Positions 1-64,000 of a stretch of 64,000 bases of DNA are shown here, piece by piece; position 1 is the stretch's first letter, and every line of letters starts with the position of its first letter. The translations under genes and the position numbers were made by a program. Origin of the DNA: Oscillospiraceae bacterium (GTDB lineage Bacteria; Bacillota; Clostridia; Oscillospirales; SIG627); contig SVQO01000007.1 of NCBI GenBank assembly GCA_015065325.1, positions 7,504 through 71,503 on the forward strand, in the 5' to 3' direction. Below the pieces are notes generated by a model. It searched no databases and was not told the origin of the DNA. It saw only the letters and a list, made by a program, of their open reading frames with translations.

Positions 1-3000
1 AATTTGAAAGGTGCGTTCTACGCTTTGGACGCAGGTGCGTGCGAGACGGTTGAAAACTACGTAACCGGCGGCACCTTTGGCGGTGTTTTTTACGGCGCGG
101 GCATCAGTGCAACCTCGGGTTCCGTTTTGAATGAGATCAGTGGGGAACCTACCTTTAAATCCAGTTTCGTCGGTGCGAATCTCCGCGGTACCGTTACCGG
201 GAACGTGACCAATAATATATCCGGCGGAACCTTTGTATCCAACTACTACGGCGGCTGTATGGGTGATTTCTCGGAAAGCACGTCGAAATCAACGCAGACC
301 GTTACCGACAGCAGCGGTGCCGAATTTACCGAGGTTACGAAAACCACCACTTATTCGAAAAAGTATGATACGAAGATAGAGGGTATCCTGACCAATAATC
401 TGCACGGCGGAAAATATCTGTCCTACGTGTATGCAGGAAGCAAGATCGGTGATGTTAACCGTATCGTCAACGACCTCACCAACGTTACGTTTTCTTCCAG
501 CTTTTTTGGAGGCGGCGGTGTAAATCTAACGAATTCCGTCAAGGTTGGCCGTGCCCAATACAATGATGACGGAACTTTTAAGATGAATGAGGATGGAACG
601 GAGGTTTTGACATCTTCCGTAACGCTTTCTTCCAATCGTTTGATCTTTTCTACGATCGATTCTATTGAAAATACGCTTTCCATCCCTGCCGAGAATCAGA
701 TCAAGAGTGCATACCTTGGTGCTTACTATGCAAACGTTACCGAGGTTGTAAATACGGTAAATTCCGGTAGCTTTCACGGGTATTTTGCAGGCGGCGGATA
801 CGGTGGTACACTTGAGAGAGTTACCACTACCGTCAAGGGCGGCACCTTTTATGCTCCGCAAGATGTGCATTTTTGCTACTACGGCGCTTTGTACTCCGGC
901 ACTATGAGTGGTCCCGTTACAAACTACATTGAGGGAGGCGTGTTTACCAGATATTCCGTTGGCGGATCCTCAACCGCAGTCATTACTTCCACCTCTGACT
1001 ATGCGATCAAAAACGTGATCAGCGGTGGCTCCTTCAGCAATTTCTGGGGTGGCAGCGGTGGTAGCTCTGCAGTAGTCAGTGGTGATATCGTCAACGAAAT
1101 TCGCGGCGGTACTTTTGATTATTATCTGAACGACGGAAACTACTATTACAATGCTTTTTCCGGTGGTAACCGTAATGCAAATCACGTCTCGGGTGATATT
1201 ATTACTACGGTTTACGACGGTGAGTTTTATCATGTGTTCTCGCCGGGTTCCATTCCCGGTTCCTCGGATTACGCCCGTGGTTGCGGCGGGAACGTTACTA
1301 CCCGATTGGTTGGCGGAAATTTCTACGGCACTGTTTATACCTCCTCAACGCGCGGAAGCTATGCCAAAGCCGATCTGATTTTGGATCCGGATTACGACAG
1401 TACACATAATAAGAGTCGTTTGAGCATTTACGGTACCGTTGGTGCTGAAAGCGCCTCTACCATTGAGTTGGGGCTTGAGAGTTCTACGACAGTAACACTG
1501 GATTCCTCTGAGGCTCAGCCCATTTACGTCTCTTCGGCGGCTAAGCTTTACGCTGACGTTTCTAATAATGCTTGGATTTGTCATGAAAGCCGTTGGGATG
1601 AAGGTGTAACGTATTTGACGATGCCTCTGAATGTTAACCCTGATACCGTTCATACGATGAGTTCTGATGACGAGGGCGGTTGGGTCAAGACCGTGGAGCT
1701 TGACGGCAACTTGACCTGGGTCGGCTGCAACGGTTTAAAAGGTGCCTCTTTGGTGCTGACTGACCGAATCGGCGCGAAGGTCTATTTTGATAAGGATTAC
1801 GTGGATGATATCCTTGCAGACGGTACCTGGAAGCTCTCTTATACTGACGTTGACGGAAACAGCTTCGCCTATACGCTGAGCAAAGAGTCCATTCAAACCG
1901 TCGGAGAACTTGCGATTACCGATACGGATTACGTGCTCGCCCTTCCTTCCGTTGCCGCTTCCGAATTTCACGATCCTGTTACCGTTTACGCTCAAAGCTT
2001 CGGAACCGTTTCCTTCAGCATTCAGGATCTTTGCCGTAACGCAGTGGATTATGAGTATAAGGGGAAGACGGGAGATTTTGCTTATCTTGCAAAAACCGTA
2101 TATAATTTGGGTCTTGAAGCGTGCAGAGATTTCCACGGTTCATCCTGCTATTACGCTTCTTCCGAGAGCTATTCCGACGCCGCTCTGGTGGACGAATATC
2201 TTACTCTCGGTGACGATACCTTTGATCTTTCCGCAATTCGCAGAGGAGCGTTCCGCTTTGTCGCCGCACCCTTGGTTTTGGAAAGCGGCATGGGTATTCA
2301 ATTCCTTGGGCGCTATGACGGAACGTCCGAGTTGAAGGTGTACGTAAACGGAACCGCCTTGAATTCGGCATTCTATACCTTAGAAAAAATCACGCCTACC
2401 GCTGAAAACGGAAATTCAAATTTCCGCTTTACGCTTCGTGTAAAGGCGGCGTATCTCCACGATTCGATCACTGTTGGAGTACGGGCAGGTACCGAGGAAA
2501 ATTATTCTCAGATCGTTTGCAGCATTGCAGCGGCTTGCAATCAATACGTTCCCGGTGACCGAGACTACGAGGTAACCAGGAGCCTTCTTGCATACGTCGA
2601 GGCTGTCTATCATTTTCACAACCGCGATGAGATCCTAGCTGAAAGAAGACGTATTGCCTGGGAAGAAATGTACCGTATGATGACGGTGATTTGGACTCCT
2701 TCTGAGGATTTCAGTTATTCTCACAACAATTCCTATTATACCTCGTCAGGTGAATTTGCAGGAGATGCGACCGGTAGCTTGCGAAAGTTTAAGGCGGGAA
2801 CCTATTACAGTGGCATTCCTTATGCTCACGGTTCCGCTTCCACCAATGCATTTCTTGCTCCGGGAACAGGAAAACCCGATTCGAAGGGCGTTTATACCAT
2901 TTCTCCCACCTTTGAAATGGTGACCGGATCGCCTGCTTGGGCTCGACTCGGCAGTGACTGTAACGACGCTGTATTCTGGGCGTGGGCAGCTTCCAGCGCG

Positions 3001-4080
3001 CATATTTATAATACTTCCAGTGCCGGCTGTGTACCGAAAAACGGCGTTATCCCCGTTGGCGATTACGATTTAGCTTATAAGGATGATGGTGGACAGTTCA
3101 GCATTGATGAAGGAACTCTGGTCAGCAATCCTACTACCCTTTACGGTAAAACTCCTTATATTTGGCTCTACAATGAAGCGGTACACGGTTCCGGTACGAT
3201 GTACGAAGCGCTTGCGAAGCTTCAGCCCGGTGACGGTCTTGTATATCATATCGTGACCTCTGTTGCAGAGGAGGATGCCGATGAGACCGGTGAGGCCGCC
3301 GGCCACGTTATGATGGTACAGGATATTCACGTGGAAAGAAAAGCAAGTGGTGAAATCGATCCCGATAAGAGCTATTTGCTTTTGATGGATCAGACTTCTT
3401 CGCCTATGGGCTCGGGCAATCTTGACGATCCTCATTCTAAGTGGCAGAAGTATTGGAATGAAGAATTGGGCGCTTACGTTTATCAGTGCCCCAACGTGAA
3501 TCGCGATCTGAACGGAGACGGTGTCTATACCGCAAAGGTCTCCGGTACCTATACCAATAACGAGGCTCTGCATAAGAGAACCTTTACCAACTGTGCTCCG
3601 AAGTGGAACAGTAGCAAGAGCGCTTATTCCGGTGGATATTTGCCCATTACTTCCGTTGATTTTGAGGACTCTGCTCCTTTGCCGAAATTGAAGATCACCG
3701 ATTCTCTCGAGGGGACGGAAATGAATATGGACAGTATTTTCGATGGCTATCTGATCTCCAATTACCGCATTTCTCACGCAAATTTCTCTTTCTATGATGA
3801 AAACGGTAATCTTGTGAAATCCTTCAAGGCATTTGGAAAAGAAAGTGAATTCAATTCCAATGCGAATCACGATCATTTGTTCCGCTTTACCCGTCTTGCA
3901 ATCGAACGAGACGAGTGCCGTAATATTTACGGATCGACAAATCTCTTTGACTTGCAATTCGGAAAGAAATATACCTGTGTCGTGACGGTCCAGGCAGGAA
4001 CGATGGAAGATATTGAGGTCAGACGGTTTACGTTTATTCCTAAGCATGTAACGGAATCACCCGAGATCCCTTTGAATTGA
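1..4080 (+). CDS. Large, probably secreted or surface protein (5'-truncated): Gly-rich beta-helix-like repeats, two tandem uncharacterised domains, C-terminal NlpC/P60/CHAP-like cysteine hydrolase domain
   Basis: Frame is open from the window edge. About 10 repeats like N-x-I-x-GG-x-F in the first ~460 aa. C-terminal motifs GIPY, GSDCNDAVFWAW, LQPGDGLV, GHVMMV. Confidence 0.75.
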   Translation, partial: NLKGAFYALDAGACETVENYVTGGTFGGVFYGAGISATSGSVLNEISGEPTFKSSFVGANLRGTVTGNVTNNISGGTFVSNYYGGCMGDFSESTSKSTQTVTDSSGAEFTEVTKTTTYSKKYDTKIEGILTNNLHGGKYLSYVYAGSKIGDVNRIVNDLTNVTFSSSFFGGGGVNLTNSVKVGRAQYNDDGTFKMNEDGTEVLTSSVTLSSNRLIFSTIDSIENTLSIPAENQIKSAYLGAYYANVTEVVNTVNSGSFHGYFAGGGYGGTLERVTTTVKGGTFYAPQDVHFCYYGALYSGTMSGPVTNYIEGGVFTRYSVGGSSTAVITSTSDYAIKNVISGGSFSNFWGGSGGSSAVVSGDIVNEIRGGTFDYYLNDGNYYYNAFSGGNRNANHVSGDIITTVYDGEFYHVFSPGSIPGSSDYARGCGGNVTTRLVGGNFYGTVYTSSTRGSYAKADLILDPDYDSTHNKSRLSIYGTVGAESASTIELGLESSTTVTLDSSEAQPIYVSSAAKLYADVSNNAWICHESRWDEGVTYLTMPLNVNPDTVHTMSSDDEGGWVKTVELDGNLTWVGCNGLKGASLVLTDRIGAKVYFDKDYVDDILADGTWKLSYTDVDGNSFAYTLSKESIQTVGELAITDTDYVLALPSVAASEFHDPVTVYAQSFGTVSFSIQDLCRNAVDYEYKGKTGDFAYLAKTVYNLGLEACRDFHGSSCYYASSESYSDAALVDEYLTLGDDTFDLSAIRRGAFRFVAAPLVLESGMGIQFLGRYDGTSELKVYVNGTALNSAFYTLEKITPTAENGNSNFRFTLRVKAAYLHDSITVGVRAGTEENYSQIVCSIAAACNQYVPGDRDYEVTRSLLAYVEAVYHFHNRDEILAERRRIAWEEMYRMMTVIWTPSEDFSYSHNNSYYTSSGEFAGDATGSLRKFKAGTYYSGIPYAHGSASTNAFLAPGTGKPDSKGVYTISPTFEMVTGSPAWARLGSDCNDAVFWAWAASSAHIYNTSSAGCVPKNGVIPVGDYDLAYKDDGGQFSIDEGTLVSNPTTLYGKTPYIWLYNEAVHGSGTMYEALAKLQPGDGLVYHIVTSVAEEDADETGEAAGHVMMVQDIHVERKASGEIDPDKSYLLLMDQTSSPMGSGNLDDPHSKWQKYWNEELGAYVYQCPNVNRDLNGDGVYTAKVSGTYTNNEALHKRTFTNCAPKWNSSKSAYSGGYLPITSVDFEDSAPLPKLKITDSLEGTEMNMDSIFDGYLISNYRISHANFSFYDENGNLVKSFKAFGKESEFNSNANHDHLFRFTRLAIERDECRNIYGSTNLFDLQFGKKYTCVVTVQAGTMEDIEVRRFTFIPKHVTESPEIPLN

Positions 4081-4092
4081 CGGAGGTCTGAA

Positions 4093-4233
4093 ATGAAAAA
4101 AAAGTATTCTCCCCCTTCTTTTGAGCAGATTAAATTTCAGCCCCCAAAGGTCCTTCTTGAAAACTCTGATATATTTCAAAATGAAAATGAAGGAATTGAC
4201 GGTGATCTTACCGTGATCAAGCCTTTTGGATGA
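4093..4233 (+). CDS. 46-aa peptide MKKKYSPPSFEQIKFQPPKVLLENSDIFQNENEGIDGDLTVIKPFG (below ORF-track cutoff)
   Basis: GGAGG at 4082-4086, ATG at 4093, TGA at 4231-4233. It fills the gap between the large gene and a terminator. Confidence 0.75.
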   Translation: MKKKYSPPSFEQIKFQPPKVLLENSDIFQNENEGIDGDLTVIKPFG

Positions 4234-4234
4234 G

Positions 4235-4269
4235 AAAAAGCAGGCTGTGAAATTCACAGCCTGTTTTTT
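4235..4269 (+). terminator. Intrinsic terminator
   Basis: CAGGCTGTGAA/TTCACAGCCTG inverted repeat followed by T6. Confidence 0.85.
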
Positions 4270-4329
4270 CTTCTCAAATCTTGATATATTTGTTTTTTAT
4301 GATAAAATAGAAAAAAGGATGGTGATATT

Positions 4330-5523
4330 ATGACTTTTTCAGAAGCAGCGAGAGCACTTAAAATTGAGGTGTTTCCCGAGGAAATGGATGAGATCTATGA
4401 AAACATCGTCAAAAGCGGTGAGTATCCTTTTTCCAGAGAAATGCTTGTTCATTTGCAGGAAAAATTTAACCTGTTTGAGGATTACTATGATGCTGTTCTC
4501 GAGGGCTTTGACGATTTGGAACGAGATGAGGCAAGACGCGTATGGTCATATACGGTTGCATCTTACGCAAAAACTCATCAGAGAAAGGAGCTTACTGCGT
4601 TAAAGCTTCCGGAAACGGATCTGACTCCCGCAGGACAAATGGCACCCTTGTTTCCGCTGATCTGTATGGCGGAAGACTCGTATTATGAATACCTTCGCCG
4701 TGGCTTTCCCGAGGAAGAAACGAAGGTATATATGCGTACCTACCGTCGCAGTATGGGCGTAACTACGAACAGAACCGGCAAACCGGGACTCCAAAAGTCT
4801 CATTTCGATTGGTCCAGTCTCTACGCTTTTGTTGAAATGTATAATACCGGTGGCTTCAATTTTGCACTCGGGGTTTCTTCTGAGGCCAATTACGTATTGA
4901 TGCATAAAGAAACTCGCGAAGTAAAGGTTTTGCTGAACGGCGTCGTAATGCACCGTGATGGAATGCCGTTGGGTTGCGCCGGATATGATGATGAGCAAGG
5001 TGCTTACACCGTTACCTTTGAAGAAACCGATGATTGCTACCTTGGTTACCCGGCGGTGAATTTCCGTTGCCCAAATGAAAAACAGACGTTTTCCAAGGAT
5101 AAATGGAAGCTTGTGATTGCCCCGGGGGATGACATTTTCTGCTTACACATTCCCAGAGGAACAGATCTTTCTCCCGCAAAGGTGGCTGAAGCGATCCGTT
5201 CTGCAAGACAGATTGCCAAGAGAAGCTACCCTGAGCGGAATATCAAGGGAATTCGTTGTACGTCGTGGCTGCTTTCCCCGACCTTGAACGAGCTTTTGGG
5301 TGACAAGTCCAATATCAGCAATTTTTCGAATATCTTTAACCGCTATCCCATTCGCAACAATGGAAACGGCGTTTTTAGCTTTGCTTTCAACGGGCGTCCC
5401 GCGGATCTGAATGATCTTCCGGAGGACACTTCGCTTCGCAGAAAAGTGAAAGCATTGTATCTGGAAGGCGGTTTCGTGCTCAATTACGGCGGATTTATTA
5501 TTGACGAGGATGCTCCTGTTTGA
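4330..5523 (+). CDS. Acyltransferase, NAT_N/GNAT_C type (glycopeptide N-acyltransferase-like)
   Basis: C-terminal motifs LHIPRG, CTSWLLSP, SNISNF, PEDTSLRR. Confidence 0.7.
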   Translation: MTFSEAARALKIEVFPEEMDEIYENIVKSGEYPFSREMLVHLQEKFNLFEDYYDAVLEGFDDLERDEARRVWSYTVASYAKTHQRKELTALKLPETDLTPAGQMAPLFPLICMAEDSYYEYLRRGFPEEETKVYMRTYRRSMGVTTNRTGKPGLQKSHFDWSSLYAFVEMYNTGGFNFALGVSSEANYVLMHKETREVKVLLNGVVMHRDGMPLGCAGYDDEQGAYTVTFEETDDCYLGYPAVNFRCPNEKQTFSKDKWKLVIAPGDDIFCLHIPRGTDLSPAKVAEAIRSARQIAKRSYPERNIKGIRCTSWLLSPTLNELLGDKSNISNFSNIFNRYPIRNNGNGVFSFAFNGRPADLNDLPEDTSLRRKVKALYLEGGFVLNYGGFIIDEDAPV

Positions 5524-5524
5524 T

Positions 5525-5560
5525 AAAAAACCCCTGCAAACCATTTGGGTTGCAGGGGTT
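5525..5560. terminator. Terminator hairpin between convergent genes
   Basis: AACCCCTGCAA...TTGCAGGGGTT with an A-tract on the left. Confidence 0.75.
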
Positions 5561-5565
5561 GAATT

Positions 5566-6693
5566 TTACTTATAAAGGCTTTCCTTGCCCTTGATGCTCA
5601 TCGCTTTTTCACCGAGGTACTTGACAACGTCCATACCGAGGTACTGTGCCAAATCTCTCATTTCGGCAACGGTATTTACATTTACGTTAATACCGTTTTT
5701 CATTCTTTCTTCCATTGCGAAGACTTCCTTTTCGCCGTGGGTATAAATACGATCCTTGCCTTCTGCCTTGGGAGAATTTCTCAGTTCATCCAGATAAGCG
5801 GAGAGGTGATTCTTCACACCCTCTGCATCACCGAAGATCTTGGGATCCATAACCATAAATCCGTGACAGATGCCACCTTTGCCGCCAACGTTGGTCTTGT
5901 CGGAGGTGGTTCCCATTGAAATGATAGAGGAGAACAGCTCAGCAACCATGCCCCAGCCGTAGCCCTTGTGGCTACCGCTGTCTTCGGTAGACCCGCCGAG
6001 AGGAAGGATTCCGCCGCCTTCTTTGTTGATAATGCATGTTAGAACACGCTCGGCATCGGTGGATTCGTTACCGGTGGAATCGATCGCCCAGCCGTCATGA
6101 AGCGGCTTATCCAGTTTGTTATATACTTCCAGCTTTCCCCTTGTAACAACGGTTGTAGAAGCATCAAAGAGGAAGGGGTAGGGCTCAGCAGGGAAAGAAA
6201 TTGCAATGGGATTGGAACCGAGCATTGCTTTTCTGCCGAAGGTAGGAACCATGATTGCCGTGGTATTAGTGGTAGAAATGCCGATCAAACCCTCGTCGCA
6301 AGCCATTTTGGTATAGTAGCCTGCTATTCCGTAATGTGTGGAATTTCTGACAGTCACGATCGCAATGCCGGTCTGCTTTGCTTTTTCAATAGCCTTCTTC
6401 ATTGCAAAGTGACCTACGACCTGACCCATGCCGTCGTGTGCATCGATAACCGCGGAAACGGGGGTTTCAAAAACAACCTCGGGTTTTGCTTTGACCTGAA
6501 TCAAGCCCTTGGCTATATCCTTGTGATAACGAACCAATCTCTGCGTTCCGTGGCTTTCTATCCCGAACAGATCTGCAAGTAGCAGAACGTCCGTGATGAT
6601 TTCAGATTCCTCCTTGGAAAAACCGAATTTTTCAAAAGCGTCGTCGCAAAAGGTTTTCAGTTCTTTGTAAGAATAATTCAAATAATTGCTCAT
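5566..6693 (-). CDS. Ldh_2 family (malate/L-lactate/ureidoglycolate-type) dehydrogenase
   Basis: ADLFGIESHG, NSTHYGIAG, GSNPI, LPLGG, HKGYG motifs. Confidence 0.9.
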   Translation of the reverse strand: MSNYLNYSYKELKTFCDDAFEKFGFSKEESEIITDVLLLADLFGIESHGTQRLVRYHKDIAKGLIQVKAKPEVVFETPVSAVIDAHDGMGQVVGHFAMKKAIEKAKQTGIAIVTVRNSTHYGIAGYYTKMACDEGLIGISTTNTTAIMVPTFGRKAMLGSNPIAISFPAEPYPFLFDASTTVVTRGKLEVYNKLDKPLHDGWAIDSTGNESTDAERVLTCIINKEGGGILPLGGSTEDSGSHKGYGWGMVAELFSSIISMGTTSDKTNVGGKGGICHGFMVMDPKIFGDAEGVKNHLSAYLDELRNSPKAEGKDRIYTHGEKEVFAMEERMKNGINVNVNTVAEMRDLAQYLGMDVVKYLGEKAMSIKGKESLYK

Positions 6694-6784
6694 AATTTAC
6701 TTCCTCAATTTTTATTGTTAGAGATATTATATCCCATTCAGCCTTGTCTGTCAATCGGACTTTTATACGGATTTTTTATAGTAG

Positions 6785-6824
6785 AAAAAAAGAAAGTCGC
6801 TCGTCTGAGCGACTTTCTTTTTTT
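6785..6824 (-). terminator. Intrinsic terminator downstream of the ferredoxin
   Basis: A-tract, GAAAGTCGCTC/GAGCGACTTTC stem, T-tract. Confidence 0.85.
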
Positions 6825-6828
6825 GCGA

Positions 6829-7002
6829 TTAGGCCTCGGGCTGAGGAGCTTCAACAGGGCAAACGCCTGCGCAAGCACCGCACTCGATGCAAGCATCCTT
6901 GTCAATGAAAGCCTTGCCGTCTTTTTCTACAATCGCAGAAACAGGGCACTCGTCAACACAAGCCATGCAACCAACGCATTCGTCAGAAATGATGTATGCC
7001 AT
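6829..7002 (-). CDS. fdx: Clostridial 2[4Fe-4S] ferredoxin
   Basis: Two CxxCxxCxxxCP motifs; starts MAYIISDEC; GGAGG RBS at 7011-7015. Confidence 0.95.
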   Translation of the reverse strand: MAYIISDECVGCMACVDECPVSAIVEKDGKAFIDKDACIECGACAGVCPVEAPQPEA

Positions 7003-7096
7003 TTGAAATACCTCCAAAATTATATTACTAACATTATAGCACTACTTAAGAAAAATTCAAGTGCTTTCATAAATTTTATTGCAAATCTAAGGATTT

Positions 7097-8218
7097 TTAT
7101 TGATCCTCGTTTGTTTCTTTTTCATTTTTAGCAGTAGGCTGAGTTTTTTTCATTTTCGGAATTATTTTTAGTTCGGAGGCCTCAAAGGGAATGATATTTT
7201 CGGGATCGGAATCAAGGCGAACCTTGCATTTCCCGCAAAGGATATTTGATTCGATTACAGTTCCTTTTCCTTTTGGGGTCATTACACAGCTCTCTGCTCG
7301 CGGACACTTCTTGGATGCTTCAACGTAAACGTCGTTTTCATAGCGAAGACAGCACATCAGCCTTCCGCAGGTCCCGCTGATCTTGGTGGGATTGAGGGAA
7401 AGATTTTGTTCCTTTGCCATCTTGATGGACACCTGCTGAAAATCATCTAAAAAAGAGCTGCAACAAAGAGGTCTTCCGCAGATTCCCAGGCCGCCCAGCT
7501 GCTTTGCCTCATCGCGTACGCCGATCTGCCTTAGCTCAATGCGGGTACGGAAGATGCCGGCTACGTCTTTAACAAACTCACGAAAATCCACTCGTCCCTC
7601 TGAGGTGAAATAGAAAACGATTTTTGAGCGGTCAAAGGAGCATTCTACGTCGGAAAGCGCCATATCCAGTTTGTGCTCGGCGGTTTTTTCAAGAAAAACC
7701 TTTCTTCCGCGCAATTCAAGCTCACGGTTTTCTTCGTATCGCTTAATATCGCTTTCATTTGCTTTGCGTAAAACTTTTTTTAAGGGGAGAACAACGTCCT
7801 TTTCGGAAACGGTTCTTGCAGCAGTAGCAACGGTTCCGAATTCGGTTCCTTGGCTGGTTTCTACGATTACACGATCACCAACGGAAAAGGAGTTTTCACC
7901 GGGGTCGAAAGAATAGGTTTTGCCCAAGGGGCGGAAACGAATTCCGACAACCAGATATTTTGCTTCCTGCCCGGTTTTCTCCGATTTTTGAAAAATTTCG
8001 GGATCGGAAAAATCGGTTTCAACCTTGATTGGCTGGCAGGGGGCTTCAAACGCGTTTTTTTCTTCTGTTTCAGGTACAAGCTTTACTTCGTCAGCGGAGA
8101 TATCCGTTTTGTTTAGCTCAGCCGTTTTTTTGTGGTCTTTATTAAAAGCCTTGTTCTTTTTATGAAAGTGACGGTGGTTCCGTCTGTGTCTTGGCTTCTT
8201 TTCGTTTTCCTTGTCCAT
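7097..8218 (-). CDS. ricT: PSP1-domain protein RicT/YaaT
   Basis: RVDFRE, RIELRQIGVRDE, CGRPLCC, KISGTCGRLMCCL. Confidence 0.92.
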   Translation of the reverse strand: MDKENEKKPRHRRNHRHFHKKNKAFNKDHKKTAELNKTDISADEVKLVPETEEKNAFEAPCQPIKVETDFSDPEIFQKSEKTGQEAKYLVVGIRFRPLGKTYSFDPGENSFSVGDRVIVETSQGTEFGTVATAARTVSEKDVVLPLKKVLRKANESDIKRYEENRELELRGRKVFLEKTAEHKLDMALSDVECSFDRSKIVFYFTSEGRVDFREFVKDVAGIFRTRIELRQIGVRDEAKQLGGLGICGRPLCCSSFLDDFQQVSIKMAKEQNLSLNPTKISGTCGRLMCCLRYENDVYVEASKKCPRAESCVMTPKGKGTVIESNILCGKCKVRLDSDPENIIPFEASELKIIPKMKKTQPTAKNEKETNEDQ

Positions 8219-8227
8219 TATTTACCT

Positions 8228-9532
8228 TTAATCAAAATCTGAAAATTCAATATTTTTGGGATAAACGACCTTGATATCGGCACCGACAGCCTGAAGCTTG
8301 CCGATCAGATCCTCATATCCGCGGAAGATGTGGTAGATCTCGTCGATCTGCGTGATACCTTTGGCAGCCAAACCTGCAATTACCATTGCCGAGCCTGCGC
8401 GAAGATCGACCGCTCGTACGGAAGCACCTGTGAATTCCGGGATGCCTTCTACCTCGGCGCATCTTCCGTTGATGTTGATCTTTGCTCCCATTCGCTTCAG
8501 CTCTTCAACGTAACGAAAACGGGATTCCCATACACTTTCGGTAAGGCGGGAAAGGCCGTTTGCCAAACAAAGCAATACGCACATTTGAGGATTCATATCC
8601 GTCGGGAAACCGGGATAGGGGAGCGTTTTTACGTTCACCTTATTCAAGGGGGCAGCTCCACGCCTGACTGTGACGGAATCACCGTCCTCGATTACTTCAA
8701 CACCCATTTCGCAAAGCTTAGCCGTTACGGAATCCAAATGCTTGGGAATGACGTTGGTGATCTTGAGATCACCCTTGGTAGCGGCGGCAAGAATCATAAA
8801 GGTTCCTGCTTCGATCATATCGGGAATAATGGTATATGTTACGCCGTGCAGCTTTTTAACACCGCGAATACGGATCACGTCTGTTCCTGCGCCGCTGATA
8901 TCCGCTCCGCAAGCGTTCAGGAAGTTTGCGGTATCGACGATATGGGGCTCGTGCGCCGCATTCTCGATAATGGTCGTGCCTTCTGCTTTTACTGCGGCGA
9001 GCATTACGTTGATGGTTCCGCCGACGGTAACCACGTCCATATATACGGAAGAGCCTTGAAGAACGCCGTTTTTGGCGGTGGCTTCTATGTATCCGCCGTC
9101 GAGCTTAACCTCGCACCCCAATGCTTCAAACCCTTTTATATGTTGGTCAATGGGACGAACACCGAAGTCGCATCCTCCGGGTAAGCCTACGAAGGCTCGG
9201 CCAAAACGTCCCAGTTCAGCGCCGATCAGATAATATGAGGCGCGCATTTTGCTGACGAGTTCGTAGGGAGCAATGCCGGGTGAAACGTAGGTTGCGTCAA
9301 TTTCAACGGTGTTTTTACTAAGCTTCTTGACTTTTACGCCGATCTCTTCCAAAATCTGCAGAGAAATATTGATATCTGCTATATCGGGAAGGTTTTCAAT
9401 AATACATTTGTCCTCGGTGAGAATGGTGGAAAGGACGATGGCAACAGCCGCATTTTTCATTCCGGAAACAGGAATTTCACCTACGAGAGGTTTTCCGCCG
9501 GAAATAATAATTTTTCCTTTGCTTATATCCAT
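8228..9532 (-). CDS. murA: UDP-N-acetylglucosamine 1-carboxyvinyltransferase
   Basis: SGMKNA, MRASY, LPGGCDFGVRPIDQH, YPGFPTD, DLRAG. Confidence 0.97.
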   Translation of the reverse strand: MDISKGKIIISGGKPLVGEIPVSGMKNAAVAIVLSTILTEDKCIIENLPDIADINISLQILEEIGVKVKKLSKNTVEIDATYVSPGIAPYELVSKMRASYYLIGAELGRFGRAFVGLPGGCDFGVRPIDQHIKGFEALGCEVKLDGGYIEATAKNGVLQGSSVYMDVVTVGGTINVMLAAVKAEGTTIIENAAHEPHIVDTANFLNACGADISGAGTDVIRIRGVKKLHGVTYTIIPDMIEAGTFMILAAATKGDLKITNVIPKHLDSVTAKLCEMGVEVIEDGDSVTVRRGAAPLNKVNVKTLPYPGFPTDMNPQMCVLLCLANGLSRLTESVWESRFRYVEELKRMGAKININGRCAEVEGIPEFTGASVRAVDLRAGSAMVIAGLAAKGITQIDEIYHIFRGYEDLIGKLQAVGADIKVVYPKNIEFSDFD

Positions 9533-9689
9533 AATGAAAAGGGAGATCCTTTCAATGTACTGAACCGTTTGCAGTGCAAACGGGGGTATTATATCAAATT
9601 GTCACTGAAAAAAGGGGAGGAATCCGCAAAATTAACAATAACTTCACTTTTAGTAAAAACAATTCTCTTTGTATTTTATGCAGTGCACG

Positions 9690-10697
9690 TTAAAAGGGTT
9701 CCTTTTCTTCTTTCGTGAGATTCTGTGCGATCAGGTGAAAACCTGAAAGCGCAGAAAAAACGTTCACGTTTTGCTCCGCAGAGCGTAATAAATTATCACA
9801 CGTGTTGAAAAGCTTGATAGCTTCCGGAACAGATAAAATACTGGACAAGTCCCTGAGGAACTTCAGATCTGTGAAGAAATTAGGGGAGGTACTGCCTTCT
9901 GTTCGATAACAAATCAAGTCGCGTAATGCGGATTTCATCAGAGGAAGTATCAAGGCAAGATCTTTTCTTGTTGTTGTGGCAGGGGGGATGACCAGACTGA
10001 GCTTCGTAAAGCCGCCTCCGTTCATAATAACCAGAAAATAATCAAGAACGACCTTTCGGAACCCGAGTATAAGCTCGTCGGCCATCAATTCCCTTGCTTT
10101 TCCAAGAGAGCCGTTGGCAAGGAGAATAATTTCATTCAGGCGCTCGGGACCAACCTTTTCCTGCTCAAGAGCAAGCCGCATTTCGGTATCTGACAGGGGA
10201 GTTGTCCGCAAAGAAACAGCACGACTTCTGACGGTTGGAAGGAGCTTTGTCTTATCATTGGTCAAGAGAAAGAACACGGTTTTATTTCCCGGTTCTTCGA
10301 TGCTTTTTAAAAGCGCGTTTTGCGACTCCTTCTTCATATTCTGACTTTCGTCGATGATGAAGATGCGCCATTCTCCTTCCGTAGAAGTAATATGGGTGAA
10401 TCGCAGCATTTCGCGAATTTGCTCAACGCTGATTCGCTTGCCTTCCTCCTCGGGACGAACTTCCGTTACGTCGATATGGTTGCCTGTTAAAATGCTTATG
10501 CAACTGTGGCAGGAAAGGCAGGGAGAGGCGTCGTCACCGGGCGCGGTACAGCATAGAGCCGCGGCGGCCAGCCGCGCGACGGTTAACTTTCCCGTTCCGT
10601 CGGCGCCCTCAATAAGATAGCATCCTGCAACACGTTTTTCACGAATTGCGGAAAGCAAGGTGTTCCAAATAGGACGGTTTCCGATAAGCAGATCCAT
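9690..10697 (-). CDS. holB: DNA polymerase III delta' subunit
   Basis: GxxGTGK, Cys zinc motif CLSCHSC, QNALLKSIEEP, LLPTVRSR. Confidence 0.92.
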   Translation of the reverse strand: MDLLIGNRPIWNTLLSAIREKRVAGCYLIEGADGTGKLTVARLAAAALCCTAPGDDASPCLSCHSCISILTGNHIDVTEVRPEEEGKRISVEQIREMLRFTHITSTEGEWRIFIIDESQNMKKESQNALLKSIEEPGNKTVFFLLTNDKTKLLPTVRSRAVSLRTTPLSDTEMRLALEQEKVGPERLNEIILLANGSLGKARELMADELILGFRKVVLDYFLVIMNGGGFTKLSLVIPPATTTRKDLALILPLMKSALRDLICYRTEGSTSPNFFTDLKFLRDLSSILSVPEAIKLFNTCDNLLRSAEQNVNVFSALSGFHLIAQNLTKEEKEPF

Positions 10698-10705
10698 TAA
10701 TTGGT

Positions 10706-11029
10706 TCAGGCTTTTTCGAAGCGCTCCACATCCATCACGAAGATGGTTGCACCGCCAACGGTTACTTCAATGGGATAGGGGGCGAGACCGGGATTGTACT
10801 GAGCGTAATCCACGGGCATGATCTGAGTTCTTCTTCTGGAATGTTCCTTGATAATCTCAATGGTCTTTTCTACCATATCGTCATCAACGCCGGAAATAAA
10901 GGTGGTATTTCCCTTCAAAAGAAAGCCGCCGGTGGAAGCAAGCTTGGTAACGGAAATGTGCTCTTTGTTCAAAGCTTTCATTACTTCGTTGGAATCATCG
11001 TTATTGACGATAGCAAAAATCATTTTCAT
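10706..11029 (-). CDS. darA: PII-like cyclic-di-AMP receptor DarA/PstA (YaaQ)
   Basis: TKLASTGGFL, GNTT, VGGATIFV; start moved to MKMIF with a GGAGG RBS. Confidence 0.93.
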   Translation of the reverse strand: MKMIFAIVNNDDSNEVMKALNKEHISVTKLASTGGFLLKGNTTFISGVDDDMVEKTIEIIKEHSRRRTQIMPVDYAQYNPGLAPYPIEVTVGGATIFVMDVERFEKA

Positions 11030-11142
11030 AGTGGAACCCTCCATTCAATTTTTATTGAGTATTAGATAAAATACTTTTGTCTATTATATCATATTATCTA
11101 TTGCTTGTCAAAATAAATATGAAAGAATTATATTTTTTTTAT

Positions 11143-11174
11143 AAAAAAACCTCTGCGGTGAGCAGAGGTTTTTT
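11143..11174 (-). terminator. Intrinsic terminator
   Basis: AAAAAACCTCTGC/GCAGAGGTTTTTT. Confidence 0.85.
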
Positions 11175-11179
11175 GGCTG

Positions 11180-14100
11180 TTATTCACTTCTCAAAGCTTC
11201 AACGGGATCCTTTTTTGCGGCGAAACGCGCGGGGAACAGTCCTGCAATGAAGGATAGTGCTACGCTGATAAGGATAAGCAGATATCCGGCAGGGGGCAAA
11301 ACGGAATTGAGCTCGTTGATATCCGTTAAATAGTGAATGATAATATTGATCGGAATGTTGAGCAAAAGCGTTATGCCGATACCGATGATTCCTGCGGCAA
11401 AGCCTTCGATAACGCTTTCTGCGTTAAACACTCGGGAAATATCTTTCTTTGAGGCACCGATGGCTCTCAGGATGCCGATCTCCTTCGTTCTTTCCAGAAC
11501 GGAAATATAGGTGATAATACCGATCATAATGGAAGAAACGACAAGAGAAATGGATACGAATGCGATCAAAACGTAGGAAATTGCATTGATAATGGTGGCA
11601 ATTCCTGACATCATCATAGCGACAATATCGGTGTATTTGATTTGATCTTCTTCTTTTTTGCCTTGGTTATAGTTGCTGATGATCTCAGCGATCTTATCCT
11701 TGTTTTCGAAGGTATCCGCATAAATGTTGATTGCTGTGGGGCTTTTTTCTTCCACGAAGCCAAGAAGCTTCAAATTCTGTTCTCTGGTGCTTTCGGAATG
11801 GGTGTCGGGAACGAACAGATCGTGAAATTCAACCAACTGCTGAGGAGAGAAGGTCCCGTCGGAGATTTCCGTCAGCAAACGCGACTGCAGATCCTCTTTG
11901 GTAAGCGAAGCCAGACCCATCATAATTTTTTCCTGATGCTTCTGCATTTCCATACCGGTCAAGCCGGGTTTTACGATTGCATCCAGATCGTCTTCGCTCA
12001 TTTTTTTTGTATATTCGAGAACGAAAGTGTAATCCGTCTTTTCGGAGGTATCAGCATTCTGGCTTTGTGCTTGTGTCAAAATCTGCGATGCAAATTCTTC
12101 TCGCTGCTGGCGGCTCATAAGGGCGTGAGCGGAGTTTGCTTTGTTTTCGATATCCGCCATTTCCAGCGCAGAGGGGATGACGGCAATTTTCGTGTAAAGC
12201 TCGGCTGCTCCGTCGGTGCCGAGAGCCATTGCGTACTTGGTAAAGTTCTCGATCTTCTTCGCAACGTCGGGTTCAACGTAGTCAGCGGGAAGAAAGGGAA
12301 GATTGCGGATTACGTCAAAGTCGGCTTTTTCCTTTTGCAGGCGAACCAACTCGTTGCTTTCAAGCTTCTTCAGAAGGTGATTCGTCAGATCAACGGAATA
12401 TCCCACTGCACCGTTGATCAGAGGCGTGCTGACGTCTTCCTTGGGGCGAATGATACCGCTGATCTTCACCGTAACGCCGAGATTGCTGTTATAGATCAAA
12501 TCTTTGCCGTTATCAAGATCGGACAGCAGAATGTAGTTTCCGGAAGGTTGCTTCTGGTAAAGCTCGGAGGGGAGGTAAATCTTGAACTCTTTGTTGCAAA
12601 GCTCTTCGTAGCTCCAGGAACGGTTGGTAACGTCGAGAATTTCACCGCGCTGGGAAGCCTTCATTTCCTCTGCAATTTCTTCGGTGGTTTTGAGACCGAG
12701 GGCACAGATCACTACGTCACTGAGCTCGTTGTATTTATCTACAACCAGAACCACTTCATTGTAATTTTTCGGCCACGCACCGTGAATTACGTCGTATTGC
12801 TCCGTCACCGCCGAGGAGATCCCTTTTCCGCCTTCGCCGGCAAGCATTTCCTGCCAAAGCTCGATGGATCCGAAACCAAAGCTTTCCGCCATAGCCGAAG
12901 AGGAAGCAAAACCGGAAGCGGATCCGCCGGAAAGCCCCATTCCTTCAAAGACGGCGCCCATCATTTCTTCTACGTCGCTCTTGACGATCTTACCATTTTC
13001 ATCCTTGGTGTAGATCTGGAGATTCATATCGTAGGAGTATTGGATGTTTGAAATGTATTTTTTGATTTCCTGATCTTTTTCAAGAAATGCCTTGAATTTA
13101 GTAAGATTGTTCGTTTGAACCTGCGCAGAGTTCAGCGTGTTCACCATTTCGTGCATAACACTGGAGGAATATACTGCGTCGCGGTCGTGCTTGTTGGCGG
13201 AGTTCTCCTGGTTGATTCCCATCAGATTCACCATCAGAGCTGACATATCAACGCTCTCCGCTTGAATGGTGATCGGGTAGTTGGATAGGGTTTCCTCCTG
13301 GACGGAGTTGATCCAGGCGGTAATGCCGTTGGAAAGAGAAAGGATCAGCGCGATTCCGATGATGCCGATCGAACCTGCAAATGCGGTAAGGAGGGTTCTG
13401 CCTTTTTTTGTCATCAGGTTGTTCATGGAAAGAGAGAGGGCGGTGAACAAAGACATAGAAGGCTTTTTCTCTTTTTTGGCAGATGCTTTCGGCACGACCT
13501 CTTCGCCTTCATAAGGATTGGAATCGTCCGTGACCTCGCCGTCAAGGAGTTTGATGATACGGGTAGAGTATTCCTCGGCGAGCTCCGGATTGTGCGTAAC
13601 CATAATGACCAGTCTGTCGCCGGATATCTCTTTGAGCAGGTCCATGATCTGTACGCTGGTCGTAGTATCCAAGGCGCCCGTGGGTTCGTCGGCGAGCAGG
13701 ATCTCCGGGTCGTTGACCAAGGCTCTGGCGATGGCAACGCGCTGCATCTGACCGCCGGAAAGCTGGTTCGGTCTTTTCTTCAGCTGATCTGCGAGCCCGA
13801 CCTTCTTCAAAGCGTTTTCCGCGCGCTTTCTGCGTTCGGCTTTGGATACACCGGAAAGGGTCAGAGCAAGCTCTACGTTTGCCAAAACGCTTTGGTGGGG
13901 AATCAGGTTATAGCTTTGAAAAACAAAACCGATGGAGTGATTGCGATACGTGTCCCAATCCGAATCTTTAAAATCCTTTGTGCTTTTTCCTCGGATCAAA
14001 AGATCACCCGACGTATAATGGTCAAGACCGCCGATGATATTCAAAAGAGTCGTTTTGCCGCAACCGGAGGGACCGAGGATGGAAACGAATTCGTTTTTTC

Positions 14101-14185
14101 TGAAGGAAAGACTTACCCCTCGAAGTGCCTCAACCTTGTCGCTGGCGGATAGATATTCCTTTTTGATATCACATAATTTGAGCAT
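11180..14185 (-). CDS. MacB/FtsX-type fused ABC ATPase-permease with a large extracytoplasmic loop
   Basis: GPSGCGKTT, LSGGQMQR, ADEPTG, ERTKEIGILRAIGA; start MLKL at 14185 with RBS. Confidence 0.92.
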   Translation of the reverse strand: MLKLCDIKKEYLSASDKVEALRGVSLSFRKNEFVSILGPSGCGKTTLLNIIGGLDHYTSGDLLIRGKSTKDFKDSDWDTYRNHSIGFVFQSYNLIPHQSVLANVELALTLSGVSKAERRKRAENALKKVGLADQLKKRPNQLSGGQMQRVAIARALVNDPEILLADEPTGALDTTTSVQIMDLLKEISGDRLVIMVTHNPELAEEYSTRIIKLLDGEVTDDSNPYEGEEVVPKASAKKEKKPSMSLFTALSLSMNNLMTKKGRTLLTAFAGSIGIIGIALILSLSNGITAWINSVQEETLSNYPITIQAESVDMSALMVNLMGINQENSANKHDRDAVYSSSVMHEMVNTLNSAQVQTNNLTKFKAFLEKDQEIKKYISNIQYSYDMNLQIYTKDENGKIVKSDVEEMMGAVFEGMGLSGGSASGFASSSAMAESFGFGSIELWQEMLAGEGGKGISSAVTEQYDVIHGAWPKNYNEVVLVVDKYNELSDVVICALGLKTTEEIAEEMKASQRGEILDVTNRSWSYEELCNKEFKIYLPSELYQKQPSGNYILLSDLDNGKDLIYNSNLGVTVKISGIIRPKEDVSTPLINGAVGYSVDLTNHLLKKLESNELVRLQKEKADFDVIRNLPFLPADYVEPDVAKKIENFTKYAMALGTDGAAELYTKIAVIPSALEMADIENKANSAHALMSRQQREEFASQILTQAQSQNADTSEKTDYTFVLEYTKKMSEDDLDAIVKPGLTGMEMQKHQEKIMMGLASLTKEDLQSRLLTEISDGTFSPQQLVEFHDLFVPDTHSESTREQNLKLLGFVEEKSPTAINIYADTFENKDKIAEIISNYNQGKKEEDQIKYTDIVAMMMSGIATIINAISYVLIAFVSISLVVSSIMIGIITYISVLERTKEIGILRAIGASKKDISRVFNAESVIEGFAAGIIGIGITLLLNIPINIIIHYLTDINELNSVLPPAGYLLILISVALSFIAGLFPARFAAKKDPVEALRSE

Positions 14186-14273
14186 AAGGAGTTCCTTTCT
14201 TCTTTTTTTGAATGAGCTTCCGAATTGTACCAAAAATATAATAATACACTATGAATATTTTTTCGTTTTTTGT

Positions 14274-14918
14274 TTAATCTGTGACCTTTGCAACGCTTTC
14301 TTCCGTTCCCATAACCAAAATGTGTGAATTCTCGGAGAAAACGTGGTCGGGAGAATTGATGGGGGACACGATGTCGTTTTCTTTGACAGCAAGAACGTTT
14401 AAAGAATAGCGTTTTCTGAAATCCAGCTCGCGGAGGTTTTTTCCACTCCATTCAGGTCTGACTGCGATTTCAAAGACGAAGTAATCGTCGGAAAGCTCGA
14501 AGGAATCAAACAAGCCGTCCTTGCTGACGTTCAGAGCCATTCTTCTTGCGATATCTTTCTCGGGATAAATAATGTGGTCTGCTCCGTTCCTGGAGAGGAG
14601 TCTTGCTTGAATGTCGTGGTCAGCGCAACTGTAGATCAGCTTGGCGCCAAGATCCTTCAGCAGGCAGGTGATCTCAAGAGCGGCGACGAAGTCGGAATCG
14701 ACGCAAACGAAGCAGGCGTCAAAGCTTTCTACGTCAAAGCTTGCCAAAACGTCTGAATTGGTGCAATCTGCGATCTTTGCACTGGTGGCATAGGATAAAA
14801 TGCTTTCCAGTTTGGATTCGTCCTTGTCAACGACGAGGGTTTCACAATCCTGTTCCCATAAATACTTTACGAGGTGGTAGCCGAAGGAGCCGACTCCGAT
14901 GACCAAAAAATTTTTCAT
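14274..14918 (-). CDS. ktrA: Ktr/Trk K+ uptake regulatory subunit (RCK_N plus RCK_C)
   Basis: VIGVGSFG, GADHIIYPE. Confidence 0.9.
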   Translation of the reverse strand: MKNFLVIGVGSFGYHLVKYLWEQDCETLVVDKDESKLESILSYATSAKIADCTNSDVLASFDVESFDACFVCVDSDFVAALEITCLLKDLGAKLIYSCADHDIQARLLSRNGADHIIYPEKDIARRMALNVSKDGLFDSFELSDDYFVFEIAVRPEWSGKNLRELDFRKRYSLNVLAVKENDIVSPINSPDHVFSENSHILVMGTEESVAKVTD

Positions 14919-14934
14919 GTTCTATTCCTCCAAT

Positions 14935-16275
14935 TTAACCGATTGTTACAGATTCATAAGGGTTGGTAATGGGTGGCGGAGCTTTTTTCTCAACGAGAGC
15001 GGATCCAAAGGATATGCTTCCCACTCTGCCGCAAAACATAAGGAAAATTATAATTATTTTTGACAAATTTTCCAGATCTCGCGTAATACCGGTTGACATT
15101 CCAACCGTTCCCATTGCTGAAAAGCACTCAAAGCTCAGATCTCTGAAGGACAAATTCGGTTGTAAACAGCTGATGAGAAAAACTCCGAGAAGTGTCAGAG
15201 TCAAGTTTACAAAAAATACGCTGACTGCTTTTTTGATACACTCGTCGGGAAGTCTTCTCCCGAAAACGTTGGTGGAACGGTCTTTACGAATGATGCTCAG
15301 TGAAAAGAGAAGTAAAACAGCAACCGTGGTGGTTTTGATACCGCCTGCCGTGGATCCGGGTGAGCCGCCGATGAACATCAGAATTTCCGTCAAAAGGATC
15401 CCGCCGTTTGAAAGGGAAGCTGTATCGGTAATATTCATTCCCGCAGTTCTGGGAGAAACGGAATCAAAGAAGCTGCTTAAAACTTGATCTCCGAGGGAAA
15501 GACCCGCATGGCTTGCATTATGTTCAATCACGAAAAAGAGCAGTGCGGGGACGATGATCAAGACGGTGCTTACGGTGAGAACCAACTTGGAATGAAGGTT
15601 GTAACGGGAAAAGTGAAATTTCTTTTGACGAATCTCTGACCATACCAAAAAGCCAAGTCCTCCCCAAACGATGAGAACCATCAGTGTGATGCAAATGATC
15701 GGGTCGCCGGAAAAACCGCTGAAAGAGGAAAAGCTTCCGTTTATGTCAAAACCCGCGTTGCAAAAAGCAGAAACTGAATGAAAAACTCCGAACCAAACTG
15801 CTTTGCCAAGGGAATAGTTGTATGAAAAATACACGCGCAAAGCAAGGATCACGGCACCGATCGTCTCGGTAATAAGAGTCCCGAGGACGATGCTTTTTGC
15901 AAGCTTTCGTATTCCGCCGACGCCGGAGGCGTTAATACTTTCACTCATCACTTCTTTTTGGCGCAGACCCATCCTTTTTCTGAAGAGAATAAAAAACATG
16001 GTGGCGATGGTCATAAAGCCAAGTCCGCCGATCTGGAGCAAAAATAAAATAACGCCTTGACCGAAGCCTGACCAGACGGTTCCCGTATCCAGGGTCACAA
16101 GACCGGTCACACAGGAAGCGCTGGTAGATGTGAAAAGAGCATCAAGGACAGGGACGCTTTTTCCGCTGGCAGACGCTAGCGGTGTCGACAAAAGAAGTGT
16201 TCCCAGAGTAACAAGCAGCAAAAAGCCAAGGGCGATGATTTGTACGTGGGAAAGATTTCTCAGAATCTTTTTCAT
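14935..16275 (-). CDS. ktrB: Ktr/Trk K+ uptake membrane subunit
   Basis: SASCVTGL, SAFCNAGF, PRTAG, STAGGIK, GTVGMS. Confidence 0.93.
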   Translation of the reverse strand: MKKILRNLSHVQIIALGFLLLVTLGTLLLSTPLASASGKSVPVLDALFTSTSASCVTGLVTLDTGTVWSGFGQGVILFLLQIGGLGFMTIATMFFILFRKRMGLRQKEVMSESINASGVGGIRKLAKSIVLGTLITETIGAVILALRVYFSYNYSLGKAVWFGVFHSVSAFCNAGFDINGSFSSFSGFSGDPIICITLMVLIVWGGLGFLVWSEIRQKKFHFSRYNLHSKLVLTVSTVLIIVPALLFFVIEHNASHAGLSLGDQVLSSFFDSVSPRTAGMNITDTASLSNGGILLTEILMFIGGSPGSTAGGIKTTTVAVLLLFSLSIIRKDRSTNVFGRRLPDECIKKAVSVFFVNLTLTLLGVFLISCLQPNLSFRDLSFECFSAMGTVGMSTGITRDLENLSKIIIIFLMFCGRVGSISFGSALVEKKAPPPITNPYESVTIG

Positions 16276-16341
16276 AATTCAATCCTTTAAATTTGTTAAC
16301 CATAATTATACTACAGAGACATGAAAAAGTAAAGTACAACA

Positions 16342-16370
16342 TTGACAAAACCCGAGAAAACGATTAAAAT
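16342..16370 (+). promoter_or_regulatory. sigma-A-type promoter for the yhbY operon
   Basis: TTGACA, 17 nt, TAAAAT. Confidence 0.7.
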
Positions 16371-16420
16371 ATCTCATAGAAATTTATAAATTCACATACG
16401 CATAGAAAGATTGAGGAACA

Positions 16421-16720
16421 ATGATGTTAACAGGAAAACAAAGAGCGTATCTCAGATCTCTTGCAAACGCGCTTCCGGCCAAGTATCAGGTGGGAAAGGC
16501 GGGATTTGAGGACGATGCTTTTTTAACACAGATCCGTGAAGGATTGGAAAAGAATGAATTGATCAAGGTCTCTGTTTTGGAGAACTCCGATCTTTCTCCG
16601 AGAGAGGTGTCTGACGCTATTTGCGAGCTTTTGGGATGCGAGGGCGTTCAGGCGATCGGAAGTAAATTCGTTCTTTACAAAAAGAGTAAGAAGAATCCGA
16701 AAATCGTATTACCGAAATAA
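16421..16720 (+). CDS. yhbY: YhbY/CRM RNA-binding protein
   Basis: LTGKQRAYLRSLA, ELIKV, VQAIG. Confidence 0.92.
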   Translation: MMLTGKQRAYLRSLANALPAKYQVGKAGFEDDAFLTQIREGLEKNELIKVSVLENSDLSPREVSDAICELLGCEGVQAIGSKFVLYKKSKKNPKIVLPK

Positions 16721-16731
16721 GGAGGGATCGC

Positions 16732-17457
16732 ATGGAATTTTTGGACTTTTTTCAAGTGTTTGGCTATCTGTTTGTGATTTTGGCTTCCGTGTATGCTATG
16801 ATCGCATCTGCACAGGTCAATTCTACCTTTAAGAAATATTCTAACCAGATTTCCCGTCGCCGTTTGACCGGTGCCCAGGCAGCGGAACGGGTGCTTTTTG
16901 CAAACGGAGTTACAAACGTTCGCATTGCAAGAACGCAGGGACATCTTACGGATCATTTTAACCCGAAGGACAACACGATTTATCTGTCCGATTCGGTTTA
17001 CGATTCTCCTTCTACCGCCGCTATCGGTGTTGCAGCGCATGAAGCGGGACACGCCGTTCAGCACGCCGTAGGCTATGTTCCCATCAAGATCCGCTCTGCG
17101 ATCGTACCCGTCACGAATATCGGATCCAGGCTTTCCATGCCCTTGATCATGATCGGCTTGCTTCTTGAGATTTACGCTCAGAACTTTAAATACGGTTATG
17201 AGATCGCTTTGCTTGGCGTATTTTGCTATAGCCTTTGCGTTATATTTCAGCTTGTGACCCTGCCTACCGAATTCAACGCTTCACACCGTGCTGTTGAGGC
17301 GCTTGAGGACGGAATGATTTTGGATGACGACGAGCTCAAGGGTGCAAAAAAGACGCTGAGGGCAGCTGCTATGACCTACGTAGCGGCTCTTGCCGTTTCT
17401 TTGATGCAGTTTCTTCGCTTGCTGGCGATGGTTGCCGGAGGAAGAAGGAGAGAATGA
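16732..17457 (+). CDS. Membrane zinc metallopeptidase (YugP-like)
   Basis: LTDHFNP, AAHEAGHAVQH (HExxH), TLPTEFNAS, AAAMTYVA. Confidence 0.9.
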   Translation: MEFLDFFQVFGYLFVILASVYAMIASAQVNSTFKKYSNQISRRRLTGAQAAERVLFANGVTNVRIARTQGHLTDHFNPKDNTIYLSDSVYDSPSTAAIGVAAHEAGHAVQHAVGYVPIKIRSAIVPVTNIGSRLSMPLIMIGLLLEIYAQNFKYGYEIALLGVFCYSLCVIFQLVTLPTEFNASHRAVEALEDGMILDDDELKGAKKTLRAAAMTYVAALAVSLMQFLRLLAMVAGGRRRE

Positions 17458-17873
17458 GGTTTATCTATAAGGTTGGTATGGCAATTTCCCGCTTTATGCA
17501 GGGAAGATACGGCAACGACTCCTTGAATCAATTTTTGATCTGCGTTTGGTGTTTCGGCGCCATTCTGAATATTTTTCTTCAAAGCGTGTTCCTTTACTTG
17601 ATCGGGGCAGTTTTTTGCTTTGTGGTGTTTTATCGTATGCTTTCCAGAAATCTGATCAAACGTCAAAGAGAAAATGCTGCTTGGTATCGCTTTTCCACCA
17701 ACCAAAAAAAGATATTCAATCACTTTTTTGTTCGTATTCGTGATCGTAAGGTTGCCCGATTTTTTAAATGTCCTCGCTGTAAAGCGCCGATCCGTATGCC
17801 TCGAAAGGTCGGAAAGTTTAACGTTCGTTGTAACAAATGCGGACACGTTTTTCAAAAGGAATTCAAATCCTAA
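17454..17873 (+). CDS. Small membrane protein with a C-terminal zinc ribbon
   Basis: FMQGRYGND, two hydrophobic segments, CPRC...CNKC; ATGA overlap with the upstream gene. Confidence 0.8.
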   Translation: MRFIYKVGMAISRFMQGRYGNDSLNQFLICVWCFGAILNIFLQSVFLYLIGAVFCFVVFYRMLSRNLIKRQRENAAWYRFSTNQKKIFNHFFVRIRDRKVARFFKCPRCKAPIRMPRKVGKFNVRCNKCGHVFQKEFKS

Positions 17874-17875
17874 GC

Positions 17876-17908
17876 AAAAAACGGAACCGATTTTCGGTTC
17901 CGTTTTTT
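17876..17908. terminator. Bidirectional intrinsic terminator
   Basis: A6-CGGAACCGA/TCGGTTCCG-T6. Confidence 0.88.
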
Positions 17909-17910
17909 CG

Positions 17911-19185
17911 TTATCTGAGATGATTCAATGCATCGATGATCTGTCCGTACATATACAACGAGCCTACACAAAGAATAGCTTTACTCTCTTTCCTTGCTTT
18001 GTCGATTGCTATTTTCATTGCTTCAAGCGGGGATTCTGCTTCGGATGCGGGGGTGCCCAAGGATCGGAATTCGGCGGCATAGTCCGAACCCTTTAATGCT
18101 CTCGGATTTTCGGGAGTAATGCAAATTACCTCGCTCGCGATCTGACCGATGCATTTTGCCATATACAAATGATCCTTGTCCGCCATAACGCCTGTAACGA
18201 CCAAAATTTTTTCGTCTTTGAAGTAGAGCTTTGTACTGCTGACAGCGCTTTCAATTCCCTCGGGGTTGTGACCGCCGTCGCACAAGATCAAAGGTTCTTT
18301 TGAAACCACCTCGTAACGGGCGGGCCATTTTACTTTTTTCAAGCCGTTTTTGACGGCTTCTTCGGATAGATTGAAGCCTTCTTTTCTTAAAAGCTCGGTT
18401 GCAAACAGAACGTTTTGAGCATTTTCCGGCTGATAGGTTCCCAGCAGGGGAAGAAAGATATTCTCGTGACCGTTCCAAGAAAAAATGGTTCCGTCCAGGG
18501 TGGTATTGTGGATTTTCAAGCCTTCACGCGCGATTGTATAAAAAGGAGCAGATAGAGAAGCGGCCTTTTCTCGAATAACGTTTTCGGCTTTTTTGTCTTT
18601 TCCGCAGAAGATTACGGGGCGACCTTCTTTAATAATTCCTGCTTTTTCGCCGGCAATCTTCTCAACGGTGTCACCCAAAAAAGCGGTGTGATCCAGAGCA
18701 ATTCCGGTTATTACGGATAAAATAGGATTTTCAATAACGTTTGTTGAGTCCAGTCTTCCGCCCATTCCGCATTCCAAAACTACGACTTCACAATGCTCCT
18801 CTGCAAAGTATTCCATTGCAATGGCGGTGATCAGCTCAAATTCCGTAGGTTTTTCCTCCATAGAATCAGCGAGCGGACGGACTTTTTCGGTCAACCTTGC
18901 TAGCATCTCATCCGAAATGTCCTTGCCGTCAACCTTCATTCTTTCGTTAAATCTGAGAATATAAGGTGAGGTATAGGTTCCGACGCGATAGCCTGCTTCG
19001 ATCAAAACGGAAGAAAGCATAGAACAGAAGGAGCCCTTTCCGTTGGTTCCCGCAACGTGGATAAAACGAAGCTTTTTTTGTGGGTTTCCAAGCTTTTCCA
19101 AAAGGGTTAACGTGCGCTCCAAGCCGGGCTTGGAACCTTGCCAAAAGTTCGTGTGTATATAAGACAGTGCTTCCTCGTAAGTCAT
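17911..19185 (-). CDS. folC: Folylpolyglutamate/dihydrofolate synthase
   Basis: HVAGTNGKGS, GMGGRLDSTN, EKAGIIK, DGGHNP. Confidence 0.95.
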   Translation of the reverse strand: MTYEEALSYIHTNFWQGSKPGLERTLTLLEKLGNPQKKLRFIHVAGTNGKGSFCSMLSSVLIEAGYRVGTYTSPYILRFNERMKVDGKDISDEMLARLTEKVRPLADSMEEKPTEFELITAIAMEYFAEEHCEVVVLECGMGGRLDSTNVIENPILSVITGIALDHTAFLGDTVEKIAGEKAGIIKEGRPVIFCGKDKKAENVIREKAASLSAPFYTIAREGLKIHNTTLDGTIFSWNGHENIFLPLLGTYQPENAQNVLFATELLRKEGFNLSEEAVKNGLKKVKWPARYEVVSKEPLILCDGGHNPEGIESAVSSTKLYFKDEKILVVTGVMADKDHLYMAKCIGQIASEVICITPENPRALKGSDYAAEFRSLGTPASEAESPLEAMKIAIDKARKESKAILCVGSLYMYGQIIDALNHLR

Positions 19186-19186
19186 A

Positions 19187-19717
19187 TTAACCCTCCTTGA
19201 AACGGATTTTATTCATTTGCTTTACAAATCCTTTGTTTTTTGATAAAAGCAACAAAATGATAAATTCTATGGATCCGGTGCAGATGTAAATACCAAGCCG
19301 TTGTGCTGTGACCAAAAGTAAAGGGGACCCGTAATAAATGTATAATCCCATACTTTTGATCAGAACTGAGCCGATCAGATGGGAAAAAGCAGTGGCAACG
19401 GCTAAAGTGAAAATTTTTCTTTTGCCGCAAAACTTACCGGCAAGGCCGGAAATCAATCCAATGCACATCGCTCCGAACGTTATGATCGGATTGATGGAAA
19501 ATCCGACCAAAAGGCATCCCAGCAGATCTGCCACCGTCCCGACGATAGCGCCTGCGGCAGGACCGAGATAAAGACCTGCAAGAAGAATGGGAAGATTTTC
19601 AAGACTGAATCTGATGTTTGTACCCAAGTTTAAAGCAAGATACTTACCGAAAATAATGCTGAAAGCAGAAAGTATGGCACAAGTTGACAAAAAGATCGCG
19701 TGATTTCTCTTTTTCAT
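19187..19717 (-). CDS. folT: ECF transporter folate S component
   Basis: Hydrophobic ~176-aa S-component pattern; THF riboswitch upstream; adjacent to folC; true start MKKRNH with GGAGG. Confidence 0.88.
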   Translation of the reverse strand: MKKRNHAIFLSTCAILSAFSIIFGKYLALNLGTNIRFSLENLPILLAGLYLGPAAGAIVGTVADLLGCLLVGFSINPIITFGAMCIGLISGLAGKFCGKRKIFTLAVATAFSHLIGSVLIKSMGLYIYYGSPLLLVTAQRLGIYICTGSIEFIILLLLSKNKGFVKQMNKIRFKEG

Positions 19718-19782
19718 AAAAATACCTCCTTTTCCGCAAATTCCCTTAGGGAAATACCGGAAAAGGAGGCAAAGCCTTTTTC

Positions 19783-19881
19783 GGCAGCGGGATGCGGAAT
19801 CCAAACCGCAAGATGAATCTTTTCGTCCCATGAACAACTCCCCGTTTCAAGGGCACTTAACGCTTGGATTCCTACTCTGTT
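19783..19881 (-). ncRNA. THF riboswitch aptamer
   Basis: Minus strand reads CAGAGUAGG...GCGUUAAGUG...ACGGGGAGUUG...ACGAAAAG...CUUGCGG...CGCAUCCCGCUG. It is followed by a CCUCCUUUUCCG/CGGAAAAGGAGG hairpin over the folT SD. Confidence 0.92.
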
Positions 19882-20339
19882 CTTTGTTTTTGTTGTCTTA
19901 AATTTTTGAAGAAGTTTTTTAAAAGAGATTGTGACTGCTCCTCAAGGATCCCCGTGGTGATTTCGGGCTTGTGATTGAAGGGCAAACTCGTCAGATCCAC
20001 GACGCTGCCCATAGCACCTGCCTTTGGGTCCATAGCTGCAATCACGACTCTTTTGATTCTTGAATTGATAATGGCGCCGCAACACATGGGGCACGGCTCC
20101 AGGGTGACGTACAGATCGCATTGCCAAAGTCGCCACCCAGCCAGTTTTTTACAAGCTTTGTCAATGGCGACCGTTTCTGCGTGAAGAAGGGCGTTCTTTT
20201 TCTTTTCCCTTGCATTTCGTCCACGTGCTATGATCTTATCATCCTTCACGATAACGCACCCGATGGGAACCTCACCCTCCAGCGCCGCTTTCTGTGCTTC
20301 CTTAAGCGCGGCGCTCATAAAGAATTCGTCTCGGGTCAT
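19872..20339 (-). CDS. tadA: tRNA adenosine(34) deaminase
   Basis: GEVPIG, HAE, TLEPCPMC; ATGA overlap with the PBP stop codon. Confidence 0.93.
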   Translation of the reverse strand: MTRDEFFMSAALKEAQKAALEGEVPIGCVIVKDDKIIARGRNAREKKKNALLHAETVAIDKACKKLAGWRLWQCDLYVTLEPCPMCCGAIINSRIKRVVIAAMDPKAGAMGSVVDLTSLPFNHKPEITTGILEEQSQSLLKNFFKNLRQQKQRTE

Positions 20340-22939
20340 TGACATAATTCCGGATTGTGGGTCGAGCAATACTTATTATATGGGTAAGATACCTTTGAAT
20401 AACCGGAGAAGGTTCCCGACGGGTAAGCGTAGTAGTAATAGGGAAGCGCTGCGCTGGCAGCGTACTTCACTCCGGCCGGCATATCAAAATAAGTGTACTG
20501 AGCGTCGGAGATCGCTACGTTTGTGACAAGCGTTCTCTTGACGTCGATCAACGCTCTGCTTGTTGTATCCGTACAATTCGGCCCGGCGATACAACCGGTT
20601 TCGTTGCAGTAGGGAACGAGAACGTGCGTGCTACAGGTGCCGGATGGCATATTGGAGCGTGTGTAGAAGCCGGTTGCCGTGCGACCGCCTCTGGGGTCGT
20701 GACTGCAATTTCCGCCAACCAACAGTCCGGAATCCTTGCAGTAAGAGCGCGTGACGAGACTCTTTGTAAGATCGTCAGAGAATTTCTTAACGTTTCCTGC
20801 TGCAATGATATCCTCGTGGATCGCGGTCATTACCTGGTCCCACAAATAGGTGGATGCTGTGGTGGTGCGTTGTCCTGCCGTAAAGCCGTAGAGAGACTTG
20901 GGCTTATCGTATCCTACCCATACTGCGGCAGTGTAATAGGGGGTGTATCCGCAGAAATAGAGGTCTTTGCTATCACTGGTGGTACCCGTTTTGCCTGCCA
21001 CGTTGATTTTTCTTCGCAAGGTTACGGCGGTACCGGTACCGGAGGTTACGACTTCTTCCAAAAGTTTTGTCATAACTGCGCAGGTATCTTCACTTAGAAT
21101 TACTTCGCTGGAGGAATAGGTGTTGTCCAAAATAATGTTATCTGCAGAGTCGAGAACCTTCAAATAGGTTTTCGGCTTGTTATAAACGCCGTTGTTTGCG
21201 ATTGCCGCATACGCTGCCGTCATATCTCTGTTGGTCACACCCTCCGTAAAGCCGCCCAGAGCGAGGGGCGCGTAGTCCATATCGGATGGAACAAGGGTAG
21301 AGAGACGGAATTTGTTTTTCAGAAAGTCGTAGGAGGTTTTCGTGCCGAGCAAATCCACGACTTTTACAGCAATGGTGTTTTTAGAGTTCCGCACGGCATG
21401 AGAAACGGTAACCAGCCCCTCGTAAAGCTTGTTATGGTTGTTAGGCCACACGTAACCGCTGGGTTCCATTTTGAAGGGCGTATCGTCAAAGACCGTGGAA
21501 TAATTGATCAAGCCCTTTTCCAAAGCAACGGAGTAGGCACTTAAGGGCTTAATGGAGGAACCGGGCTGACGGTGTGCCATTGTTGCTCGGTTAAAGTCCA
21601 AGGGTCCCTTTTCGCCTCTTCCGCCGTGAATGGCAACGATTTTACCCGTGCTGTGGTCAATAACGGTCACTGCGGATTGAACCTGTACGCCGGTACCGTG
21701 AGAAGGGAAGTTTGCGTCGTTGGCGTAGATTGCATCAACCTTTGACTGGAGATTTCTGTCAATGGTTGCATAAATTTTCAAGCCACCGCTGTAAAGCAGA
21801 TTTTTTGCGGTTTGCTCGTCGTAGTTATAGGTTGCCTGCAGATCGTCTATGATATCGAAGATCAAGGTATCAACAAACCAGCTGTGAACGGTGCTGATCT
21901 TCTGTTCCTCTCCTCGAGCCAGCACGAGTTCTTCTTTCTTTGCCGCACGGATTTCCTCAATGGTGTACGTTTTGTCGATGTTGGTGTTGTAATACATTTC
22001 ATTGAGAACCGTATCGCGTCGCTCGTCGTTGTTTTCCGGATGTGAGATGGGATCGAATCTTGACGGGTTCTGAGGAATCGAAGCAAGAGAGGCACATTCT
22101 ACCAGGGTCAATTCTGAAACCTCTTTGCCGAAATATTCGTAAGCTGCCGCAGAGACACCGTAGCATCCCTTGGATAAGTAGATCGTGTTCAAATAGTTCT
22201 CAAGGATTTCTTCCTTAGAACGCTTGCTTTCCAGATTCAGAGCACGAAGGATCTCCTGAATCTTTCTTTGTATGGTAACGTCGTCGTCACCCGTGACGTT
22301 TTTGATCAGCTGCTGGGTAATGGTTGAACCGCCGTAAGAATCGTTGCCGGTTGCAAATTGCAAAATTGCACCGATGGTACGCTTCATATCTACGCCCTTG
22401 TGCGTAAAGAAACGCTTGTCCTCGATGGAAACGAAGGCGTTGATCAAGTCCTCGGGCATTTCCTCGTACGCGACCCACATACGGTTCTCGGTACCGTGAA
22501 TGCGTTCTTCCTCCCATTCGACCCAGTCTTTGGTTCCGTCGGCAAGGGTTGTTTCATAATAGATCTTCGTGGTCAGATTGGAATCGGTTTTCAGATCCTC
22601 AATGTCAAAAACGGGATCTACGTAGTTCTTGATGTAGACCACCAAAGCGCATGCAATGGCTGAGCCCGTGATAATGCCGATCAGAAGAACGGTCAACAGA
22701 ATGTTGATGGCGTACGTGGCGATCTTTGCGCAGTACTTCCCGAGCGTGCGTGCAATCAGAAAGAAGACTTCTTTTTTTGATGCAGGCGAGCTTGCGGAAG
22801 TCTGTGCGTTCTTCTGCGGTTTTGGGTTTGGGCGAGGAGAAGCGGAGCCGCTTTTCTTGGGGGCGGCGGATTCCTTCTCGTTCGCTTTCTTTGCCGGGGA
22901 GGGAGAGGCGTTTTCCGGCTTTTTCTTATTTTGATCCAT
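20336..22939 (-). CDS. Class A penicillin-binding protein (transglycosylase/transpeptidase)
   Basis: EDKRF, GGSTITQQL, RKIQE, SxxK (GSSIK), SxN, KTGT; Cys/His-rich tail. Confidence 0.95.
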   Translation of the reverse strand: MDQNKKKPENASPSPAKKANEKESAAPKKSGSASPRPNPKPQKNAQTSASSPASKKEVFFLIARTLGKYCAKIATYAINILLTVLLIGIITGSAIACALVVYIKNYVDPVFDIEDLKTDSNLTTKIYYETTLADGTKDWVEWEEERIHGTENRMWVAYEEMPEDLINAFVSIEDKRFFTHKGVDMKRTIGAILQFATGNDSYGGSTITQQLIKNVTGDDDVTIQRKIQEILRALNLESKRSKEEILENYLNTIYLSKGCYGVSAAAYEYFGKEVSELTLVECASLASIPQNPSRFDPISHPENNDERRDTVLNEMYYNTNIDKTYTIEEIRAAKKEELVLARGEEQKISTVHSWFVDTLIFDIIDDLQATYNYDEQTAKNLLYSGGLKIYATIDRNLQSKVDAIYANDANFPSHGTGVQVQSAVTVIDHSTGKIVAIHGGRGEKGPLDFNRATMAHRQPGSSIKPLSAYSVALEKGLINYSTVFDDTPFKMEPSGYVWPNNHNKLYEGLVTVSHAVRNSKNTIAVKVVDLLGTKTSYDFLKNKFRLSTLVPSDMDYAPLALGGFTEGVTNRDMTAAYAAIANNGVYNKPKTYLKVLDSADNIILDNTYSSSEVILSEDTCAVMTKLLEEVVTSGTGTAVTLRRKINVAGKTGTTSDSKDLYFCGYTPYYTAAVWVGYDKPKSLYGFTAGQRTTTASTYLWDQVMTAIHEDIIAAGNVKKFSDDLTKSLVTRSYCKDSGLLVGGNCSHDPRGGRTATGFYTRSNMPSGTCSTHVLVPYCNETGCIAGPNCTDTTSRALIDVKRTLVTNVAISDAQYTYFDMPAGVKYAASAALPYYYYAYPSGTFSGYSKVSYPYNKYCSTHNPELCQ

Positions 22940-22963
22940 AGTTTCTCCTAAATGGTTTCGAGA

Positions 22964-25900
22964 TCATTTCAATCCCACGTTATCATTCCCTAAAAGTTCG
23001 CAAAGTTCGTGATAAACACTCGGAGTCAAATTGGTTCCGAGACCGGATAAATTGAATAACTTTTTCGTGTCGAGATAGTAGAAATAACAAGGTGTATTTC
23101 CGGGGAAAATTTTGAGCAAAGCCAATGCTCTTTTCTCTATTTTACTCCCTTTTGTCGGGAAACGCAAGAACAATTTTGAAACAGATTGAAAATTATTGGG
23201 AATTCCGCTTTTTTTGGACTTTTCGGGTTCTTGCTTAGGGGAGATTTTTACAAGGGATTCCGCTTGCTCTGCGGCAACGATTTTTTCAGCAATGATCTTG
23301 ATTTCATCGTCCTTGGTATTGACCCTTCCGAGGACTGCAACGATTTTTTCTGCCGCAAGATTTGCAGAAGAATCTGCAAGGATTTTTGGAAATACGATGA
23401 TCTCGCATAAGCCCGTCATATCCTCGCCGCGTACGAAAGCCATTTTCTCTCCGCTGCGGACCTGCTTGAGCGTAACGCCGCCTACCTGGCAGAGTAAAAG
23501 CACCCTTTGGTTGTCCTCGTACTCCTCCTGCTCGGTTCGAAAAGAAAGAATTTCAACGGCTCCGATCCTTTTTGCCAGGGATACGTAACTGCTCATCGGA
23601 TGTCCGGAAAGATATACGCCGCATACGCTTTTTTCACCGCGAAGTCTTTCGGCTTCCGTAAAATCCGCAACGTCGGGAAAAGGGTCGTCTTTTGAAGGAG
23701 CGGTTTCTTCGTCGATGGTGTCAAACAAGCTCATTTGTCCCGGCATGGCGTGTCTTTGTGCAAGACTTGCGTCGGAAATGGTATTTTCCGTGACCGCAAG
23801 AAGCTGCGCACGGGTTCCGCCGAAGCAGTCCATGGCACCGGAGAGAATTAAGCTTTCCACTGCCTTGCGATTGAGACCGCAAGGACGCATTCGCTCAATA
23901 AAGTCCTTGAAGGATGCGAAAGGGGTTTTGCTTCGCTGAAGGAAAATATTTCTCACCAGGTTTTCTCCGACGTTTTTTATGCCGACCAGACCGAAGCGAA
24001 GTCCCTCGTCTTCAACGGAAAATGAGAATTGGCTTTTATTGATGTGAGGAGGAAGGATTCGAATGCCCATTTTTTGACATTCGGCAAAATAGTAAGAATA
24101 TTTATCGCTATCCAACTGATTGGTCAGCATTGCCGCCATATATTCCTTTGGGTATTTGCATTTTAGGAAAGCCGTCCGATAACTGAGAACGGCATAAGCG
24201 GCGGCGTGGGATTTGTTAAAGGCGTATTCGGCAAATTTATCCATATCGTCAAAGATTTTATTTGCCTGTTCCTCGGAAATTCCACGCGCCAAAGCACCTT
24301 CACATTCTACGGTGCCGTCCTCTTTCTTCGAGCCGTACAGGAAAGCTTGCCTTTCCTTTTCCATCACGTCCTTTTTCTTTTTGGACATTGCGCGACGCAC
24401 GATATCTGCTCTTCCGAAGGAATAACCCGCCAGCTTACGGAAAATTTCCATAACCTGTTCCTGGTAAACGATGCAACCGTGAGTGGCTCCGAGAATCTCG
24501 GAAAGCTCGGGGATTTCGTGGGTGCGTATTCCTTTGCTGCGATTTTCCAGAAAACGGGGGATCGAATCCTTGGGGCCCGGACGGTACAATGCAATGGCGG
24601 CGGTGATATCCGCAATGCTTTTCGGCTTCATCTGAAGCATCAAAGCCTTCATTCCGGAAGATTCGATCTGGAACATACCTGCGGTCTCACCGCGAGAGAT
24701 CATATCAAATGTCTCACCGTCGTCCTCGGGAATGCCGAGAATATCAAAGCTTGGGTCCTTTTTATGAATTTCTTCGATGGCATCCCGTATGACGGTCAGA
24801 TAGCGAAGACCGAGAAAGTCGATTTTTAAAAGACCGAGATCGGCAATTTCGTTCATGGTGTATTGTACGACCTTCGTACCACCGTTAACCGCCAATGGCA
24901 CATAGTCGGAAACGGGCTTGTCGGTCAAAACTACCCCTGCTGCGTGAATGGAGGCGTTGCGGGGCATTCCTTCAAGCGCCATTGCCGCATCCATCAATTT
25001 TTTTGCATCGCCGCTTGCACAAAGCTCACGAAGCTCTGCGTCGCTTTCCATTGCCTTTTTTAAGGTCATATCGAGAAAGTGGGGAATCTTTTTTGCAATT
25101 TTATCAACCTCGTTGTAAGAAATGCCCATCACGCGACCGACGTCTCGTACAGCGGCACGAGCAGCCATAGTATTGAAGGTGACGATCTGTGCAACGTGGT
25201 CTTCGCCGTATTTTTCCGTTACGTAGCGAATGACCTCTTGGCGTCTTTCCTTACAGAAGTCGATATCAAAGTCGGGCATGGAAACTCTCTCGGGGTTCAG
25301 GAATCTCTCGAAAATAAGCTTTTCACGAATTGGGTCAAGCTCGGTTATGTCAAGACACCATGCAACCAGAGAGCCTGCTCCGCTGCCTCGTCCGGGACCA
25401 ACGTAGATCCCCTGCTTTTTTGCGAATCCGACGAAATCGGCTACGATGAGAAAATAGTCGGAAAATCCCATAGCTTCAATAGTGTTCAGCTCGTAATTCA
25501 AACGTTCTTGATACGTAGAGATATCTGTGATCCCAAACTGCTTTGCTCGCATTTGAAGCCCTTCCGAAGCCGTCTTTCGAAGGTATTCCTCGGAGCTTAG
25601 TCCGAAATCGTTATGAAAGTGAGGCAAGTGTGCGGAAGAAAAATCAAATTCAACCTGACAGCGCTCTGCAATTTTACCGGTGTTGGTAATTGCTTCCGGA
25701 TGCTTTGGGAAAAGAGAAGCCATTTCCTCGGTGCTCTTCATATAGAATTGATCGGTTTCAAAGCGCATTCTACTTTCATCCTGAAGCACTTTTCCGGTTT
25801 GTACGCAAAGCAAAACGTCGTGTATTTCCGCGTCCTCCTTGCGCAGATAATGCACGTCATTGGTGCACACCAGAGGAATGTTAAGCTTTTCGGATAGGGA

Positions 25901-26479
25901 AATCAGCGCAGAATTTACTCTGAGCTGATCTGCGATTCCGTGGTCCTGCAATTCCAGATAGAAATGATCCTGACCGAAAATGCTCTGAAGCTGCACGGCG
26001 CTCTCCTCGGCACCGGCAAGATTCCCTTGCAGAATTTCCTGAGGAATTTTGCCTGCAAGGCAAGCGGATAGGGCAATCAAACCTTCACCGTGGCGACGCA
26101 AAGCATCAAGGTCAACCCTTGGTTTTTGGTAAAATCCGTCGGTAAAAGCCTCGGTTACCAGTCGGATTAGGTTGTGATAACCTGTCATATTTTCGCAAAG
26201 CAGGACCAAGTGATAGTAATTGCGGTCAATGTTCGGGTCTTTGTCGCGCATACTGCGGGGCGCTACGTAAACCTCGCATCCGATGATCGGATGAATTCCT
26301 GCTTTCTTTGCAGCCTTGTAAAATGCGATGACACCGTAAATAACGCCGTGGTCTGTAATTGCTACGTGCTTTTGTCCCAATTCTTTTGCGCGCTGAAAAA
26401 TTCTGTCGATGCGGCAAGCACCGTCCAGAAGGGAATATTCGGTATGGAGATGGAGATGAACAAAATCTTCTTGTTTCAT
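22964..26479 (-). CDS. dnaE: DNA polymerase III alpha subunit
   Basis: HLHTEYSLLDG, GRGSGAGS, PDFDIDF, YAFNKSH. Confidence 0.97.
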   Translation of the reverse strand: MKQEDFVHLHLHTEYSLLDGACRIDRIFQRAKELGQKHVAITDHGVIYGVIAFYKAAKKAGIHPIIGCEVYVAPRSMRDKDPNIDRNYYHLVLLCENMTGYHNLIRLVTEAFTDGFYQKPRVDLDALRRHGEGLIALSACLAGKIPQEILQGNLAGAEESAVQLQSIFGQDHFYLELQDHGIADQLRVNSALISLSEKLNIPLVCTNDVHYLRKEDAEIHDVLLCVQTGKVLQDESRMRFETDQFYMKSTEEMASLFPKHPEAITNTGKIAERCQVEFDFSSAHLPHFHNDFGLSSEEYLRKTASEGLQMRAKQFGITDISTYQERLNYELNTIEAMGFSDYFLIVADFVGFAKKQGIYVGPGRGSGAGSLVAWCLDITELDPIREKLIFERFLNPERVSMPDFDIDFCKERRQEVIRYVTEKYGEDHVAQIVTFNTMAARAAVRDVGRVMGISYNEVDKIAKKIPHFLDMTLKKAMESDAELRELCASGDAKKLMDAAMALEGMPRNASIHAAGVVLTDKPVSDYVPLAVNGGTKVVQYTMNEIADLGLLKIDFLGLRYLTVIRDAIEEIHKKDPSFDILGIPEDDGETFDMISRGETAGMFQIESSGMKALMLQMKPKSIADITAAIALYRPGPKDSIPRFLENRSKGIRTHEIPELSEILGATHGCIVYQEQVMEIFRKLAGYSFGRADIVRRAMSKKKKDVMEKERQAFLYGSKKEDGTVECEGALARGISEEQANKIFDDMDKFAEYAFNKSHAAAYAVLSYRTAFLKCKYPKEYMAAMLTNQLDSDKYSYYFAECQKMGIRILPPHINKSQFSFSVEDEGLRFGLVGIKNVGENLVRNIFLQRSKTPFASFKDFIERMRPCGLNRKAVESLILSGAMDCFGGTRAQLLAVTENTISDASLAQRHAMPGQMSLFDTIDEETAPSKDDPFPDVADFTEAERLRGEKSVCGVYLSGHPMSSYVSLAKRIGAVEILSFRTEQEEYEDNQRVLLLCQVGGVTLKQVRSGEKMAFVRGEDMTGLCEIIVFPKILADSSANLAAEKIVAVLGRVNTKDDEIKIIAEKIVAAEQAESLVKISPKQEPEKSKKSGIPNNFQSVSKLFLRFPTKGSKIEKRALALLKIFPGNTPCYFYYLDTKKLFNLSGLGTNLTPSVYHELCELLGNDNVGLK

Positions 26480-26579
26480 AGGAATACCTTTGACAGAACG
26501 CAAAATTCGTATTATAATATCACCTAGTTTTAATTATACCATATAAGTAAAAAAAATACAACAAAATTTTGGAGTACCA

Positions 26580-27296
26580 ATGAGAGAAGAACCCGTTATT
26601 TTTGAAAGCTACGATTTATCCGCGTCCGGATTTGTCCGTCCCAGTGCAATTTTACGGAGAATGCAGGAGATCGCAGGGCGCGATCTGGACACTTCCTTCG
26701 GCATATCTTACGACGACCTTCGTGCGCGAAATATGGCTTTTGTCGTTTCGAAAATTGCTCTATCTCTTGATCAACCTCTCCGTGAGCAGGTTCGTTATAC
26801 CATTCGTTCAGGCCCCCAGGAAACCCACGGAGCAACCTTTCCCCGTTCCTTTGTGATCGAGGATGAACAAGGCGTTGTTGCCAGAGCTAACAGCTTGTGG
26901 GCTCTTTTGGATTTTGAAAAGCGCTGTCTGCTTCGCGCTTCGGCACTTGGAGATAATATTTCTTCTTGTCCCGACCTATCTGATGGTCTTGCTTGCGAAA
27001 GATTGGCACGCATCAAGGATTCCAAGCCGGATTGCTCCGATGAAAGGCGAGTTTATCCGTCTTTGCTTGACCGAAATTGTCACTTGAACAATTGCAATTA
27101 TGCGGACCTGGCAACAGATCTTTTGCCGAAAAAAAGCGGTGAAGTACGTGAACTCCACATTACCTTTCAAAAAGAAGCACGTCTTGGAGACGTAATTTGC
27201 CTGAACGGTTTTTCTCGGGACGACGGCTTTCTGGTCAACGGTTCTTTCCGAGACAGTGAGGAGAACTGCTTCCTTGCGAAAATCAAAATGTTTTGA
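26580..27296 (+). CDS. Acyl-ACP thioesterase family protein
   Basis: LDRNCHLNNCNY (DxNxHxNN) and double hotdog length. Confidence 0.85.
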   Translation: MREEPVIFESYDLSASGFVRPSAILRRMQEIAGRDLDTSFGISYDDLRARNMAFVVSKIALSLDQPLREQVRYTIRSGPQETHGATFPRSFVIEDEQGVVARANSLWALLDFEKRCLLRASALGDNISSCPDLSDGLACERLARIKDSKPDCSDERRVYPSLLDRNCHLNNCNYADLATDLLPKKSGEVRELHITFQKEARLGDVICLNGFSRDDGFLVNGSFRDSEENCFLAKIKMF

Positions 27297-27302
27297 GGTT
27301 GA

Positions 27303-28439
<1,137 letters not shown>

Positions 28440-28448
28440 GGAGCTTTT

Positions 28449-29630
28449 ATGGAAGAGAGAATTGAACTTGTTGCCACTTGTCTGTTTGGGTTGGAAAAGT
28501 TTTTGGGAGAAGAGATCGATGCTCTTGGGTATCAAAGAGTTGAAACCATCGATGGCAGAGTGACCTTCTCGGGACCTGTTTCCGCCATTGCCCGTGCAAA
28601 TATGTTTTTACGCTTTGCCGAAAAAGTGTATATAAAAATGGGTGATTTTACCGCTACCGGTTTTGAAGAGCTGTTTCAAGGGGTAAAAGCCTTGGAATGG
28701 GAAAAATGGATCGGTCCCGACGATGCTTTTCCCGTAAAGGGACATTCGATTCGTTCGCAGCTTCGCAGTATTCCCGATCTGCAGAGCATCGTAAAAAAAG
28801 CTGTTGTTGACAGACTTTCCGCAGAATACGGTATTTCTTGGTTTTCCGAGGAGGGAAGTCTTCTTCAGATCGAGTTTTTTCTTTTAAACGATCGTGCTCA
28901 GCTTTTGATCGATACGTCCGGAGCTCCTTTGTATAAAAGGGGGTACCGCAAAGAGACGGGGGAGGCTCCCATTCGCGAGACTTTGGCTGCCGCCCTTTGC
29001 CGAATCGCAAGACCCAGAGAGGAAGTTCTTTTTTGGGATCCCTTTTGCGGTAGTGGAACCATCCCCATCGAGGCGGCGATGATGATGAAAAACGTTGCTC
29101 CGGGGTCCTTTCGTACGTTTGCCGGTGAGAATTTTCTGGATCTTCCGGAAACGATTTGGAAGCAAGCGCGGGAGGAAGCCTGTGATTTGCGCAAGGATAC
29201 GAAGTTCGAAGCATTTGCCAGCGATCTTGATCCTGCAATGGTGGAGATCGCAAAGATCAATGCAGAAAGCGCCGGCGTTTCCGATCTCATTCGATTTTTC
29301 CCTAAAAATGCTCTCGGTATCGAAACGCACGGCAGACGGGGAACTATTGTTTGCAATCCGCCTTACGGTGAGAGAATGGATACGCATGACAAGGTATTCG
29401 ATCTCTATTCCGCAATGGGCGCTCACTGGAAAAAGCTGGATCGTTGGCAGATCTACGTGATCACCAGTGACGAGAATTTTCAGAACCATTACGGAAGACG
29501 TGCGGATAACGTGCGAAAACTTTATAACGGTATGTTAAAATGCTTTTATTATCAGTTTTTTAAACCGAAGGAAATTCACTCGGAACATGCTTTTTCCCGT
29601 AAATCTTTTCAAAAGGAGAGAAAGAAATGA
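28449..29630 (+). CDS. THUMP-domain RNA methyltransferase (RlmL/YpsC-like)
   Basis: LYKRGYR, APIRETLAA, DPFCGSGT, NPPYG. Confidence 0.9.
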   Translation: MEERIELVATCLFGLEKFLGEEIDALGYQRVETIDGRVTFSGPVSAIARANMFLRFAEKVYIKMGDFTATGFEELFQGVKALEWEKWIGPDDAFPVKGHSIRSQLRSIPDLQSIVKKAVVDRLSAEYGISWFSEEGSLLQIEFFLLNDRAQLLIDTSGAPLYKRGYRKETGEAPIRETLAAALCRIARPREEVLFWDPFCGSGTIPIEAAMMMKNVAPGSFRTFAGENFLDLPETIWKQAREEACDLRKDTKFEAFASDLDPAMVEIAKINAESAGVSDLIRFFPKNALGIETHGRRGTIVCNPPYGERMDTHDKVFDLYSAMGAHWKKLDRWQIYVITSDENFQNHYGRRADNVRKLYNGMLKCFYYQFFKPKEIHSEHAFSRKSFQKERKK

Positions 29631-30478
29631 GAGAAATTGCCTGGTATAACGGGAAACTGACCACTCTTGAGGAAGCGAGAATTTCTCCGGACGACAGGGC
29701 TTTTTATTTCGGAGACGGTATCTATGATGTTGTCACCGTTCGAAAGGGTATTTGCTTTGCTTTGGAGGACCATCTGGATCGGTTCTTTACCAATGCAGAA
29801 AGACTTCGCTTGAATATGCCTATGACAAAGGACGAGGTCCGTGGTGTTTGCGATGATCTGATTTCGAAATTGGATCGGGATATCGAGGAGGCCGCTTTAT
29901 ATTTCCAGGCATCTCGCGCTACCGCGCCTCGCAATCACGCTTTTCCGGAAAATGCAAAGGCGAATCTATATTTCACCCTGAAGCCTTCCAAATTTAAAAA
30001 GATTGGCATGGAAATTTCCGCGATCTTTGAGAAAGATATTCGCTTTTTAATGTGCGATATTAAGACTTTAAATCTTTTGCCAAACGTTCTTGCGCAGCAA
30101 AAGGCTTTGGAAGCGGGTTGCTATGAGGTCATTTTTCACCGCGGAGAGAGGGTAACGGAAGGGTCCCACAGTTGTATTTGTATGTTGAAGGACGGAGTGT
30201 TCTGTACGCCGCCTACCGATGAAATGATCCTACCCAGCATTACCCGCAAGCACTATTTGCAGATTTGTGAGAAATTGGGGATTCCTACTCGGATTGCTCC
30301 CTTTACCAGGGACGAGCTTCTGCAAGCGGATGAGATTATTGTTATGTCAACGACCGCTCTGATGTGCAGATGCATCAAAATCAACGGCAATTCCGTAGGA
30401 GGAAGGGATGGGGAAAACCTCCGGCGTATTGCGGATGCTTACCGTGCTCGCATACTTCGCGAGACAGAGGGTAAGTGA
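29627..30478 (+). CDS. Class IV aminotransferase, D-amino-acid transaminase-like
   Basis: DRAFYFGDGIY, CDIKTLNLLPN, ILPSITR. Confidence 0.87.
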   Translation: MREIAWYNGKLTTLEEARISPDDRAFYFGDGIYDVVTVRKGICFALEDHLDRFFTNAERLRLNMPMTKDEVRGVCDDLISKLDRDIEEAALYFQASRATAPRNHAFPENAKANLYFTLKPSKFKKIGMEISAIFEKDIRFLMCDIKTLNLLPNVLAQQKALEAGCYEVIFHRGERVTEGSHSCICMLKDGVFCTPPTDEMILPSITRKHYLQICEKLGIPTRIAPFTRDELLQADEIIVMSTTALMCRCIKINGNSVGGRDGENLRRIADAYRARILRETEGK

Positions 30479-30493
30479 TAATCTTTGATATAG

Positions 30494-30533
30494 AAAAATA
30501 CAGACACGCAAGCGTTTGCGTGTCTGTATTTTT
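30494..30533. terminator. Bidirectional intrinsic terminator
   Basis: AAAAATACAGACACGCAA/TTGCGTGTCTGTATTTTT. Confidence 0.85.
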
Positions 30534-30580
30534 GTCGTAGGGAGGAAATTGATTTTTTATATACAAAGAGATAAAGTGAG

Positions 30581-32320
30581 TCAGTATTCCTCTGCGATGA
30601 TTTCCACGTCGTCTCTGAATTGTTGCTCATAGAGTCTCTTATATGTTCCGCCAAGGGTGAGAAGATCCTCGTGATTTCCTTGCTCTGTGATTTTACCTCC
30701 GGAAATTACGGCAATCTCGTCTGCGTTTTTGATGGTGGAAAGTCGATGAGCAACTACAAGGGTTGTACGTCCTTTGCAAAGCTCGTCAAGGGCGCGCTGA
30801 ATTAAAATCTCGGTAGTATTATCCAAAGCACTTGTGGCTTCGTCCAAAATGAGGATGGGCGGATTTTTCAAGAAAACTCTTGCGATGCAAAGGCGCTGTT
30901 TTTGCCCTCCGGAAAGGCGTACGCCACGTTCCCCGATCACCGTATCATATCCGTTTTCGAGACTGGTTACGAAGTCGTGAATGTTTGCGCGCTTAGCTGC
31001 CTCGAGAACTTCTTCTTCCGTTGCGTCCGGCTTTCCGTACAAAATGTTATCACGGATGGACGCGTTGAACAAATAAACGTCCTGCTGTACGATACCGATG
31101 TTTTTGCGTACCGACTGGCGGGTGAGGCGAGTAAGATCCTTTCCGTCCAAAAGAATAGAGCCCTCACGTATTTCGTAAAAATTGGGGATCAGATGACAAA
31201 TTGTGGTTTTTCCGCCGCCGCTGGGACCGACCAGCGCAAATGTCTTCCCTTTATCAACGGTCAGATCGATCCCGTGAAGAACGTCCGGACCGTCATCATA
31301 ACCGCTGACAACGTTTCTGAATTCGATTCTTCCGCTCAGAATGCCTGCGTCTTCGGCGTTCTCGTCATCTTCTTCGGGCTTGGTGTCCATAATGGCGATG
31401 AACCGCTCGAAGCCTGCCACGCCGTTTTGATACTGCTCCATAAAACGGATCAGCGTGTTTACGGGATTGAGGAATAGGCTGATGGAAACGATAAAAGCAG
31501 AGTAGTCAGCAAAATTGATCTCACCCGCATATAGGAAAATACCGCCGGCAATAAGGATCACAACGTTAAAGATATCGGTGATGAAGGAAGTGGAGGAATG
31601 AAAGGTTGCCATTGCATGGTAGGAGTCCATGCTGGAGTCGATAAAGTCCTTGTTGCCGATCTCAAATTTATCCTGCTCCATATTTGCGTTGGTAAAGGCT
31701 TTGGTCACGCGGATACCCGCGATGCTGCTTTGCAAGGCTCCGTTGATGGTTGCCATTGCCTCCCGTCTTCTCTGGAAAGCTTTTCTCATTTTTTGACGCG
31801 TAATGGCGGAAACCAAAATCAATAAGGGGACACAGGCAAATACAATCAGAGAAAGCTTCCAGTTGATGGTAGTGAGATAAGTGAATGAGATCACGATGGA
31901 AATGGAACAAATGATCAGATTTTCGGGGCCGTGGTGCGCAAGCTCCGTGATCTCCTGCAGATCGCTTGTCATGCGGGACATAATCTTTCCCGTTTCGTTG
32001 GCGTCAAAGAAGGAGAAGGGAAGCTTTTCCAGATGAGCAAAAAGATCGCTTCTCATTTGCGCTTGCATGCGGATTCCCATCAGGTGACCCTTGTACTGAA
32101 TAAAAAAGTTGAGCAGCATCCTTACAAAGTACAGTCCCAGCAAAAGCATACCAAAGAAAATGATCAGTTCCCATTTTTTGTTTGGAATCAGATCGTTGAG
32201 CATAGATCGGGTCACGATCGGATATACAACACCGACCAGAGCAACGGCCAAAGAGGCAAGCATATCCAAAATAAACAGAGTTTTATGCGGCTTGTAATAA
32301 GCTAGAAAACGTTTTAACAT
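30581..32320 (-). CDS. ABC exporter, fused permease/ATPase
   Basis: N-terminal TM domain, GPSGGGKTT, LSGGQKQR, LDEATS. Confidence 0.92.
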   Translation of the reverse strand: MLKRFLAYYKPHKTLFILDMLASLAVALVGVVYPIVTRSMLNDLIPNKKWELIIFFGMLLLGLYFVRMLLNFFIQYKGHLMGIRMQAQMRSDLFAHLEKLPFSFFDANETGKIMSRMTSDLQEITELAHHGPENLIICSISIVISFTYLTTINWKLSLIVFACVPLLILVSAITRQKMRKAFQRRREAMATINGALQSSIAGIRVTKAFTNANMEQDKFEIGNKDFIDSSMDSYHAMATFHSSTSFITDIFNVVILIAGGIFLYAGEINFADYSAFIVSISLFLNPVNTLIRFMEQYQNGVAGFERFIAIMDTKPEEDDENAEDAGILSGRIEFRNVVSGYDDGPDVLHGIDLTVDKGKTFALVGPSGGGKTTICHLIPNFYEIREGSILLDGKDLTRLTRQSVRKNIGIVQQDVYLFNASIRDNILYGKPDATEEEVLEAAKRANIHDFVTSLENGYDTVIGERGVRLSGGQKQRLCIARVFLKNPPILILDEATSALDNTTEILIQRALDELCKGRTTLVVAHRLSTIKNADEIAVISGGKITEQGNHEDLLTLGGTYKRLYEQQFRDDVEIIAEEY

Positions 32321-32378
32321 AAAAGTTCCTTTCAAACAGAAATCCCCTTTGTAAAAAAGGGGATTTAATAATGCAACG

Positions 32379-32942
32379 TCAACCTATGATTTCGCCCTTG
32401 GAATTAAAGAGAGGGAGTTTTTCCAGATAGACCAAATCGTCACGATTTTGAGCATCACCTTCTGCGAGAATGGCACAACGGCCGGAAACGATACCGCCCG
32501 CCTTTTCGACGAGGATCTCGAGTGCGCGGAGCGATTCGCCGGTGGAGATCACGTCATCCACCAACAGAATTTTTTTGCCCTTCATCATTTCAGCGTCTGC
32601 GACGTCGAGATAAAGGGTTTGCTCTTTAGCGGTGGTAATGGATTTTACCTTTACCTCCATAATACCGGTCATATAAAGCTTTGGTGCTTTTCGGGCAAGA
32701 AAATATTTCTTTGCACCGCTTTGTCTTGCCATTTCGTGAATCAACGGAATTCCCTTTGCTTCAGCGGTAAGCATATAGTCAAATTCATAAGGAATCTTAT
32801 CCAAAAGTGCTTTTGCTGCAGCACAGGTCAGTTCCTGATCGCCGAAAATTACAAAACCGGCGATAGACAAATTTTCATTAACGGGACAGATCGGAAGCGC
32901 TCTTTCAAGGCCTGCGATATTCATTTTATGATAAAGCTGCAT
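32379..32942 (-). CDS. Type I phosphoribosyltransferase (APRT-like)
   Basis: AEAKG, LLVDDVISTGES. Confidence 0.88.
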   Translation of the reverse strand: MQLYHKMNIAGLERALPICPVNENLSIAGFVIFGDQELTCAAAKALLDKIPYEFDYMLTAEAKGIPLIHEMARQSGAKKYFLARKAPKLYMTGIMEVKVKSITTAKEQTLYLDVADAEMMKGKKILLVDDVISTGESLRALEILVEKAGGIVSGRCAILAEGDAQNRDDLVYLEKLPLFNSKGEIIG

Positions 32943-33096
32943 ATTTTTTCGATCCTTTCAAAAAACTGAGTATATTATAACAATTTCATCAGAATTCGTC
33001 AAGAAAAAAATGGATTTGTTTTTGAATATATCTTGACAGAGGTTCAAAAAACTGATAATATAGTAACGGAAACTAGATAGCAGAGAGGAGAAAACC

Positions 33097-33762
33097 TTGG
33101 CACAAAAAATTACACTTCCGCGTTATAGCAGAGCGGAGGAAATTTGTAATATGACTACTCATATCGTTGGAGGTGCTTTTGGCATCGTTGCGTTGATACT
33201 TTGCTTGATAAAAGCATATTTAGCCGCAAACGTTTGGGGGGTCGTCAGTTCTTCGGTTTACGGAGCTTCGATCGTTTTGCTTTTTACAATGTCCAGTCTT
33301 TATCACGGACTGATCCCGGTGAAGGCGAAAAAGGTTTTTCGTGTGATCGATCATTGCACAATCTATCTTCTCATTGCTGGAACCTATACACCCATCGTTT
33401 TGGTTTCCCTTCGTGAGGAATCACCCGTTTGGGCTTGGGTCGTATTCGGAGTCGTCTGGGGTTCTGCACTCTTTGCAATTACTTGCACTGCGATCGATAT
33501 GCAGAAGTTCCGCACTTTCTCTATGTTTTCTTATCTGGCGATGGGCTGGTGTATTTTGCTGTGTATAAAAGAATGTATTTTGGCAGTCGGTGGGAAAGGT
33601 ATGATGCTGATTTTCTTGGGAGGCGTACTTTATACCATCGGTGCGGTTTTTTACAGCATCGGTAAAAAGAAGGATGTGCCGTATGCTCATACTGTGTTCC
33701 ACGTGTTTGTTTTGTTTGCGTGCTTTCTTCATTTTGTCGCGATTTATCAATATATTCTTTAA
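33097..33762 (+). CDS. Hemolysin III/PAQR (TrhA-like) membrane protein
   Basis: EEICNMTTH, SSLYH, IDHCTIYLLIAGTYTP, HTVFH; TTG start with RBS and an upstream TTGACA promoter. Confidence 0.92.
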   Translation: MAQKITLPRYSRAEEICNMTTHIVGGAFGIVALILCLIKAYLAANVWGVVSSSVYGASIVLLFTMSSLYHGLIPVKAKKVFRVIDHCTIYLLIAGTYTPIVLVSLREESPVWAWVVFGVVWGSALFAITCTAIDMQKFRTFSMFSYLAMGWCILLCIKECILAVGGKGMMLIFLGGVLYTIGAVFYSIGKKKDVPYAHTVFHVFVLFACFLHFVAIYQYIL

Positions 33763-33873
33763 GAAAAACTCTCCTCAGTATCGATCACAATGTTCTTAGA
33801 AGAACGAAATTGAATTAAAAAAACAAAGCCTCTTTCGAGGCTTTGCATTGGCGGAGCGCATTGATCGCTCCGC

Positions 33874-35250
33874 TTATTTTATTTCGGGAAGTCCTGCCGC
33901 GGCAACGCTCTGACCAACGCGGCGGCTGTTTTCATCGGGAAGCACGATGTTGATGGAAAGTGAGGGATATTCCTCGGAAAGAACTTTTTTACAGGCTTCA
34001 ATAAAGGCTTCACCGCCTTTTCCGCTGGTTACCCTGCCCAGAAGCAGAAGGTGCTTCATTCCATAGATCGTGTGATACAGAGGAAGGGTGTGACCGAGAC
34101 AGCAACCAAGGGAACGGTAAATATCCAGCGCTTGTGCGTTACCGGCTTCAACTTCTTTCTGAACAACTTTAAGCTTTTCCGCAGGCGAGAGTGAGGGATC
34201 AAGCTTGATTCCTGCTTTGGGGGCTAATTTAATCACGCCGTCTTGCGAGAAGTATTTTACACCGCAGCCTATATCGCCGCTCCATTCATCCTCCATCGCA
34301 CAGGGATTGGCATCGATGGGAGCAAAAGCAAGCTCGTTGAGCCATCCGGTAACGTATCCCTTTTCATCTACAAAGCCTGCGGCCTCGCTGGTGCCCATTG
34401 CAATTCCGAGAACGGAATTTTCTCCAAGCTCCATAGCACCTGCCAATGCGGTAACGTCACCGTCATTTGCAACCAAAAGGGGAACGTTGCCGATTTCTTT
34501 TCCTGCGCGAAGGTATATATCCTTTACCTTTTTTTCAAAATCTTCGGGAGAAACCTTCAGAAACAGGGAAGCGAGCATCGTTCTGTTATCGACGTAAATA
34601 CCTGCAGAGCTGATTCCGATGGCATCGACGCGGGGCATTTTTGAAGCTGCGGTTTTGAAGGCTTCCACGATACCGTTGAAATGATAATCGGGATCAGAGT
34701 TGGTCTTTGGGAACCAAACGACCTCCTCGGAATAAACAACCTTTCCGTCGATGACAGCACTGACTTTTCGGTCACTGCCACCGGCATCAAAGCCAATTCT
34801 GCAGCCGTCGGTGTGTCCGCCGATGGGCATAGCAGCATCCTTCTCACAAGGCTTTTCGGAATAGGGAACGGAATGAACTGCAAATTCGGATTCATACACA
34901 TTCGACATTGTTTTCGCATCAAAAGCCCGAGAACCGTTAAGGCTGTATTGGGTTTTGATGTGTTTTGCGATCTCTTCGTTTCCGCAGATGGTAACGGAAA
35001 AGCCGCCCTTTGCCCAAAGCAAGAATTTCGTTTTGCGTTCCACGTAATACAAGTCGGCTTCGCGATGGCCTGCATCACCGTAGATGAAGGTATCAAATAC
35101 GGATATTTTTCCGTCGTTGCGTTCAATGGCGATTGCCAAGGGCTCTTTTGCTCCCTTCAAGTACTCTTGTTCCCACGCATAGAGAGGTAAAAAGTCGGAA
35201 TCCAAAAGAGGAGTGTTTTTAAGTTTGACTTCAATACCTAAATAGTTCAT
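33874..35250 (-). CDS. ROK-family sugar kinase-like protein with N-terminal extension
   Basis: GFDAGGSDRK, ANDGD, GIAMGTS; coupled to nagA. Confidence 0.8.
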   Translation of the reverse strand: MNYLGIEVKLKNTPLLDSDFLPLYAWEQEYLKGAKEPLAIAIERNDGKISVFDTFIYGDAGHREADLYYVERKTKFLLWAKGGFSVTICGNEEIAKHIKTQYSLNGSRAFDAKTMSNVYESEFAVHSVPYSEKPCEKDAAMPIGGHTDGCRIGFDAGGSDRKVSAVIDGKVVYSEEVVWFPKTNSDPDYHFNGIVEAFKTAASKMPRVDAIGISSAGIYVDNRTMLASLFLKVSPEDFEKKVKDIYLRAGKEIGNVPLLVANDGDVTALAGAMELGENSVLGIAMGTSEAAGFVDEKGYVTGWLNELAFAPIDANPCAMEDEWSGDIGCGVKYFSQDGVIKLAPKAGIKLDPSLSPAEKLKVVQKEVEAGNAQALDIYRSLGCCLGHTLPLYHTIYGMKHLLLLGRVTSGKGGEAFIEACKKVLSEEYPSLSINIVLPDENSRRVGQSVAAAGLPEIK

Positions 35251-36329
35251 TATTCATACCTCATTCCTGAAACAAATACGTCTTCGATTTCCATTTTATC
35301 GTTGACGATCAAAAGATCTGCATCAAACCCTTCGCGGATTTCTCCCTTGTTCAATCCAAGCATTTTTGCAGGGGTTTTTGTTGCCATAGTCACGGCGTCC
35401 TCAAAGGAGATCCCGATAGAAACGCAATACTTTACACATTTCCATAAGGTGGCTCCGCTGCCTGCCAATGTGTCGGTTCCCTCCAGATAAACGGCTCCGT
35501 CGCGCACGACGACGGGAATTCCTCCTGATTCTGAAACCGTTCCTTCAGGAAGACCGGCAGGACGAATTGCGTCGCTGATCAAGGTCAGCCTGTCTTTTCC
35601 GAACATTTTTAAAGCGGAAAGGATCATAGATTTGTGAACGTGGATGCCGTCGGTGATCACCTGTGCCCAGATTCCCTTTTCAGAAGCAGCGGCAATAGGA
35701 CCCGGATCACGATGGTGCAGGGGAGGCATACGGTTGAAGGTGTGAGTAAGGCATGCAACTCCCGCATTCATCGCTTCGATCGAGGTATCGTAATTTGCAT
35801 CGGAATGACCAATGCTGGCAACTACGCCCTCTGCGGTAATACGGCGGATAAAGTCCATGCTGCCGGGTTGTTCGGGAGCAATGGTGATCATCTTCACATT
35901 ATTGAAGCGCGTAAACTCTTCATAGCTTGGTGCTTTGATATGGGCTTCATTCTGCGCTCCCTTGTATTTGGGGGAAATGTAAGGTCCCTCTAAATGAAAG
36001 CCTGCAATGTGCGTGCCGGGAAAATCGGTTTTTTTATGAGTAACCGCGATCAGCGTTTCAGTGTCAGTAGTCATTGTGGTAGGGAGCCAGGTCGTGGTAC
36101 CGTTTCTTGCCAAAAAATCGCACATCGGTTCAAAGTTTCCGTCCAATGTATCCATACCGTTACAGCCGTGTGCGTGAACTTCGATCAAACCGGGGATGAT
36201 CGTTTTTCCGTCTGCGTCGTAGCCGCAAACTCCCTTATCATTATTGATGGAAGTAATGATCCCGTTTTCACATTCAATGTTGCAAATTTTTCCGTTTAGA
36301 GAAGCGTTTTTAATTACAGTTTTGTTCAT
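35250..36329 (-). CDS. nagA: N-acetylglucosamine-6-phosphate deacetylase
   Basis: PGLIEVHAHG, HLEGP, GHS, THTFN, DGIHV, LAGS. Confidence 0.93.
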   Translation of the reverse strand: MNKTVIKNASLNGKICNIECENGIITSINNDKGVCGYDADGKTIIPGLIEVHAHGCNGMDTLDGNFEPMCDFLARNGTTTWLPTTMTTDTETLIAVTHKKTDFPGTHIAGFHLEGPYISPKYKGAQNEAHIKAPSYEEFTRFNNVKMITIAPEQPGSMDFIRRITAEGVVASIGHSDANYDTSIEAMNAGVACLTHTFNRMPPLHHRDPGPIAAASEKGIWAQVITDGIHVHKSMILSALKMFGKDRLTLISDAIRPAGLPEGTVSESGGIPVVVRDGAVYLEGTDTLAGSGATLWKCVKYCVSIGISFEDAVTMATKTPAKMLGLNKGEIREGFDADLLIVNDKMEIEDVFVSGMRYE

Positions 36330-36489
36330 TTTTTCTCCTATTTGTTCCTGTGTTTAATCATATTATAGCAGATTTTGGACAAATGTCCTGTTTCTTCATC
36401 CTCTAAAATTTGCATTTTTCAGTAAAAAATCACTTGCATTTTTTTTCAAAATATTGTATTCTTAAAGTAGAAAAAAGGGAGGGCGAAAA

Positions 36490-37386
36490 ATGGAATACAA
36501 GAAAACGGTTTTGAAACGTGATTTTGAAATCTCAGATGTGATATCCGTGCATTATTTTGAGTACACCGTTGATTTTGCGTTCTCAGGTGAATTGCACGAT
36601 TTTTGGGAGTTCGTTTACGCAGATAAAAATGAGTTGATCATAACTGCATCCTCAAAGGAGATTGTCTTGCCTCAGGGTTCTATGTTTTTGCATAAGCCTA
36701 TGGAGTTTCATAACGTTCGCGGGAACGGTTCCTCTGCACCCAATTCCGTGATTCTTGCATTTTCCTCTCCTTCTCACGAGCTTTACGAGCTTGCAGGTAA
36801 GGTGATTACCTGTACTTCCCGTGAGCGGGCGCATCTTGCCGGGATTATTGAAGAAGCCTCAGCTGCTTTTTCCTCGCCATTGGGTGATCCCTACACTGAG
36901 TCCTTGATTAGAAGGAAGGACTCTTTGTTTGGCTGTGAGCAGATGATAGCCAATCATCTGGAAGGTCTCTTCATATCTTTGATCCGTCGAAGAAAAGATT
37001 GTCCCGACGATTCGCTTTTTACCGAAAAAGAGACGACCCGTCGCCGTAAAGATGAGATGCGCTTGAGTCAGATCTGTGAATACATGGAAGCAAACGTTGA
37101 AAAGGACCTGTCATCCGCCGATATTCAAAGGCAATTTTTTATCAGTGAGTCCTCCTTGCAAAAGCTATTCCAGCACAAGGTTGGATGCGGTGCAATGCAG
37201 CATTTTCAAAGAATTAAAATTGATCGTGCCAAGGAGATGATTCGAGAGAAAAAGTACAATTTTTCTGAGATTTCCGAGAGGCTTTCGTTTTCTTCCATTC
37301 ATTATTTTTCACGTCGTTTTAAGGCGATCACCGGAATGACTCCTTCTGAATATGCTTCCAGCGTAAAATCTATTTCAATTTCATGA
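36490..37386 (+). CDS. AraC-family regulator (cupin plus HTH)
   Basis: HDFWEF cupin; FSSIHYFSRRFKAITGMTPSEY. Confidence 0.93.
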   Translation: MEYKKTVLKRDFEISDVISVHYFEYTVDFAFSGELHDFWEFVYADKNELIITASSKEIVLPQGSMFLHKPMEFHNVRGNGSSAPNSVILAFSSPSHELYELAGKVITCTSRERAHLAGIIEEASAAFSSPLGDPYTESLIRRKDSLFGCEQMIANHLEGLFISLIRRRKDCPDDSLFTEKETTRRRKDEMRLSQICEYMEANVEKDLSSADIQRQFFISESSLQKLFQHKVGCGAMQHFQRIKIDRAKEMIREKKYNFSEISERLSFSSIHYFSRRFKAITGMTPSEYASSVKSISIS

Positions 37387-37392
37387 AAAAAT

Positions 37393-37423
37393 AAAGGAAC
37401 TTCGAATTTCGAAGTTCCTTTTT
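37393..37423. terminator. Terminator between convergent araC and cysK
   Basis: AAAGGAACTTCGAA/TTCGAAGTTCCTTT. Confidence 0.8.
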
Positions 37424-37425
37424 GA

Positions 37426-38352
37426 CTATTCGAACAGAGGAGTGGAAAAATATCTTTCGGCAGTATCGGGGAGTATCGTGACCACTGTTTTTCCTTTTCC
37501 GAGCTTCTCGGCAAGACGGATTGCGGCTGCTACGTTGGTGCCGCTGGAGATTCCGCACATAATCCCCTCGTACTTGGCAAGATCCTTGGAAACGCGGAGC
37601 GCTTCTTCGTCTTTAATGATGCAAACGTCGTCAATGATATTCTGATTGAGAATTTCCGGAATTACTCCGTCACCAATTCCCATCTGTACGTGAGTTCCGA
37701 TGGACCCTCCGGAAAGAATTGCGGCATTTTCGGGTTCAACCGCCCAGACGGTCATATCGGGATTTTCAGCTTTCAGCACCTCTCCGATACCTGTAATGGT
37801 CCCTCCGGTTCCGATTCCGGAGCAAAATCCGTGAATATCTCGACCGACCTGTTCCAGAATCTCGCGGGCAGTTTGTTCTCTTTGAATGGCGGGGTTTGCA
37901 GGGTTTTCAAATTGCTGCGGTACGAACACCTTGGGGTCTTCAGCTTTCATTTTCAAAGCCAAAGAAACGCACTCCTCGATGCACAAGCCGATATTTCCTG
38001 AATCGTGGACAAGAATTACCTCTGCTCCGTAGTGTTCCACAAGCTTTCTGCGTTCGACACTGACGGAATCGGGCATAATAATCTTCGTTTTATAGCCGCG
38101 TACTGCTCCAACCAAGGCAAGACCGATTCCCTGGTTGCCACTGGTAGGCTCAACGATTATACTGTCTGGCGAGATCAAACCTTGTTCCTCAGCGGTTCGG
38201 ATCATATTATAGGCAGTTCTCGTTTTGATGGAGCCGCCGACGTTTAAGCCTTCGAATTTTACTAAAATCTCGGCGCCGTTCTCAGGCGCAAGATGGCGAA
38301 GTCGAATAATGGGGGTATTTCCCATTGCGTCTAAAATGGAATTGCAAATCAT
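37426..38352 (-). CDS. cysK: Cysteine synthase family PLP enzyme
   Basis: GNTP, GGSIKTR, EPTSGN, GTGGT, GISSG, PDTAERY; true start MICNS. Confidence 0.88.
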   Translation of the reverse strand: MICNSILDAMGNTPIIRLRHLAPENGAEILVKFEGLNVGGSIKTRTAYNMIRTAEEQGLISPDSIIVEPTSGNQGIGLALVGAVRGYKTKIIMPDSVSVERRKLVEHYGAEVILVHDSGNIGLCIEECVSLALKMKAEDPKVFVPQQFENPANPAIQREQTAREILEQVGRDIHGFCSGIGTGGTITGIGEVLKAENPDMTVWAVEPENAAILSGGSIGTHVQMGIGDGVIPEILNQNIIDDVCIIKDEEALRVSKDLAKYEGIMCGISSGTNVAAAIRLAEKLGKGKTVVTILPDTAERYFSTPLFE

Positions 38353-38436
38353 TGAAATTTTTACCTCACGTATATACTTACCGCGATAGTATAACACATT
38401 ATTATTTCTTTTGCAAGGGAAAAAACAAAATGTGCA

Positions 38437-38465
38437 TTGACAAAAGAGCGAAGGATGTGTATAAT
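38437..38465 (+). promoter_or_regulatory. Consensus sigma-A promoter for pflBA
   Basis: TTGACA, 17 nt, TATAAT. Confidence 0.9.
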
Positions 38466-38471
38466 AAACTT

Positions 38472-38541
38472 GTCCTTGCGACTGACGGAGCATAGATTAC
38501 TATGGGGGAACAAGGATGCTACATAGCCGACCGTCTGGGCA
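38472..38541 (+). ncRNA. ZMP/ZTP (pfl) riboswitch; terminator expression platform at 38538-38564
   Basis: P1 UCCUUG/CAAGGA, GCGACUGACGG loop, 3' GCCGACCGUCUGGGC hairpin with GACGG/CCGUC pseudoknot; then GCAUCCU/AGGGUGC-U6. Confidence 0.92.
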
Positions 38542-38583
38542 TCCTGTTATTAGGGTGCTTTTTTGTTTTCTTAGGAGGTATTT

Positions 38584-40809
38584 ATGGATTTTTGGAGGAG
38601 TTTTCAGAGCGGAGTTTGGCAGGAAGAGATCAATCTTCGTGATTTTATTCAAAAAAATTACACGTTTTATCCCGGCGACGCGTCTTTTCTGTGCGGTACA
38701 ACTGCTCGAACCGACCGTGTACGTGCAGAGGTGGACCGTCTTTTGGTTTTGGAAAATGAAAAGGGTGGTGTATTGGACGTTGAAACGGACAAGGTGTCCT
38801 CTTTATTGACTTTTGAGCCCGGTTACGTTTTGAAGGATGATGAGATCATCGTCGGACTTCAAACCGACAAGCCTCTAAAACGCGCTGTTAACCCCTTTGC
38901 CGGTTACAGAAATGCCGTTCAGGCTTGTAAGGCATACGGCTATGAAATCGGTGAAAATATCAAAAACGAGTTTCGCTATCGTACCACTCATAATACCGGA
39001 GTATTCCGTGTCTATACGGATACGATGAAAAAAGCGCGTCACGCAGGTGTTTTAACCGGACTTCCGGATGCGTATGCCCGCGGCCGTATTATCGGCGATT
39101 ACCGCAGAATTGCTCTTTACGGAATGGATTATTTGATTGCAAAAAGACGCGAGGATAAAAAACGGATCGGCGAGCGCGAAATGACTTCCGAGACCATTCA
39201 TTTGGTAGAGGATATCGAGCGTCAGCTTGAATTTATGGGGCAGCTGGTCGAGATGGCTTCTTCTTACGGCTTTGATATTTCCCGTCCTGCAATGAATGCA
39301 CGCGAAGCGGTTCAGTGGCTGTATTTTGGCTATCTCGGAGCAGTAAAGGAGCAAAACGGTGCCGCCAACAGCATTGGAAGAATTTCCGAGTTTCTCGATA
39401 TTTATATCGAGCGTGATTTGCGCGAAGGCACCATTGATGAAACGGCCGCCCAGGAAATGATCGACGATCTTGTTTTGAAAATGCGTTTGGTTCGTCATTT
39501 GCGTACCCCCGAATACAACGAGCTTTTTGCCGGTGACCCCGTGTGGGTGACACTTTCTTTAGCAGGAATCGGCGAGGACGGCAGACCCTTGGTCACCAAG
39601 ACCTGCTACCGATTCTTGCAGACCCTTTACAATCTCGGTCCCAGCGCTGAGCCCAATATCACTGTTTTGTGGTCTCAGAAATTGCCGGAGGCATTTAAGC
39701 GCTTTTGTGCGAAGGTATCGATCGACACAGATTCTATCCAGTATGAGAACGATGACGTGATGCGCGAAGAATTTGGTGACGATTATTCCATTGCCTGTTG
39801 CGTTTCCGCAATGAAAACCGGTAAGCAAATGCAGTTTTTCGGTGCGAGATGCAATCTTGCCAAAGTGCTTTTGATGGCGTTGAACGGCGGTAAGGATGAA
39901 CTTCACGGAGAGCAGATTGCTCCCGAGGGCGAGATCTTTGCCGAAGAAGTATTGAATTACGACAAGGTTTTGAATGCTTTCAAGTCTTATGCAGCATGGA
40001 TGGCAAAGCTTTACGTGAATACGATGAACGTAATTCATTATATGCACGACCGTTACGCCTATGAAAGACTGATGATGTCCTTGCATGACGTTGAGCCGGA
40101 GCGTTTGATGGCCTTTGGAATCAGCGGGTTTTCCGTTCTTGCCGACAGTCTCAGTGCAATCAAATTTGCACGAGTTACTCCGATTAAGGACGAGCGCGGC
40201 TTGATCGTGGATTTTAAGACGGAAGGTGAGTTTCCCAAATACGGGAATGACGATGACAGAGTCGATGAAATTGCCGCTTGGATCGCGAAGTTTTTCTACG
40301 AAGAGCTTTGTAAGACTCCCTGTTATCGCGGAGCGAAGCATACCCTGTCCATTCTTACCATAACTTCTAACGTTGTTTACGGTGCTAAAACGGGATCTAC
40401 TCCCGACGGCAGAAAGAAAGGTGAGCCTTTCGCTCCCGGAGCCAATCCGATGCACGGCAGAGATGCCGAGGGTGCGCTGTCCTCTTTGAATTCAGTTGCA
40501 AAAATCAGTTACGATTGCTGTATGGACGGAATTTCGAATACGTTCTCTATTACTCCTGATGCTTTGGGTTCTGATGATGAGAATAGGATTTCTAATCTCG
40601 TTCACGTTTTGGATGGTTATTTTATTCAGTCTGCACATCACCTTAACGTAAACGTTTTAAATCGTCAGAAGCTGATCGACGCGATGGAAAATCCCGCTTT
40701 GTATCCTTCTTTAACCATTCGCGTCAGCGGATATGCGGTTAATTTCAATAAGCTTTCCAAGGATAAGCAGCTTGAAGTAATTTCCCGTACCTTCCACGAA
40801 AAGATGTAA
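38584..40809 (+). CDS. pflB: Pyruvate formate-lyase
   Basis: ACCVS active site and RVSGY glycyl-radical loop. Confidence 0.97.
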
Positions 40810-41528
40810 TGGAAGGGATTATTCATTCTATTGAGAGCCTCGCTGCAGTAGATGGAGAAGGTCTTCGATGCTGCGTGTTTTTTGCCGGGTGTCCTTTGCG
40901 TTGTGCTTACTGTCACAATCCGGATACATGGAAAATGGAAGGTACTCGAATTACACCCGAGACTCTTGTGAAGAAGATTGCTCGTTTCAAAACTTATTTT
41001 GGTGAAAACGGCGGAGTAACCTTTTCGGGCGGAGAGCCTTTATTGCATGCGGAGTTTCTGTGTGAAACGGTACCCCTTCTGAAGCGTGAGCAAATACCCT
41101 ATATTTTGGATACATCCGGGCAGGTTCTGTTATCGGAAAGTGTTATGTTCCTTTTAAAGGAAGCACAAGGAGTGCTGCTTGATCTGAAGTTTTGGGACGA
41201 TGATTCATACCGTACATATACGGGTGTCGGAATTCAAAGAACCTTGGATATGCTTCACGCATTGAATGAAATTGGTACCAAAACGGTTTTGCGTACGGTG
41301 ATAATACCCGAAGTCAATGACACGAAAGAGCATATCGCCGCATATCTTGATCTTTTTCGTGGGATTTCCTGCGTTTCGCGATACGAGCTTTTATCGTTTC
41401 ATACAATGGGGTTTTTTAAGTATGAAAAACTCGGAATTAAAAATCCATTTGCGGGGAAGTCTGCGCTCTCTGCGGAAAAACGAATTGAACTGCAGGAATT
41501 TGCGGATCTTAAAAGAAAAAACGGCTGA
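40809..41528 (+). CDS. pflA: PFL-activating radical SAM enzyme
   Basis: CPLRCAYCHNPDTW, SGGEP. Confidence 0.95.
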   Translation: MEGIIHSIESLAAVDGEGLRCCVFFAGCPLRCAYCHNPDTWKMEGTRITPETLVKKIARFKTYFGENGGVTFSGGEPLLHAEFLCETVPLLKREQIPYILDTSGQVLLSESVMFLLKEAQGVLLDLKFWDDDSYRTYTGVGIQRTLDMLHALNEIGTKTVLRTVIIPEVNDTKEHIAAYLDLFRGISCVSRYELLSFHTMGFFKYEKLGIKNPFAGKSALSAEKRIELQEFADLKRKNG

Positions 41529-41548
41529 ATTCAGCCGTTTTTTCTTTT
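41511..41548. terminator. Bidirectional terminator
   Basis: AAAAGAAAAAACGGCTGAA/TTCAGCCGTTTTTTCTTTT. Confidence 0.8.
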
Positions 41549-42146
41549 ACAATACCTTTTTGATTTCTTCCAAGAGATCAGAATATTCATCAAGAGCAGT
41601 TAAATTCGGGTAGTCAGATTTGATTTGCGCAGTGCTACGGAATAAAAAGCCTTTCTTGCTTTCAAGGATCATACCCAGATCATTATAACTGTCTCCTGCG
41701 GCGATCGTGTCAAAACCAATGGATTGAAGAGCCTTGACCGTAGTATATTTGCTCTTTTCAACTCTCATCTTGTAATCGGTAATCTCTCCATCCTCCGAAA
41801 CGATCAGTTCGTTGCAAAAAATCGTAGGGTATCCGAGCTTCTTCATTAAAGGAGCCGCAAACTGGGTGAAGGTGTCGCTGATGATAATGACCTGTGTTAG
41901 CGCTTTGAGCTGATCCAAAAACTCTTTTGCGCCTTTCATAGGTTCAATTTTTTCGATGGTATTTTGAATCTCCTTCAGACCTAAACCGTGTTTTTTGAGG
42001 CTTTCGATTCTGTATTTCATTAATTTATCGTAATCGGGTTCGTCCCGGGTTGTTTTCTTTAACTCGGGAATTCCGGTTTCTTCGGCAAAAGCGATCCAAA
42101 TCTCAGGAACTAAAACGCCCTCTAAATCCAAACATACAATATTCAT
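41547..42146 (-). CDS. thrH: Phosphoserine phosphatase/homoserine phosphotransferase (HAD)
   Basis: CLDLEGVLVPEIW, TTRDEPDYD, GDSYND. Confidence 0.92.
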   Translation of the reverse strand: MNIVCLDLEGVLVPEIWIAFAEETGIPELKKTTRDEPDYDKLMKYRIESLKKHGLGLKEIQNTIEKIEPMKGAKEFLDQLKALTQVIIISDTFTQFAAPLMKKLGYPTIFCNELIVSEDGEITDYKMRVEKSKYTTVKALQSIGFDTIAAGDSYNDLGMILESKKGFLFRSTAQIKSDYPNLTALDEYSDLLEEIKKVL

Positions 42147-42270
42147 AAGTGTTTTCTCCTCTCGCACAAGTGCTTTCAAATAAGCGTCACTATTATAAAG
42201 CAAGGACCGTCATTTTGCAAGAGGTATTTGTAAAAAAAAGAGAAAAAAGAGAGCGTTCGCTCTCTTTTTT

Positions 42271-43692
42271 TCAAAGTTCAAAATGTGCTTTAATTTTTTC
42301 GCAGATAATAAGTGTGTCTTCCTTTTTATCCATCTCACAAAAAACGCGAAGGATAGGTTCTGTTCCGGAAAAACGAATGATTGCCCATCCGCCGCCCTTG
42401 ATGAAGATTTTACAACCGTCCAAGTAGGATACGCGATCTATTTCAAAAGGCGCCAGACAAGGAAGCTCTTTTTCTGTAAATAATCTGTGCATCAAGGCTT
42501 CTTTCTTTTCCTGAGAAAAAGCGTAGGATGCTTCTTCCATGTAAGGATTTCCGAATTCATTTCTGATCTTTTGCATCAATTCAGAAAGCTTCAGACCGGA
42601 TACTGCAACCATTTCTACCAGTAGCGAGGCGGCATAAACTCCGTCTTTACCTTTGATGTGTCCGGTTACCGTAAGACCGCCTGAGGATTCACCTCCGATG
42701 ACAGCGTTGGATTCAACCATTTTCGCGGAAATATGCTTGAATCCAACGGGGACCTCGTAACACTTTTGTCCGAACTTTTCCGCGATGGCGTCCATTCTGT
42801 GAGTCGTTGCGAGATTCCTGACGCAAGGACCAACCCAGCCCTTGTATTTGAGCAAATAGTAATACAAAAGAACCAAAATGTCGTTGGGATGCAGATAATT
42901 TCCTTGATCGTCGATTACACCGAGACGGTCTGCATCTCCGTCGGTAGCGAGACCAAGATCAAAGCCGCCGTCCAAAACGTAGGTTTTCAGCATATTCAGA
43001 CGGTCGTCGGAAGGAGCCGGCATTTTTCCTCCGAAAAGTGTATCATGCTCTGCGTGGATAATATCAAGCTGACAACGGCAGGTTGTCAGAATGGTATTTA
43101 ACGCGGTTCCGCTGACACCGTACATCGGATCAAGAACGATGCGAAGCTGTGCTTCACGGATTTTATTGGTATCTACTTTTTCGATGATATCGTCGATGTA
43201 TTCATTCATCGGGTAGAATTCTGTTACAAACCCGGATTCCAGAGCTTTTTCGTAGGGGATCGCTTGGATTTTGAGGTTTTTACGTTCCAGTTCCTCGGCG
43301 TAACGCTCAATATCTTTGGTTTGTAATTCATCAGCATCCTTCCCTCCGGCTGTGAAAACCTTAATGCCGTTGTAGAGAGAAGGGTTATGGCTTGCGGTTA
43401 CCATCAGACCGTAAGGAAAATCGTGCTTTTCTACGTAGTTCATAATTAAGGGGGTGGGAACGCTCCTGCATACGAAATAGCAATGGATACTTTCGGCTGC
43501 AAACACTTCACAGATCCATTTTACGGTTTCTTTGGATAAAAATCTTCGATCGTAACCGATTACGATGCCCTTCTTTTCATTGTTTTCAGCCTTCATTTTG
43601 TTGGCCATTGCTTTGGCGAACAGTTGAATATTAGCCTTTGTAAATTCGTCGCCGATGATAGCTCTCCAGCCACCTGTTCCAAATTTGATCAT
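42271..43692 (-). CDS. Phosphohexomutase (PGM/PMM family)
   Basis: FGTGG, TASHNP, DGDADR, GGESSGG, RFSGTEP. Confidence 0.93.
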   Translation of the reverse strand: MIKFGTGGWRAIIGDEFTKANIQLFAKAMANKMKAENNEKKGIVIGYDRRFLSKETVKWICEVFAAESIHCYFVCRSVPTPLIMNYVEKHDFPYGLMVTASHNPSLYNGIKVFTAGGKDADELQTKDIERYAEELERKNLKIQAIPYEKALESGFVTEFYPMNEYIDDIIEKVDTNKIREAQLRIVLDPMYGVSGTALNTILTTCRCQLDIIHAEHDTLFGGKMPAPSDDRLNMLKTYVLDGGFDLGLATDGDADRLGVIDDQGNYLHPNDILVLLYYYLLKYKGWVGPCVRNLATTHRMDAIAEKFGQKCYEVPVGFKHISAKMVESNAVIGGESSGGLTVTGHIKGKDGVYAASLLVEMVAVSGLKLSELMQKIRNEFGNPYMEEASYAFSQEKKEALMHRLFTEKELPCLAPFEIDRVSYLDGCKIFIKGGGWAIIRFSGTEPILRVFCEMDKKEDTLIICEKIKAHFEL

Positions 43693-43705
43693 AAATTCCT
43701 CACTT

Positions 43706-46054
43706 TCATTGTTTCAACGGCACATATAGAACCGTATTAATCGGTCGTACCATTCCAACTGTACTGCCGGTAGATGTAGAGGGGAGGCTAAGCTCCGTAA
43801 AACTTCCGTTTTGAACCATGCCGAGCATTGCAGATCCTCCGCCGTCAACGTTCATTAAGAACTGCATGTCCGGTATGAGTGTGCGTGCGATCAAGCACAT
43901 TTCAGAATAATCTGCGCCGTCAGAATCTGATGTTCTTCCTGAAAAAACAAGGATTATAAGCTCTCCGCTTTTTGTGATTCCGATAGCGGTGCGAGGATGC
44001 TTCGCCAGGGTATGCAACGCCGATTCCTGCGTTTGACGAGATAAAGGAGAGGTCCATCCATCTTCGTAAAACCATTTATCCATATGGTCGCCGTCGCAAA
44101 GTCCGATACCATCAAGGATCAGGGATAGTCCGCCGCCGTATGCCCATTTGACTCCGTTCCATTCCTTGGAATCTACTCCTTCGGGGGCATCAAGCTTGAC
44201 TTGTACACTTACGCTTTTTGTTTCGTAATATCCTCGTTCATTTTTTATAAGCCCAAGCGAATTACAAAGTTTTTCGCCGAGCTCTTTTTCAAGAGAAATT
44301 ACAACCCCCATACCGGGAAGCAGCACGTCACCGTCTCGGATAGCGGTAATCCGTTCCTGAATCAAAACAAAATTGACGCGTTCTTTCCCAACCGCTTTGC
44401 GATATGTTTCTCTGTCTGCATCTTCGTCCGATAAGGAAATATAGGGAGTATAAATACAAACGGGTGCTTGAGGCTTATCATCCTTTGGATCTACATTTTC
44501 CTTATCCCATGACAGAGTGTTACCGTTGATTGAAAGTTGCCCGCCTCCAAGTCTGAAGTTGAAGAACAAAAATTCTCCGTTTTCCTTTAATGCGATACAC
44601 GTTTTACGGAAAAGAGGAAACGTTTCGATCCTTTTGCCGTTGCGATACTCCAAGAGGTAATCCAAATGTCCTGCATCAACTTCAGACATTTCGTCTATCC
44701 TGTCTTGACGCAGAGTGTTATACAGAGTTGCAAGCTTGGGCGTTAAAAAGAATAAAAAGTTTGATACGATTCCGGTGCCATCTTGCTTCTCTTGGCGAAT
44801 TTTTTCGCGGAGGGATGTTTTTTTTCCGCAGGGGAGAACTCCTGCGCCGTCGCTGTTTTTGATGCATACGCCATGCACGAGGATTTTTCCCTTGATTCCT
44901 TCGGTTTCACTTTCGGTAAAGGTCTTGTGAAAATATCTGCAGTTTGAAAAGCTCTCAAGGTGCTCTTTGATAGCTCGAGCTCGCAGAAAATCGTACTGTT
45001 CAAGAGTGATTTTTTCGTTTGGCAAGTCGTTTAACGATAAATTTTCATCAAGTGGCGCGTTTGGGTCTGTTTCGTAAATGTTGAAAAAGCAATGAGGATA
45101 ACGGTTATAAAGCTCCTTTGTTGAAAGAGAATAGATTTGATCACCGTATTTTTTTGCAAGCTTTGCAAGAATTAAATAAGAAAGCCTTGTTTTTTTTGTT
45201 ATAGGAACGTTTTCCACGATAGAAAAGCCGCTGGGAACGAATATTGCAGCTTCTCTTACAATGCCGAGTTGACCGGCTACGGCGCAAGCGTGGTATCCCT
45301 TCGGAATGCAGAAAATTCCGCAAGGAATTTGTAGTTTGCGTGCATCCAGCAGTCCGCTTTCTCCAAAAATAAGAAGAGAGCATTGTTTGATGTTGTAATC
45401 ATTCCTCTCGGAAACAAGCTTACCATTTTCCAAGGAAACGGTATTGATCTCGGGTTCTTTTAAAAGCGAAGTTAAGAGGGGAGGAGAGGGTAAGCCGTAT
45501 TCTGCATTTGCAGACGTAATATAAACGATCTTTTTGTTTTGATAAACCGATGTGGATAAAACCTGTTTCATAGTTGCAAACAAGTTCGGCTCCGTAATTG
45601 CAACAAAAATCGTATTTTTGTCAGCACAGTATTTTTCAATCAGGTCCCGTTGGTCAGTGCAATTATCAAAACTCAGAGGGCGGCTTTCTTCGGAAAATAT
45701 TTCCCAAAGCTTAATGAAAGTGTTTACTCCGAAGATTTCCTCGCGTATGTCTGTTACGAACCGATATATTTCTTCGATAGAATAATCGTCAAAGTTTTTT
45801 AGCGTTTCCAGTGAAAAGAGGGAAGAAATTTTTTTCTTATATTCATAATGCTTTTCTTTCGAGATCAAACCGCGGGTTTCCAAAAGCTCAGCGGTCGTGT
45901 CGGAAATGATCGTGCTTTTTCTGCCTTTTTTCGCGAAGGTAATATGTACATCGCGATAAATAAAGCAATAGTACAGAACGTCGCCGATAAAGTCTTTTCT
46001 GTAATAGGATCCTGCTCTTCTGTCAGAGCGTTGCAAAACAAGTTCTTTTGTCAT
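43706..46054 (-). CDS. Large protein with a C-terminal NAGPA (phosphodiester glycosidase) domain
   Basis: HPRTAIG, GRT, NVDGGGS; start MTKEL with RBS; no signal peptide seen. Confidence 0.75.
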   Translation of the reverse strand: MTKELVLQRSDRRAGSYYRKDFIGDVLYYCFIYRDVHITFAKKGRKSTIISDTTAELLETRGLISKEKHYEYKKKISSLFSLETLKNFDDYSIEEIYRFVTDIREEIFGVNTFIKLWEIFSEESRPLSFDNCTDQRDLIEKYCADKNTIFVAITEPNLFATMKQVLSTSVYQNKKIVYITSANAEYGLPSPPLLTSLLKEPEINTVSLENGKLVSERNDYNIKQCSLLIFGESGLLDARKLQIPCGIFCIPKGYHACAVAGQLGIVREAAIFVPSGFSIVENVPITKKTRLSYLILAKLAKKYGDQIYSLSTKELYNRYPHCFFNIYETDPNAPLDENLSLNDLPNEKITLEQYDFLRARAIKEHLESFSNCRYFHKTFTESETEGIKGKILVHGVCIKNSDGAGVLPCGKKTSLREKIRQEKQDGTGIVSNFLFFLTPKLATLYNTLRQDRIDEMSEVDAGHLDYLLEYRNGKRIETFPLFRKTCIALKENGEFLFFNFRLGGGQLSINGNTLSWDKENVDPKDDKPQAPVCIYTPYISLSDEDADRETYRKAVGKERVNFVLIQERITAIRDGDVLLPGMGVVISLEKELGEKLCNSLGLIKNERGYYETKSVSVQVKLDAPEGVDSKEWNGVKWAYGGGLSLILDGIGLCDGDHMDKWFYEDGWTSPLSRQTQESALHTLAKHPRTAIGITKSGELIILVFSGRTSDSDGADYSEMCLIARTLIPDMQFLMNVDGGGSAMLGMVQNGSFTELSLPSTSTGSTVGMVRPINTVLYVPLKQ

Positions 46055-46160
46055 AATCCTTCCCCAATGTAAATTTGAATTGACATTATAACACCGTTTT
46101 TCTGAAAAATCAACCGAAACTTCTTTTACAAGAAAAAGAAATGATCGGCTTTTACATAAG

Positions 46161-46190
46161 AAAAGGTCTTGTCGAGTTGGCAAGACCTTT
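46161..46190 (-). terminator. Terminator after gatB
   Basis: AAAGGUCUUGCC/GACAAGACCUUUUC on the minus strand. Confidence 0.75.
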
Positions 46191-46196
46191 AAAAAT

Positions 46197-47642
46197 TTAG
46201 TCGATTTTATTGATAGCATCAATCAGCAAGGTTCTAAGCTCTTGGGGATTGCAATTTCCGCGAAGCTCTTTCATGCACTTTCCAAACAACGCCATCAAAG
46301 CCTTTTCTTTGCCTCCTTTGAAGTCGGCAACGGCTTTGGGATCGGATGCGATGGCAGCTTGGATAACCTTGTCAACCAATCCGGTATCGGTGGAAATGAT
46401 CAAACTGTTCTCTTTTGCGTAAGCTTCGGGATCAAGCCGGCTATCGTCGAACATAACGTCCAGGATTTTACGACCGTTGGGTCGGCTTACTTTTCCGTCA
46501 GCAACGAGCTTAATCAGCTTGCCAAGCGTTTCACCGTTGAGTTTCAGCATATCGTAGGTCATCTGGCGAGCGTTCAGCGTCTTCATTACGTCGGAGATCA
46601 TCCAATTCGCCGCGTCCTTTGCGTTGCCGCAGACCTTCATCGCACCCTCAAAGCACTCGCAAAGTGCAATGCTTTCACAAAGTCGCTTAGCATCGTACTC
46701 GGTCAGAGCATATTCTTCTGTATAACGGGCGAGTTTGGTTTCGGGAAATTCGGGAAGGGAAGCCTTGATTTTCTCAAACCAAGTATCATCGATTACAACG
46801 GGCATAATATTCGGGTCTGGGAAGTAGCGGTAATCGCCTGCCGTTTCCTTTGTACGCATCGCAAAGCTTTTTCCCTTGATGTCGTCCCAGCGCCTGGTTT
46901 CTTGTACCAAAACCTCAGTTCCGTTTTCAACTGCATCAATGTGGCGCGCAGTTTCGTATTCGATGGCGCGTTTAATTGCTTCAATGGAGTTCATATTCTT
47001 GATCTCCGTGCGCACGCCGTATTCCGTTGCACCTTCGGGGCGTACAGACAGGTTTACGTCACAGCGCATCGTGCCGTGTGCCATTTCGCATTCTGCAACT
47101 CTGGCGTAACGAAGCAAGGTTTTCAACCTGTCCAGATAAGCTTCAACCTCGTCGGCGGAGGAGAGGTCAGGCTGGCTTACGATCTCAATCAGCGGGACGC
47201 TGGTTCTGTTGAAATCCACGTGCGTCGTTCCTTCGCGAATATCGTGAACCAACTTACCCGCATCTTCTTCCATATGGATTTGTTTGATTCGGATGCCCTT
47301 TTTTCCGTCCTTCGTTTCGATCTCTACGAGGCCGTTGACAGCAACGGGAGAAAACCACTGGGTGGTTTGGAAAGCCGCAGGAAGGTCGGGATAGTAATAG
47401 CTCTTCTTATCAAAGGTAGTAGTGCGGTTGATATGACAGTTCAGCATCATACCGGCTTTCATACCAAAATCAACTACGCGCTTATTGACAATGGGAAGCA
47501 TACCGGGCATACCGCAGCATGCTGGGCATACGTGGGTATTGGGCTCAGCTCCGTAGGAATGTGCAGAGCAGGAGCAGAAAATTTTTGAGTCGGTTGCAAG
47601 TTCTACGTGAACTTCAAGACCGATGACGGTTTCGTAACGCAT
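46197..47642 (-). CDS. gatB: Asp/Glu-tRNA amidotransferase subunit B
   Basis: GLEVHVEL, YPDLP, HMEEDAGK, EIKNMNS, YRYFPDP; start MRYET. Confidence 0.96.
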   Translation of the reverse strand: MRYETVIGLEVHVELATDSKIFCSCSAHSYGAEPNTHVCPACCGMPGMLPIVNKRVVDFGMKAGMMLNCHINRTTTFDKKSYYYPDLPAAFQTTQWFSPVAVNGLVEIETKDGKKGIRIKQIHMEEDAGKLVHDIREGTTHVDFNRTSVPLIEIVSQPDLSSADEVEAYLDRLKTLLRYARVAECEMAHGTMRCDVNLSVRPEGATEYGVRTEIKNMNSIEAIKRAIEYETARHIDAVENGTEVLVQETRRWDDIKGKSFAMRTKETAGDYRYFPDPNIMPVVIDDTWFEKIKASLPEFPETKLARYTEEYALTEYDAKRLCESIALCECFEGAMKVCGNAKDAANWMISDVMKTLNARQMTYDMLKLNGETLGKLIKLVADGKVSRPNGRKILDVMFDDSRLDPEAYAKENSLIISTDTGLVDKVIQAAIASDPKAVADFKGGKEKALMALFGKCMKELRGNCNPQELRTLLIDAINKID

Positions 47643-47646
47643 CTTA

Positions 47647-48834
47647 TTATCCCTCCTGTTCAATGATTTGTGCCAAGCAAAGTAGTTTTCCTTCTTCAAA
47701 GGCATCGGCAATGAATTGCACGCCGCCTGCTACGAGAGCAGGAAGTCCGGTAATCGACGCAGGAGCGGTGAATTTGTTTTCCTCGTAACACAGCGTCAGG
47801 TTTTCCTTTACATCCTCAACTGAGTAAGATGTTTTAGACGTAGCGGGGAGTAAAACTGCATCGTAAGATTTGAAAAGCAAGGCGAATTTCTCGGAAATCA
47901 CGCGTCTGATTCGCAAGGATTTATCGTACTGCTTCATGTAGTTTTTGTCTGAAAGAGTTTCAGATCCGAAAAGAATGCAGGTCTTGATCAGATCACCGAA
48001 AGCCTCGGTGCGGCTGTTGGTATAAAGCTCGTCAAGATTGGTGAAATTCTGAGTACGGTAGCCGTATTTTACGCCGTCAAAGCGTGAAACGTTGTTGCAG
48101 GTCTCAGCGCTCATGAGAATATTCCAAGCAACTCTTGCGGCGGCAATCTCATCGCTGTTGATTTCAACGACTTCAACTCCGCTTTTCTTCAATGCTTCAA
48201 TTGTTAAGTAGATACTTTTCTGTACATCTGCTTCAGCTTCAGCAATGAAATCCTTCAGTACGGCAACTTTTGCAGCCTTTTTTTCTTTATTGATCGAAAT
48301 ACAAGCATCTTCAGAAAGACTGGTTCCGTCCTTATCGTCGTGATGAGCGATCACAGACAAGATCTCGCGGACGGTGTCGGTTGTTTCTGCGCAAATTCCC
48401 ACGGTATCACCGGAGGAAGCAACGCCTACAAGACCAAAACGCGACACGGTACCGTAAGTCGGTTTCAGATATACAAGACCGCTCTGGGCAGCCCCTCTGC
48501 GGGGAGCGCCGTTGGCGTCAAGACAGAGGGCGGCGAGGACCTCTCCGTCTTTTACTAGCTCGCAGGGAGCGTAAACAAGCTTCCCATCCTTTTCGGTAGC
48601 GCCCTTATAGCAGGTTTCGCCCAAAAGGTCGATGGCAAATTCGCCAACCTTTGCTTTTCCGCCGAGTGCAAAGCCTGAGTTACTCAGGAGAGTAAATACC
48701 TCTGCATCAAACAGACTCATATAGCCGTCCAGCATTTTTGAACCCGCGGTGGTGGGAAGACTCTTGGTTAAAAAGAGGTCGTCAAGAGCAACGGTCTTTT
48801 CTTTTTTTTCACCTTTTGCAAGATAAAGCTCCAT
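47647..48834 (-). CDS. gatA: GatA homolog, shortened, catalytic triad absent
   Basis: TTAGSKML, KPTYGTVSRFGL, SRFDGVKYGYR and position between gatC and gatB; Lys, GGSSGG and DTGGS motifs degenerate. Confidence 0.9.
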   Translation of the reverse strand: MELYLAKGEKKEKTVALDDLFLTKSLPTTAGSKMLDGYMSLFDAEVFTLLSNSGFALGGKAKVGEFAIDLLGETCYKGATEKDGKLVYAPCELVKDGEVLAALCLDANGAPRRGAAQSGLVYLKPTYGTVSRFGLVGVASSGDTVGICAETTDTVREILSVIAHHDDKDGTSLSEDACISINKEKKAAKVAVLKDFIAEAEADVQKSIYLTIEALKKSGVEVVEINSDEIAAARVAWNILMSAETCNNVSRFDGVKYGYRTQNFTNLDELYTNSRTEAFGDLIKTCILFGSETLSDKNYMKQYDKSLRIRRVISEKFALLFKSYDAVLLPATSKTSYSVEDVKENLTLCYEENKFTAPASITGLPALVAGGVQFIADAFEEGKLLCLAQIIEQEG

Positions 48835-48845
48835 TTTTTACCTCC

Positions 48846-49127
48846 TTATTCTACGACACGGGGGACGCACCAGTATCCCTCGTCGGTGTCAACTGCACCT
48901 TTTTGCAGATCTTCTCTTTGGAATTTTTGATCGATCACGTCTTCACGGACCACGGTCTCAATGGGACACACGTGAACCATTCTTTCAACGTTTTCCGTGT
49001 CAATATTATTTAATACTCCAAGCTCTTCGTCACGCTTTGCAAAGAAAGCAATAACGGATGCTTTCTGTTCTTCGTTTAAAGAAAGCTGGTTGAGCATTGC
49101 AAGTTTTCTTAAAGTTTCTCTATCCAT
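48846..49127 (-). CDS. gatC: Amidotransferase subunit C
   Basis: LRKLAMLNQL, IDTENVE, VREDV, VPRVVE; operon position. Confidence 0.9.
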   Translation of the reverse strand: MDRETLRKLAMLNQLSLNEEQKASVIAFFAKRDEELGVLNNIDTENVERMVHVCPIETVVREDVIDQKFQREDLQKGAVDTDEGYWCVPRVVE

Positions 49128-49142
49128 TTTCGTTCTCCAATA

Positions 49143-50918
49143 TTAGTCACGAACCTTGATATGCACTTCTCTGAGCTGTTGCTCGGTTACTTCTCCGGGA
49201 GCGCCCATCATCAGATCCTGAGCATTTCCGTTAAGGGGGAAGGCAATAACGTCTCTGATGGTTTCCTCCTCGGCGATCAGCATTACCATTCTGTCAACAC
49301 CGGGGGCCATACCTGCGTGGGGAGGAGCGCCGAAGGAAAATGCGGTGTAAAGCGCACCGAATTTTGCCTTTAGCTCGTCTTCGCCGTAACCTGCGATGGC
49401 AAAAGCTTTTCTCATGATCTCGGGATTGTGATTTCGAACTGCTCCGGAGGAGAGCTCAACACCGTTGCAAACGATGTCATACTGATAAGCAAAGATGTCC
49501 AAAGGATCTTTGTTTTCGAGTGCTTCCATACCGCCCTGAGGCATAGAGAAGGGGTTGTGCGTAAAGTCAATCTTGCCGGTTTCTTCGTTCTTTTCGTACA
49601 TGGGGAAGTCAACGATAAAGCAGAATTCAAAGGAGTCGTTCTTGATCAGACCAAGTTCGTTTCCGATCCAGGTTCTCATTTCTCCTGCAAGACGGTTGAT
49701 CACGTTTGCCGCATCGCTGATAAAGAACAGACTTTCTCCTTCCTGAATGCCGACAAGCTCTGTAAGCTCTGCCTTTTGCTCTTCGGTAAGGAATTTTGCA
49801 ATGGGACCCTTATATTCGCCTTCTTCGAGGGTAATGTAACCGATACCGAACTTCATGCCGATGCTTCTGGAATAAGCGTCGATTGCCTTTTCGAAGGCTT
49901 TCTTTCCGTCGCCGTCACCGTCCTTCTTAACGAGATAGTTTGCTACGATACCGCGAACGAGCTTGTTCTTGAAGGGGACAGTTCTGCCGTTGATGGTGAG
50001 AAATTCGTGCTTGGCAAAGAAATCGGTCAGGTCCTGAATGAGAAGGGGATTGCGCAGGTCGGGTTTGTCGGAGCCGTACTTCATCATAGCATCTGCAAAG
50101 GTGATGCGGCGGAAGGGGGGCTCGGAAACTTTTTTATCAGAGAACTTTTTGAAGGTATTATATACAACCTTTTCAGCAACTGCGAAAACATCCTCCTGGG
50201 TGGCAAAGCTCATTTCAAAATCAAGCTGATAGAATTCTCCGGGAGATCTGTCCTGACGTGCATCCTCATCACGGAAGCAGGGGGCGATCTGGAAATAGCG
50301 GTCGAAACCGGAAGCCATCAGCAGCTGCTTGAACTGTTGGGGAGCCTGAGGAAGCGCATAGAATTTTCCCTTATGCTTACGGCTGGGCACCAGATAGTCT
50401 CTTGCGCCCTCGGGAGAAGAAGCGGTCAGAATGGGGGTGTTGATCTCCATAAAGCCCATATCTTCCATCTGACGGCGCAGATAAGAGACGATCTTAGAGC
50501 GAAGCACGATGTTATCGTGGATTTTTCGATTTCTCAGATCCAGATATCTGTATTTCAGTCTTACTTCCTCTCGGGTCTGCGTAGAAGCGTCGATTTCAAA
50601 GGGCAGACCCAGCTGACAGGGACCAAGGACCTCAATGCGTGCAGCCTTAACCTCGATTAAGCCGGTGTCGAGCTTTGCGTTTACGGTGTCCTCGTCGCGG
50701 CGCATAACCTCGCCTTCAACAAGAATTACGGTCTCCTTGGGCATACCTTGGATCATCTTATCATCTGAAAGCACGACTTGGGTAATACCATAGTGGTCAC
50801 GAAGATCCACAAACAAAACGCCGCCGTGGTCGCGAACGGTGTCGATCCAACCGGTCAGAGTTACTTTCTGTCCGATGTGGTCAACTCTCAGATCGTTACA
50901 AGTGTGAGTTCTCAGCAT
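49143..50918 (-). CDS. aspS: Aspartyl-tRNA synthetase, probably non-discriminating
   Basis: RDHGG, YRYLDLR, FRDED, PPHAG; co-transcribed with gatCAB under an Asn T-box. Confidence 0.95.
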   Translation of the reverse strand: MLRTHTCNDLRVDHIGQKVTLTGWIDTVRDHGGVLFVDLRDHYGITQVVLSDDKMIQGMPKETVILVEGEVMRRDEDTVNAKLDTGLIEVKAARIEVLGPCQLGLPFEIDASTQTREEVRLKYRYLDLRNRKIHDNIVLRSKIVSYLRRQMEDMGFMEINTPILTASSPEGARDYLVPSRKHKGKFYALPQAPQQFKQLLMASGFDRYFQIAPCFRDEDARQDRSPGEFYQLDFEMSFATQEDVFAVAEKVVYNTFKKFSDKKVSEPPFRRITFADAMMKYGSDKPDLRNPLLIQDLTDFFAKHEFLTINGRTVPFKNKLVRGIVANYLVKKDGDGDGKKAFEKAIDAYSRSIGMKFGIGYITLEEGEYKGPIAKFLTEEQKAELTELVGIQEGESLFFISDAANVINRLAGEMRTWIGNELGLIKNDSFEFCFIVDFPMYEKNEETGKIDFTHNPFSMPQGGMEALENKDPLDIFAYQYDIVCNGVELSSGAVRNHNPEIMRKAFAIAGYGEDELKAKFGALYTAFSFGAPPHAGMAPGVDRMVMLIAEEETIRDVIAFPLNGNAQDLMMGAPGEVTEQQLREVHIKVRD

Positions 50919-50975
50919 AATTTTTTCCTCCGTATCATAGTATCTGCTTTTCGTTTGGTTTTATGGGGAGAAAAC

Positions 50976-51203
50976 AAAAAACCTTTCGCCCCAAGCATGG
51001 GACGAAAGGTAAACTTCCGCGATACCACCCAAATTGACCGAAAAGGTCCTCTCATTTTCATCCTTACGGGATGAGCGTGCGGTTCTAATCACCCGGGGGC
51101 TTTCTTCCGCAAACTCCGGAGTGTTTTTCTCGAAAAGGCTTTGCCGAATTTCCACCGCCATCGGCTCTCTGAAAAAGCTGATTTTTCGATACTCTCTCCA
51201 TCT
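50976..51203 (-). ncRNA. T-box leader with Asn (AAC) specifier
   Basis: Stem I GGAG-AGUA...AGAGAG...GGUGGAA...GAA-A-AAC-A-CUCC (AAC at 51123-51125); T-box AAUUUGGGUGGUAUCGCGG; terminator ACCUUUCGUCCCA/UGGGGCGAAAGGU plus U-tract. Confidence 0.92.
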
Positions 51204-51215
51204 ACGTATAGGGTA

Positions 51216-51245
51216 ATTATATCACGGATACATAGTTTTTGTCAA
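51216..51245 (-). promoter_or_regulatory. sigma-A promoter of the T-box leader
   Basis: TTGACA, 18 nt, TGnTATAAT. Confidence 0.8.
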
Positions 51246-51418
51246 TAATTTCTAAATAAAAAGTTTTGCTTTCTATGTTTATCAATTATATTGAGTATCA
51301 TCTTGCGAACGAATCTTTTTTCGAGGTTCAACAGGAACAAAACTTTACGACACATCAACTTTTTCAATGGAAAACTGCTAAGGAAAAATAAGATTTTCGC
51401 CTCGATTTTCATAAATTA

Positions 51419-51461
51419 TAAAGACAAAAGGAGAGGGAACCACTCTCCTTTTGTCTTTATT
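51419..51461 (-). terminator. Terminator after metH
   Basis: TAAAGACAAAAGGAGAG/CTCTCCTTTTGTCTTTA. Confidence 0.8.
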
Positions 51462-53857
51462 TATTTCCGCTGTTCGATCAACTCAGCCCAACGGACGGCT
51501 GCCATAGCGTCGGGTGCATAATGATCTGCACCAATAGTTTTTGCATATTCTTCAGTGAGGACAGCGCCGCCAACGATCACCTTGCACCAAGGCGCTTTTT
51601 TATGCAAAAGGCGAACGGTTTCTTCCATTGCGGGAACGGTGGTGGTCATCAGAGCAGAAAGTCCTGCAAAAGGAGCTTTGACTTCAATTACTTTTTCCAC
51701 AAATATATTGGGGGCAACGTCTTTACCGAGATCGATCACGTCAAAGCCGTAGTTTTCCAACAATAGCTTTACGATGTTTTTGCCAATGTCATGAATGTCA
51801 CCTTTTACGGTGGCAAGGACAAATTTTGCTTTTTTTCCTGTGCTTTCCGTTTCGGACAGTGCGGCTTTAATCACTTCAAAAGCACTTTTTGCCGCTTCTG
51901 CACTCATCAAAAGCTGAGGAAGAAATATGCGCTTTTCTTCAAAGCCAACGCCAACCTTGTTTAGGGCAGGGATGATCTCGCTATTGACGACATCAAGGGG
52001 AGCTTTCGTTTGGACCAACTTCTCGGTCAGATCTTTTGCTTGTTCACAAAGGCCTTTTTGAATGGCTCCCTGCAGATCCTTCGTATTGACATCTGCTTCC
52101 TTGATCCTTATCGGCGCTGCTGCCGTGGTTTGAAATTCATCTGCGTGAGCGATGTAGTCTGCGCAGTTATCGTCCAGCCCGCGGAGAGCACGAAACGCAA
52201 AATACGTTTTCATCATATCTGCGGAAAAGGGATTCATAATTGCGGCAGAGAGTCCGTTTTCAAGTGCCATGGCAAAAAACGTACCGTTAATGGCGTCGCG
52301 AACGGGAAGACCGAAAGAGATATTTGATACGCCCAGAGAGGTGTGACAACCCATTTTTTCGCGAATATGGCGCAAAGCCGTTAACGTTTCAACTGCCGCC
52401 CTTGAATCTGCACTGACTGTCAATGCCAGGGTATCAAAGATCAGATCCTTTTTATGAATTCCGTATTCTTCCGCCTTGGTTAGAATTTTTTCAGCAATTT
52501 CGATTCGTTTTTCGGCAGTCTCGGGAATACCGCTTTCATCCAAGGTAAGGCATACGACGACACCGCCGTACTTTTTTGCCAACGGGAAGATCGCTTCCAT
52601 GCTTTCAAGCTTCCCGCTGACGGAGTTGATCATTGCTTTCCCGTTGTAGCGGCGAAGCGCTTGCTCCATTGCGTTCGGATCAGCGGTATCAATCTGCAGG
52701 GGGAGATCAAGAATGGCTTGAAGCTCCGTTACCGCACTTGTCAGCATCGCCGCTTCGTCAATTTCCGGTAGACCTACGTTGACATCCAGAATGTGAACTT
52801 CTTTTTCTTTTTGTTTCACTCCCTCGTTCAGGATGTAAGCCATATCGTTTTCTGCCAAAGCCTGTTTGAATCTTTTTTTGCCGGTCGGGTTGATTCGTTC
52901 GCCGATGAGGATCGGCTCATTGCCGAATTTTACAGTGTGGCTGTAAGAGGATACGATAGTATTATTTTTCAGCGAAATCGGAATAGGCGAGTATCCTTCG
53001 ATTTTTTTTGCGAGGGCAGAAATGTATTCGGGAGTGGTGCCGCAGCAACCGCCGACTGCACGAACGCCCATTTTCACAATTTCTGAAAGATCTTTTGCGA
53101 ATTCTTCTGCGGTTACGTTATAAACCGTAGCCCCGTTTTCCATTTTAGGAAGCCCGGCGTTGGGTTTCAGTAGGACGGGAACGGACGCGGCTTCGAGGAG
53201 TTTTTTTGCAACACCGATCAACTGCTTGGGACCGAGGGAGCAGTTTGCACCAACGGCGTCAGCACCAAGTCCCTCCAGCATTGCGACCATTGCTTCAGGG
53301 GTGGCACCCGTCATTAGCTTTTCATCCGCACCGTAGGCGTTGGAAACGATAACGGGGAGGTCGCAAGATTCTTTGGCAGCCAAAAGTGCAGCCTTCGTTT
53401 CATAACTGTCGTTCATGGTTTCGATAAAAACGAGATCGACGCCGGCCTTTACACCGATATTTATGCTTTTTTTGAAAACGTTGACTGCTTCTTCAAAATC
53501 CAGATCACCGTAAGGCTTGAGAAGCTTACCGGTAGGACCCAGATCGAGGGCAATAAAGGTTTCCTTTTTTGTGTTTGAAGCAAGAACCGCTGCTTTTGCG
53601 TTATCAACTGCGGCAAAGATTATTTCATTGAGCTCATTGTCGTCAAACTTTAAGCAGTTTGCGCCGAAGGTATTTGTGGAGATCACGTTGCTTCCTGCGT
53701 CGAGATATGCAGTGTGAATTTCACGAATCACCTCGGGGTGCGATACGTTCCACCGTTCGGGAAGTTCGCCGGGCAAAAGGCCCTTATTTTGCAGAAGTGT
53801 ACCCATTCCGCCGTCTAAAATGACAAGATTGTTTTTTAAAAATTTTTTGAACGTCAT
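51461..53857 (-). CDS. metH: B12-dependent methionine synthase core (Hcy, pterin, cap and B12 domains; no fused reactivation domain)
   Basis: LDGGMGT, GANCS, GGCCGT, GERINPTG, GDIHDIGKN. Confidence 0.93.
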   Translation of the reverse strand: MTFKKFLKNNLVILDGGMGTLLQNKGLLPGELPERWNVSHPEVIREIHTAYLDAGSNVISTNTFGANCLKFDDNELNEIIFAAVDNAKAAVLASNTKKETFIALDLGPTGKLLKPYGDLDFEEAVNVFKKSINIGVKAGVDLVFIETMNDSYETKAALLAAKESCDLPVIVSNAYGADEKLMTGATPEAMVAMLEGLGADAVGANCSLGPKQLIGVAKKLLEAASVPVLLKPNAGLPKMENGATVYNVTAEEFAKDLSEIVKMGVRAVGGCCGTTPEYISALAKKIEGYSPIPISLKNNTIVSSYSHTVKFGNEPILIGERINPTGKKRFKQALAENDMAYILNEGVKQKEKEVHILDVNVGLPEIDEAAMLTSAVTELQAILDLPLQIDTADPNAMEQALRRYNGKAMINSVSGKLESMEAIFPLAKKYGGVVVCLTLDESGIPETAEKRIEIAEKILTKAEEYGIHKKDLIFDTLALTVSADSRAAVETLTALRHIREKMGCHTSLGVSNISFGLPVRDAINGTFFAMALENGLSAAIMNPFSADMMKTYFAFRALRGLDDNCADYIAHADEFQTTAAAPIRIKEADVNTKDLQGAIQKGLCEQAKDLTEKLVQTKAPLDVVNSEIIPALNKVGVGFEEKRIFLPQLLMSAEAAKSAFEVIKAALSETESTGKKAKFVLATVKGDIHDIGKNIVKLLLENYGFDVIDLGKDVAPNIFVEKVIEVKAPFAGLSALMTTTVPAMEETVRLLHKKAPWCKVIVGGAVLTEEYAKTIGADHYAPDAMAAVRWAELIEQRK

Positions 53858-53862
53858 ATAAA

Positions 53863-54468
53863 TCACTTACTCTCTGATTTTTTGATACCGACAAAAGCGG
53901 TCACGGATTTTGATGGGGAAAGCAGAAGACTCTCGTTGAGATAGACGCCAATCGTTTGATTGGTATTGAGTAAAGCCAGGATTTCCTTCTGATAATCCAA
54001 TGGTAGATCTCCGTATCCCGGGCTGAATCGCGGTGTGAACGCAAACCCTTGTTCGTGTTGAATTTTTTTGCAAAAGGTGTCGCACAGTGCCTCAACTCGC
54101 TCTGTTCCGATGCTATGTAGCATTAGAGCCTTGGCAGGGGAGAGTGATTTGTATTTTTCTATCAATCTGTCAATTTTAAGACCTGCACTGGCAACCATCA
54201 AGATCACGCTGTCACATTGTCGGAGATTTTTTTCAAGATCCTTGGATTCGATCCTCATATTTCCGATACAAAGCATTTTGTTTTCTCGTGTGATGCTGAA
54301 AACTCTATATGCCACTCTTTCGCTGAAAATATCTTTGCATTCAGCAAGACATTCGCGCAGAAGCTTGTCTGTTTCGTTCGAGGGCTTTGCAACTCCTGAA
54401 TATCGTAGGATTTCTTTTACGGAAACAGGCGGCAGGGAGCAGTTTTCAATGAAAACAGGAGAAATCAT
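53863..54468 (-). CDS. Stand-alone methionine synthase reactivation domain
   Basis: RFSPGYGD, PSKSVTA. Confidence 0.88.
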   Translation of the reverse strand: MISPVFIENCSLPPVSVKEILRYSGVAKPSNETDKLLRECLAECKDIFSERVAYRVFSITRENKMLCIGNMRIESKDLEKNLRQCDSVILMVASAGLKIDRLIEKYKSLSPAKALMLHSIGTERVEALCDTFCKKIQHEQGFAFTPRFSPGYGDLPLDYQKEILALLNTNQTIGVYLNESLLLSPSKSVTAFVGIKKSESK

Positions 54469-55343
54469 TTGCCCAAAATATCGGAAAGATTGGCTTGAAT
54501 TTTTGCAGCTACGTCAGGCTTATTCATAGAATAAACGTGAACGCCGTTGATTCCGTTCGCGTACAGATCGATGATCTGGTCTGTGGCGTAGGCGATGCCG
54601 GCTTGTTTCATGGCATCGGGATCCGAGCCGAATTTATCCACAAGACTTTTGAACCTCTGGGGCATAAAGGAGCCGGAAAGTTGAATTGCTCTTGAGACCT
54701 GATTCGCGTTTGTGATCGGCATAATGCCCGGAATGATGGGGACGGTAACGCCTGCTTCGCGAATCTTGTAAAGGAAATTGTAAAGAAGATTATTGTCGAA
54801 AAACATTTGAGTTGTCAGAAATTCGCATCCCGCATCAACCTTTTCTTTCAGGTATTTAATATCTTCTTTCTGATTTTGACTTTCGGGATGGATCTCCGGA
54901 TAACAAGCGCCGCCAATACAAAAATCCGGGTTTTCCGATTTCAATTCAAAGATCAGATCTGTGGCGTGTTTATAATCCCAACCGCTTCTGTCTGCATTCA
55001 AAAGATTTGCGGGAATATCTCCTCGAAGTGCCATAATGTTCTCAATGCCGGCTTTGCGAATTTCAAGAATCTTTTCTTTTACGGTAGCTCGTGTAGAAGA
55101 AACGCATGTCAAGTGGGCAAGCGTAGGAACTCCGTGAAGAGCCTTGATATTCTTTGAAATTTCAAGTGTATATTTACTTGTTCCGCCGCCGGCTCCGTAG
55201 GTTACGCTCATAAAAGAAGGACGGAGCTTTGCGATCTCTTCAACGGCAAGCCTTACGCTTTCAAAGCTGCTTTCTGTTTTGGGAGGGAAAACCTCGAAGG
55301 ATAGAGTAAGCTTATCTGATTTTAATACGTCGGTGATTTTCAT
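54465..55343 (-). CDS. metF: 5,10-methylene-THF reductase
   Basis: SFEVFPPK, SVTYGAGG, ALRGD, TQMFFD. Confidence 0.95.
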   Translation of the reverse strand: MKITDVLKSDKLTLSFEVFPPKTESSFESVRLAVEEIAKLRPSFMSVTYGAGGGTSKYTLEISKNIKALHGVPTLAHLTCVSSTRATVKEKILEIRKAGIENIMALRGDIPANLLNADRSGWDYKHATDLIFELKSENPDFCIGGACYPEIHPESQNQKEDIKYLKEKVDAGCEFLTTQMFFDNNLLYNFLYKIREAGVTVPIIPGIMPITNANQVSRAIQLSGSFMPQRFKSLVDKFGSDPDAMKQAGIAYATDQIIDLYANGINGVHVYSMNKPDVAAKIQANLSDILGK

Positions 55344-55347
55344 AAAA

Positions 55348-55731
55348 TCATTCCTTTTCTGTTTCAAGATCTTTTTTTGTTTTTGTCAGACGATGACTCA
55401 TAGCAATCAATCCATAGAGCTCATCCGAATCGGTTTTGGAGTTGATTTCAACGGTGATCCACTTTTCTTTATTCATGTGGTAAGCCGGATGAAAGCCTTT
55501 CTTCCCGCGTAAAATATCGCCGAGGATAGGATCAACTTTCAAATTGACTACGGTAACGGGTTCGTTGCCGTTTAACCCTAAAACCCTTGGATCAAGCTCC
55601 ATTACGACTGCAAACCACTTTCTTCCGCTAGGGTGGCGGTAAATAGCCGTTGCAGGATTCTTTGCAAACAATCGTTCCGCCGATACCCCGTAGGTATCAT
55701 GAATCTGTTTATCAAGTTCAAATCTAGTCAT
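55348..55731 (-). CDS. MmcQ/YjbR family protein
   Basis: KWFA, VNLK, PAYHMNKEKW. Confidence 0.9.
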   Translation of the reverse strand: MTRFELDKQIHDTYGVSAERLFAKNPATAIYRHPSGRKWFAVVMELDPRVLGLNGNEPVTVVNLKVDPILGDILRGKKGFHPAYHMNKEKWITVEINSKTDSDELYGLIAMSHRLTKTKKDLETEKE

Positions 55732-55799
55732 CTTATTGCCTTTGTAAATTTATTCAATTTATCTTAACACATTGGCGAAAAAAATGCAAGAATATACAT

Positions 55800-55831
55800 A
55801 AAAAAGCTGTGCGCGAAAGCACAGCTTTTTT
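55800..55831 (-). terminator. Terminator ending the AraC-hydrolase operon
   Basis: AAAAAGCTGTGC/GCACAGCTTTTT. Confidence 0.85.
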
Positions 55832-55833
55832 AA

Positions 55834-56922
55834 TCAAAGAATATTAAGAAATTTGCGGAAAGGTGGAAGCATTGCTTCCGCCCAAATTCGGCAGCCTTCT
55901 TCGTTGGGATGCTTTTCGTATTTGCTTTTTCCTTCCCACTGGGAGTAATCCACAAGAAGAGGTGCAATATGAAAGAATCCGTCTGCTTCGTTGGAAAGCT
56001 CGTTTACAAGGTATTGGTTGATTGCATTCCAACGCTCAAGATAATCGTCCTGCCAGTCAAAGGGAGGAACGGAAATCAGAAAAACCTTGATCCCTGCGTC
56101 TTTAAGCTTTTTGACGATCGTGGCAAAGTCTTTTTTCATACCTTCTACGCTTCTGCCGCGTCCTACGTCATTGCTTCCATAGGCAACGACCACCGCATCC
56201 ATTTGCTTGGCTTTAAAGAGCCAGGCTCCGTCACTTGCGGCATCTTGTCCCTTTCCATAGCCGATGCCGAGATTCCAGTAAGAGAATTCCTCTCCGATGG
56301 AATCACTGATAAGAGCATTCCAATGGGTATAAGCATTAGATGGAGTTCCGACGCCCTGTGTAATGGAATCACCAAGATAACCGATTTTTTTTCTGACCTT
56401 GCGGTCACATCCGATCATTCCGGGGATCGGTACGCGTTTGTCAGGAACGAAACGTCCGTTTTCCAGCGTAAAAATCGGCAAAATGGATTCCCAATGGTAG
56501 GGGATCATCGCACCGCGATAACGAACCTCATAGCAGAGAAAATCTCCTTTTTCTGCAGTTAACTCTACGGGGTCAGAGGTGAAAAACTCGGCAGGCATTA
56601 CGTGCTTCGACTTCTGTCCTCCAAAAGTCAGAGAAACAAAGTTTTCGACTTCACCTGCAACCTCTGGAGAGGTTTCCTTGCAGATTCCGACTTTTGCTTC
56701 CAGAAGCTCCCACTCGTCGCAGATCTTATTACAGCAGCTTTCTTCGCCGAATTTGTAGGTGCTGTCCATTATGTTGGAAAAGAGAAGGGAATAGTTATAT
56801 GTTCCTCCTGCAAAGATCTTATAATAGATCCTGCCGGTCATTTCCTTTCCTTCTGTGCTGAATATCAACTGATTTCCTCCCGCACCCAAGGTGTTGGAGG
56901 AATAGGTTTCAAACCATTTCAC
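55834..56922 (-). CDS. SGNH/GDSL hydrolase with an N-terminal extra domain
   Basis: LGDSITQG, NLGIG, GSND, HPN. Confidence 0.88.
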   Translation of the reverse strand: MKWFETYSSNTLGAGGNQLIFSTEGKEMTGRIYYKIFAGGTYNYSLLFSNIMDSTYKFGEESCCNKICDEWELLEAKVGICKETSPEVAGEVENFVSLTFGGQKSKHVMPAEFFTSDPVELTAEKGDFLCYEVRYRGAMIPYHWESILPIFTLENGRFVPDKRVPIPGMIGCDRKVRKKIGYLGDSITQGVGTPSNAYTHWNALISDSIGEEFSYWNLGIGYGKGQDAASDGAWLFKAKQMDAVVVAYGSNDVGRGRSVEGMKKDFATIVKKLKDAGIKVFLISVPPFDWQDDYLERWNAINQYLVNELSNEADGFFHIAPLLVDYSQWEGKSKYEKHPNEEGCRIWAEAMLPPFRKFLNIL

Positions 56923-56933
56923 GGCGTTTCTCC

Positions 56934-57971
56934 TCAGGCATCCAACAGGGGATTATCAAGATACTTTGCGGGGTTTTTGACCAAAACGGTTTCCAGGATT
57001 TCTTCTGCGTTGTCGTATTTTTCGCGGATCATGTTTGCAATCTTGGTAACGAAATGTGCGTATCCGGGCCCCTCGTGGGTCACAAGAAGCTTTTTCAGAC
57101 AGATGTCGCAGGATACAAGAATGTTGTTCACGTAGCCGGCGTCAATGAGTTGATAAAAGACCTCCATTCTTTCTGCATCGGTGGGGAATCTGCCGTAAGC
57201 GCAGGGAATTGGGTACTCTTTTCCAAAATTGTCAAATTCAAGATAAACACCGCGATCCATAATCTTTTTCATATCTTCGACGTCAAGAAGAATATCCGTA
57301 TGGCAAATAGCAATGTTTTCAGGCTTTACACCTTCGCGTTCGAGAAGATCGATTACAAAAATTCCGTGTTGAGCCCATGGACTCAAATGAACCATAATGG
57401 GCGCACCGGTTTTTTTGTGAGCGATGGCAGAGGCTTTCAAAACACGGATCTCCTCGGGATTGATCTCGGTGCTTGTGCCGATCTCTCCGATGATGCCGGC
57501 TTTAATGTCTGTTCCGTCGATGCCTTCGGTCAGCTCTTTTACCATTACTTCTGCGATTTCCTCGATGGACATATTTTTGATTTTGTCTGGATGAGCGTCA
57601 TAGGTGTAGTAGCCGCAACAGGTAACGACGTTCATACCTGTTTCTGCCGAAAGTCTTTTCAAAAATTTTACGTCTCTGCCGATTCCGTCGATGGTAACGT
57701 CAACAAAGGTCTTACCACCCGCTTTGGTAAAAAGAGAGATTTCTTTGATGGCAAGGTCGTGATCGTCAAGCAGAAGATTGTCGCGCAGCTCGTAGCAGTT
57801 TGCCATTAAGGCGTCGTAATATTGCGGAGCAACCTTCGCATCCCAGCCAACGGAACCTGGGGTGCGGTCACCGAAGTATTGAATGCTGATGTCGATCAGC
57901 GCGTGCTCGTGAGGCGTGGTAATGCCGAGTTCTTCTTTTTTTACCACGCCGTTTACGGTCATAATACCCAT
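56934..57971 (-). CDS. Phosphotriesterase-homology (PHP/PTE) amidohydrolase
   Basis: TTPHEH, GIGRD, GEIG, MVH, CHTD, SCD. Confidence 0.9.
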   Translation of the reverse strand: MGIMTVNGVVKKEELGITTPHEHALIDISIQYFGDRTPGSVGWDAKVAPQYYDALMANCYELRDNLLLDDHDLAIKEISLFTKAGGKTFVDVTIDGIGRDVKFLKRLSAETGMNVVTCCGYYTYDAHPDKIKNMSIEEIAEVMVKELTEGIDGTDIKAGIIGEIGTSTEINPEEIRVLKASAIAHKKTGAPIMVHLSPWAQHGIFVIDLLEREGVKPENIAICHTDILLDVEDMKKIMDRGVYLEFDNFGKEYPIPCAYGRFPTDAERMEVFYQLIDAGYVNNILVSCDICLKKLLVTHEGPGYAHFVTKIANMIREKYDNAEEILETVLVKNPAKYLDNPLLDA

Positions 57972-57982
57972 AATAGTTCTCC

Positions 57983-59917
57983 TTATTCAATAAATGCTTC
58001 TTCCTGTTCCTTGATTCGGTTCAGGATCTTGCTTTCCCATACGAGAATGAATTCGAAAACGTCAAACTCTTTTTGGAAGCGCATCTCGTTTTTGCAGGCA
58101 AAGCTGCGAGCATCTGCCCAAGCGGGATCCATTTCTTCATTTTTTCCTGTGGCTGCCAGAAGAAGAACCCTTGCAGTCTTTCTGCAAAGCTCTGTGTAGA
58201 ACAGCAAGCATTCCCAAGATCGTTTCCAAACCTCGTCCGAAGTGTTGAGATTCTCTTTGATGGTCGGTAAAAAGCTATCAATCAGTAGAGGGATTTTTGC
58301 GTAATTTGCTGCGTTTTTTGGATTTCGTACGGGCGTTTCACCACGCAAAACCGTGGGGTCGTAGAGCTCTGACAAGGTTGCAAGAAAAGGCTTTACTTTT
58401 TCGCCGTCTTTTCCGTAGCAGGCGTAAAAATAACTGTCGGAATTGGCATTAAAACCGTTTTTGCCGCTCCATAGTGCTTGTCCCATAATATTCATTCCAA
58501 GACCGTTAGGCATAAAAACGCGCATGTTTTGGCAGCTCATCATTCCATTTAAGCCAAGGCTTCGGAAGTCTTCAACGTCCTGTGCCATGATTTGTACGCT
58601 TTTATAGCATCCGGGATCATTGATATAATCCCACATATAGTGGTAGTCAAAAATGAAACTATCACCGTGGAACAACTTTTGCCATGAATGAAGATAGGGA
58701 AGTGTATCGCCGGCGCCGGGAGTAGGTACGAAACCGTTTCTCTTGAAAGGCGGCTCCTTTTTTCCACTGTCAGATGCGAGAGGAACAGAATAGCTTCTTC
58801 GAATGGGGGCGTAAAGAAGTACGAAACGATCTTGGTTGTTAAGTACTTCTTTTTCAGGCTCCCACAAAAGATCGAGATAGATCAAAAAAACGATTTTTGT
58901 TTCAAGTCCTTCACGGGTCAACCGATCGTCTATCATATTGAGAATCTTTACGTAGTGATCGGAAGGGCGGGCGGTTGCGCAATGCGAGCATTCACATTGA
59001 TTGTTTAACGTGTCAGCAAACCAGAAATGAACGTATTGGACTGTAGGATTTTCCTTTGCGTAGGTTACAACCTCATCAACAAGAAGCTGTTGCACTTCGG
59101 GATCGGAATAGCACAGATTGGTATCGATCCCCGACCCCTTAAAAAGACACTTTTTTCCGTCAATGGTTGCAATCAGCTTTTCTCTGCCGGGAATTACCTC
59201 GTCATCACGGTTCTGTTCGTGCCAGGCGCCGCTGATCATTCCCAGAATTTTGGAACCCCAACCGTGACCGATTCTCTGGTGCTGTAGGCCACGCAAAGCG
59301 ATTTCGCGATCAAAGTCTTGCACGAATGAATCGATTGTATCTAAGGAAACGGGGGTGGGCGTAAATTCGGGATTGCTGTAATGCTCATACCAACGGCGAA
59401 ACGTCCATGCGGGGCGGAACAATTGGGTAAAAAACTCGTTGAATCCCAGCTTCGGAGCCCAATCAATCATATCGACGACGTTTTCGTAACAGTTTGATCC
59501 CTCTAGACAAAGGCCGCGGTGTCTGTAAGCGGGAGTTTCGCTCAAAGTGACACAAATCTGAGATGAGTCGGTTTCGGGAGTGAATTCTCCTGCTCTGCCT
59601 GGACGAACGAAAACGCAGCCTGCTTCGCGAAAGAAACGGTAAACTGCAATTAACACGCTTCGGTCATTAACACCGACGATTTTTCCGCTGCAGCTTTTTA
59701 TGTCGATACGGATTCCATCGTCGATGATAGGATCTTCAATTTCTGAAAAAGCAGCTTTGCCAATATATAGAATGTCCCCGGATGGCAAGTTGTTGTTATC
59801 GTAAATGACAACAGTGGAGGCGGGATCCATTTTTTTCATAATTCGCGCGAATTCTTCGGCGGCGAAGCGAATCGTCGGGGAATCTTCTGTGATAACGTTC
59901 CAAATTCTTTGCTTCAT
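57983..59917 (-). CDS. DUF4838-like protein (putative TIM-barrel glycoside hydrolase-like)
   Basis: GH20/GH67-like N-terminal domain (GVNDRSVLIAVYRF), PAYRHRG, NLCYSDP, CECSHC. Confidence 0.7.
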   Translation of the reverse strand: MKQRIWNVITEDSPTIRFAAEEFARIMKKMDPASTVVIYDNNNLPSGDILYIGKAAFSEIEDPIIDDGIRIDIKSCSGKIVGVNDRSVLIAVYRFFREAGCVFVRPGRAGEFTPETDSSQICVTLSETPAYRHRGLCLEGSNCYENVVDMIDWAPKLGFNEFFTQLFRPAWTFRRWYEHYSNPEFTPTPVSLDTIDSFVQDFDREIALRGLQHQRIGHGWGSKILGMISGAWHEQNRDDEVIPGREKLIATIDGKKCLFKGSGIDTNLCYSDPEVQQLLVDEVVTYAKENPTVQYVHFWFADTLNNQCECSHCATARPSDHYVKILNMIDDRLTREGLETKIVFLIYLDLLWEPEKEVLNNQDRFVLLYAPIRRSYSVPLASDSGKKEPPFKRNGFVPTPGAGDTLPYLHSWQKLFHGDSFIFDYHYMWDYINDPGCYKSVQIMAQDVEDFRSLGLNGMMSCQNMRVFMPNGLGMNIMGQALWSGKNGFNANSDSYFYACYGKDGEKVKPFLATLSELYDPTVLRGETPVRNPKNAANYAKIPLLIDSFLPTIKENLNTSDEVWKRSWECLLFYTELCRKTARVLLLAATGKNEEMDPAWADARSFACKNEMRFQKEFDVFEFILVWESKILNRIKEQEEAFIE

Positions 59918-59943
59918 AAGAGAAAATACCTTTATTTTTTTGT

Positions 59944-60312
59944 TTAGAAGGAGTATCCTTCAACACTGTAATAAGCCATATTGGTCTGCCTGACGTCAAG
60001 TCTGCCGAAGCAAGCACAAATTGGAATATCGCTTTGTACCCAGACCGTGTATTGTACGGACTCACCAAGCATCAAGCCGCGCTCACCCAAGGGGTGATCC
60101 AATCGGATGCAAGTAGTTCTCATTCCCTCAAGCTCAACAAAGATCCCTCTTTCGGGATCCTTGTCTTCAAAAAGGAAGGTGAGCTCGATTTTTGCTTTTT
60201 CATTATTCAGGTTGGTGAGCATCAAGGCTTCGTGTCCCTCGAAGTTGGGATTGTCCCCGTGAGGAGGAAGATAGCCGTCGCAGAAGACCCAATTTCTTTT
60301 TCCTTTTTCCAT
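59944..60312 (-). CDS. Anabaena sensory rhodopsin transducer (ASRT) family protein
   Basis: GKRNWVFCDGYLP, GHEA...N, SDIPI, RLDVRQ. Confidence 0.82.
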   Translation of the reverse strand: MEKGKRNWVFCDGYLPPHGDNPNFEGHEALMLTNLNNEKAKIELTFLFEDKDPERGIFVELEGMRTTCIRLDHPLGERGLMLGESVQYTVWVQSDIPICACFGRLDVRQTNMAYYSVEGYSF

Positions 60313-60323
60313 GATATTCTCCT

Positions 60324-61523
60324 TTATTTCTTGAAGATCTGAGGAATGGCTTTGTCGTTGTAGGTGGTCATACGCTGAGCGCCTTTTGCGGTGATCAGAT
60401 AGCAGTCCTCAACACGGAAGGAGCCCCATTCCATTCCCTTAAAATATGCGTCAATACAGATCGCCATGCCTTCTTCGATGATTCTCTTGTTGTTGACGGA
60501 GAATACGGGAGCTTCGCATTCCAGCATACCGGTGCTGTGAAGGCTTCCGTAGGGACAATAGTCAATATAACCGTACTTGGTCAGATAATCGGTGTAAGCG
60601 TTCAGTACGACGTCGCAGGGGGTACCGGGAACCATCAAAGCACTTGCTTCATTGAGAGCTTCATAAGCGCAAAGAACGGCGTCTGTGATCTTCTGGGGAA
60701 TTTCGCCGAGTACGAGGGGACTGCAGCAAATACCGTTATAGCCTTCGTAGCATACACCTGCTGCAAGATTGATGATCTCGCTTTCCCCGATCTGGCGCAT
60801 GGTATTCTTGCACATGCTGATAAAGGAATTCTTGGGACCGGTTGCTACCATAGGAGAAAATGCCTGAACGTAACTTTCGGCACCAAGGGTCATCATTTCT
60901 GCTTCAAACATACCTTCGATGTGTCTTTCGGTCATTCCTTTTTCGATTCTGGGTACCACGTTTTCAAAGAGCTTCGTGGTCATTTCCCAGTTGGTTTTCA
61001 AAAGCTCGATTTCCGCCGGGCTCTTTCTGATTCTCTGCTCGTAGTGAATATCGTCGCAGTCAACGATCTCTGCTTCTGAGAATACTTTTTTCAGCTTGTT
61101 CATAATGATTGCTGGGAAGATCAGTCTGCCGATGAAGCCAACTTTCTTTGCACCGGGATGCTCTGCTTTAACCTGCTTGAAAAGCTCCTCGAAGTCAAGC
61201 TGCCCCTCGGTATCGTATTCGAAGCCGCTGACTTCGCCGATCTCCGGAAGAATTGCAATGCGGCTGTTCGGAAGTTTGTTTTCGACTTGGCAGTAATCGT
61301 AGGAAGCCTGTCCGCTGCAGACGATTACCTCACCTTCGGCAGGGATCACGATTGCGGAATTTTCGTTTACGGGTGCAAATCCGCAATAGTAGCGAACGAT
61401 TGCAATTTCCAGCAGGTTAGAATAACCGACCACGATATCGATTCCGTTTTCTGCCATCTTTGCGCGCAGTGCATCAACTCTTGCTTGAAATTCTTTTCCT
61501 TCAATGGGCTTTGCGTAGTACAT
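60324..61523 (-). CDS. M24 (creatinase/prolidase fold) hydrolase with a non-canonical metal site
   Basis: Creatinase_N-like start, RIRKSPAEI, HSTG, FRVED. Confidence 0.85.
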   Translation of the reverse strand: MYYAKPIEGKEFQARVDALRAKMAENGIDIVVGYSNLLEIAIVRYYCGFAPVNENSAIVIPAEGEVIVCSGQASYDYCQVENKLPNSRIAILPEIGEVSGFEYDTEGQLDFEELFKQVKAEHPGAKKVGFIGRLIFPAIIMNKLKKVFSEAEIVDCDDIHYEQRIRKSPAEIELLKTNWEMTTKLFENVVPRIEKGMTERHIEGMFEAEMMTLGAESYVQAFSPMVATGPKNSFISMCKNTMRQIGESEIINLAAGVCYEGYNGICCSPLVLGEIPQKITDAVLCAYEALNEASALMVPGTPCDVVLNAYTDYLTKYGYIDYCPYGSLHSTGMLECEAPVFSVNNKRIIEEGMAICIDAYFKGMEWGSFRVEDCYLITAKGAQRMTTYNDKAIPQIFKK

Positions 61524-61543
61524 AATTGTCCTCCTGAATATAA

Positions 61544-62422
61544 TTATTCTGTAATTATTTTTTCCGCCTTTTCGCGGTATTGAACCGGTGTGATTCCGTA
61601 GTGTTTTTTAAATACGGAGTCAAAGTATTTTACCTCTCGAAACCCAAGATCATCTGAAATGTCGGAGATGCTTTTATCCGACTCAGTCAGAAGCCTTGTT
61701 GCTTCTTCGATCTTCAATCGATTGAAGCAAGTGATCAGGGATTCTCCGGTTTGGCTTTTGAATGTTTTACAAATGTAGGAGCGTGAGTAATTGAATCGTT
61801 CACATACGTCATTCAGAGCAATTTTCTTGTGAATGTTTTCGCGAAGGTAACGTAAAATAGCGTTAACCAGGTCTTGATGAAAATTGCGATCGCTGAAGAA
61901 TTCGATCTTCGAGCCCCCTTCAGCAGAAAGTTCTCGGACCAAGCAGATCAAAAGGTATTCAAGCTGCAAAAGAAGTGCTTGCTGTCCACCGAAAACAGGG
62001 GTATCCAAAACCTGCAGATGATCGCTCTCATTCAATCGAAATGTGTTTTGACATTCTTTCATAATGAGGTTCATACAAGAATGAATTTCTTGACCGAAGG
62101 GGAAAACGTACTCGGAGATTGCATCCAAAGCTTGAGAAAAACTGTCAAAACATACGACGAAAGCTTTGCTTCGGTTTCCATGATTGGAAAAATACGAATG
62201 TCTTTTGTTGGGGGAGATCAAAATCAGTTGGTTCTCGGAAATCGGATGCTCTTGGTTGTCAATGCGAACGGTAATACTGCCGCCGAATACAAAACATAGT
62301 TCCCAAAAGTCGTGAAATTCTTCGTAATTACGGTACTTTCCTTCAAAATCCAAAAATTCCGACGTGATCAGCTCTTTTATGTCAATTACGTTGCAGATCC
62401 TATGTCGAAGGTAAGTTTTCAT
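61544..62422 (-). CDS. AraC-family regulator
   Basis: HDFWEL cupin; LGFREVKYFDSVFKKHYGITPVQYR. Confidence 0.93.
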   Translation of the reverse strand: MKTYLRHRICNVIDIKELITSEFLDFEGKYRNYEEFHDFWELCFVFGGSITVRIDNQEHPISENQLILISPNKRHSYFSNHGNRSKAFVVCFDSFSQALDAISEYVFPFGQEIHSCMNLIMKECQNTFRLNESDHLQVLDTPVFGGQQALLLQLEYLLICLVRELSAEGGSKIEFFSDRNFHQDLVNAILRYLRENIHKKIALNDVCERFNYSRSYICKTFKSQTGESLITCFNRLKIEEATRLLTESDKSISDISDDLGFREVKYFDSVFKKHYGITPVQYREKAEKIITE

Positions 62423-62809
62423 CCGATTCCTCCAAAAAGCAAGCATGCTTTGTTACAATTATAATTTAAGCGCAAAACGTTGTAAATCTGAAATCTTCTA
62501 TATAAGTACCAAAATATTATTCTCAATTTGGTGATAAAGAAAATTTTGTCGTGCAAATTGCTAAATTTGATCAAGCAGAGCAATTCTGTTTTGGTGCTTT
62601 ATCCAAAGTTGGTTATATTTTATATGCTTTTAAGTAAAAATTCAACACTTTTCCGCATATATTTCTTTTAATACTTGATATCTTTTAAAAAAAGAGTAAA
62701 ATGATACCGTGACAAGTTGGCGTTCGTTTATCATGTAATTTTAGTTGCTTGAAAAAAATAATTTTGTCTGTTACAATAAACGTAATAATTTGATTGGAGA
62801 GTGAATTCT

Positions 62810-63595
62810 ATGAAACTGATTATTAAAGACAATTATGCAGAAATGAGTTTGTGGGCTGCAAATCACATTGCCAATGCGATCAATGCACATAGAGAAGACC
62901 GTCCCTTCGTACTGGGCCTTCCTACCGGTTCTTCTCCTCTCGGTGTGTATAAAAACCTGATTGAAATGAACCGTGCAGGTGAAGTCAGCTTCAAAAACGT
63001 GGTTACGTTCAACATGGATGAATACGTCGGCTTGCCACGTGAGCACGATCAAAGTTATTGGTATTTTATGCACGATAATTTCTTTAACCATATTGATATT
63101 CCTGCCGAAAACGTCAATATTCTCAACGGTATGGCTGAGGATCTTGAGGCAGAGTGTCAGAGATATGAAGATAAGATCGCCTCTTACGGCGGAATCGATC
63201 TGTTTCTTGGCGGCAGTGGTGTTGACGGTCACATTGCTTTCAACGAACCATTTACCTCTCTTAATTCCCGCACCGGTGTGCGTGCTCTGACCGAAGACAC
63301 TTTGATCGTAAACTCCAGATTCTTTGGAAACGATCCCGAGAAGGTTCCGAAGACTGCCCTTTCCGTCGGCGTTGGTACCGTTTGCGATTCCAAGGAGGTT
63401 CTTCTTGTTATTAACGGTCACGCAAAAGCTCGCGCTCTCCGTCATTGCGTAGAGGGTGGAGTAGATCACGCTTGGACTATCAGTGCACTGCAGCTCCATC
63501 CCAATGGTGTGATCGCTTGCGACGAGGCTGCCTGCGGCGAATTGAAGCTTGATACTTATAAATACTTCAAAGAGATTTATAAGAACGAGCAGTAA
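62810..63595 (+). CDS. nagB: Glucosamine-6-phosphate deaminase
   Basis: [31 protein letters not shown]. Confidence 0.96.
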
Positions 63596-63603
63596 TTTTT
63601 CTG

Positions 63604-63631
63604 AAAGAGTCGATCGCAGATCGGCTCTTTT
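63604..63631 (+). terminator. Intrinsic terminator after nagB
   Basis: AAAGAGTCGATC/GATCGGCTCTTT. Confidence 0.7.
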
Positions 63632-63661
63632 CTGATGAATTGATGAAAAGGGGAGAATAGA

Positions 63662-64000
63662 ATGCTTCGGCTTGCGTTGAACGCTATTGTGAAATACTTA
63701 TCGGGGTTGTTTCTGGTAGGTGTGTTATTGTTTCTTCCCGCCGGTACTTTTTCATTTTTTAATGCATGGCTTTTGATTGCACTCCTTTTTGGTCCGATGC
63801 TCCTATTTGGAATCATTCTTTTACTGAAGGATCCTGGATTGCTGCAAAAAAGATTGGACGCGAAGGAAGCGGAGAAAACCCAAAAAAGAGTGGTTGCATT
63901 GTTCGGGCTTTTGTTTGTTGCGGGATTTGTTCTTGCCGGATTGAATCATCGGTTCGCTTGGTCTGTATTACCCGATACCGTTGTTGTAACCGGTGCTATA
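63662..64000 (+). CDS. Partial membrane protein, ICMT/PEMT methyltransferase-like (runs off the window)
   Basis: MLRLALNAIVKY...LFLPAGT...AW...DPGLLQKRL; GGGAG RBS; no stop before 64000. Confidence 0.7.
   Translation, partial: MLRLALNAIVKYLSGLFLVGVLLFLPAGTFSFFNAWLLIALLFGPMLLFGIILLLKDPGLLQKRLDAKEAEKTQKRVVALFGLLFVAGFVLAGLNHRFAWSVLPDTVVVTGAI

What the first reader, a model, noticed from the sequence alone, without database searches (positions are those of the whole stretch)
47647..48834. Glutaminase-dead GatA in an intact aspS-gatCAB operon: candidate ammonia-dependent tRNA amidotransferase
Established: GatA releases NH3 from Gln/Asn using a Ser-cisSer-Lys triad in the motifs IKDN, GGSSGGS and GSDTGGSIRQP. 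Seen: the Lys is Asp (VALDDLF, 48781-48783), the NP...GGSSGGS loop is absent (ETCYKGATEKDGKLVYAP), and the nucleophile motif reads CLDANGAPRRG (Ser to Ala, 48505-48507). The N-terminal ~60 aa are also missing. Yet the ORF is uninterrupted, has a GGAGG RBS, and keeps KPTYG.VSRFGL, SRFDGVKYGYR and SRTEAFG, while GatB and GatC look intact. Loss of all three catalytic residues with the scaffold retained argues for a selected pseudoenzyme rather than decay. Inference: GatB takes free ammonia (GatCAB is known to accept NH4+ in vitro) or uses another donor subunit, with GatA as scaffold or NH3 conduit.
Basis: partly seen in the sequence, partly recalled or inferred. Interest (0 to 1): 0.88.

Follow-up and report, generated by a model that had tools for sequence, protein, structure and literature searches.

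The report
Dead GatA in working asparagine-tRNA operon
A gut bacterium that has no asparaginyl-tRNA synthetase keeps, under selection, a shortened GatA subunit that has lost every residue needed to split glutamine, so its only route to asparagine-charged tRNA must get its nitrogen some other way.

Summary
The 395-aa ORF (47647-48834, minus strand) is a GatA homologue lacking about 61 N-terminal residues. Against S. aureus GatA it reads K79->D, the cis-Ser154 loop is deleted, S178->A, and the glutamine-binding residues read Y309->W, R358->C, D425->N.

It is not decay:
- More than 100 homologues share the losses (Lys->Asp in 117 of 117).
- dN/dS is about 0.1.
- The order aspS-gatC-gatA'-gatB holds in every related locus the contigs allow.
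- The operon follows a T-box leader whose specifier is AAC (Asn).

In its GTDB family (51 genomes), 21 carry gatA' and 24 carry asnS, with no overlap. In an order-wide sample, 0 of 11 gatA' genomes have asnS, against 166 of 201 overall. GlnRS is present in 45 of 51. The complex is therefore very probably the sole, working Asp-tRNA(Asn) amidotransferase.

The nitrogen source is not shown. A new lead: all 21 gatA' genomes, and none of the 24 asnS genomes, carry one asparaginase-family gene. In many relatives it sits directly after gatB, sometimes followed by an AlaX-like gene. The window's genome has only an unlinked ordinary asparaginase.

Best reading: pseudo-GatA scaffold plus ammonia supplied in trans. 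I found no description of this in print.

The parts
50976..51213 (-). T-box leader with Asn (AAC) specifier, followed by the terminator hairpin (arms 51009-50999 and 50992-50982) and a T run (50981-50976)
   Evidence: Rfam RF00230 scores 107.7 bits (gathering 93) at 50995-51213. The specifier loop GAAAAAC plus a purine is invariant in 8 of 8 aligned leaders. The terminator was read from the sequence.
49143..50918 (-). aspS paralogue (591 aa), the presumed non-discriminating AspRS that charges tRNA(Asn) with Asp
   Evidence: NF001750 scores 770 bits. A second AspRS, only 40% identical, lies on contig C1 of the genome. This gene stands first in the operon wherever the contig allows: 10 of 10 loci (each ORF cut at the locus edge, which is the fetch flank, or the contig end in L016) and 50 of 53 (L042, L079 and L084 are cut at the contig end).
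48846..49127 (-). gatC (93 aa)
   Evidence: TIGR00135 scores 61.7 bits, cut-off 47.1. dN/dS is 0.06-0.15 in pairs with dS near 1.
47647..48834 (-). gatA' (395 aa): N-terminally shortened GatA homologue with no Ser-cisSer-Lys triad and no glutamine-binding residues
   Evidence: AlphaFold2 model: mean pLDDT 96.3. Best structural matches are GatA chains of GatCAB complexes, TM 0.91-0.93 by query length.
46197..47642 (-). gatB (481 aa, start MRYETV, 4 nt after the gatA' stop)
   Evidence: NF004012 scores 588 bits, cut-off 338. It is the only gatB in the genome. dN/dS is 0.013-0.047 in pairs with dS near 1.

Best explanation
gatA' encodes a catalytically dead, shortened GatA. It is kept as the structural partner of GatB (with GatC) in a dedicated Asp-tRNA(Asn) amidotransferase.

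Proposed working. When uncharged tRNA(Asn) accumulates, the AAC T-box lets transcription run through. The operon's own AspRS paralogue puts Asp on tRNA(Asn). GatB phosphorylates and amidates it to Asn-tRNA(Asn). In this organism that is the only route to Asn-tRNA(Asn), because it has no AsnRS, AsnA or AsnB.

GatA' cannot bind or split glutamine, so the nitrogen reaches GatB as ammonia made elsewhere. The sources would be the ammonia-rich gut habitat and/or the cell's single asparaginase-family enzyme, which turns otherwise unusable free Asn into exactly the two substrates needed (Asp and NH3). GatA' would serve as scaffold and perhaps as the mouth of the old ammonia tunnel.

Shown here: loss of all catalytic and substrate residues, purifying selection, operon and T-box conservation, and complementarity with asnS.

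Inferred: complex assembly, ammonia as the donor, and the role of the asparaginase.
For: (1) Dead glutaminase.
- K79->D, the cis-Ser154 loop deleted, S178->A, Y309->W, R358->C, D425->N.
- In 120 close homologues: D at the Lys column in 117 of 117 (3 gaps), L or I at the cis-Ser column in 120 of 120, R358 kept in 1 of 120, D425 kept in 0 of 120.
- 74 canonical representatives keep K, S, S in 74 of 74, R in 72 and D in 71.
- 70 operon-linked copies from fetched loci: D 68, E 1, gap 1; no R358; no D425.

(2) Selection, not decay.
- dN/dS is 0.06-0.13 for gatA' in pairs with dS near 1.
- The fold is intact: pLDDT 96.3, and the top matches are GatA chains.

(3) A working Asn pathway.
- A T-box stands upstream. 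Its specifier AAC plus a purine is invariant in 8 of 8 leaders, and a T-box was found in 7 of 8 relatives examined.
- Gene order is conserved in 10 of 10 and 53 of 53 loci as far as the contigs reach.

(4) Necessity.
- G000 has one GatA/amidase, one gatB, and no asnS, asnA or asnB.
- Family of 51 genomes: 21 with gatA', 24 with asnS, overlap 0. The only genome with both a gatA and asnS (G048) has a canonical gatA (562 bits). The 6 genomes with neither are 63-88% complete.
- Order sample of 201 genomes: 0 of 11 gatA' genomes, in 6 GTDB families, have asnS, against 166 of 201 overall. In families f8, f21 and f24 the single asnS-less genome is the gatA' one.
- glnS is present in 45 of 51, so the enzyme is not needed for Gln.

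(5) Ammonia can serve.
- NH4Cl works as donor for a GatCAB-type enzyme, and damaging the glutaminase site raised NH4Cl-dependent activity (PMC4027206, abstract and passages read).

(6) A source in the cell.
- An asparaginase-family gene is present in 22 of 51 family genomes. These are all 21 gatA' genomes plus G011 (88% complete, neither gatA nor asnS found), and 0 of 24 asnS genomes.
- In G000 it is a 331-aa ordinary asparaginase on contig C13.

(7) Habitat.
- The record titles of related MAGs name goat, sheep, cattle, deer and buffalo gut and faeces.
Against: - There is no biochemistry. Nothing here shows that the complex forms or which donor it uses.
- In P. aeruginosa the GatA look-alike Tse8 takes GatA's place and is toxic by lowering Asn-tRNA(Asn) supply (10.1101/733030, passages read). 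An inert A subunit is therefore not automatically tolerated, and free ammonia was not enough there.
- In relatives the divergent asparaginase (AnsX) follows gatB with gaps of 3-64 nt. That looks more like a subunit than a free housekeeping enzyme.
- G052 (97% complete) has gatA' and no asparaginase hit at all, though it also holds a canonical gatA in pieces.
- Ordinary asparaginases also occur in 10 of 11 asnS-less genomes with canonical gatA (family f28). The asparaginase may therefore track loss of AsnRS (Asn salvage) rather than the dead GatA.
- All genomes are MAGs. G000 is 88.7% complete and lacks even gltX and a tRNA-Asn gene in the assembly.
- Relatives are not independent samples.
- dS is near saturation in many pairs.
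Confidence: 0.55

Rival explanations
1. The asparaginase-family protein is a true donor subunit. It would be AnsX in most relatives and the ordinary asparaginase in this genome. It would dock on the GatC-GatA'-GatB core, hydrolyse Asn or Gln, and pass ammonia through the remnant GatA' pocket and tunnel. That would be a bacterial counterpart of the archaeal GatD logic.
For: - AnsX lies next to the operon in 16 of 59 loci. In 9 of these it is directly after gatB on the same strand at 20-260 nt.
- In 12 of the 18 family genomes that carry AnsX it is adjacent, and in 7 of these it follows gatB after 3-64 nt.
- Full-length AnsX is found in 9 of 11 gatA' genomes of the order sample, but in only 5 of the other 190.
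- The TGGT and HGTD motifs are invariant.
- GatD models are its second-best NCBIfam hits.
- A natural AnsX fusion to an AlaX-like tRNA-binding domain exists (P0273).
Against: - 39 of 59 loci have no AnsX or AlaX-like gene in the flanks fetched.
- The window's lineage (G000, G007, G016) carries a different, ordinary asparaginase, unlinked and without a T-box.
- AnsX scores far below the GatD cut-offs (about 90 bits against 310-324) and lacks GatD's N-terminal domain.
- Its model matches free-standing type I asparaginases best.
- No AnsX-GatA' or AnsX-GatB fusion was found, though that is weak evidence.
Confidence: 0.22
2. GatA' still makes ammonia, or activates another nitrogen donor, at a rebuilt active site that uses residues other than the Ser-cisSer-Lys triad.
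For: - The changed residues are themselves conserved: Asp at the Lys column in 117 of 117, Trp for Tyr309 in 67 of 70, RR for RQ in 120 of 120, and the Asp of the SDTGG motif kept in 119 of 120.
- Ser persists at the nucleophile column in 62 of 120.
Against: - The nucleophile column is freely variable (S, A, T, Y, M, N, F).
- The cis-Ser loop is deleted.
- The columns of the two substrate-binding residues R358 and D425 vary among small and polar residues.
- gatA' evolves several-fold faster than gatB (dN 0.09-0.17 against 0.008-0.05). In 3 canonical pairs GatA is more conserved than GatB.
Confidence: 0.08
3. The operon is not the Asn-tRNA route: gatA' is a relic or has an unrelated role, and the apparent lack of AsnRS is an artefact of incomplete MAGs.
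For: - All genomes are MAGs.
- G000 lacks gltX, glnS and tRNA-Asn in its assembly.
- One relative (G022) has an in-frame TAG in gatA'.
- A different triad-less type coexists with asnS in G234 and G188.
Against: - asnS is missing from 21 of 21 and 11 of 11 gatA' genomes, several of them 94-98% complete, while it is found in 166 of 201 sampled genomes.
- dN/dS is about 0.1.
- The Asn-specific T-box is conserved.
Confidence: 0.05

Closest known systems
Canonical bacterial GatCAB (e.g. S. aureus 2DF4/2F2A; transamidosomes 3KFU, 4WJ3, 3AL0)
   Same: - The gatC-gatA-gatB gene order is the same.
- GatB and GatC pass their equivalog cut-offs.
- GatA' has the GatA fold, and the top structural matches are these chains.
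- The task is the same: Asp-tRNA(Asn) to Asn-tRNA(Asn) in an organism without AsnRS.
   Different: - The Ser-cisSer-Lys triad and the Tyr309/Arg358/Asp425 glutamine site are all gone.
- About 61 N-terminal residues are missing.
- It scores 258 bits against the 481-bit cut-off.
- GatA' evolves faster than GatB, the reverse of 3 canonical pairs.
T-box-controlled aspS-gatCAB operon of Clostridium acetobutylicum (Saad et al. 2012, J Biol Chem; the paper is not held, and I know it from the citation and text in PMC4206432, and from recall)
   Same: Both place an extra AspRS paralogue and a gatCAB set behind a T-box leader that responds to tRNA(Asn), in Clostridia.
   Different: I could not check whether that GatA keeps its triad. 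Here the A subunit is dead, and the operon replaces AsnRS rather than adding to it.
Archaeal GatDE
   Same: An asparaginase-family protein is tied to a GatB/GatE-type kinase-amidotransferase. This holds only if the AnsX lead is right.
   Different: AnsX lacks GatD's N-terminal domain and falls far below the GatD cut-offs. The kinase subunit here is a true GatB. A GatC and a GatA-like protein are still present.
Tse8 of P. aeruginosa (10.1101/733030, passages read)
   Same: It is a GatA-like protein without GatA's glutamine-binding residues that takes the A position next to GatB and GatC.
   Different: Tse8 keeps the triad, comes from outside as a toxin, and poisons the complex. GatA' is the resident subunit of an essential operon.
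AtzE-AtzG 'vestigial' complex (PDB 6C62; title seen only)
   Same: A GatA-derived amidase is kept together with a GatC-like helper.
   Different: AtzE is an active amidase in a catabolic pathway and has no GatB. Here the amidase is dead and GatB is the active part.
Ammonia-using relatives of glutamine amidotransferases that keep an inactive glutaminase domain (e.g. carbamoyl-phosphate synthetase I; recalled, not from any call)
   Same: A dead glutaminase module is kept as part of the structure while the synthetase takes free ammonia.
   Different: The enzyme family is different. No such case is known to me for tRNA-dependent amidotransferases.

Membership tests
GatA (NCBIfam TIGR00132, equivalog) | Score at or above the curated cut-off | tested here: not met
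   257.8 bits against a cut-off of 481.1, covering model positions 62-463 of 466. The genome search gave 256.5 bits.
GatA (NCBIfam TIGR00132, equivalog) | Ser-cisSer-Lys catalytic triad (S178, S154, K79 in S. aureus numbering) | tested here: not met
   D18 stands at K79, the loop holding S154 is deleted, and A110 stands at S178.
GatA (NCBIfam TIGR00132, equivalog) | Glutamine-binding residues Tyr309, Arg358, Asp425 | tested here: not met
   They read W, C and N here. Among 120 homologues, R is kept in 1 and D in 0. The residue roles come from 10.1101/733030 and PMC4027206 section 16.
GatA (NCBIfam TIGR00132, equivalog) | Gene lies between gatC and gatB | tested here: met
GatA (NCBIfam TIGR00132, equivalog) | Glutaminase activity | not testable with these tools
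   This needs an enzyme assay.
Amidase signature superfamily (Pfam PF01425) | Profile match above the gathering score, and the fold | tested here: met
   179.3 bits against 27. The AF2 model has pLDDT 96.3, and its best matches are GatA chains at TM 0.91-0.93 by query length.
GatCAB-type tRNA-dependent amidotransferase (whole system) | Intact GatB and GatC | tested here: met
   GatB 588 bits (cut-off 338) and GatC 61.7 bits (cut-off 47.1).
GatCAB-type tRNA-dependent amidotransferase (whole system) | The three subunits assemble | not testable with these tools
   This needs co-purification or a solved structure.
GatCAB-type tRNA-dependent amidotransferase (whole system) | Needed because AsnRS is absent | tested here: met
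   No asnS in G000. 0 of 21 and 0 of 11 gatA' genomes have asnS.
T-box (Asn)-regulated aspS-gatCAB operon | T-box leader with an AAC specifier upstream of aspS | tested here: met
   RF00230 scores 107.7 bits. GAAAAAC plus a purine is invariant in 8 of 8 leaders.
Archaeal GatDE | GatD (asparaginase with an extra N-terminal domain) paired with GatE | tested here: not met
   AnsX scores 67-90 bits against GatD cut-offs of 310-324, with matches starting at GatD model positions 63-76. The kinase subunit is a GatB equivalog; its GatE score is 162 bits against a cut-off of 456.
Pseudoenzyme (general sense) | Catalytic residues lost while the gene stays under purifying selection | tested here: met

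The most novel reading that the evidence does not exclude
This would be a further type of tRNA-dependent amidotransferase. A GatC / pseudo-GatA / GatB core would take its nitrogen from an asparaginase-family partner (AnsX), in some lineages together with an AlaX-like tRNA-binding or proofreading protein. Together with the operon's own AspRS, the set would convert free asparagine into Asn-tRNA(Asn) without any AsnRS: Asn -> Asp + NH3; Asp onto tRNA(Asn); then re-amidation on the tRNA. The window carries the minimal four-gene form and borrows an ordinary asparaginase.
Probability: 0.25. Interest if true: 0.92.

Novelty: new variant of a known kind. Interest (0 to 1): 0.82.

Why it matters
GatCAB is the textbook case of a glutaminase coupled through an ammonia tunnel to a tRNA-dependent kinase and amidotransferase. 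A large, selected family in which the glutaminase is dead, yet the enzyme is the organism's only way to make Asn-tRNA(Asn), would have four consequences.

1. The indirect pathway can run without glutamine. A review states that glutamine-independent Asn-tRNA formation was known only for AsnA plus AsnRS organisms (PMC2330236, passage read).
2. It gives a natural system for asking what GatA contributes besides catalysis: scaffold, tunnel mouth, or coupling.
3. NCBI names these proteins 'hypothetical protein' (4 named rows) and JGI names one 'subunit A'. Pathway reconstructions of gut and rumen Clostridia may therefore mis-score asparagine metabolism.
4. The linked asparaginase-like and AlaX-like genes point to unrecognised parts of a transamidosome.

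All of this can be tested directly with standard expression and aminoacylation assays.

Tried and rejected
Complex modelling. The verdict was 'no answer'. The score was 0.94, but the control with GatB replaced scored 0.86, so it counts neither for nor against binding.

Expression. The look-up of sequencing runs for RNA listed no RNA holder. This is no evidence either way, and read laying was therefore not used.

- Papers not held: PMC3370219 (Saad 2012), PMC2830067 (Wu 2009), PMC3604897. As a result I could not check whether the C. acetobutylicum GatA2 keeps its triad, and I could not get a residue list for the ammonia tunnel. Tunnel conservation in GatA' was not tested.
- Supplements were not consulted.

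Literature. Seven searches found no paper describing a triad-less GatA or an asparaginase linked to bacterial gatCAB. This covers only the held library.

tRNA check. I looked for tRNA(Asn) to check the U1-A72 identity pair and the T-box discriminator match. No tRNA-Asn gene is in the G000 assembly or in the window.

Fusions. No AnsX-GatA' or AnsX-GatB fusion turned up. The long relatives found were AnsX-PfkB (2), AnsX-AlaX-like (1), one amidase-FtsX-like and one GatA-GatB of canonical type.

Rejected readings.
- Decay or pseudogene: rejected on dN/dS and conservation.
- Mis-called start hiding an N-terminal domain: rejected, because gatC ends 12 nt upstream.
- Second canonical gatA elsewhere in the genome: none in the 88.7% complete assembly.

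Caveats on the tree. It is FastTree with a midpoint root, and I did not inspect support values. 41 triad-less rows fall in three deep groups outside the canonical clade and 21 are scattered inside it. The rows are the best hits to a triad-less query, so they are enriched for such proteins, and long-branch attraction is possible.
Full report
What is there. On the minus strand the window carries, in order:
- a T-box leader (50995-51213; Rfam 107.7 bits, gathering 93)
- aspS (49143-50918)
- gatC (48846-49127)
- the flagged ORF, here called gatA' (47647-48834, 395 aa)
- gatB (46197-47642, starting 4 nt after the gatA' stop)

AspRS, GatC and GatB pass their NCBIfam equivalog cut-offs: 770 bits against 443, 61.7 against 47.1, and 588 against 338. 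GatA' does not: 257.8 bits against 481.1, matching only model positions 62-463 of 466. A strong ribosome-binding site (AAGGAGGT) lies 7 nt before its ATG, and gatC ends 12 nt upstream, so the missing N-terminus (about 61 residues) is not hidden by a wrong start.

- In the alignment to S. aureus GatA (2df4_A, E 2.1e-53), Asp18 stands at Lys79, the GGSSGGS loop with cis-Ser154 is deleted, and Ala110 stands at the nucleophile Ser178.
- The roles of these residues are stated in PMC2330236 (passages) and PMC4027206 (section 16).
- The three glutamine-binding residues of S. aureus GatA (Tyr309, Arg358, Asp425; 10.1101/733030, passage) read Trp, Cys and Asn here.
- The protein still has the GatA fold. 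The AlphaFold2 model has mean pLDDT 96.3, and its ten best PDB matches are GatA chains, the first nine from GatCAB/GatFAB-type assemblies (TM 0.89-0.93 by query length) and the tenth the lone T. maritima subunit 2gi3 (0.82).

It is a family, not an accident.
- The word-indexed search gave 6173 proteins at E <= 1e-10 among 8000 candidates scored. The best 120 are 57-100% identical and 363-406 aa long, from Clostridia MAGs, and are named 'hypothetical protein' where NCBI names them.
- Aligned with a canonical GatA from a relative (G048, locus L010), the Lys column is Asp in 117 of 117 (3 gaps). The cis-Ser column is Leu or Ile in 120 of 120. Arg358 survives in 1 of 120 and Asp425 in 0 of 120.
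- The nucleophile column is free to vary (S 62, A 41, T 10, Y 4, M 2, N 1).
- 74 canonical representatives keep K, S, S in 74 of 74, R in 72 and D in 71.
- In 70 operon-linked copies taken from fetched loci the picture is the same: D 68, E 1, gap 1; no Arg358; no Asp425.
- The exhaustive search found 9650 relatives at E <= 0.001. Among 136 aligned rows of at least 330 aa, 62 lack at least one triad residue. 41 of these sit in three deep groups outside the canonical clade of a quick tree (caveats under Tried and rejected). Triad-less GatA-like proteins are therefore numerous and diverse.

It is under selection.
- Nei-Gojobori dN/dS for gatA' is 0.06-0.13 in pairs with dS near 1. For gatB it is 0.013-0.047 and for gatC 0.06-0.15. 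dS approaches saturation in the more distant pairs.
- GatA' changes several times faster than GatB in the same genome pairs. Identities to the window are, for example, 57% against 76% and 79% against 92%.
- In 3 canonical pairs GatA is the more conserved of the two: 52% against 46%, 56% against 53%, 50% against 43% (small n).
- This pattern fits loss of catalytic constraint with a retained structural role. GatC, whose known job is to help GatA fold and to clamp it to GatB (PMC2330236), is kept as well.

It belongs to a working asparagine route.
- The order aspS-gatC-gatA'-gatB is found in 10 of 10 loci of the same GTDB family.
- It is also found in 53 of 53 loci from named MAGs, as far as the contigs reach. 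aspS is seen in 50 and gatC in 52; the missing ones are cut by contig ends.
- A T-box precedes aspS in 7 of 8 relatives examined; the eighth region is cut by a contig start.
- In all 8 aligned leaders the specifier loop reads GAAAAAC followed by a purine, that is, the Asn codon AAC in the standard register.
- The operon's AspRS is a paralogue. A second AspRS, 40% identical, lies elsewhere in the genome.

It is needed.
- The window's genome (G000; 2.06 Mb, 35 contigs, 88.7% complete) has one GatA/amidase homologue, one gatB, and no asnS, asnA or asnB.
- glnS and gltX were not found either. This shows the assembly has gaps, since GluRS is indispensable.
- In the GTDB family (51 genomes), 21 carry gatA' (166-271 bits), 1 (G048) carries a canonical gatA (562 bits), and 24 carry asnS. 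No gatA' genome has asnS, and G048 is the only genome with both a gatA and asnS. The 6 genomes with neither are 63-88% complete. glnS is present in 45 of 51, so the enzyme is not needed for glutamine.
- In an order-wide sample (201 genomes at least 85% complete), the window-type gatA' occurs in 11 genomes of 6 GTDB families. The operon context was checked for the 7 outside the window's family. None of the 11 has asnS, against 166 of 201 overall. In three families the one asnS-less genome is exactly the gatA' carrier.
- Relatives are not independent, but the repeated switch within genera and across families is hard to explain unless the operon does AsnRS's job.

Where does the nitrogen come from? 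This is not shown.
- GatA' cannot bind or hydrolyse glutamine by the known mechanism.
- GatCAB-type enzymes accept NH4Cl in vitro, and weakening the glutaminase site of yeast GatFAB increased NH4Cl-dependent activity (PMC4027206).
- The related MAGs come from ruminant and other animal guts (record titles). These are ammonia-rich habitats; that statement is from my own knowledge, not a call.
- Against a simple 'free ammonia is enough': in P. aeruginosa the GatA look-alike Tse8 takes GatA's place and is toxic by starving the cell of Asn-tRNA(Asn) (10.1101/733030).

A new lead: an asparaginase.
- While clustering the neighbours of the 59 loci I found a divergent asparaginase-family gene, here called AnsX. 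It is about 340-360 aa and scores 88-106 bits on PF00710. It scores about 88-105 bits on the type I asparaginase model, against a cut-off of 260, and GatD models come second. The TGGT and HGTD motifs are invariant.
- AnsX lies beside the operon in 16 of 59 loci, in 9 of them directly after gatB on the same strand.
- In the GTDB family, a PF00710 gene is present in 22 of 51 genomes: all 21 gatA' genomes plus G011 (88% complete, with neither gatA nor asnS). It is present in none of the 24 asnS genomes.
- 19 of these 22 carry AnsX. In 12 of the 18 gatA' genomes with AnsX it is adjacent to the operon, and in 7 it follows gatB after 3-64 nt.
- The window's own lineage (G000, G007, G016) instead carries an ordinary asparaginase (191-205 bits). 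In G000 it is a 331-aa protein on contig C13, unlinked and without a T-box.
- In the order sample, full-length AnsX is found in 9 of 11 gatA' genomes and in 5 of the other 190.
- However, ordinary asparaginases also occur in 10 of 11 asnS-less genomes that have a canonical gatA (family f28). An asparaginase may therefore simply go with the loss of AsnRS, because free Asn is useless without AsnRS unless it is turned into Asp.
- Either way, the asparaginase reaction yields exactly the two substrates the operon needs, Asp and NH3.
- The AnsX model (pLDDT 90.5) matches free-standing type I asparaginases best.

A further accessory.
- An AlaX-L-like gene (tRNA_SAD and DHHA1 domains, about 385 aa) follows ansX or gatB in 10 of 59 loci.
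- One natural AnsX-AlaX-like fusion exists.
- It could proofread Asp-tRNA(Asn) or tether the asparaginase to tRNA. This was not tested.

Exceptions and limits.
- Two loci (L075, L079) carry a complete canonical gatC-gatA-gatB set right after gatC-gatA'-gatB. The dead form is therefore a distinct paralogous system, not a degraded copy of the only one.
- Other triad-less types coexist with asnS. G234 has a Glu-type protein in an aspS-gatC-gatA''-gatB operon, together with a canonical gatA. G188 has a full-length Glu-type gatA''-gatB.
- G052 has gatA' and no asparaginase hit, but it also has a canonical gatA in pieces.
- All genomes are MAGs.

Verdict.
- The claim 'selected pseudoenzyme in a functional, essential Asn-tRNA operon' is strongly supported.
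- The nitrogen donor remains open between ammonia supplied in trans (my best reading, 0.55) and a docked asparaginase-type subunit (0.22).
- In seven literature searches I found nothing describing this (held library only).
- It is a new variant of a known kind of system and is readily testable.

Noticed in passing
Relatives: e.g. L098:6704-7735 (+), L068:8647-9729 (+), L051:8570-9628 (+); G020:C34:23967-24947; G026:C43:35468-36457: A divergent asparaginase-family gene (AnsX) lies directly after gatB in many relatives. It co-occurs with gatA' in the GTDB family: all 21 gatA' genomes have a PF00710 gene and 0 of 24 asnS genomes do. It is absent from the window, whose genome has an ordinary asparaginase on contig C13 (4547-5119).
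   Followed up: yes
L048:9621-10784 (+); also L053, L058, L068, L074, L078, L085, L098, L101, L056: An AlaX-L-like gene (tRNA_SAD plus DHHA1 domains, about 385 aa) follows ansX or gatB in 10 of 59 loci. One natural AnsX-AlaX-like fusion (P0273, 813 aa) and two AnsX-PfkB fusions (P0271, P0272) exist. It may proofread Asp-tRNA(Asn) or act as a tRNA tether.
   Followed up: partly
L075:9264-12166 and L079:3071-6033: A complete canonical gatC-gatA-gatB set, with intact KDN, GGSSGG and GSDTGGS motifs, lies immediately downstream of the gatC-gatA'-gatB set. The two systems coexist in tandem in these MAGs.
   Followed up: partly
L092 (G188:C48) and L095 (G234:C29): Other triad-less GatA types with Glu at the Lys position. 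G188 has a full-length gatA''-gatB without aspS, in a genome that has asnS. G234 has aspS-gatC-gatA''-gatB in a genome that also has a canonical gatA and asnS. The link 'dead GatA = no AsnRS' does not hold for these types.
   Followed up: partly
G055:C31:9991-10350, G082:C1:444130-444762, G194:C122:15337-15663, G208:C77:23706-24029: Short GatA-like ORFs (302-323 aa, 82-99 bits on TIGR00132, matching only the middle of the model). G208 also has an AnsX-like gene (215 bits) and no asnS. These may be still more reduced GatA relics.
   Followed up: no
G022:C96:16125-17273: This relative's gatA' has one in-frame TAG.
   Followed up: no
window 19783-19881 (-) and 38468-38547 (+): A THF riboswitch (91.4 bits) and a ZMP/ZTP riboswitch (54.5 bits), both above their gathering scores.
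   Followed up: no
window 43706-46222 (-): A long ORF (up to 838 aa) lies directly downstream of gatB and overlaps its end. It has only a C-terminal NAGPA (phosphodiester glycosidase) domain. This neighbour is not conserved in relatives.
   Followed up: no
whole genome G000: The assembly (88.7% complete) has no gltX, glnS or tRNA-Asn gene, so absences in this single genome need support from relatives.
   Followed up: yes
window protein against NCBIfam: The second-best NCBIfam hit of GatA' is NF005517 (PRK07139 'amidase', 154 bits against a cut-off of 546). I did not examine what that family is or whether its members keep the triad.
   Followed up: no
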